From Podarcis muralis (Eukaryota): DNA of 64,000 bases. The notes beneath the pieces were generated by a model, which saw only the letters and a program-made list of their open reading frames with translations, was not told where the DNA came from and did no database searches. This document shows positions 1-64,000 of this stretch, piece after piece. The position numbers and the translations under genes are program-made. Location of the stretch: positions 38,068,001 to 38,132,000 of the forward strand of contig NC_135670.1 of the NCBI RefSeq assembly GCF_964188315.1, read 5' to 3'. How positions within the stretch are numbered: the stretch's first letter is position 1; each line of letters starts with the position of its first letter.

Positions 1-91
1 TGACAACTGCCCAACAATGCTGACCCCTGGTGCTGGATCTGCACTGAACACAGCACATTAGCACACTGAATTATCAGTCCAGTTCTAACTA

Positions 92-388
92 CAGTGGTGC
101 CTCGCAAGACGAAATTAATCCGTTCCGCGAGTCTCTTCGTCTTGCGGTTTTTTCGTCTTGCGAAGCACGGCTATTAGCGGCTTAGCGGCTATTAACGGCT
201 ATTAATGGCTTAGCGGCTATTAACAGCTTAGCGGCTTAAAGAAAAAGGAAACAAACTCGCAAGACGTTTCGTCTTGCGGAGCAAGCCCATAGGGAAATTC
301 GTCTTGCGGAATGACTCAAAAAAGGGAAAACCCTTTCGTCTAGCGAGTTTTTCGTCTTGCGAGGCATTCGTCTTGCGGGGCACCACTG
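92..388 (+). mobile_element. Tc1/mariner-type MITE family A
   Basis: TIR CAGTGGTGCC(T/C)CGCAAGACGAA, TA on both flanks; internal GCTATTA/GCGGCTTA minisatellite. Confidence 0.85.
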
Positions 389-577
389 TACAACTGACAT
401 AGGACCACACACTTAATTGGAAGTTCTTCAGACTCACAGGAACATTTATTTAGTATCAACACTGAAGACTTCAATCTAGATTATAATGCATCCAAATTAG
501 TGTTGTTGTTGTTTTTAAAAAAGGACAGAAAATCAATGATCCTGACATAGGTTTCACATATAACAGGAAAGTCTTAC

Positions 578-1216
578 CTCTGAGCCTCCTAATGCCTGCT
601 TTCCCCACCAAATAGGGTTAGTGTCAACAACAATGACTAGGAGGTTCAGCTCATCATCTGGAAAAAATAATGAAATATCAGCCCCCAAAACTGTGAAAAC
701 ATTAGCTGACAGTTTCCCAGCTCTGTAGGAGGATTGAAATTTACAGTCTATGTCCAAATTGTTTGTTGCTGTCTCTTAATGATCTACAGAAGGTGCAAGG
801 AACCATTGGCCCTCCAGATGCTGTGGGACTACAACTCCCTTTATCATTATTGACCCTGTTGGCTGGGCTTGGTCAAAACTGGAGTTCAACAACATCTGGA
901 GGAACACAGCTTCCCCACCCCTAATCTACAGGGAGAAGAAAGGAGATTCCAACAAAACATCAGGAAGAACTTTCTGACGGTACAACAGTGTACAACAGTG
1001 GAACAGGCTCCCTCAGAAGGTGGTGGCCTCTCCTTCCTTGGAGGTTTTTAAGCAGAGAGTGGATGGATGCTTTAGCAGAGATTCCAAATCTACAGTTCTA
1101 TGATTCTATGAGTCTACATCCATCAACAGAGGTGCTATAACAGCAGGCCTGCTCAGTGTGGAGAGCTTCCAGTGTCTTTTTAAATAGATACAGCAGCAGA
1201 CCTTGGGAGTTACATT

Positions 1217-1267
<51 letters not shown>

Positions 1268-1746
1268 GAATACTGTAGTGTTGATGGGAACCAAGTGTAT
1301 GTAACCTTGAGCTCTATGATGAAAGACAGGTGGGATATAATTGTAAGAAAATCTTTGTAATAGCTCTTTGAGTTAAATACTATTATTCTCATTTTACAGA
1401 TAGGAAATGTAAGCATATGTGCAGGCAGTTGGCATCTGTCTGTCTCTGGAGGCAATGGAGGGGTGCCAAGCAAACAAAATTTACTAGTCCTAAAAGCCCA
1501 AGAAAGTTGCCAGAAAAGGAAGAGGTGCGGGGGGAGGGGAGAGTGAAAGTGGAGGAGAGAAAGCTGTAATCAATTATTTTGCTCCAGTTAGCACAAATGC
1601 TGTTGACATGCAAATGAAAGCTGATCTCTGTGTGTGTGGAGATACGTTTGTGCATTTCAATGGGTGTTTAGTAGCCTACGTTTACACCTGAATCCCAAGG
1701 AGGGGTGGAAATTGTGCTAAGCAGTGAGTGCTTAGATCCCATTTTA

Positions 1747-1791
<45 letters not shown>

Positions 1792-2713
1792 TTATTATTT
1801 ATACCCCGCCCATCTGGCTGAGTTTCCCCAGCCACTCTGGGCGGCTCCCAATCAGTGTTAAAAACAGTACAGCGTTACATATTAAAAACTTCCCTGAGCA
1901 GGGCTGCCTTAAGATGTCTTCTGAATGTCAGGTAATTATTTATCTCTTTGACATCTGCTAGGAGGGCGTTCCACAGGGCGGACGCCACTACCGAGAAGGC
2001 CCTCTGCCTGGTTCCCTGTAACTTGGCCTCTCGCAGTGAGGGAACCACCAGAAGGCCCTTGGCGCTGGACCTCAGTGTCCGGGCTGAACGATGGGGGTGG
2101 AGACGCTCCTTCAGGTATACTGGACCGAGGCCGTTTAGGGCTTTCAAGGTCAGCACCAACACTTTGAATTGTGCTCGGAAACGTACTGGGAGCCAATGCA
2201 GATCTCTCAGAACCGGTGTTATGTGGTCCTGGCGGCCACTCCCAGTCCCCAGTCTGGCTGCCGCATTCTGGATTAATTGCAGTTTCCGGGTCACCTTCAA
2301 AGGTAGCCCCACGTAGAGCGCGTTGCAGTAGTCCAAGCGTGAGATAACTAGAGCATGCACCACTCTGGCGAGACAGTCTGCGGGCAGGTAGGGTCTCAGC
2401 CTGCGTACCAGGTGGAGCTTTTTTAAAAAAGAGGGGGAGGAGTTCTGCACATATTTAAGGACCAGGAAAAACACTCAGCACATGCTCAGATGCAGCCACA
2501 CCACAGAACCAGAACTTAATACACACCGAGAGGAGGAACCTGACAGCCACGCGCGTGAGACTCCCTCCCTCCCTCCCTCCGGGCTAACTCAAGAGGAGCC
2601 CGCGGAAGGAGCCAGAATCGCCCCGCCGAGCCTTCCCCGCCCCGGTTTTGCCTGAAGTCCCGGGGCAGCAACGGGGAGGCGACACCAGGCGCCGCGGACT
2701 CACCTCCGCTCAT
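578..2713 (-). CDS. GTF2H3: General transcription factor IIH subunit 3 (p34), exons 1-2 only; gene continues off the left edge
   Basis: Exon1 CDS 2713..2704 (ATGAGCGGAG|gtgag), exon2 657..578 (80 nt, cag|...GAG|gtaag). Joined: [30 protein letters not shown], matching the vertebrate p34 N-terminus; phases consistent. Confidence 0.92.
805..930. mobile_element. Short hAT-like hairpin repeat (CCAGATG..GACTACAACTCCC..GGAGTT..AACATCTGG); representative of ~15 degenerate copies in the window
   Basis: Similar copies near 8870, 27400, 31650, 32970, 36650, 59720, 60980, 61470-61650, 61970, 63010, 63360, 63770. Confidence 0.6.
948..1109 (+). mobile_element. CR1 LINE 3' fragment
   Basis: NIRKNFLTV-type coding end and TTCTATGATTCTATG tail. 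Confidence 0.75.
1215..1267. repeat. (TTTC)n microsatellite
   Basis: About 13 perfect units. Confidence 0.95.
1748..2415 (-). mobile_element. L2 LINE 3' fragment with (ATT)n tail
   Basis: ORF 1875..2474(-) has L2 ORF2 C-terminus [14 protein letters not shown]...QNAAARL...[14 protein letters not shown]. Confidence 0.88.
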
Positions 2714-2990
2714 ATCGCCCCGCAGCAGGGACAGGCAGGCGGACTTCCGTCGCTCGAGAATGAGGTCACGCCAGCTTCTGGCGCGTCCTATCGACGTCAC
2801 TTTTCCCACTTTCCCGGAAGTAACTGCAGCATGGAAAGGTTTCCGGCGAGGCCAAGCGGCGCGGCGCCGAAGGTTCCGGCCAAGGGGCAGCGTGGATCGG
2901 GAGAGCAGCTGGGAAGGCTTGGGTGACATTTTCTCCTACCATGAACGAAGCAGGTAAGGCAGTGAGTGTTGCGCGCTGCAGCTGGTCAAT
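2540..2990. promoter_or_regulatory. CpG-island bidirectional promoter shared by GTF2H3 and EIF2B1
   Basis: CpG rich; divergent ATGs at 2713 (-) and 2941 (+); ETS/GABP-type sites ACTTCCG 2743..2749 and CCGGAAGT 2814..2821; CRE-like GACGTCAC 2793..2800. Confidence 0.8.
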
Positions 2991-5900
2991 TGTTATTATT
3001 AATAATAATAATATTAATATTGTTATTGTTATCATTGTTGTTTCGGTTTTCTAGAGTATGTCCCCAACTCTGTCATCAAAACAGCAACAAAAGGAGGAGG
3101 TTTCCATCAGTGGCCAAATAAATTTCTATTTTATATATGTGTGTGTTAGATGGAAACAGAATAATATTAAATGGTTTACTGTCAGAAATAAACGCATGTT
3201 GGTGTTAGCCACAACAACCGCGTGTGAGACTGGCCACTGTTGGCACTGTAATTACCTTGTTCGTGCTTTTATGCATTTCTTTTCCTTCTGACTCCGCTGT
3301 TATCATCATCATCAACCTTTTATTCGACCGTCAGTCAGAAAAAAGTACATTTGTCAATACACAGTTAAAACATCCAGGAAGATTTTAGAACTTAGCCAAC
3401 ACTAAAATGGGCTAAACAGATAGCCCCATATCAATACAGTCAATTATAGTCTTGCGACGCTTAAAAGCTAAAAAAAGAAATTTGGCCACCAAGGAAGGTA
3501 TAGCTCTAGTGACATTATTCAGCAAGTGTAAAACCTGGTTTTCTCCGGGTAGGAAGCTAAATTGACATAGGAGTGGGTCTATAAAATTTTGTCTAAGCTC
3601 TGCATAAGAAGGGCAAGTCAAGAGAATGTGTTCGGTGGACTCAACCACACCCATGGCACAATGACAGGTTCTCTGGGCATATGGTACTCCCCTGTACCTT
3701 CCCCACAATATCGCAGAGTCAAGGAGATTTAATCTAGCCGCTGTAAGAAGTCTGCGGTATTCCACATAGTGGATTTCTGCAAGGTAGGGGGCTGGTATGG
3801 TCCGATAAATCTGGTCCCCTAGGAACATCGACTCCGCTGTTATCAGTTCCACAAACACACACCTGCATCTCGGGACAGCATCTGTTGAAGAGTATATAGA
3901 CCACAAGAGTTCGCAAAAGCTGTAATAAATGTGTTAACCTTTATGGTGTCACAAGGCTCCCACCTCATAAATGTTATGATTCTGTAGTAAATGCAGCTTC
4001 CGGATCAAGCCCGAGGGAAGCCCCATACTGTCTTTGAACCAGATCAGAATGCTGGTCTTGCTCTCTGATCCTTTTGACTGGAGATTCTGGGGATTGAATC
4101 TGGAAGCTTTTTCGTAAGATGCAGGGGTTCTGCTGCATAGCTACCTTCTTGTAAAATGTTGTGTCGATTATGATAATTATTGGATCTCTTAATAAAAGCA
4201 ACTGTGACTGTTTGTGGAGATTCCAAAGCTGACCATTTAAACTACCATTGCAATGAATTTGTAATAACTGAAAGCACAGCTAGTTTGTGAAGTGTAAAAG
4301 CAGAACCTCAATGACTCCCCCCTTTTTCCATCCTGCCCCATATCTTCTTTTCAGAGCTGGTTGAAGCTTTTAAAACCAAGATTACGCAGGAGCCAGATGT
4401 TGCCTCTGCTGTGGCAGCCATCAATGTCTTGTTGGAGTTCTTGAAGAGGGACAAAGGCACGTAAGGCAATCCGATTGGGTGGGCTGAGCTGTGGAGCTAC
4501 CAGTTTGCACCTGGTTTTCTGGGAACTTTTGATTTATAGTAAAACTTGCTGCCACCTTGCTGAGTTCAAGGTGCTGGTCTTGGTGTATAAAGCCTTATAC
4601 AGCTTGTGACCAGGATACCGGAATACCCCTTATATACCCAGTCAGCCATTGTGTTCTGCTGGTGAGAGCCTCTTGCAGATGCTATCTCATCAGAAGGCTT
4701 GTTCTGCACAATGTAGGAATCAGGTCTTTTATTATTGTGGTCCCTTCCCTTTGAAATTCCCTCCCTTGAATATTAGACAGGTGGCCTGCTTTCAGACAGG
4801 AATAATCAAATTACTTTAATAGTGGCTGAATTTTTGAGTGCTATCCATGTAGAAAGACTGGGCCATTATAAAGAGATTTAGTGGTCTTAATTGATCGGTG
4901 ATGTGGTAGTGTTGTATTGTATTATTTCTGCAAATTGATTTCCTCTGGAGTTAAAAATCTGACTGGAACAAACCTTGTTATGCTGAGCTCGTATTTTGCA
5001 CAATTTGTATATGGTGTCTGATAATGTGTGGTTTGCTATGCCTAATAAAAGATATTTGATATAGGATATTAGATAGGTGCTGTCTCTGTTCAGTACCTAC
5101 TGAAGACGTCCTCTTCCAACAAGTTTTTTCATTGGAGTTCTTGTTCCAGTGTGCATCTGTATTGGAATTGTTTTTAATATGCTTTAAATATGTCTTTCAT
5201 TCTTTATCACTTGTTATTTCCTGCCCTGGGAGGAAGGGCAGGATATAAACTTAATAAATAAGTAGATCCTGTAAGCAATAAGTCTGCGCACCCCTGGACA
5301 ATGCTGTCATCGGGCCTTTAGTAGCTTACTCTCTCCCTCTTTCTGTCAAGGTGAGACAATTCAAGGGTTGAGAGCAAACCTCAAACATGCAATAGAAATT
5401 CTCTCTGGTGTTGACTCTTCAGTTGCTGTCTCTTCTGGGGGAGAGCTCTTCTTAAGATTCATCAGCCTCACGTCTTTGGAGAATCCAGTAAGTTTCACTT
5501 AGATTTTCATAAAGGGTGGCAAGTGTTTGACAGTAGTTTTCTTTACACCGTTGCTGGTTTTTAGATGAAGGCAATACAGAGCAGGACCACAAGAGCTGCA
5601 ATGAAACACGTTTACCTTGAGTTCTCAGGGACTGCCTCCCCCCATATGAACTGACCCAGACCCTGCAATCATCATCTGAGGCCCTTATTTCTGTGCCACC
5701 TCCACGAGAGGTCCAGAGGGCAGCAACACAAGAACAGGCCTTTTCTGTGGTGACTCCACGTTTGTGGAATGCACTCCCTAGGGAGGCTCGCTTGGCACCT
5801 TGGTTACATATCTTTAGGAGCCAGGTGAAAACTTTCCTCTTTCCCAGGCCTTTGGCTAATTGATCAATGTTTGGCCTTATAAACTGTGGCGGGTATTGTT

Positions 5901-8900
5901 TTTGTTTGTTCCTGTGTTACGTATTTTTGTGTTTTTACATTGTAAACTGCCCTGTGATCCTTGGATGAAAGGCAGTATAGAAATTAAATAAATACATAGT
6001 TACTTCCTTACTATAATCTGGAACCAGTTTTAAATAGCAGGGACCAGTGCTGGAACAAATTATGTGCTGGTAACAGTGAAAGAGGACTCTGCAGCATTTG
6101 CAAAGTTTGTATATCACTCTGTGCACCTCAGAAGACTCAGAGGATGTCTTTAGCACTTTTTCTGTCTCTCTCTTTAAAAAAAAAAAAAAAAAGCTAAGCC
6201 AGTCTTGTAAATAAGGCTATAGAAGTTACTAGCCTGCACCAAACAAAAAAGCAGCAGAGAGCTGACAGGAAGAGAATAAATAAATCAAGTTAATAATAAA
6301 TTTCTGTGCTGGTTGTAGAGGGATGATGGGCTCCTTCCTTCTTCTGCTAGCTGGCTCAGTAGCTTAAAGGTAAAGGTACCCCTGCCCGTACGGGCCAGTC
6401 GTGTCCGACTCTAGGGTTGTGCGCTCATCTCGCTTAAGAGGCCGGGGGCCAACGCTGTCCGAAGACACTTCCGGGTCACGTGGCCAGCGTGACGAAGCTG
6501 CTCTGGCGAGCCAGCACCAGCGCAGCACACGGAAACGCCGTTTACCTTCCCGCTATAAAGTGGTACCTATTTATCTACTTGCACTTAGGGGTGCTTTCAA
6601 ACTGCTAGGTGGGCAGGAGCTGGGACCGAATGACGGGAGCTCACCCCGCCGCGAGGATTCGAACCGCTGACCATGCGATCAGCAAGCCCTAGGCGCTGAG
6701 GTTTTACCCACAGCGCCACCAGCGTCCCAGTCGGCTCAGTAGCTTGCATGCATGCAATTCCTTATCACCCATGGCTACCAAGCAGTTGCTTGTAAACAAA
6801 GTTGTGCTAAGCATGATACCCAGGGCATACTCTAGTTTATTTCACTAGTTATTTTTTCTTTCTTTTTCCAACTGATATAACTATAGAAACAGTACAAATT
6901 ACATAATGCATATCTAGACATGTTAAACATTTCACTTTGAAATTATACAGAATAAGAAGCTATATTGTTGTGCTATCATACATATAACAGTAAAGTGCTA
7001 ATATGGATTATTTTTTACTGTTATGTATCTCTCAAAAATTAATCAAAGGACTCCACTGGATTATGACAGGAAGATACTCTAATTCTGTTTCTTGTGCTGC
7101 TTTTTCCAGGACTATTCCAAATGCAAAGATATCATGATTCAGCGAGGGAAGCTTTTCCTCGCTCGAACCTCCAATTCAAGGAGCAAAATTGCCGAACTTT
7201 GCCACACGTTTGTCAAAGATGGTGGGGTAAGAGAGCTTGGGTCATATTGGGGCAAAGAAGTAGAGTGAAATGTCTTGTGCGTATCCCACAGATGCTCCAT
7301 GTGTGTGCAGAAACTGATGCTGGGCAGAAAACATTGTATCCTATGAATCTCTGAGCTAAGCCAGGCATGGAATCATAGCATGGAAAAGACCTTGGAGGTC
7401 CTCCAGCCTTGCCTCCCACTCAGGGAAGCATCTGCAATGCAGGATGCAACTTTGCTATATACCGTATTTTTCGCTCTATAAGACGCACCAGACCATAAGT
7501 TTTTGGAGGAGGAAAACAAGAAAGAAAATATTCTGAATCCCAGAAGCCAGAACAGCAAGAGGGATCGCTGCGCAGTGAAAGCAGCAATCCCTCTCGCTGT
7601 TCTGGTTTCTGGGATAGCTGCGCAGCCTGCATTCGCTCCTTAAGACGCACACACGTTTCCCCTTACTTTTTAGGAGGGAAAAAGTGAGTCTTATAGAGCA
7701 AAAAATACGGTAACTAGCCAGACTAACTAACCATCCAGCCTCTGCTTTGAAACCTCCAACGAAGGAGAGAGTCCACCACCTCCTGAGGTTGTCTGTTCCG
7801 CCGTCAAACAGCTCTTAATGTCAGAAAGTTCTTGCATTGCAGGGGGTTGGACTAGATGATCTTTGGGGTCCCTTCCCACTCTACGATAATATGATTCTGT
7901 GACAGTGACTATTCACAGGGTTGGCGCCAGAGGCTGGGCATTTGCCAGGGCCCCAAGGCCAGAAGAGGGTCCACTGCCCTAGCATAAGCTGTTTTGTCAC
8001 AGAGCCCATTCCCAAGTTTTGCATCCATGGCTGATGGCCGTCTGTCCTGGATGCTTTAGTTGAGATTCCTGCGTTGCAGGGGTTTGGACTAGAAGGGACT
8101 AGAAGGTTGGAAGGGACCCTCAGGGTCCCTTCCAACCTCATGGATGTTAATATAGCCTGGACAGTGGATTTCCATGGCACGCAATAAACTGAAGAATCCT
8201 GTGCCTCCTTCTCCGCAGAGAATCTTAACTCACGCTTACTCCAAAGTGGTCCTGCGAGTGTTAGAAGCCGCCGTGGAAGCAAAGAAACGTTTCAGTGTCT
8301 ACATCACTGAATCACAGCCTGATCAAGCAGGGCAAGTAGATGGGACTTCTCTTTTCTTTATGTTAGGCGTACGAGGCTCTGTGCAAACAGAGGAAGCCGT
8401 TTGCTATCTGTCTTTATCTGAAAAGGTTTACCCCCCTGCGAATTTAGGGGGCAGTCTTCTGCACACTGAGCTTGGAAGTAAGTCCCATTGAACAGGGTGG
8501 GACATATTTCTGAACAAGCACACAGCAGATCAGTCTGCAAATTCAGCAGCTGGTAAATCACTTTGATTTAAGAGCGGCCCAAGAATCAATAGGTTTTGGT
8601 GAATGGATTTGCCAACCTTTTTTAGGTTGGGCTTTTGCCACATGCCCCATGTTTTAGATCCCCCTTTCCTCCCAGGAAATCAGAATAGTATACAAGGTTT
8701 TATTTCCTCCACTCCCCAGAATTTTCTGCCCACATCCGCCATGGGAGGTAAGGTAGGCTGAGAGATGGTGATTGGGTCATAGACCTCACAGTGAGCCACA
8801 TGGTAAGTGGAGATCTGAACCTGGGCCTCTGTGATTACAGTCCAACACTCTACCGTAGTCTTCCCCAACATGGTGCCCTCCAGGTGTTGGACTAAATTCC

Positions 8901-11900
8901 AATCTTTCCTAGCAATTGGAGGCTGATGGAAGTTGGAGTCCTACAACATCTAGGAGAACCACCTTGGGAAAGCCTGCTCTAACCACTACACAGCACTGCC
9001 TCTCTTCCACTTACTGTTCTGCATGAACCAGAGGATTGGGGGGTGGGGAAGAGCAACCTTGCTTCGTGCCAGGCTACAGTGAAGGGAAGAACTAGTGGGA
9101 AAGCAGCCAGAGGGCTTGAGGGAGGAGTCTGTTTCACTTTGTGGAAAGGTTTCTCTGCAAATCTCAAAAGACTTTTGGAAGGAGATGTCACCATTGGTGA
9201 CCAGGGGAATAAATCTGTGGAGCTCCATAGTTTTCTTAATCTCCAGCGGCACAATGTGAAGCATGTCACTTAGAAATAAATCCCCCTGAGTTCATTGGGA
9301 CCTGCTCTCTGTTAAATTTGTTTAGACCTGATTTCTTGAAACAACATCCTCAGTGCAAAAGGAGGGGTAGGAGTTGCTGATGATGAGAAGAAAAAACAAT
9401 TCTATACCAGGAGCTAATTTGATTTTTTATATATATATATATATATATATGCTTTCGTAGATTTTCACGGGTACAGGAATGCAGGTTTTGGTGTCCTCGG
9501 GTGTCTTCCCGTGTAAAAGTTGGGGTGTCTAGGCGACGTTTCGACGAGGTCTCACTCGTCATCTTCAGGCTGGTGCTTTCGGCTTCTTGTTACTGGAACA
9601 GAGCAGGATCTCAGTGTTTGAGTTCCTATAAATACTGTTGAGGAGGTGTGGCCTCTAATGTTCTTGGGCAGAGAGGAAGTTCCCAGGCTAGTGTGCCTTT
9701 TCTTCTTTTGTTTCTTAATTACTTGAGGGATATCTTGAGTGATTTCTTGAGTTGTATCCTGAGTACCACTTAGGTGGGTCATTAGGTGTGGATTAGTTGC
9801 TAAAGCCTTTGTGTCTTGACCTCTTGAACTTTGTGAAGAGTTTTTCTGGGAAGATGGTTGTACTGCATTTTGTTGTGCTCTGGCTTGGCTTCGTGTATAG
9901 GGGCGAGCTGTGGTTTTGTGGTCTGTGCCAGCCAGATCTGTGTAGGGATTGCAGGGGGGTGCAGCATCCGGAGGTGCCACCATGGTTTGGCTACTGGATG
10001 GTATCTGTAATTCATCTGTGGAGAGGGTCTGGGTTTGGGTCTGGTGTGGTTGATTGGGGATGGCGTTCTGTGTGCCTCTGGCTCTGGTGTCAGTTTTTGT
10101 GGGGAGGGCTAATTTCCAGATGTCTGGCAAGCGGGATGTGTCGTCACGCTTGTTCATGTTGTGAGGGTGTTTCTCTATCTCGATGGCTTCCATGATTATT
10201 CTCTTGTGGTGATGTTCCATGTTAACGAGCAATTTGGAATCTGCAAAATTAATTTCGTGTCCTGTTTCTTTCATGTGTTGGAAAAGAGAGGAAGTTTTTT
10301 CTTCTTTTTTGACGGCATTCTTGTGTTCTGCGATACGTGCATTTATTCGTCTGTTAGTTTGTCCAATGTACGTGGCTGGGCAGACTTTGCAGGGTATTTC
10401 ATAGACCCCTTGGTTTTCCAACTGGATTTTATCCTTGGGGTTTCTGAGGATATTGGCTATTTTTTGGTTGGTGCAAAAGGCTGTTTTGATATTGTGTTTA
10501 TGGAGGATTTTGCTAATTTTATCTGTAGTGCCCTTGATATAAGGAAGGAGGGCCATGCCATTGTTTTCTTCTGTGTCTTGGTTTTTGGGGGGTGTTTCTT
10601 TTTGGATTAGCTTCGTAACCCTGTTTTGCTGGTATCCATTGGCAATTAACACATTTGAGAGATTCTGTAACTCAGTTGTCAAGTGGTTTTGGTCAGCCAG
10701 GCGTTTGGTTCTGGAGATGAGAGTCTTGGCTACGGAGTTTATTTGTGCAGGGTGGTGGTGTGATTGTGCATGTAAGTAGCGGTTGGTGTGTGTTTTTTTC
10801 CGGTAGATAGTGTGTCCTAGGGAGCCATCAGGTTTTTTGTAGATTAGGACGTCAAGGAAGGGAAGTTGGTTGTTGGCTTCTATTTCCATAGTGAATTGTA
10901 TTTTGGGGTGTAGGCTGTTGAGATGTGTGAGGAAGCTATCCAGTTTTTCCTTCCCGTGTGGCCAAATTACAAAGGTGTCGTCAACATATCTGAGCCAAAG
11001 TTTGGGTTTGTGTTCTGACTTGTCTAAGGCATTGGTTTCAAAGTGTTCCATGTACAGGTTTGCGATGACCGGTGAGAGGGGTGATCCCATAGGTGCTCCT
11101 TCTATCTGTTTGTATCTTTGTCCATTGTGGATGAAGTACGTGTTGGTTAGGCAGTGCTTGGTCAGGTCCAAGATGTATTCGGGGGGATTGTATTTGTTTT
11201 GAATGGCTATCAAGGCTTCATTAATGGGCACTTGTGTGAAGAGAGATACAACATCGAAGCTCACAAGTAGGTCATTGGGATGTAGGTTTTGCTTCTTTAT
11301 TGTTTCTATGAACTGGAAGGAGTTTGGAACGTGTGAAGAGATGGATTCTGCATAGGGCTGAAGTTGCTTGGCGAGAAATTTAGCGAGATTTTGTAGAGGT
11401 GAGCCTATGGAGCTGACTATTGGTCTGAGTGGTGTTCCTTCTTTGTGTATCTTGGGGAGGCCGTAGAGTTTGGGGCATCTGGATGATTTTTCTCTGGGGA
11501 TGATTCTTAGCTGGATTTCTTCACTGATAGGAGAGGCTTTTATTTTGGATTTGGTGGTTTTTTCCAGATAGGTGGTGGGATCTGTTTTTATAGGTTGGTA
11601 GGTAGGGTCTTGGAGTAGATTTGATAGTTTTGCTTGGTAGTCCGATGTGTTCATCACAACAGTGGCATTACCTTTGTCTGCTGGGAGAATGGTTATGTTG
11701 TTGTCTTTCCTCAGGTCGGTGAGTGCTTTCTGTTCTTCTTTGTGTAAATTGCTTCTGGGTGGTTTGCTGGAGCAGAGGATGTTGGTGACTTCAAGTCTGA
11801 TTTTATTGGCTTCATCTGGGTTGATTTTGGTTAGGCTAGCTTCGACTCCGCATATGATGTTTTCCGTGGGGATGCGTCTCGGGGCGACTGCAAAGTTGAA

Positions 11901-12922
11901 ACCTTTGGAGAGTACTTTGGTTTCAGTTGAGGTGAGGATCCTGTCTGATATGTTATGTACTGTTTGCTTCATGGGTTGTTGTGGAGGGTGGCTGGGTTTC
12001 TGGCGTTTTTCTAGTTTGTGGAGTTTGTTGGTGTGTGTGTCTGTCTTACGTGAGGTCTCCGTTTCAGCTCTCCAGACGGCTAGTTGTTTGCATTTGTCCC
12101 AGAGTGCAGGGTGGATTTTGTTACAGAGTTTGAGGTGAAGAGTGAGCAGATCTTTGTTGGTTTGGTTTAGTAGGTATCTTTTCCTGTGTAGTTCGTTTCT
12201 GATTAGGGATAGTTCAGTTCGTTTCAGGATCCTTTCGGTAGCTGGGGTTTTAGAGTGGAATTTAAGTTGGAAGCATGTGGGAATTAAGTTGTTGTCTCGG
12301 CAGTTGCGTAGGAACAAGAGATCACATAAGATGGTGGCTCTTCGGATTTCTAGTTTCTCGTAGGTTCTTGTCAGCTGGAAGGTTTCCTCCCCGTAGAGGT
12401 GAGATATTTGCTTTCGTAGATTTTCACGGGTACAGGAATGCAGGTTTTGGTGTCCTCGGGTGTCTTCCCGTGTAAAAGTTGGGGTGTCTAGGCGACGTTT
12501 CGACGAGGTCTCACTCGTCATCTTCAGGCTGGTGCTTTCGGCTTCTTGTTACTGGAACAGAGCAGGATCTCAGTGTTTGAGTTCCTATAAATACTGTTGA
12601 GGAGGTGTGGCCTCTAATGTTCTTGGGCAGAGAGGAAGTTCCCAGGCTAGTGTGCCTTTTCTTCTTTTGTTTCTTAATTACTTGAGGGATATCTTGAGTG
12701 ATTTCTTGAGTTGTATCCTGAGTACCACTTAGGTGGGTCATTAGGTGTGGATTAGTTGCTAAAGCCTTTGTGTCTTGACCTCTTGAACTTTGTGAAGAGT
12801 TTTTCTGGGAAGATGGTTGTACTGCATTTTGTTGTGCTCTGGCTTGGCTTCGTGTATAGGGGCGAGCTGTGGCCTAGACACCCCAACTTTTACACGGGAA
12901 GACACCCGAGGACACCAAAACC

Positions 12923-12963
<41 letters not shown>

Positions 12964-13485
12964 TGTTAATTTTTAGAACACTGTTTTGAACAAAAAAACT
13001 ATTAATTTTAAAAAACTGTTAACAATTACACAGGCAGAAGATGGCAAAGGCACTCAGTAAACTTGGCATTCCTGTGACCATCATCCTGGATGCTGCCGTT
13101 GGGTAAGTCTGTGTGGCTGGTGCTGCAGCTGGGCTTTGGAAAGGCAGCTGGACATAGTGACCTGCTGTGAGGGCTGCATTGGAAGAGGACCGGCTGCATC
13201 CTGGTGTTTAAAGGGCTGGTTCTTGCACTGGTAAGCCAAGGTTGTTGGCCATAGCGCAGTGCGAGAGCGTTTGCCTTGGGTGCAGAAGGTCCAAGGTTCA
13301 GTCCCCAGAGATTCCAGGTGGGGGTTGGAGAGCTGCTGCCAGCCTGTGTAGACAGTACTGGGCTAGATGGACCACTGGTGGGACTCGCTATAAGGCAGCT
13401 TCCTGTGTCCCCCTCCTTTCTCTTTGGCTGTTTCATGGCTAGTCTTGTGTTTCTCTCCCAAGTGTAAAACAAGTGGCAAGGGGAA

Positions 13486-13539
<54 letters not shown>

Positions 13540-16500
13540 TTTTATTTATATCCCGCCCTCCCCAGCCGAAGCCGGGCTCAGGGCGGCTAACAACAAAATA
13601 GTACAACATACCAAAATCATTCATTACAAAATTAACTCAAATCAAACCAATGGCAGCCACTGGGCCAGAGCTCCACGAAGATTGCCGAAGGAGGGGGTCA
13701 GGCTGCGCCCTGGCCAAAGGCCTGGTGGAACATCTCTGTCTTGCAGGCCCTGCGGAAAGATGTCAAGTCCCACAGGGCCCTAGTCTCTTGTGGCAGAGCG
13801 TTCCACCAGATCGGGGCCACAGCCGAAAAAGCCCTGGCTCTAGTTGAGGCCAGCCTAACTCCTCTGTGGCCTGGGACCTTCAAGATGTTTTTATTTGAAG
13901 ACCATAAGTTCCTCTGTGGGACATACCAGGAGAGGCGGTCCCGTAGGTACAAGCGTCCTAGGCTATATAGGGCTTTAAAGGTTAAAACCAGCACCTTAAA
14001 CCTGATCCTGTACTCCACCGGGAGCCAGTGCAGCTGGTATAGCACCGGGTGAATGTGATCTCGCAGCGAGGACCCCGTAAGGTATAGCTGAAAGCGTAAC
14101 AGGAGTGGGCTCTGTGCATCACACTGGCCCCACCCCAAATAACTCCTTGGATGGAACAGGAATTGAGTTGTTTTTATTCCTTCTGAACAGCTACATCATG
14201 GAGAAAGTGGACCTGGTGATAGTTGGCGCTGAAGGAGTGGTAGAAAATGGAGGAATTATTAACAAGGTAAAGTGTGCGTCTGCCCAGGTTTTTTGTGGCT
14301 CCCTAAATAGTTGTTTTTCCAGAGCTGTCCTGCTGGATCTGAACCAAAGTCCCGTCTTCTCCAGCGTCCTGCTTTCTTCCATTGGTTAGCCAGATTATTT
14401 AAGGAAGAAGCTCGGGAGCAGCAGAAGAAAGTGCTTGTCGTTCCCTAGTTTTTTTCCCTCCAACACACACGAAAAAAGACTTTAAAAATCCTAGTCAGCT
14501 TTCCTTTGTAAAAACTTGCTTGATTCCATTCCCTCTCTTTCTTCCCAACTGTCCCAAATAAATGTTAGAATTCTGCAGCCTGTATATATTGTTCAAAATA
14601 AACAAGCAGCATTGCCTATTTACTTATATGGGGCATAATTGTATATAATTTATTCTAATTTTGCTAGTCAAGGGGAGCAGCATAAAACTACATAGAGTGG
14701 AAGTGTTGACCAGTGGAAAACTTGTTTAGCTGCTCCTCTGTCATCTGAGCAGAAACTGTGTATGTTCCTTATGAGTGGAAACTGCGTTCTTTACAACCAT
14801 AAGGGCCAGAAAATAAAATAGAATAGAAAGCTAGAATGTGGACCCACACGCCCATGTACATATGAATGTTCTGGCTTCTGTGGAATCCTATCATACATGC
14901 ATAGTATAAGGCTTGCTTATATGTGAGTGTAATGGGGATTAGGGTTGCTTGTGCGTAAATTCCAAACTGCTCCGAGCTGGTAGTCTAGCTCAGTGTTTCC
15001 CAACCGGTGTTCCGCGGCACACGAGTGTGCCGCGGAACGTTGCCTTGTGTTCCGTGGGAGGGAGGCGGGGGGCGGGGCGGCGGCGGGCGCGCGCGGGGCG
15101 GCGGGCGGGCTCCCTCCCGCATCCCATCGCCGCTCGCTTCGGCCGGCCTACTGGAGCGAGCGGCGATGGGATGTGGGGGGGGGCTCGCTCGCCGCCCCGC
15201 GTGTGCGCGCCGCCGCGCCCCGCCTCTTGCCGCCCGAGTCCCCGCCTCCCTCCCACGGCACACCAGCCTACCTCCGTGTGCCTTTGCCCAAAAAAGGTTG
15301 GGAAACACTGGTCTAGCTGGACCTTTCCCCGGTTTTGACAGCCATAAAACGCGGCTGTCTCAATCACTGGCAGAATCCGTCAGTGGGCGTTTCCTAAACT
15401 TCCTCCAACATAAGAATTCCTTAACAGACAACCTCCTCCTCGCCTCTCTGCGCAGAAGCCTTCTGCGCAGAGTGGGCGTGCCAAGCGGTGGTCCTGCACT
15501 CACCTCACTGGAAGAGTCTCGGAGCCTCCCCTCCAAAGTACTCTCAGCCTCTCCTTTCTTCCTGGTGTCACCTTGGCTTCCTTCCCCAGCGGAAGCTCTC
15601 TCTCTCTCCTTGCTGGTTCCCTCTCCGGCATCATGAGGGAGCCTAACCTCTCCACTCAGCTCCGATGTCAGTTCCCTGACAGTGAGCATACCCTTTTTCT
15701 CAAAGGTTTTGAGACCTGAATCAAGGGAGTTGCTTATTTTTCTTGCAGGTATAATACAGGATACAGTTAAGCGCTTTGAAGTTCCACTGATTTTCAGTGA
15801 GAGAGGGAAACATGTACTTTATAGCACAAACCTAGGCATGTCAACTCAGGAGGAAATCCCTTTACTTCACAGTAGCTTAGTAGGTATAAAATTGTAGCTT
15901 ACTTACATGGGAACCTGATTAAACTCAATGGGGTTTTCTTCTGAGTAGACATGTATATAGGACTGCACTCTAAATGTCTCCAACAAGACTTCACTGTGCT
16001 CGGCTTTGACAGAATCTTACGTTTGGGGTTTCTTTTGTTCTTTTGTATCATAAAGCAAGGGCTGTTTGGTTCCTCATCATAACCTGAGAACATTTCTCTC
16101 TCCCCCCCCCCCATGGCCTTTTCAGATTGGCACAAATCAAATGGCTGTGTGCGCCAAAGCTCAGAACAAGCCCTTCTACGTGGTGGCAGAGAGCTTCAAG
16201 TTTGTGAGACTCTTCCCTCTGAACCAACAGGATGTCCCAGATAAATTTAAGGTAAAGGAAAACTAACTTTGCTTCCTGGTTATCTGCATTCAAAACTCTG
16301 TAGCCTGCAATGGGGTGGAAACCTCTGAGGAATTTAATGTCCGATCTTGGTACAGTGGTGCCTCACAAGACGAAATTAATCCGTTCCGCGAGTCTCTTCG
16401 TCTTGTGGTTTTTTCGTCTTGCGAAGCAACCCTATTAGCGGCTTAGCGGCTATTAATGCCTTTAAGAAAAAGGAAACAAACTCGCAAGAACTCGCAAGCA

Positions 16501-17697
16501 AGCCCATAGGGAAATTCGTCTTGCGGAACGACTCAAAAAACGGAAAACCCTTTCGTCTAGCGAGTTTTTCGTCTTGTGAGGCATTCGTCTTGTGGGGCAC
16601 CACTGTAGTAAACCAGTATAAGGGGCAGCCATCCAGGGATTTGGGGCACTGAGGTGCATTTGTCGCCTTCACTATCAACTTCCAGAATGAATTTGAAAAC
16701 ATTAATGTTTACTCAGGCACTTAGGGACTGAAGAATCCTGTTCCTGGCAACCCTGAAGGTGTCAGATGTTGTTTTTAATTGTCTCTGCTTTTAGATGTTT
16801 TTAATCGTAATAGTTTTTCTAATGTTTTAGATGCTTTGTTTTTGAATTGTGGGTGGGTGTGCCACCCTGGACTAATTCAGGAGGAAGGGCAGGATGTGCA
16901 TTCAATGGAGAAATAAATGGTGGGTGGGTGACACCCAATTCTTGTTTCTCCATGGCATCTGAATTGGGTGAAGCTGTGCAAGACTTGCCTATTTGTGGCA
17001 GTTTTTTTGAGGAGCCACTGATTTTTGCCACTATTAATAATTTTAATTCAGTGATTGGTGTTACATGTTTCTAATAGATTTACCTGTTTCATATCTCTTT
17101 ATCTGTTTGCTTTTTTGTAAACTGCCCTGTAACTTGTGGAAAGGGCAATATATAAGTTATCAACTAAGCAAAACCCCACCTCTTATTATAACCAATACTG
17201 TAGCTCGAGCTGTGGAGAGTTCTTTCAGCTATTTATTTCAAGCACTTTCCCCCACATTCTTCCGCCAAAATAGGCTCCCAGAGTAGCATACAAATGCTTA
17301 CCAGTCCCTGCCCTCATGCTTACAATCTAAAAGAATGACATAAAAGGAAAAGGGTTTGTGGGAAGCAGAAGGAAATCAAGCTCAGGCGTTAGATCTTAGT
17401 GACCACAAGTTCCTCAGGTCGCAATTCAGCAAGAGACAGAGCTGGATCCAAGCACAGGGGAAGGGGCTGCTTCATCCTCTTCCACTCATGGTGTTGACAG
17501 CAGTGAGCTAGATGGGTCTGACTTGGTGTAAGGTAGCTTCCCATTGTCCGCCTGCGTTCAGACTATGCAGCCTGGGCATATGTGTGTTGAATGTTACACA
17601 TGTACAGAATACTGTAACAGGACCCAAACCAATGGAGTCAAATGGGAAGGACCACGCTGTTAGACAGTGGAACAGGCTGCCTCAGTCTGAATCAGAC

Positions 17698-17738
<41 letters not shown>

Positions 17739-18455
17739 TTATACCTCGCCCTCCCCAGCCAAGGCCGGGCTCAGGGCAGCTACCAAGCAATAATAAAAAC
17801 AAGCTGAAGGAATACAACTTAAAAACAAGATTAAAATACAACATTGAAATATTGAAATATTAAAATGCAGCCTCATCACAGGAGGAGAAAGGAAAAAGAA
17901 AGAGGGGGTGGGGAATCAAATCAAATACTAATCCTTCTGTCTTAGTATTGTCTGCAAAACTGTGATCCCGAGTTGCAGGCAGGCAACACTCTCAGCCAGG
18001 AAATGAACCTGGGACCTTCTGCACGCGAAGCCAACGCTCTGCCCCCAAGCTGCCTCCCTTCCCTGCAAGGTGTGGCACTCTTGTTCATTAGAGCTTCTGA
18101 AGCAGGCGCTGGGTGCCTGCCTATTAGGGACGCTGTAGTAGCCAGCTTTTCTGAGTGGGCAGGTGATTAGACCAGATTACCTTTAGGTGCCTCTCAGCTC
18201 TGTGATCCTGTGCTCTAAGTCATGCTGCCAAACCTGGGTGGAAAAAGTGTCCTTTCACAGAAAATGATAACTCACCACTTTTTCTTATTTCTTCCCCAGT
18301 ACAAAGCTGACACGCTGAATCAGCGGAAAGCACTTACAGAGGAGCATCCCTGGATCGATTATACCTCCCCATCTTTGATCACTCTGCTCTTTACAGACCT
18401 TGGGGTCCTGACCCCCTCTGCTGTTAGCGATGAACTGATTAAACTCTACTTGTAA
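2941..18455 (+). CDS. EIF2B1: Translation initiation factor eIF2B subunit alpha, complete, 9 exons, 302 aa
   Basis: join(2941..2953,4355..4456,5351..5487,7110..7226,8219..8331,13034..13102,14191..14266,16126..16251,18300..18455)=909 nt, open frame; MNEAELVEAF...[15 protein letters not shown]...[14 protein letters not shown]...[22 protein letters not shown]...[15 protein letters not shown]. Introns 2 and 5 have GC donors. Confidence 0.97.
3306..3829 (-). mobile_element. 5'-truncated non-LTR retrotransposon (RTE-X-like C-terminal Cys/His motif)
   Basis: GRY...RTCHC...[17 protein letters not shown]; AATAAAAGGTT(GAT)n tail; exact 16-bp TSD GACTCCGCTGTTATCA at 3290..3305 and 3830..3845. Clade name is by motif memory. 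Confidence 0.75.
5600..5995 (+). mobile_element. Older L2 3' fragment
   Basis: ...TTGTGGAATGCACTCCC...GTAAACTGCCCTG...TAAATAAATA tail; boundaries approximate. Confidence 0.65.
6366..6728 (-). mobile_element. Sauria SINE, full length
   Basis: 5' GGGACGCTGGTGGCGCTGTGG, B-box GGTTCGAATCC, (ACCTTT)n tail; TSD GGCTCAGTAGCTT at 6353..6365 and 6733..6745. Confidence 0.9.
7372..7835 (-). mobile_element. CR1 3' fragment split by the Tc2-type MITE
   Basis: CR1-like sequence on both sides of 7462..7710. Confidence 0.6.
7462..7710 (+). mobile_element. Tc2/pogo-type MITE nested in a CR1 fragment
   Basis: TIR CCGTATTTTT(C/T)GCTCTATAAGAC, TA flanks. Confidence 0.8.
9450..9913 (-). repeat. Downstream pseudo-LTR of the Penelope-like element
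   Basis: Direct repeat of 12409..12872 at offset 2959. Confidence 0.95.
9533..9572 (-). ncRNA. Minimal type I hammerhead ribozyme motif (pLTR copy 1)
   Basis: minus: ccagc CTGAAGA t GACGAG tgagac CTCGTC GAAA C GTC/ gc; 6-bp helix II, palindromic loopless helix III (ACGT), helix I only 2 contiguous bp. Confidence 0.75.
9552..12521 (-). CDS. Penelope-like element polyprotein: N-terminal domain, reverse transcriptase, GIY-YIG endonuclease (989 aa)
   Basis: RT motifs [46 protein letters not shown]; endonuclease [18 protein letters not shown]; no four-Cys Neptune linker seen; no stops or frameshifts. Confidence 0.95.
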   Translation of the reverse strand: MTSETSSKRRLDTPTFTREDTRGHQNLHSCTRENLRKQISHLYGEETFQLTRTYEKLEIRRATILCDLLFLRNCRDNNLIPTCFQLKFHSKTPATERILKRTELSLIRNELHRKRYLLNQTNKDLLTLHLKLCNKIHPALWDKCKQLAVWRAETETSRKTDTHTNKLHKLEKRQKPSHPPQQPMKQTVHNISDRILTSTETKVLSKGFNFAVAPRRIPTENIICGVEASLTKINPDEANKIRLEVTNILCSSKPPRSNLHKEEQKALTDLRKDNNITILPADKGNATVVMNTSDYQAKLSNLLQDPTYQPIKTDPTTYLEKTTKSKIKASPISEEIQLRIIPREKSSRCPKLYGLPKIHKEGTPLRPIVSSIGSPLQNLAKFLAKQLQPYAESISSHVPNSFQFIETIKKQNLHPNDLLVSFDVVSLFTQVPINEALIAIQNKYNPPEYILDLTKHCLTNTYFIHNGQRYKQIEGAPMGSPLSPVIANLYMEHFETNALDKSEHKPKLWLRYVDDTFVIWPHGKEKLDSFLTHLNSLHPKIQFTMEIEANNQLPFLDVLIYKKPDGSLGHTIYRKKTHTNRYLHAQSHHHPAQINSVAKTLISRTKRLADQNHLTTELQNLSNVLIANGYQQNRVTKLIQKETPPKNQDTEENNGMALLPYIKGTTDKISKILHKHNIKTAFCTNQKIANILRNPKDKIQLENQGVYEIPCKVCPATYIGQTNRRINARIAEHKNAVKKEEKTSSLFQHMKETGHEINFADSKLLVNMEHHHKRIIMEAIEIEKHPHNMNKRDDTSRLPDIWKLALPTKTDTRARGTQNAIPNQPHQTQTQTLSTDELQIPSSSQTMVAPPDAAPPCNPYTDLAGTDHKTTARPYTRSQARAQQNAVQPSSQKNSSQSSRGQDTKALATNPHLMTHLSGTQDTTQEITQDIPQVIKKQKKKRHTSLGTSSLPKNIRGHTSSTVFIGTQTLRSCSVPVTRSRKHQPEDDE
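12409..12872 (-). repeat. Upstream pseudo-LTR of the Penelope-like element
   Basis: Direct repeat of 9450..9913 at offset 2959. Confidence 0.95.
12492..12531 (-). ncRNA. Minimal type I hammerhead ribozyme motif (pLTR copy 2)
   Basis: Identical to 9533..9572; contains the ORF ATG (12521..12519). Confidence 0.75.
13248..13420 (+). mobile_element. Old tRNA-derived SINE
   Basis: A/B-box-like head and GATGGACCA..TATAAGGCAGCTTCCT end; degenerate relatives near 23115, 31730, 62440. Confidence 0.5.
13488..14078 (-). mobile_element. L2 LINE 3' fragment with (ATT)n tail
   Basis: ORF 13698..14138(-) [30 protein letters not shown]; possible AAGGTA TSD; short tail relative at 17697..17790. Confidence 0.88.
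14991..15310. mobile_element. hAT (Charlie-like) MITE with GC-rich interior
   Basis: TIR CAGTGTTTCCCAACC; exact 8-bp TSD GTCTAGCT at 14983..14990 and 15311..15318. Confidence 0.88.
15336..15681 (-). mobile_element. Possible solo LTR (Gypsy-like)
   Basis: 346 bp, TG...CA termini (TGTCAG...CTGTCA on minus); no TSD found. Confidence 0.3.
16353..16605 (+). mobile_element. Tc1/mariner-type MITE family A
   Basis: Copy of 92..388 with TA flanks. Confidence 0.85.
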
Positions 18456-18960
18456 AACTGTCCACATCTGGCGTGCCTAAGGGTGATTATGTTTCTCTAC
18501 CAGCCTGTTCAAAAGGTAAACCCTGTAAGTAAGAAGATTGCTGGTGATGAATCATTGGGTGGCTCAAGTTGAAGAACCAAGTCTCTTAAATGGGTTGCAT
18601 GCAGAGCCCACAATGCAGCTTGGAAAGTTAAATTGTCAGGAACAAATTCACAGATGGTTCAGATATGTTAGATTTTATTTGTAATTCAGTTTATTACCGA
18701 CCCTTCACCGTAGGTCTTCTGTTCTGGACCATTATTGAGGATTACACACACATGAAGGTAGTGGGTGGATGGAAGGACCCTGAGTAGGGAAGACCACCCA
18801 GGGGGAGAGGCTGGGAGAAGAAAGGAAAGCTGGGTGGGTCCACCACTTTCTGTGTGAGACAAAACGCTAAGAGCTGCCTTTAAGAGAGGAATTCACATTT
18901 TCTTTCTCTGTTTTTATTTAGATTCGTTTCTTTTATCTTACTGTATTATGACAAAGCTTT

Positions 18961-18966
18961 AATAAA
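18961..18966 (+). promoter_or_regulatory. Candidate polyadenylation signal of EIF2B1
   Basis: AATAAA ~505 nt after the stop codon; use not demonstrable from sequence. Confidence 0.4.
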
Positions 18967-19773
18967 ATACTATTTTAAAAAAAAATACTAAAATTAAATA
19001 TATTTTTAAAAATATATCTTTTAAGAAGGCAGGCTTAAGATGATGGAGAACAGTTGGTGGCTGATGATTCGACCTCAATTCTCTTAGATAAGAGAAGCCA
19101 GACTTTTCAGAAGGAATGACACAAAATGTTTAAAGCAGGCAGCTAGGGAGTGACTACTTACAGTCAATCCCTCAGGCCAGGTAGGCGTGGAAGGCAGAAT
19201 CCTGCTCCCTTCTTCCTACAAGGAGCTCAGAGTTGGATACATGATCTCCCCTTGTTAGCCTCATCACAGTCCAACAAAGTAGGTTAGGTTGCAACACCGC
19301 CCTGAAACCTCCAGGCATAGGGTGGTATATAAATTCAAAAGATAAATAAAAATAAATAAACACAGCAACTGGGACAAGGTTACCCAGCAAGAATGTGCCA
19401 CTGGCTTTGTAGAATGCAACTTATTGCAAGACATGGGTGGGAGGAAAAATCTGGGAACCTTTGAAACATGATGCTCAAAATCTTAACAGCAAAGTGGTCC
19501 TTACTCGTAGCTTCCTGGCAAAGCCCACACTTTGCCAAGCTGAATCCTTGGCATTTCCTGTTAAAAGAATCTCCTGTAGCAGGTCATCAACAGTCTGACT
19601 CAGTAGGCGGTGGCTTCAGGTTGTCCTGACTGAAAGCTGTGCTGGCTGGGGCTCATGAGAGCTGAAGCCCAAATCATCTGCAGAGCTCCAAGTTGAACAA
19701 GGCTGCTGTAACATAAGGCCCCAACAACAAAAATATCAAGAGTGAAATGGCATTTGGTATGTGTATATACAGT

Positions 19774-19779
19774 TTTATT
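19774..19779 (-). promoter_or_regulatory. Candidate proximal polyadenylation signal of DDX55
   Basis: TTTATT on plus (AATAAA on minus) ~40 nt after the stop codon. Confidence 0.4.
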
Positions 19780-19817
19780 TGTATCAAAAAGGAGAGTTCA
19801 GCTCAACATTTCACCCT

Positions 19818-35370
<15,553 letters not shown>

Positions 35371-35679
35371 GCTCCCGGGCGCGCAGCTCCCCCGTCCCCG
35401 CGGCGGCCAATCCGCGTCCGCCCTTCCTGCGGTCCCCCACGGGGCAGGCGTCCTCCGCCCTAAGCGGCCGTTCCGGGAAACAGAACTGCGGGACTTTAGT
35501 TCCGCCTCAGCGCTGAGCGGCGCGGGGCGCAGGCGACTCCCTTGCGAGAACAGCTTCGCGGGATCACAGTTTGTTTCCTTTAAAATGCTGCTGAGTTACC
35601 CATTCCTGCCAAACTCTGGAATCCGCAGCTCAGGGTCAACAGACACGGGTGTCAGCAGTGGGATACGAACCCTGCTTCC

Positions 35680-36300
35680 ATTCAGAGACCAGAACAGAGC
35701 CAGAAGAAGTACGAATGGCTGTGAAAAGACCAAAAAGTTTTGGAGGAAAGTTCATTTCGAAATGGAAAAATGTAAAAAAACAACAACTAAATTTGCATTG
35801 GACCCCAAAACTATGTCATTGGGAATGACTCCTTCAGCTACTGTATTGTGAAATCGTCAGTGGAACTATTTAGTTATATGACCACAGCAGTCAGAGTGGT
35901 GTTGGCTAACATATGTCCTGGCATAGATGCATGGAAAGAGAAACTATCAGAATATGCAGTAATGGCAACACCCGCGAATTTAGTAAATGATTGACTCATG
36001 GCAGAACATTAAAAAACTTGGAATCTTTGTAATTTGTATACAACTTAACAGAACTGTAACAAAATGAACATTTGTATGGATTTGTATAATAGACTTAGGT
36101 TACAAAAATATTTCCTGTTTAAAAATAGAAGCTTTGTGTGTATATGATAAAGAAAGAAATATATAGTAGAAGAAATCTTGTCTGTCTGATCTAGAAATGA
36201 AATCATATTTTAAAATAATTTTTGCTTTAGATTTTTATAATCATATATGATATTTCTCCAATAGCAAACTACCTAGAATTGGAAATAATATTTAGTATAC
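35680..36300 (+). mobile_element. Decayed L1 3' fragment
   Basis: Frameshifted remnants resembling squamate L1 ORF2 end (FW....EM.K...LF.YMTTA.R...WKEK..EYA.MA) plus AT-rich 3'UTR; boundaries approximate. Confidence 0.55.
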
Positions 36301-36983
36301 TAACCTTTGTTTAACTCTTGATAAATGTCAGCTTGCTGAGTTATTTTGTACCATTGTGATATTTGCCAGCAGGCAAACCCAGCAATACAGAGTTTTGCTG
36401 CTTAGCAAGAGATCTGGGGAAGTTGCTCCCGTTCTTCACTGTGATAAGATTACACACTGAGTACTCGCCTCCTGTTTACTGTGCAAGCAATTCAGCCAAG
36501 CCATAGCATGAGTTCCTGCCAGCCATCTCATCCTAGGTCACCTCCGATGCAGCATCAGGCAGGTGAAGTCACTAACATCCATGAAAAAATATACCTAAGG
36601 TGAATTCTGGGACTCCAGAATCCACAGATACCTGCAGAGTCTCTAGCTCAGGTGTGGGGAACCTCTAGCCCTCCAGATGTTGCTGCACTCCTGCTTGCTG
36701 GAGTTGACAGGAGTTGCAGTCTAGCAAGAGCTGGGGTGGCCAAAGATTCCCCACATCTCACCAGAGGAAAAGGATTCTGCATATGCTCAGGAGCACATTT
36801 GCCCTGCGGTCTTTGAAATGCTACATCCCCCTTGGAGGTCAAGGATTTCTGTGCATGCTCCAGGACACTCAGCCAAGGTGCCAGAATTTTGGTCAGCCCA
36901 AAGGTAGCTGCTGCACTCTTTAGACACAACGTCTGCTGAAATTGCTGATAAATTTGCGCTGGCTTCCTTGCCCTTTGAGACTA

Positions 36984-37235
36984 CAGTGGTACCTTGCAAG
37001 ACGAATGCCTCGCAAGACGAAAAACTTGCAAGACGAAAGGGTTTTTGGTTTTTTGAGTTGCTTCGCAAGATGAATTTCCCTATGGGCTTGCTTCGCAAGA
37101 CGAAAACGTCTTGCAAGTTTGTTTCCTTTTTCTTAAAACCGTTAATACCCAGGGTGCATTGCTTCGCAAGACAAAAAATTCACAAGACGAAAAAACTCGC
37201 AGAACGAATTAATTTCGTCTTGCGAGGCACCACTG
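36984..37235 (-). mobile_element. Tc1/mariner-type MITE family A
   Basis: Reverse copy of 92..388 with TA flanks. Confidence 0.85.
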
Positions 37236-38084
37236 TATCTGAGGTGGGGACTGGAACAGGCCTGCCTTTGAGGACTTGTTAATTTATTTTAGCACTCCTT
37301 TGGAAACAAGCAGGTATGTGCTTTTTGCAGTCGACTGGGCATATTTCCAAATGTGCATTCCGCAGAAAAACAACAAACTGTGAAGCATTCATGTGCCCCA
37401 TGTGCCCATGGCTCTGGAATTCATGTGCTCCCATGCCAGAGAGGTTTTATAAGCGAATTTGATGGTTCCTTTCCCCACTTAGGCCAGACAGGTCCCCCAC
37501 GCGCCTGCCTTTAATGTTATGTCCCACCATTAAACTTGCATGCACCATGAAATGTGCCACCCACATGGAAAGAGCAGGCTGCATTTACCCTTTTCTCTCC
37601 CGATTTGAGTTCCACCTGAAAATTATGTGGCAGAAGTTACAAATGCTTGCAAATCCATGCCCCTGCTTAATTCACAGAATGCGGAAGGAAGGGTAGTGAT
37701 ATCCGTAAGCCCCCCAGCCCCACAGCAAACAGAAAAAGAGAGCCACCAAGCACCTTAGAAACAAATGGATTGATCGTGGCAGATAGGAGGGGGGGATCTT
37801 TCTGTGGACGACATGGGCAGGCTGTAAGTAGCATCGCTTTCTCTTCTTCTCATTTGTGTCACAAACTGGGAGGTTTTTCTGGTGGAAACCTGAGTATCAG
37901 GTTTGTCCCTGTCCCACCCTTGACCTCCACCTTACATTAAGTAAAACAAAGGAAAATATATACATGTTCCTGTTTCCCAGCCAAGTGTAAAAGAAAGGGT
38001 ATAGAAAATGAAATGATTGTTGCCTTTTCATTGTTTAAGGATGTTTTGTTAAGACTTTTGATTCAACACACTTATTTCAATATA

Positions 38085-38336
38085 CAGTTGTACCTTGGTT
38101 TTCGAATTTAATCCGTTCCAGAAGTCTGTTCTTAAACCAAAGCATTCTTAAACCAAGAAGTGCCTTCCCATAGCAGCAGGGGACTCAATTTACAAATGGA
38201 ACACACTCAACGGGAAGCGAAACATGTTCTGCATGCAAGGCAAAGTTCACAAACCAAAACACCTACTTCCGGGTTTGCAGCGTTCTTAATCCAAGTTGTT
38301 CATAAACAAAGCTGTTCTTAAACCAAGGTCCCACTA
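38085..38336. mobile_element. Tc1/mariner-type MITE family C
   Basis: Degenerate CAG(T)GTACCTTGGTT...AACCAAGGTCCCACT termini; partial relatives near 27800 and 38461. Confidence 0.65.
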
Positions 38337-38801
38337 TATAAGCGTCAATAGACTGACCTTTTTAATAGGAAGCTACTCTTTATGTTTCTAAGCAATTTGT
38401 TACCTTTCAATTAATTCACCAATTTTATAATGGCTCTTAGTACCATTAAATAATGCCTTACAGTGGTACCTTGGTTAATCCGTTCTGGAGTCCGGTCTTA
38501 AACCAAAGTGGTCTTAAACCAAGGCATGCTTTCCCATAGAAAGTAATGGAAAACGGATTAAATTCTCTCATAAATAAAAATTGCAGCGGGAGACTTAAAA
38601 AGCATCAGATGATGTTAAATTCTCTGGGAATGGAAATACTTTAAACGAGAAGTTATTGGGTAAGCTTTTTATCATAATCCCACAAAGCTCTTAACATGCA
38701 GCTGCTAACAAACAGTAAAACGAAGGAATAAAGAGTAGAATTGCTCCTTAAAGACGCAAAGCAAGCATCAGGCTCTAGGTTTGTTTTTTTAAAGAAGGTG
38801 T

Positions 38802-38807
38802 TTTATT
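38802..38807 (-). promoter_or_regulatory. Candidate polyadenylation signal of TMED2 (implies ~1.7-kb 3'UTR)
   Basis: AATAAA on minus at the end of a repeat-poor, AU-rich stretch downstream of the stop. Confidence 0.45.
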
Positions 38808-40514
38808 TATCGAATCTGGCCATATATCAAGAACTTTTAAATGTACATCTTCTCATTAGAATGCAACTTGTCTCACACAAGGGTTGGCATATGACAGCTG
38901 CACTGGGGGGGGGGGGAGAGCCACCCCTTTGAAGGACAGCTGCTAAGTGTCTAGCTGAGGCTGAAAAGATTTACTTGAACCATGAAAACTTGTAACAAAT
39001 TTTAATTAAATTAAATTTGGTACAAAACTCTTATGCATTACCGATAGAATGCTTCCCCCACTCTTGAAAAGAACCCAACCCCACCCACCCCCAAAATTAC
39101 AACCAATATACATCAGTTCAATATACATCAGCCACAACATAATCTTGGATCAGCACCCCGCTCCCAGAGACAGACATGGTGATTTTTAAACCCATCATCC
39201 AGACAGCAAGAAGAAAAATAGCTGGTACAAAAACTGAAGTTGGTGTGTGTTTAAAAGAGAGGAAGATGAACAAAATGATTTCAATACAGCCTAACTGGGA
39301 GTGCCAACTCCTTTCCTGAGTGAGGCCCCTGTTCCTTTAACAGCAGTGCAAAAAAGGAAAACCTCAACAGGTACACTTTATCATGGAGCTGCAGTTAACA
39401 GGAGCTGCACCTGCTAAATTTCTATGTGCTGCTATTAAATGCCCAAAAGCCTCTTGGGAAGATGCACTTGCAGGAGGGAAACCGCACCCGTTTCATTTCT
39501 CCCCGCTACATAAAAGGCACAGGAGTCTTCGTTATAGGAAAGGGGATTGCAATCCGAGTGGTGTTGTGACCACAGCAGCATAGCCGCTTCTTCTTTCATG
39601 TATCGGATGTGTAGCACGGTAATAACCTCCCTTCCACCGCCTCCCAGCCCGCCCATCACCACTGTTAAAACCCTTTGGCATCAGGAACCAACATCCTGAA
39701 TACTAGTTCTACAACAGTGCCAAACACAGGAGCAGCTTTGGATTGTAAGCAAAAAGGAAAAGATGTAGCTAAGTCCCCCCTAAATGGCTGCCTGTTCATA
39801 AATTTGCACACAAGAACACATGGTTAACTGGCAAGAACTGTGTTGTATTTTCATATCTTTAATTAAGAACCTCAGGACCAAGCCAGTGTAATTACAGAAG
39901 GAGTACAGGAGACTTTACAGAAGCCACCTAAGCACTCCCTAGTAGAGCGATCCACTGGTTTCAGTATGTTTGAACACCAACATGCCCATTTCTTTCTTGG
40001 CATGCTTTCTTGACAGTACTGTCAGGCTTGTCCGCATGCCACAATTCCACCCCTGGGTAAAGCGGAGAGGAAATCCTCTGATCAAATTAAAAAATGTCTC
40101 CCCCACAGGCATTTAAAAGGTGTTTTAGGACCTTGTGCCATTTCCCTTACACGAAAACAGTATTCTATTACCAAAAAAAAGGGAGACAGAAAACAATCAA
40201 GGAAAATTTTCACTTGATCAATAGCGCTGGTTTAAAAACAAACTTTTGCAATTTCGTTGAACTCACTTTGGCTTGTGAGAAACAAAGTTTACCAATTTCA
40301 ATGTACAACTCTCAGCTCATGTTTCCCTAGAGAGGGTATCTATAGATACATAGATATATAAAATTAAGCTAAGAAGAAAACTGAAAACACAAGTTTTATA
40401 GTTCAGAACATAGGGATAAAGAAAACTAAGTGAATTTTGTGACCAAGTTGTTTTGTAGAAGTGAATGGAGAATCTGGGATCACTGGAGAGAGAGGCCAAG
40501 GGGGGAAAGTTTGA

Positions 40515-49115
<8,601 letters not shown>

Positions 49116-49792
49116 GGCGGCGGCGGCGTCGAGGGGAGGCTGGAAGCGAGCGAGGCCAGGCGAGGGGAGGGGGAAGAGGGCCGACGGGCTCGCGCGCTGC
49201 GCTCCGGCGCCTGCCAAGCCCGCAGAGCAAATGGGCTTCGGCGGAGGGGCAGCTTCCGGCCCACGCCCCGCCCCTTCCGGCGCACGGGGCCCTCGCTCAT
49301 AGGTCGGAGACGCGGCCCGATGCCACGTACGGCCTGCGGGGGGCGGGGGGGGATGGCGGCGGCCCTCGAGGGAGCGACGGGGCGGCGCCTGGCTGCGAGG
49401 CGCGCCTTGATTGGGCGGGGAGGCGAGGAAAGGGAAGCGGACGGCGGCCCCGCGAGGCCAATCCGCGTGCTTGGCGCAGTTTATGGGCGAAGCGACGGGG
49501 GCCGAGGGAGGACATTCCTCGCTGCTTCTAGATTGTCTGGCCAAGGGAGGGCGCCAGGGGTGACTTCAGCGAGGGCCTTCCAGCCTCTTGTTTATATTAC
49601 AGAATCGCAGACTGGGAAGGGACCACGAGGGTCATCTAGCCCAACCCCCTGCAGTGCAAGATATTATATATTCATTTATTCAGATTACAGTAACAACACT
49701 GAAATAGCAAATTATCCAACAACAAACAGCCTGTCCTGGTATATGTACAGACTTGTAGTTGCACATTATGATAGTTAAATTCACCCTCCGAT

Positions 49793-49855
49793 TGCTGCTT
49801 TAATCTAAATTAAATGCTGCTTTAATCTAAATTAAATGCTGCTTTAATCTAAATT
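49793..49855. repeat. 22-bp tandem repeat x~3 (TGCTGCTTTAATCTAAATTAAA)
   Basis: Direct reading. Confidence 0.85.
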
Positions 49856-51363
49856 AGAAAGTGCACTAATGGGAAGACATAACACCCTCAAGCAAATTAG
49901 GGTGGTTGTAGGATTAATGTTCATGTCCTCTTCACAGACAAATCGGAATTCATGCTGAATAAAGACCTGATCTAATCTAACCTCTGCATAAGCTTTGTGC
50001 AAGCAAATGAGGATGGACACTCAATGAATAGGTTGCCTGGAGAAGCCTGAAGGCTTCTTCCACCATGGGCAGTTAACTGGGGTTGGTGAGAGCTGATGTT
50101 TGGTAGAGCTGCTGAAAATGCTGCCTGAATAATATTGGATCCATTTCTGTTAGTGTACTATATTTGAGGGCAATTTTATTTTGAGAATCTTTTAGAAACC
50201 ACTTTTGAGAGCCTCTCAGGGCTATAAATGTGAAATAATCTTTCATGGATTGGATTCCACTTAACCTGCACCCTTTAAAGATTGCTAACAGTTTGATCCT
50301 ATACATGTTTACTCTGAAGCAAGTCCCACTTTAGCAAATGGTACCTAAAACCTTAATGATACTGTTACTTGCAGCAGCTGGAGCAGCAGTGCCCCAGGAA
50401 CAGTGTATTAAGTCCCATCCTTGGGCAGATAAATGAAGCACAGGGAAAAGGTATTAAACCTTTACTATTCAGCTGTGTGAAGCAGATCACCACCCTCTAC
50501 CCCCTTGAAGAGTGAAACAAACCATACATGGGTCTGTACAGGATTGAATATAATTAATATATCCTCTTACTAATTCCATCATAAGGTTATGGGCCCAGTT
50601 TAGGAATAATTTCCAGATATATTAAATAGTTTTTCAGCTTTTGAATGGATTTTGAGGCTTGAGTTGTAAACTGCAAAAGATATATTTTTTTCTTAGCCTC
50701 ACAGCACCAGAGAAAAACCCTTCCTGTGCAACCCAGCAAGTAGGGGAAAGGCTATTTATTTTGTGTGTGTTTTGGATTTTGTAATGGTTTTTCCATTTTT
50801 TCTAGTGTACTTTTTGAAAAATATTTCTTTGTATGACTTTTGGCATTTTTTATTTTAAGATGGATAGCAAGGGTTCCATTGCAGAGGAAAGCCCCAATTT
50901 ACCTAAGCTTACTGAAAACAATTTCAACCAATGGAAAAGGTGCTTAGAAGCTGGATTTTTAGTTAGGGGAATTATGGAATGTATCATCCAGTTTGTATTA
51001 AGTATGTTCTAGCTTTTCAGTAATGGATAGGAAGTCTATCACGTGACTGCTACAGTCCTTTTTGGATTCAAGCTTTAATCTAAATAAATCTCTCACCCAG
51101 GCACAGTGAGAGCACTTGCAGCTGTTTCACCTGTCTTAGTGTGAACCATTTGAGTATCTAAATATTGTCCAGAATGATGGACACAGCTAGATTTTTCTGC
51201 TGCTGCCATTTCTTTATTAAGGTTTCATTTTCACTGGGTGTCTCTTGTGGAACCGGTACTGTATGTCCTACAGTTGAATCGCAACATGATTAGTGTGTCC
51301 ATTTTGGACAGAATAGATTTCTCTGTACAATTTGAAAATGTAAAATGCCAGGTGACCAGAGAT

Positions 51364-51493
51364 CATAGCTGTCAACGTTTCCCTTTTTTTCTAAAAAAAA
51401 TATGATATTTATTAGAAACCTAAAGGTTTTTAAAGGGAAATTCCCTTATTCCAAATAGAATTCCTCGCAGGAAAAGGGAAAAGTTGATGGGGC
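51364..51493. mobile_element. Second copy of the 90-bp hAT-type MITE with ~40-bp AT-rich insertion
   Basis: Same interior as 55900..55989; CCAGAGAT on both flanks; right TIR degenerate. Confidence 0.65.
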
Positions 51494-53328
51494 AGCCAGA
51501 GATGGTGAATTATATGCTGAAGCATGTTTGATTGATGGTGTATACGATACTAATCTTTCAGAACCCCAGACTGCAAATGGGGCACATTCATGCCAGAAGC
51601 TTGAAGCAGATCCAGAAGTTTGGCACAGAAGATTTGGCAACAGAGAGATCAAAGCCATTGTGGAATTGTAACACAAGGAGCTTGCAAGAAGGCCCAGAGT
51701 TCACCAGCCACAATAAAGTTTCTAAGTTGCATCACTGAAGAAAGTGTTAAGCATTCTTTTCTTCCATGTACAGAAAAGCACCAGAGTGCTTGATGTAGTC
51801 TACAGTGTTGTATGGGATCCAGGGAGTGCCCTCCAGCAGCATAATGTGGTTTGCTGGAGCCTGGGGTGCACACATGCTGGACATGCCTGCACCTGCTGGG
51901 CCAGCCTAGCCCTTGCCACAGTCACCATCAGAGCAACCCCCTGCCAAGTGGGGCCACACTGCACCGCCTGCCCACCTGCACAGCGGGGAGGCCGGTTGGT
52001 TGAAGTGGCCCTTCACGGGCAAATCCCCCCCAACACCCAGGGAGAGAAGCGCCAGCCTACACTGGGGTCACCCCTTGCCCGCCTCCCTCCGTTCAGCGAG
52101 GGTGCCGGGGACATGGCAGCAAGGCCAGGCTGGGACTGGGGCCCAGAGACCCCCAGCAGCAGGAAGGGAAGGATAGGGAATTGGGGATGGGGCCCACCAA
52201 GTCATTCCTGGGCAGGATGGGTATCCACACAGAAGCCAGCGCATGTGTGGGGGCACCTGGTTCATCCCCCCTCAAAATTGTGCACCCGGGGCCACAGCCC
52301 TGCTGCCCCCCAATGCTATGCCATTGGTTCCCTCCCTAAAGAAAAGAAGTATATTCTAATCTTACTATTTGATTTCTCAAGATACTGTGCTGTGTATTTT
52401 CTCAATAAGAAAAGCGAAACAGTGGAGATATTCAGAAAATACTGGTACAGTATCTTGCCATGGAGAGCAACAAGTTTCAGAGGAAACCCACAACTTTCGT
52501 CAGCGACCACAGGGATGTACATACCACATTCAAACCCTCCTAGAAAAGGAAGGGATTACATGTGTAAAGAATGTTAGTGACACTCTATAACAGAACTCAG
52601 CTGCTGAGAGAAAGTTCAGTTCTCATATGGAGATGACGAAGGTGCATGCTGAGAGATGGTGGCCTTTCCAAATACACTGCAGTGGCTACTGCATGTCCCC
52701 ACATGCTTTTGGGAGCAACACACACTATTACAAGGAAGTGGGTATTCAAGGTAAAGCAGGGGGCAGAAGGTGAAGTTGAGTGGTACAAAGCAAGACGTGG
52801 TGAAAGGTTACTCGCAAAAGTACAGAGAGGACTATGATTAGACTTTTGCACCTGTCGTGAGACACACCCCCAGTAGTCTGATCGTTATAACATCCTTATT
52901 CCCCCAACAGAGCTACAGTTCCCAGAGTGGTTAACAATAAATCCTTCTTCCAAGGGAACTCTGGGAACTGCTGAGCTTAGGGTTCTCCTTACAGCTCTCA
53001 GCACCCTTAACAAACTATAGTTCCCAGGATTCTTTGGGGTGGGGAAGCCATGACAGTTTAAGTTGGTAGAATAGTGCTTTAAATGTATGGTGTGGTTCCA
53101 GATTAATTTCTCCATCTGTAAAATGGGTGTAATAACATCTAGTCTCACCAAGTTATTGTATGGACATTTCATTGTCATCTTTGTAAGGGTCTGATATTGT
53201 AATAGACTGCCTGAGTTTTTGAAACAGGTTAGTCTGTCAAGATGTAGATTATCCTGTGTTGTGTGAAGGAAGTTGCCTGGGGAAAGCGAAATTACTAAAA
53301 GGCACAAAGGCTGGGTAATCTCTAGGAT

Positions 53329-53330
<2 letters not shown>

Positions 53331-53364
<34 letters not shown>
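53331..53364. repeat. (TA)n microsatellite
   Basis: Direct reading. Confidence 0.9.
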
Positions 53365-53367
<3 letters not shown>

Positions 53368-54321
53368 AATCTAATGGAAACACACTGGCGTATTTTTGTT
53401 GCCTTCTCAGCCATGTAATTTGTTGATTTTAGAATAGCTCAGGGGAAGTTGGCTCATTTCACTTACCATGACTGACTAGGTTGTGATACACAGTGACTGT
53501 TTTCACAAGTGATGTTTGAGTCAATTACTGCATTTCCAACTTTCATAAATTGAATGAATAGGCCTCCTTGACTAGAGGGTACAACTGATTTAGGAATAGC
53601 TCTCTTCCATTTTGTGCCTGATAATAACAACATTCAGGTGTTGCATTCCAGATGTGTATTCCCCATCCTAGCCATCTTGATAGAAGGCAACGGTAGAAGT
53701 TTATAAAATTATGCACATCATGGGGAAGGTGGATGATGTTTGTTTTATCATCACTGCTTCAACTATTGCTGGATGTCCTAACTCCTTACCTGGGAGTAAA
53801 CCCCATTGAACTGAATAGGACTTGTTTTTGATTAAACATTAATAATTACTATTTCATACTGGTACCACAAAGTATGATATATCACATTTATGGAGAAACC
53901 CCCAAAATGATAGTTTTATGTGGCACTTCAAAGACAGACACATTTACCTGGAGCTCTTTTATTAGTTATATTAATAAGGAAGACAATTCACAGCATCCTC
54001 TCTCATATTATGTAAGAATTTGGAATGCTTAACACCTGTATTTATGTTTTAGTACCACATTCCCATTATGTTCATTGTGCTTGCTTAATATGATCTTATC
54101 CTTTTATATTTTGTAATGTAAACAGTTTTCCTGGCCTGAGTTTTGCTGAAGTGTTATTACATAGGAGTCATTGTGTATAGATTGCTAACAAAAAAAATTT
54201 TTTTATTGTTTTTTTTGGGCTGTAATATGGGGAGAAATACATGGAGTTATTTGCTCAATTGTTACTTGGTGCATTGCAACCCTCCTTTGCAATAACTGTT
54301 ACTGACTAAAAATGACAAATA

Positions 54322-54624
54322 CAGTGGTGCCTCGCAAGACGAAATTAATTCGTTCCGCGAGTTTTGTCGTCTTGCGATTTTTTTCGTCTTGCGAAGCACG
54401 GTGTCGGGAAAGTTTTGGAAAAGCTTCAAAAATCACCAAATCTTTAAAAACCTCAAAAAGGCTACCGCACCGCGTTCTATGAGTTGCTCCTCGAAGTCAA
54501 GTCGCAACTGTATTAACGGTGTTAAGAAAAAGGAAAAAAACTTGCAAGACGTTTCCATCTTGCAAAGCAAGCCCATAGGGAAAACCGTCTTGCGAAGCAG
54601 CTCAAAAGACAAAAAACCCTTTCG
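54322..54624 (+). mobile_element. Tc1/mariner-type MITE family A, 3'-truncated
   Basis: Left TIR after TA; right TIR absent, replaced by a short GATTAGTACT tandem. Confidence 0.75.
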
Positions 54625-54784
54625 TGATTAGTACTGCACTGGATTAGTACTCCACATGATTAGTACTGCACTGGAGTTGTTTTAATAGCTGCTTTGTATT
54701 GTGTGTGTTTGTAGCCTACTGCTTTTCATCGTTTTGTCACTTGTGTTTTTTAAGCAGTTGTTATTAACTTACTGGTTACAGTTT

Positions 54785-55150
54785 CCAGAAGGTTAGTGGG
54801 TTGTGTCAGTCCCACTGCAGCAAAATCAACAGGGTCTTTGGGGTACCTTAACAAATTTATGAGGGCCGAAGCTTTCCTAGATCAGAGTCCACTTCATCAG
54901 TGTGACCTTCAGCATCCTTCATGAATCTGTTGAAGTTGATTCTAGCTCATGAAAGCTTATTCCGCTATAAAAGTGCCTTTCTTGAAAGTTAATGCTGAAA
55001 AAAACACCTTGCTAACAATGAAGTCCAAGTCCAATGAAGTGGGCTTCACACCATAATAAATTTGCCAGACTTTAAGGTGCCCAAATGTTTAATGCCTGGT
55101 TTTGCTTCATTTTATAACTAAGTGTCTTGTGGTGGCACCTTAAAGCCAAA
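54785..55150. mobile_element. Old, degenerate Penelope-like pLTR/tail remnants
   Basis: Tail-like ...cagcaaaatcaacagggtctttggggtacctta... and decayed core acttcatcag (CTGATGAAGT on minus); ...ctttaaggtgc...; boundaries approximate. Confidence 0.5.
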
Positions 55151-55386
55151 GGTCACTCACACCATACATTGAAAGCGCTCTTGTATGACTTTTAACAGGC
55201 ATGGCTTCCCCCAAGAATCCTGGAAACTGTAGTTCCTTAAGGGCATCCTAACAACTCTCAGCATCCTTAAGAAACTACAGTTCCCAGGATTGGTGGTGGT
55301 GGGGAGCCATGCTGTTAAAGTGGTGTCAGAGTGTTCGTGTGACAACAACACTTTATTGGATTGCCTTCTGCTTCATCAGAAGCATT

Positions 55387-55722
55387 AAGGTAAAGGTAAA
55401 GGTACCCCTGCCCGTACGGGCCCTGCCCGTACTCAAGAGGCCATGGGCCAGCGCTGTCCGGAGACACTTCCGGGTCACGTGGCCAGCGTGACATCGCTGC
55501 TCTGGCGAGCCAGAGCCGCACACGGAAACGCTGTTTACCTTCCCGCTAGTAAGCGGTCCCTATTTATCTACTTGCACCCGGGGGTGCTTTCGAACTGCTA
55601 GGTTGGCAGACGCTGGGACCGAACAACGGGAGCACACCCCGCCGCGGGGATTCGAACCACCGACCTTTCGATCAGCAAGTCCTAGGCGCTGAGGCTTTTA
55701 CCCACAGCGCCACCCGCGTCCC
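55387..55722 (-). mobile_element. Sauria SINE with internal deletion near the 3' end
   Basis: Head, box and tail present; TSD ATCAGAAGCATTA. Confidence 0.9.
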
Positions 55723-55899
55723 TATCAGAAGCATTACCTGTTGTTATTAGCTTCCTTGAGCTTTTTAAAGCAGGCTGCAGATGTTTTGAATCAAGGGCAG
55801 CCAACACAGTGTCCTCCAAATGTTGGAAGCCAGACTGCTGGTCCATCTAACTCAGCTCTGTCTACATCAGAGGAAGAAGGACCCTGTGTCCCTCCAGTT

Positions 55900-55989
55900 C
55901 ATAGCTGTCAATGTTTCCCTTTTTTAAAGGGAAATTCCCTTATTCCGAATAGGATTCCTCGCAAGAAAAGGGAAAAGTTGACAGCTATG
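55900..55989. mobile_element. 90-bp hAT-type MITE
   Basis: TIR CATAGCTGTCAA; flanks CTCCAGTT/CTCCAGAT (7/8 TSD). Confidence 0.75.
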
Positions 55990-56619
55990 CTCCAGATCAG
56001 CCTTCCCCAGCCTGGTGCCTTCCATATATTTTGGAAAACAACCCTCACCAGCAAGCATAGCAAGCAATCAGGAATAGGGATGGAAGCCACTTGGTTTTTC
56101 CAGCTTGACTCAAGCAGGATGCAGATCACCACCTGTCAAAATCAGGTGGGCAGTTATAGTTGGAAGCTCTCTCCCAACAAACTCGCTTTTCCAAAACACC
56201 AGACTTTTCGCGGTAAAGAAAGTGAAGGGGAAATGTACTGGGAAGGGTGGGGTGATGCTTTGGCACAATTGTTATCTAACTTCCCCACAAATGAATCAGA
56301 GCAGTCTGGGATTGTCTGATCTCCATGCAAACAAATCAAGATGAAAGAGACCATCGTGAAGGGCGTCTAGTCCAAAATTTATTGAGGGTGCCAGGTCGGG
56401 GAAGCCTATTCCAGATGTTGTGGGGCCCCAGCTCTTTTCTTTCCCACCCAGCCAAGGACAATGGGGATCAAGAAGGCAACAGCTGGCTGGATCAGCATCC
56501 TTTTCTCTCAGCAGCCTGTGGGAAGCCGGGAAGAAGCTGGACCTGAGCGCAGCAGCCCTTTGCCTCCCTGGGATTCAGAGGCAAACTGTCTCCGACCTGC
56601 AGCCCCTGAGAGCCTTGTG

Positions 56620-57900
56620 TCCTCCGTGAATCCGTCCGCTCCTCTTGTAAAGCTGCCCAGGAAGGCGCCCGCCCCCGGCTCCTGGGTGAAGAGCCGCTCT
56701 CTGCCCGGCATCTTCCCCCGTTCAGCTTCCATGGAACATCCGGGAGGATTCCCCGGGCAACATCTGGATTCGGGCCGCCCCACGCCGCTGCTTCAGCCAA
56801 ACCCAGGAGCCGGGGAAACCCATCCTGCGGAGCTGGGCTGGCGCATCCTTCGGCGCTGCCATTCCCGATCCCCTCGCAGAGCTGCTCCCGAGTCCATCCC
56901 AGCTGTTCTTCCCAGCTCGGACGGGGCGGGGGCGGGCCTGCGTCCTGGGCAGCCTCGTGCCCTCCTCCTCCTCCTCCCTCCGCCTCGGCCTGATCACAAG
57001 CTCAAGTTTATATTGGAAGTGAGCGGAGGGAGGAGGAGGAGGGGTCTGGGGCTCGGCGGCGACCGAGATTTGCTCCTCGCCCTCTCCGCCTTCTTCCCGG
57101 GATGCCCACCGGACCGTCGGAGGGGCCGGAGTCGGGCTCGGGCCGCGGGGGTCCAGCGCCCAGCTGCTGCCTCTAGCTAAGTTTGGCCGCGGCGCGAAGC
57201 CAGCGAAGTTTGCAAGTTGCGCGGCCCGCGGGCTCGGCTCTCCGGTCCTTGGGAAAGGCCGCTGCGGTGCCCCGCGAGGGAGGCTGGCTGGCCGCCGCCT
57301 GGGAGCCTGGAGCCTGGGCCGGGCAAGCGGGCGGCAGGCGCAGCCATGGACGGCGTCTCCGGCCTGGGCTCTCCGGCGCTGGAGAAGAACGTGGCCGAGC
57401 TGACGGTGATGGACGTGTACGACATCGCCTCGGCGGTGGGCCAGGAGTTCGAGCGGCTCATCGAGCAGCACGGCTGCGAGGCCATCGGGCGCCTGATGCC
57501 CAAAGTGGTGCGCGTGCTGGAGATCCTGGAGCTGCTGGTCAGCCGCAACCACCTCAACCCCGAGATGGAGGAGCTGCGCCTGGAGCTCGACCGCCTCCGC
57601 CTCGAGAGGGTGGATCGCATCGAGAAGGAGAGGAAGCACCAGAAGGTCGGCCGTGGCGGGGATCGGGGCTTCTCGGGCGGGGGGGGGGGCTTGGTTTCGG
57701 GGCAAGGCAGCCCTTCTTTCCCGCGGACGGTCCTCGAGGCTGCTCACGAAACTCTGGCCGGCTGCGCGGCGCGCTGGACTTCGCGGCATCCGCCTGCGTG
57801 TGCCCGGGCTCGTTTTCTGCTCTTTACTCAGAATTTAAGTCCTGCTGGGATCGGTGGTTTACTCGCGGGAAAAGGGCGTCGTAGGGTTGAGGATCCTCTA
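56620..57900 (+). promoter_or_regulatory. CpG island / promoter of RILPL1
   Basis: CpG-rich stretch spanning exon 1, GGGGCGGGG boxes near 56920. Boundaries approximate. Confidence 0.7.
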
Positions 57901-60900
57901 CGCGGAAGTGGGTGGAATCCGTGCAGAGCATTTGCTGACCCCAAAGCAAAAGGGGGAAAGTCGCCAAGCCCCCAGGAAGTCTCTCAGCCCCTCCCTTCCC
58001 TGTAACTCTTTCCAAGGATGGGGTTTACTCCTAAACCGGGGTGGATGAAATGTGGCCCCTCGGGCCTCTCTGTCAGGCCCCCACAACTCTCTCTAAACCA
58101 CACTCTCTCTCCCCCCAGAACCCTATTTTGCCCTCAAAATATTTTGCCTAGCTGGAAAGTGTCCTTTAAGGCTGACAATGGCTTTTGCTTCACGGGATGG
58201 TGGACAGAGAAGAGAGTGTGTAGAAATTAGCTTTCAGTGCTTATACAAAGGCAACATATGTGGCCCTCAAAAAGGTTGTCCAGAAGCAAATATGGACCTC
58301 AGGCTGAAAAAAGGTCTCCCTCTCCTGCTGTGGAATAATATGTCTGACATGAGGCGAGTCTCTGAACATGGGCAGAATGCCATTCAATCACCATTGACTA
58401 GCCACCCTGTTCATACAGTTGAACATCATTCAACTGAAAGGTGGGATATAAATCTTTAAAACAACCAACCAAACATATCTGGATACCATTCAGGTTAAAA
58501 GCTTCCAGATAAACTTCTGCCTCAGAACCACTTAGCACATCATTGATTCATCAATAAATATTGCCTGGGTGGCTTACAAACAAAAACATGAAACACACAA
58601 GTATTATTTAAAACCAGCAATGAATAATAAAAATATATTGGAAATCCCTATTTGCATAGAGGCAGCATAAAACAATTTGCAGCCCAGATTTAAAATAAAA
58701 AGGGATTCACTTTGCCCAAATTTACTAGCCTGAGCCTATCCATGGTTACTCTTAGTACCCAATGAGATTAACTCTTGAAATTAAGTGGGGATATAGTTGC
58801 AGTCTTAGAAATTAAGGTCTCCTGGCACTCATTGAGGCAGAATTCCTATCCCATTTGATTCTAACCAGAAAAGAGGTTATTTGGTGATGAAACAGATTCT
58901 TACTATTTTTATTAATTACATTTATATCCCACCTTTCTCTCAAGGAACTCTAGGCACATATATGTTTCTCCTCATTTTATCCTCACAATGACCTTGTCAG
59001 GGAGGACAGACTGAAAAATAGTGATGGGCTGAAGGTGAGCCTCATGGCTGAGTGGAGATTTAAACTTGGGTCTCCCCAGGCTTAGTTTAGCATTCTAAGC
59101 ATCCATCAGCCTAGCTCTGTACTCTGCACTTGCCTAGAGGCACTCAAGTTGTTTTTCTTATGAGTCCTACTTTTTACTCTAGAGTTGCTCTAGAGTAAAT
59201 CTAGAGTTGATCCCTGGCTTCAAATACAAGTTCTGGGGCTTTGAGGTTCTGCAAGCTGAGCTTGGACTATGTTAGAGCCCTAGGAAGAAGGAAAAAGAGA
59301 TGGAAGAGATAAGAAAGGATATGGGATGGGAACTAGAGATATTAATTTATCCACTGTACCCATTCAGTTCTCCTAGAATTATGCTCTGAGCTGACATCAG
59401 CCTCCAATTTGGTTGTGCATTAAAGTGGTAAACGAGAGGCTAAAATAGAGTCACCAGCCACTAAAAAGATCACAGGCCTTTGACTCACTTCTCCCTCTGT
59501 CTGCCCAGAATAAATTGTGCAACAATAGCTGGGCTGTCAACTCTGGTGGATGGAGGTAACTGTTGCGGAGAGGCACTGCGTAATTGTAATTCTCTGGAAT
59601 TCATTGATTACAAATATTGGGGTGTATAGCTTTGGGTAACAACTGCAGCCCCAAGATAATCTCAGAGCTGCCACCCTTCCAGGGAAATTTCTCATCCAGG
59701 TCACTTTCCATTCAATGAAAGATCAAAGAATGAGAGGATGGGGAACCCTAAGTCTTCTGGGTAATTATTTCAAGCCAGCCCTGGAGAATTTATGGCCCTC
59801 CAGATGTTTTGGGGACTACAGCACCAAACACTGCTGGATGATGGGAGGGGCATCTGGAAGGGGCACAGGTTCCTCACATCTGTTTTAAGCAAAGCTTTGT
59901 CTGTAGTTAGCATGTGCTGTGTCTATGGCCATATTGCATTGGGGCAATTACACCAGGTCGTCCTTTATCCTCACATCAGACATGTAAGGTAGGTTAGGCT
60001 GAGAGTTGGTGCCTGGCCCAAGGCAGGGAGTGGGTGAAAACATCAATGAGTTATGTGAGTGTTAAATGTAAAACTACACATGCTCAAGAGTTATTTTTGT
60101 TTATCAAGGCCGGCAAAATGTGTTTGCGTTTTGCTGAGAGTTTTGAAACTGCACATGATCAGAATATTTTTTCATAGCCCATCAAGGCTTATGCCATGAT
60201 CCATTTGGAAGTCTTTAAGAACCCACATGACTTAATTTTATGGTACGTTATTTAATGCATTTGGTTGGGGGGGGGGTGTCCTATTTTGGGAACTGCACCA
60301 GGCACCCCTCCCTCCTTAATCCAGCCTCTCAGTTCCTCCCTTGTGTGTTGCTTTCAATCTCAGAATGGAGAAGGGGGGGGGAGAAAGATGGATCTCCCCA
60401 ATCCACTGCCTGCTGGTGTCTTTCCTCATGGGCTTTGTTTGCTACTGGCACTGCAAAAAGTGCTTTAAAATTCCTTCCTGCTCAGCAGGTTTTAAAGCAA
60501 TAACGGAAGAGGGGGTGGGAAGGGAAGGGAGCATGGCTAGAGGAGCAATAACTAAGACCTCCTCCTGCGATAAAAGCTGGGGAGGGGGTTATTGGTTTGT
60601 TCTTGTTTTTAATATGCATTTTGTGTTTTTGTCTTGAATTTTTAAGCTGTGAACTGCCTTCATCTACGGATGAAGGGTAGTATACAAATTTAATAAATAA
60701 TAATAATAATAATAATATAATATAAGACAAAATGGGTTAAGGAAGGTGACAGTAATACAAACATAAACCAGTAGCAAACCAACATTCTCTGATCATATTG
60801 CACTGTGGGAAAGCAGCTATATTAGGCTTGCCAAGTGTGGTTGCCAGCTGACCAGAAGATGGCATGTCTCTGTGCCTTAAAGAGCAGTGGAGATCTACCA

Positions 60901-62770
60901 ATAAAGCTTTTTCATAGCAAAGAGGTAAACATCAACATCTGCTGGTGTCTATATATCAAGCTGCTTGGTAAAGCTTGCAGCCCTCAATATGTTGCTGGCC
61001 TGCTACTCTCATAATTCCTGAGCATTGGCCATTCTGGCTGGGGTTGATGGGAGTTGGAGCCGGGCAACATCTGGAGAGCCAGAGGTTCTCCACGCTGACT
61101 TCAGTCACTGGAGCAAGAGCTGAGAATAAAGCTGGCAAACCTTTCCTGAGGCCCCACCAAGCATCTTTCTCTGGTTTTCTCCTTCACAAAGCACTCCACG
61201 CCTCCCTCTGGAGCTGGGATCTCAGCCTTGGTTGTCAGTTTACTCTGCAGGTGCAGACCAGGGTCTTCAGGAAATTGAAATAGCTCCATAGCTCAGCAGC
61301 AGAGCAGCTGCCTTGCAGGGAGAAGTTGCAAGTCCACTTCCTGTCATCTCCATGTGGAAGTGCGAAAGACTCCTGTCTAAAACTGCAAAAGTCTGATACT
61401 AGTCAGTGCTGGTAGGGTATGGATAGCCTGTTGTTGGTCTATCACCATAGACAATAGACCATAGACCACTCTGGCCATTGGTCATGCTGGCTGGGGCTGA
61501 TGGAGTCCAACAAGATGTGGAGCAACCTGCTACCCTCCAGACACTTTGGACTACAACTTCCATCATTCCTGACTGCTAGTCATACTGACTGGGGCTGATG
61601 GGAGCTGTAGTCCAAAACATCTAGAGGGCACCAGGTCAGGGGAGGCTGATCTGGAAGGACACAGCTTCCACCAGTTTAGTGAGCTAGATGGACCAGCAAT
61701 CTGATCTGGCATAAGGCATCTAAGTTCCTACTGTGTTCCTTAAACTTTCATATTTATTTATTGCATTTATGCCTTATCTTTATTCTGTTGTGGAACTAAA
61801 GGCAATGTACATCAGAGCTTGGAGGTGGTGTCTTCAGCCATTGACCAAGACCAGATCTGTTGAGGTTCAGGAAATTTGATGATTCACATGCCTCCAAGAT
61901 CCTCCGTATGAAAATAGGAATGTAGGAAGCGGCCTTCCATCAACCCTACACCAAGGTGGAGAACCTGTGACCCTCCAGAGGATCTTGGTCTATAGCTTCC
62001 AACATTCCTCACTTTCAGCCCTGAAAACTGAGGCTGATGGGAGTTGTAATCCAATAATATGGGTGGTGGGACGCAGGTGACGCTGTGGGCCTAGGACTTG
62101 CCAATCAGAAGGTTGGTGGTTCGAATCCCCACGACGGGGTGAGCTCCTGTTGCTCGGTCCCTGCTCCTGCCAACCTAGCAGTTCGAAAGCACATAAAAGT
62201 GCAAGTAGATAAATAGGTACCGCTCCGGCGGGAAGGTAAACGGCGTTTCCGTGCGCTGCTCTGGTTCACCAGAAGTGGCTTAGTCATGCTGGCCACATGA
62301 CCTGGAAGCTGTACTCCGGCTCCCTCGGCCGGTAAAGCGAGATGAGCGCCGCAACCCCAGAGTCGGTCACGACTGGACCTAATGGTCAGGGGTCCCTTTA
62401 CCTTTAATATGGGTGGTGGTGGCTACACCATCTGGAAGCATTTCTCCAGAGTATTAGACAGGCAGTCTTTGCCAGTCCTACCTGGACATGCAGGGCTTTG
62501 AACCTGGAACCTTCTGCATGGAAAGATGCTATAGCTAGCAAGATCTGGCCCTTCCATTGAACAGGAGACATTTGACCGTCCGGGACCTGAAAGTGATGGT
62601 ATGCAATCTCACCCTCTAGGAGCTAGAGCTGGTGGAAGATGTTTGGAGAGGGGAAGCTCAAGATCTCCTCACCCAAATCGCCCAGCTTCAGGAAGAGAAT
62701 AAGCAGCTGATGACCAACCTCTCCCACAAGGACGTCAACTTTTCGGAAGAAGAGTTCCAGAAGCATGAAG
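57346..62770 (+). CDS. RILPL1: RILP-like protein 1, exons 1-2; gene continues off the right edge
   Basis: join(57346..57645,62620..62770); MDGVSGLGSPALEKNVAELTVMDVYDIAS...ERKHQK|ELELVEDVWRGEAQDLL...EEFQKHE (RH1 domain plus coiled coil). Confidence 0.95.
62068..62405 (+). mobile_element. Sauria SINE, nested in an older hAT-type MITE
   Basis: Head, box and tail present; TSD TAATATGGGTGGTGG. Confidence 0.88.
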
Positions 62771-64000
62771 GCAAGTGGGGTAGCCAGAGATTCTTGCTGA
62801 CAGCATTGGGTTCGTTTGACCTGAAACTCAGTAAGAAACTGTTGGGGAAAGTATAGGAGATGGCAGCAGTCAGGCAAAAAGTACTGACATAAGTCTGTAT
62901 GGAGCACGTGACTCCGGTTGTATGACAAGTTCACTGGCTTCCTTTTGGTTTCCTGGACCGGTTCAAATGCCTGGTTTTGACTTTCACCACCTTTAAACCA
63001 GAATGGGGGACCTGTGTCACTCCACATGGTACTGGACTGCAACTCCCATTAGCCCTGACCATTGGCTATTCTGGCTGGGGCTTATGGGCACCACAACTGA
63101 AAAGGCCCTTCTTTTTTGCTCACCTGCTGAACCTCAGCTGGCAGAGGATACTGTGCAGAACCTCAGGTGCACAGGAGCGAAGTACATGGGGAAATAATGG
63201 CTTTTGTTGCAGTTCCTTGTATATCACCTGTAATAGCTATAGTAATTAAATGCACTCAGGCCAGATAGTCAATTAAATGGGAGGGGAAACAAAGGGATTT
63301 GAGCTCTTGGCATGTGGGGCTAGTATTGGTCATGCAGACCCACTTAATTATACCAGGGAGGCTTGTAGCTCTCCAGATGTTGTTGGATTCTGACACTCAT
63401 TCATCCCACCCAGCATGGTCAATAGTCAGGGATTATGGGAGTTTTAATCCAGCAACATCTGGAGAGCTGCAGGTTCCCCACCTCTGGTTTATAGCAATTG
63501 CCTTTGTTGGCTAGAAATTTGGGTGCTGTTGAGGAGAGAGAATTTTAAAAGAGAGGTTCCATTGCGTTGCTAACAATTGATAGATTTGAGGAGGAGCGGC
63601 CCAAGTCCCTTTTTATTAGTTTGTTTACATTTCTATACCACCTTTCCACCAATTGGTGCTCTTGAAGCCATGAAGGCAAGTGGCGCCACCAGCCTTTGTG
63701 GCAGCAAATTCCATAAATCAGGGCTGAGGAACCTGAAGCCTAACAACTTCCAAAGGGCCACAACTCCCATCTGTCCCTTAGTCAGCAGAGCTAATAGTTG
63801 GAAGTTGTAGTCCAACAACATTACAGGGCTGCACAGTTCCCAGTTCAGCCATAAATTAACTCTGTGTTGTGTAAAGTACAGCTTGTTTTTGCTGAGTGCT
63901 GTATCTACTGCCAGCCAAATTCACTGGGTGAAAATTATTATTATTTTTTAATCATTAATAGCTTTGAAAAATAAAAGTTTCCAGGATGATTCCAATATTA

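Follow-up and report, generated by a model that had tools for sequence, protein, structure and literature searches.

Penelope-like elements (PLEs) are recognized by partial-tandem pseudo-LTRs (pLTRs), to which a 5′ fragment in inverted orientation and a 30–40-bp tail on one side are often added, and a CX2-5CxxC linker upstream of the GIY-YIG motif marks Neptune and Nematis. The pLTRs of PLEs carry one minimal hammerhead ribozyme (HHR) each, with a long helix II, a short helix I (2 bp in the Penelope element of D. virilis), a base left unpaired at stem II’s 5′ end and no helix III, the last meaning that a dimer is needed (Cervera and de la Peña 2014, PMC4209133). These ribozymes cleave poorly in vitro, and circles were proposed in 2014 as more-than-unit PLE templates (PMC4209133). 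In PAc, a Poseidon-type element of Anolis carolinensis, the start codon has already been placed within the hammerhead (Frangieh 2024, PMC11167929). The PAc HHR cleaves only when the protein of the element is added, HHR mutants left in vitro insertion unchanged with unprocessed RNA as the main substrate, and RNA-seq yielded no reads starting or ending at the cut (PMC11167929). The role of the hammerhead in PLEs is still open in the literature (PMC8557442), and the findings presented here bear on it.

The element considered here lies in a 64,000-nt stretch of Podarcis muralis DNA (hereinafter the window), where the whole insertion occupies 9451..12927 on the minus strand between (TA)n microsatellites in its 5′ flank (12928..12960) and 3′ flank (9429..9450); insertion of PLEs into (TA)n is on record (PMC8557442). 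Self-BLAST, a repeat finder and reading of the sequence resolve it into an inverted 56-nt piece, a 5′-truncated upstream pLTR, a full unit and a downstream pLTR. The two pLTRs (9451–9913 and 12410–12872) are 463 nt long and 100% identical, the lone ‘mismatch’ being TA flank, and the direct-repeat offset gives a unit length of 2959 nt. The upstream pLTR (12410..12872, minus strand) is a partial tandem copy starting from about codon 870 of the ORF, and the final base of the downstream one is ORF nt 112 of the next unit. The inverted piece (12872..12927, plus strand) is the reverse complement of ORF nt 29–84 (inverted repeats I1/I2, 98%); one of its ends is the first base past the predicted HHR cut and the other is the inner reverse transcription (RT)-initiation site. 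Such an inversion junction exactly at the cut is a single case, that of the window element; those of L001 (around ORF nt 730) and L006 (38 nt past the cut) lie elsewhere. The one-sided ‘tail’ of 28 nt (9451..9478, minus strand), corresponding to ORF nt 85–112 of the next unit, is on the direct copy and not in the inverted piece. The same pair of 3′ ends, at ORF nt 112 and 84, recurs at a second locus (L001) and matches the RT start sites of PAc.

A single ORF (9552..12521, minus strand; 989 aa, 2970 nt with the stop) encodes a reverse transcriptase domain (residues 358–536, 10914..11450, minus strand; Pfam RVT_1, E 3.1e-15) followed by a C-terminal GIY-YIG endonuclease. The core of the latter (residues 705–744, 10290..10409, minus strand) scores 19.4 bits against Pfam GIY-YIG, under the 22.6-bit cutoff, with the motif readable and a CxxC within it. 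The PLE domain set PF00078/PF28514/PF26215 is common to 1547 homologues; the closest protein is a Podarcis muralis model (97%), and an Anolis PAc-type protein matches at 45%. The 50 residues before the GIY-YIG motif hold one cysteine and no CX2-5CxxC linker. Further C-terminal, a fast-evolving tail (approximately residues 800–989, 9555..10124, minus strand) with two (Y/V)TRS(Q/R) motifs stays open across the entire downstream pLTR. The ends likewise have the PLE structure, with partial-tandem pLTRs, inversion of a 5′ fragment and a tail that only one end bears. The element is a very recent, intact retroelement that sits within (TA)n in a lacertid lizard genome and is assigned to the Penelope/Poseidon clade by domain and motif criteria.

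Each pLTR contains a 34-nt motif composed of CTGAAGA, an extra T, the arms GACGAG and CTCGTC enclosing the loop TGAGAC, then GAAAC and GTC. The window holds exactly two occurrences of it (12527..12494 and 9568..9535), where chance would give 0. As RNA, the upstream minimal hammerhead (C3 to C17, 12494..12527, minus strand) reads CUGAAGA, a bulged U, a 6-bp helix II with the loop UGAGAC, GAAAC and GUC, its predicted cut falling at 12494/12493 past C17 (12494); the downstream hammerhead (9535..9568, minus strand) is identical, with a predicted cut at 9535/9534. Both copies display the core CUGANGA ... GAAA with a predicted cut after NUH (here CUGAAGA ... GAAAC GUC). Across nine families, represented by one or two copies each and uncorrected for shared ancestry, helix II is 94% paired with five of its six pairs compensatory, the first three pairs of helix I covary, and C3-G8 alternates with U3-A8 in a ratio of 5:4, the mixed state never being seen. 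The resulting covariation score is 0.79, as compared to 0.12–0.15 in slid controls, and the bulged base at helix II’s 5′ end is present in all families compared. Helix I has only 2 contiguous bp here, as compared to 3–5 bp in relatives. At the position of helix III the sequence GAAACGUC is invariant in the nine families; its ACGU is self-complementary and has no loop, and such an absent or palindromic helix III implies that the active form would be a dimer. Searching with hammerhead models, proposed as a check of the original prediction, gave a divided outcome: an Rfam scan of positions 8500–14000 with E up to 10 returned only microsatellite noise and no hammerhead family match, as expected of a motif without helix III, whereas a covariance model derived from eight further PLE families (the window element excluded) matches both copies with 35.4 bits (E 3.7e-6). 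Cofolding predicts a dimer that forms via contacts other than an ACGU helix III; hence, the thermodynamic prediction is silent on the dimer model. Judged by its core and its covariation, the motif is a genuine PLE-type minimal HHR, with self-cleavage predicted at this locus.

The start codon (12519..12521, minus strand) consists of A9, the bulged U and G10.1 of the upstream hammerhead, the A of the ATG being 12521 and core A6 standing at −3. The predicted cut lies 25 nt past this codon and would remove it. An in-frame TAA 10 codons 5′ of the ATG makes an N-terminal extension impossible, and the second in-frame Met is residue 184, 3′ of the conserved N-terminal motif, with no other AUG before it. 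In the downstream copy the same bases are read in another frame as PEDDE-stop, the UGA (9552..9554, minus strand) being the initial three bases of HHR loop II and lying 5′ of the downstream predicted cut; the ORF thereby exceeds the 2959-nt unit by 11 nt. The original prediction had drawn this arrangement from the letters of the window—the motif in each pLTR, the ATG and its −3 A, the second reading frame, the lengths of unit and ORF, the position of the cut, the next Met and the 2-bp helix I—and it holds in each of these particulars.

In regex scans of the family loci for the core AUG and the stop, 10 of 11 diverged families have an AUG within the core; the hosts range from lizards to beetles and a bee, and the figure covers readable loci rather than all PLEs. 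The bulge is U in nine families, the bee locus (L013) has U at N7 with a bulged A, and L006 has both. The sole family counted as lacking a core AUG comes from a moth (L011), where only the 3′ half is recognizable (GAAACGUU) and the 5′ core is degenerate; L004 (P0002) is uninformative, its contig beginning 25 nt before the ATG with no repeat or HHR there. The window also holds a non-coding HHR mini-element, in which both free positions are A and there is no AUG. At the protein level, N-terminal signatures (ETS or KR at residues 8–10) are seen in only 8 of the 51 homologues that reach the LYGE motif, and many homologue gene models are truncated or begin about 12 residues before LYGE. On the conservation of both AUG and core, which the original prediction proposed to check in genomic copies, these loci show the AUG in 10 of the 11 families, with helices I, II and C3-G8 covarying across nine. 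Among these loci the core-placed AUG is a clade-wide feature that extends the published PAc case, and a U at either of two free core positions (bulge or N7) seems to have been fixed by selection.

We consider it probable that, in this recent and intact PLE with its core AUG and a frame running through the repeat, an ordinary uncut transcript acts as both mRNA and template while HHR cutting is a side reaction. The mRNA would be an ordinary more-than-unit transcript that takes its start from the upstream partial copy; of its hammerheads only the upstream one would have to stay uncut, since the stop is 5′ of the downstream cut. The same uncut RNA would serve as the template, with the downstream copy’s ORF nt 84 or 112 as the starting point of reverse transcription, and cutting would require a dimer or the element’s own protein. 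Any RNA cut at the hammerhead would lose the AUG and a downstream cut would sever the priming site, for which reason we read cutting as a processing or limiting reaction and not as a template-making step. The claim that the full protein can come only from uncut tandem RNA or a circle survives insofar as the upstream HHR must stay uncut, but the tandem RNA it invoked reduces to an ordinary pLTR-ORF-pLTR transcript.

The original prediction went further in proposing that self-cleavage may switch the RNA between messenger and template. Spelled out, uncut RNA would be translated, the protein made would trigger the ribozyme, and the cut RNA would be reverse transcribed. The need of the PAc HHR for added element protein (PMC11167929) and the removal of the AUG by cutting are both consistent with such a course. 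So is the 56-nt inverted piece, which by terminating exactly at the predicted cut suggests at least one event of reverse transcription from cleaved RNA. However, RT begins 56–84 nt 3′ of the cut, so that cleavage of the downstream HHR would detach the priming site, and RNA cut at the upstream HHR would give rise to a copy with neither AUG nor promoter. Moreover, the 3.4-kb direct copy spans two uncut HHRs, leaving only 56 nt to be ascribed to cleaved RNA, and in PAc the HHR mutants were without effect on insertion, for which unprocessed RNA is the main substrate (PMC11167929). The proposed switch is contradicted on these points, and we regard it as unlikely.

The reading frame crosses the whole inter-ORF repeat and is out of phase when it reaches the next hammerhead, and the place where it stops differs among the 11 families: in loop II in the window element, at a core UGA in two, at or past the cut in three, and 100–280 nt short of the next HHR in five. 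Thus, the ORF enters or crosses the next HHR in 6 of 11 families, and the remaining five indicate that reaching it is dispensable. Of the headline claim that one hammerhead supplies both start and stop, the first half stands through the core AUG and the second fails: as far as these families attest, the loop II stop is not a conserved ribozyme-encoded feature, and the stop is wherever the incoming frame first meets one. It could be argued from this that the last ~95 codons and the loop II stop are functionless, a T- and G-poor strand simply being without stops, and that the protein can do without anything beyond the first TRSQ. The strand composition (18% T, 15% G) agrees with this, as do the variable stop position and relatives such as L003 and PAc that stop 100–280 nt before the next HHR. 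Substitutions in the tail (about 13 non-synonymous to 4 synonymous) are nearly neutral, which suggests that the extension may be tolerated read-through rather than functional. Against coincidence, the last 95 codons contain 0 in-frame stops versus 8 and 6 in the other frames, and the last 189 contain 0 versus 9 and 9 (P ~5e-4 from composition). A second copy, differing at ~2% of bases, keeps the frame via a net +6 indel and has the identical PEDDE-stop end, a second VTRSR motif lies 11 residues from the stop, and in the six families noted above the ORF independently enters or passes the next HHR. We therefore hold pure read-through to be distinctly improbable. A 130-nt intron might be placed in the pLTR (GT at 12681, polypyrimidine-AG at 12553), with which the ORF would end in DIPQ-stop, but this candidate is not supported, its donor GT being GC in both L001 copies (ORF nt 2800). 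On the family comparison, a start in one hammerhead combined with an ORF that runs 11 nt past the unit and stops in the next hammerhead is a recurrent, so far undescribed layout.

Since the AUG is 5′ of the cut and the ORF is longer than the unit, the protein is encoded only by a circle or by uncut RNA. With a circle as messenger, the two HHRs would excise the 2959-nt unit, a host ligase would close it, and translation would start at the AUG 28 nt before the cut and end one lap plus 11 nt on, the permuted ORF being an adaptation to this; autonomous PLEs would then be protein-coding relatives of retrozymes and viroid-like circles. In none of the three through-reading families with a measured unit is its length divisible by 3, so a circle would terminate; in addition, retrozymes have HHR-delimited circles (PMC7229834), circles have been put forward as PLE templates (PMC4209133), and the ACGU palindrome standing in for helix III could let the ends of a single unit pair with each other. 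A circular messenger is nevertheless very hard to credit, given that no circle is on record for any autonomous PLE, PAc RNA-seq has no reads beginning or ending at the cut (PMC11167929), minimal HHRs cleave poorly in vitro (PMC4209133), cap-independent initiation would be required, the ORF is shorter than the unit in 5 of 11 families, and an ordinary linear transcript accounts for all observations.

With the uncut transcript as the probable messenger and template, the locus can be set beside the systems described to date. The ribozyme architecture of PLE pLTRs outlined at the outset, from the long helix II and short helix I to the unpaired base, the missing helix III and the single copy per pLTR, recurs in the window element (PMC4209133). 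That study draws no link between the unpaired base or N7 and a start codon and does not discuss how the ORF end lies with respect to the ribozyme; its text has no mention of ‘start codon’, ‘AUG’ or ‘stop codon’. PAc has its AUG at the start of stem II (A9-U-G10.1) preceded by C3 and G8, a cut 25–26 nt past the start codon and no helix III, as in the window element (PMC11167929). It also shares RT initiation at about ORF nt 84 and 112, which gives the one-sided ‘tail’, AT-rich targets and partial-tandem pLTRs. However, protein identity is only 45%, helix I has 3 bp in PAc, and the window element has ~150 additional C-terminal residues. The ORF at the Anolis locus (2511 nt in a 2638-nt unit) stops 127 nt before the next AUG, whereas that of the window element overruns its unit.

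Entry of the ORF into the next ribozyme in 6 of 11 families leaves almost no non-coding spacer. Taken together with the core AUG in 10 of 11 families and the covariation of the ribozyme, this speaks for a deliberate overlap between the start of translation and the folding of the ribozyme. If so, cutting and translating one RNA would be mutually exclusive, and the overlap would limit models in which unit-length cut RNAs serve as messengers or templates. Retrozymes, relatives of PLE pLTRs that occur alongside PLEs, are likewise bounded by two type I hammerheads (PMC7229834; bioRxiv 10.64898/2026.07.22.740005), but they are 170–1000 nt long, non-coding and demonstrated as circles, whereas the 2959-nt unit of the window element is essentially all coding and thus no small non-coding unit. 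A self-cleaving ribozyme at the start of translation is also known from the 5′ HDV-like ribozymes of R2 and L1Tc and the start-adjacent ribozymes of RNA mycoviruses (PMC6765202; PMC13725137). These cut 5′ of the AUG, the R2-type HDV-like ribozyme then being retained on the mRNA, while the cut predicted here, 3′ of the AUG, would destroy a messenger and not create one. As the central observation is in print for one element, the present locus and its relatives offer no new kind of system, but a generalization of the PAc arrangement together with a new variant of its layout.

The element, a Penelope-like element (PLE) of the Penelope/Poseidon clade, lies on the minus strand in a (TA)n tract, and reading of the sequence resolves it as one insertion event (9451-12927). 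Its pseudo-LTRs (pLTRs; 9451-9913 and 12410-12872, minus strand, by BLAST) are identical to each other, the sole mismatch falling in the TA flank, and hence the insertion is very young. An ORF finder recovers a single 989-aa frame on the same strand (9552..12521), in whose product Pfam detects an RVT_1 domain (E 3.1e-15), the GIY-YIG core scoring slightly below the cutoff. The closest protein is a Podarcis muralis gene model (97%), and proteins of the type of PAc, the Poseidon-type element of Anolis carolinensis, are 45% identical; the genome is that of a lacertid lizard.

The 64 kb hold exactly two copies of the 34-nt string CTGAAGA-T-GACGAG-tgagac-CTCGTC-GAAAC-GTC, against an expectation of zero. 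As originally noted, the core of the upstream hammerhead (12494..12527) supplies the ATG: 12521-12519 correspond to A9, the unpaired U and G10.1 in hammerhead numbering, with A6 at -3 and an in-frame TAA ten codons upstream. Likewise borne out are the placement of the predicted cut 25 nt past the start codon (C17 at 12494), the next Met at residue 184, beyond a conserved 12-residue motif, and an ORF (2970 nt) exceeding the ribozyme-defined unit, i.e., the 2959-nt offset between the direct repeats. Because 2959 = 3 x 986 + 1, the frame enters the downstream hammerhead (9535..9568) shifted by one and reads CCT GAA GAT GAC GAG TGA, so that loop II opens with the stop codon. The original observation is confirmed, and its interpretation is supported in part.

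An Rfam search of the element returned no hammerhead match, as expected for a motif without helix III. In contrast, a covariance model trained on eight other PLE families, with the window element left out, matches both copies (35.4 bits, E 3.7e-6) and nothing further in the window. The DNA of relatives, fetched via their proteins (41-51% identical to the window protein), allowed the motif to be aligned from nine families. Across these, pairing in helix II stands at 94%, five of its six pairs showing compensatory changes; helix I covaries at its first three pairs; and the tertiary pair C3-G8 swaps with U3-A8 (families 5:4), none of the nine having a mixed pair. The covariation score is 0.79 as compared to 0.12-0.15 with slid partners, and no shuffle reaches it. 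Four of the fetched loci (L002, L003, L007 and L010) have UUGANAA in place of CUGANGA: C3U and G8A occur together, a natural double change by which the 3-8 pair is preserved. The architecture in the window is that of the published PLE minimal hammerhead, namely a long helix II, a short helix I, an unpaired base before stem II and no helix III, which requires a dimer for activity (PMC4209133). Helix I is just 2 bp in the window element, as it is in Penelope of D. virilis.

Of the 11 families in which the start codon could be read, 10 have it inside the hammerhead core. The stretch in question has two unconstrained positions, N7 and the bulge. In nine families the bulge is U, giving AUG from A9-U-G10.1; in the bee locus L013 the bulge is A and N7 is U, giving AUG in the same frame from A6-U7-G8; L006 has U at both. 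The exception is the moth locus L011, with a degenerate 5′ core and a start 95 nt beyond the cut. The window also contains a non-coding mini-element with a hammerhead of a different family, in two plus-strand copies 628 nt apart (34325-34350 and 34953-34978), which the PLE covariance model, run at E up to 1, did not detect. Unlike the ORF-bearing families, it has A at both the bulge and N7 (CTGAAGA-A-GTGTGC..GCACAC-GAAA-GCTC) and hence no core AUG. These patterns, drawn from few copies per family and uncorrected for phylogeny, suggest selection for a start codon within a ribozyme itself under selection.

The stop codon behaves differently: the proposal that the hammerhead encodes it does not hold, its position not being conserved among the 11 families. 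Measured as ORF length minus unit length, with the A of the following hammerhead AUG as zero point, it lies at +11 in the window element (the UGA of loop II), +74 in L002, +32 in L006 (a UGA immediately past the cut), -102 in L013, -108 in L008, -127 in L005 (Anolis), -134 in L003 and -284 in L010; in L011 it is a UAG spanning the cut. Only where the frame lands on the obligatory core UGA, as in L007 and L009, is the stop U4-G5-A6 itself, ending 2 nt ahead of the next AUG. In six of the 11 families the ORF extends as far as the next hammerhead, and in three it is longer than the unit; the incoming frame simply ends at the first stop it meets. The Henosepilachna beetle locus (L009:21-8293) holds at least three units in tandem, about 2609 nt each and coding over nearly their entire length: starting at the hammerhead AUG, the ORF runs for 2607 nt and closes on the core UGA, with the next AUG 2 nt on (C-UGA-AG-AUG). 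Separately, a Logan contig from run SRR21069060 has a perfect 30-nt terminal overlap (L003:1-30 and 2757-2786) closing a 2756-nt unit, which would reflect a circular molecule or else a tandem array that has been collapsed.

The C-terminal tail is kept open as a frame while its sequence is weakly constrained. No in-frame stop occurs in the last 189 codons, whereas each of the other two frames has 9 (P about 5e-4, composition-based), and none occurs in the last 95, where the other frames have 8 and 6. A second Podarcis copy, L001b, with a base difference of ~2% from the window element, retains 748 open codons and the same 13-residue end, its frame being restored by a -1/+7 indel pair. Substitutions in the tail (about 13 non-synonymous versus 4 synonymous) are close to neutral, as compared to about 10 versus 7 in the RT-EN part. 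Many proteins of the clade (P0003, P0006-P0008, P0011, P0014, P0026, P0044 and P0061) carry a basic motif, (V/I/M)TRS(Q/R/M) or LRPR, 10-25 residues from the C-terminus, encoded by differing codons; the window protein has the TRS type twice (residues about 892 and 977). A 130-nt candidate intron of the form GT...polypyrimidine-AG in the pLTRs (12553-12681 and 9594-9722, minus strand), which if spliced from the downstream copy would make the ORF end DIPQ*, is unsupported, its donor being GC in the L001 copies.

The insertion's ends bear on which RNA was copied. The direct copy extends to ORF nt 112, and at junction 12872/12871 it meets an inverted 56-nt fragment at the element's 5′ end (12872-12927; ORF nt 29-84), with 1 nt of microhomology. 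This fragment starts at the first base past the predicted cut, and its other end is the inner site of reverse-transcription initiation; it fits run-off reverse transcription on ribozyme-cleaved RNA and is taken as the trace of one such RNA, a single case, since the junctions in L001 and L006 fall elsewhere. At the Podarcis muralis locus L001 (chromosome OZ076968.1; L001:4388-9048), a (TA)n tract likewise holds two 5′-truncated copies of this family arranged head to head, with 98% identity to the window element; the arms of the pair end at the same two positions, nt 112 and nt 84. What is annotated at that locus as a 735-aa 'gene' is a chimeric model resting on the PLE insertion.

We posit that the messenger is an ordinary more-than-unit transcript that begins in the upstream partial copy and whose upstream hammerhead stays uncut; cutting of the downstream one would not harm the ORF, as the stop is 5′ of that cut. 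A translated circle would also fit the geometry but is unlikely; PAc RNA-seq shows no ends at the cut (PMC11167929). The same uncut more-than-unit RNA would serve as the template: two intact hammerheads lie within the 3.4-kb direct copy, which must therefore have been made from RNA cut at neither, and with a downstream cut the priming sites (nt 84 and nt 112) would be lost. Together with the normal insertion of ribozyme-dead PAc mutants (PMC11167929), this goes against the proposed switch in which cleavage makes the template. Cutting looks more like a reaction that limits or processes the RNA, perhaps triggered by the protein.

Much of this system has precedents. The start codon within the ribozyme was already published for PAc by Frangieh et al. 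(PMC11167929); the PAc ribozyme cleaves only once the element's own protein is added, and reverse transcription was mapped to two internal start points, which lie about 111-118 nt into the ORF and account for the one-sided 'tail'. The Anolis locus L005 has exactly the published PAc layout. The proposal of circles as more-than-unit templates dates from 2014 (PMC4209133), and the first ORF codons inside a pLTR were noted in 2013 (PMC3846280). Within this known system, our additions are the overrun of the unit by the ORF, a recurrent layout in which the ORF runs into the ribozyme, and the alternative placements of the AUG, of which there are two.
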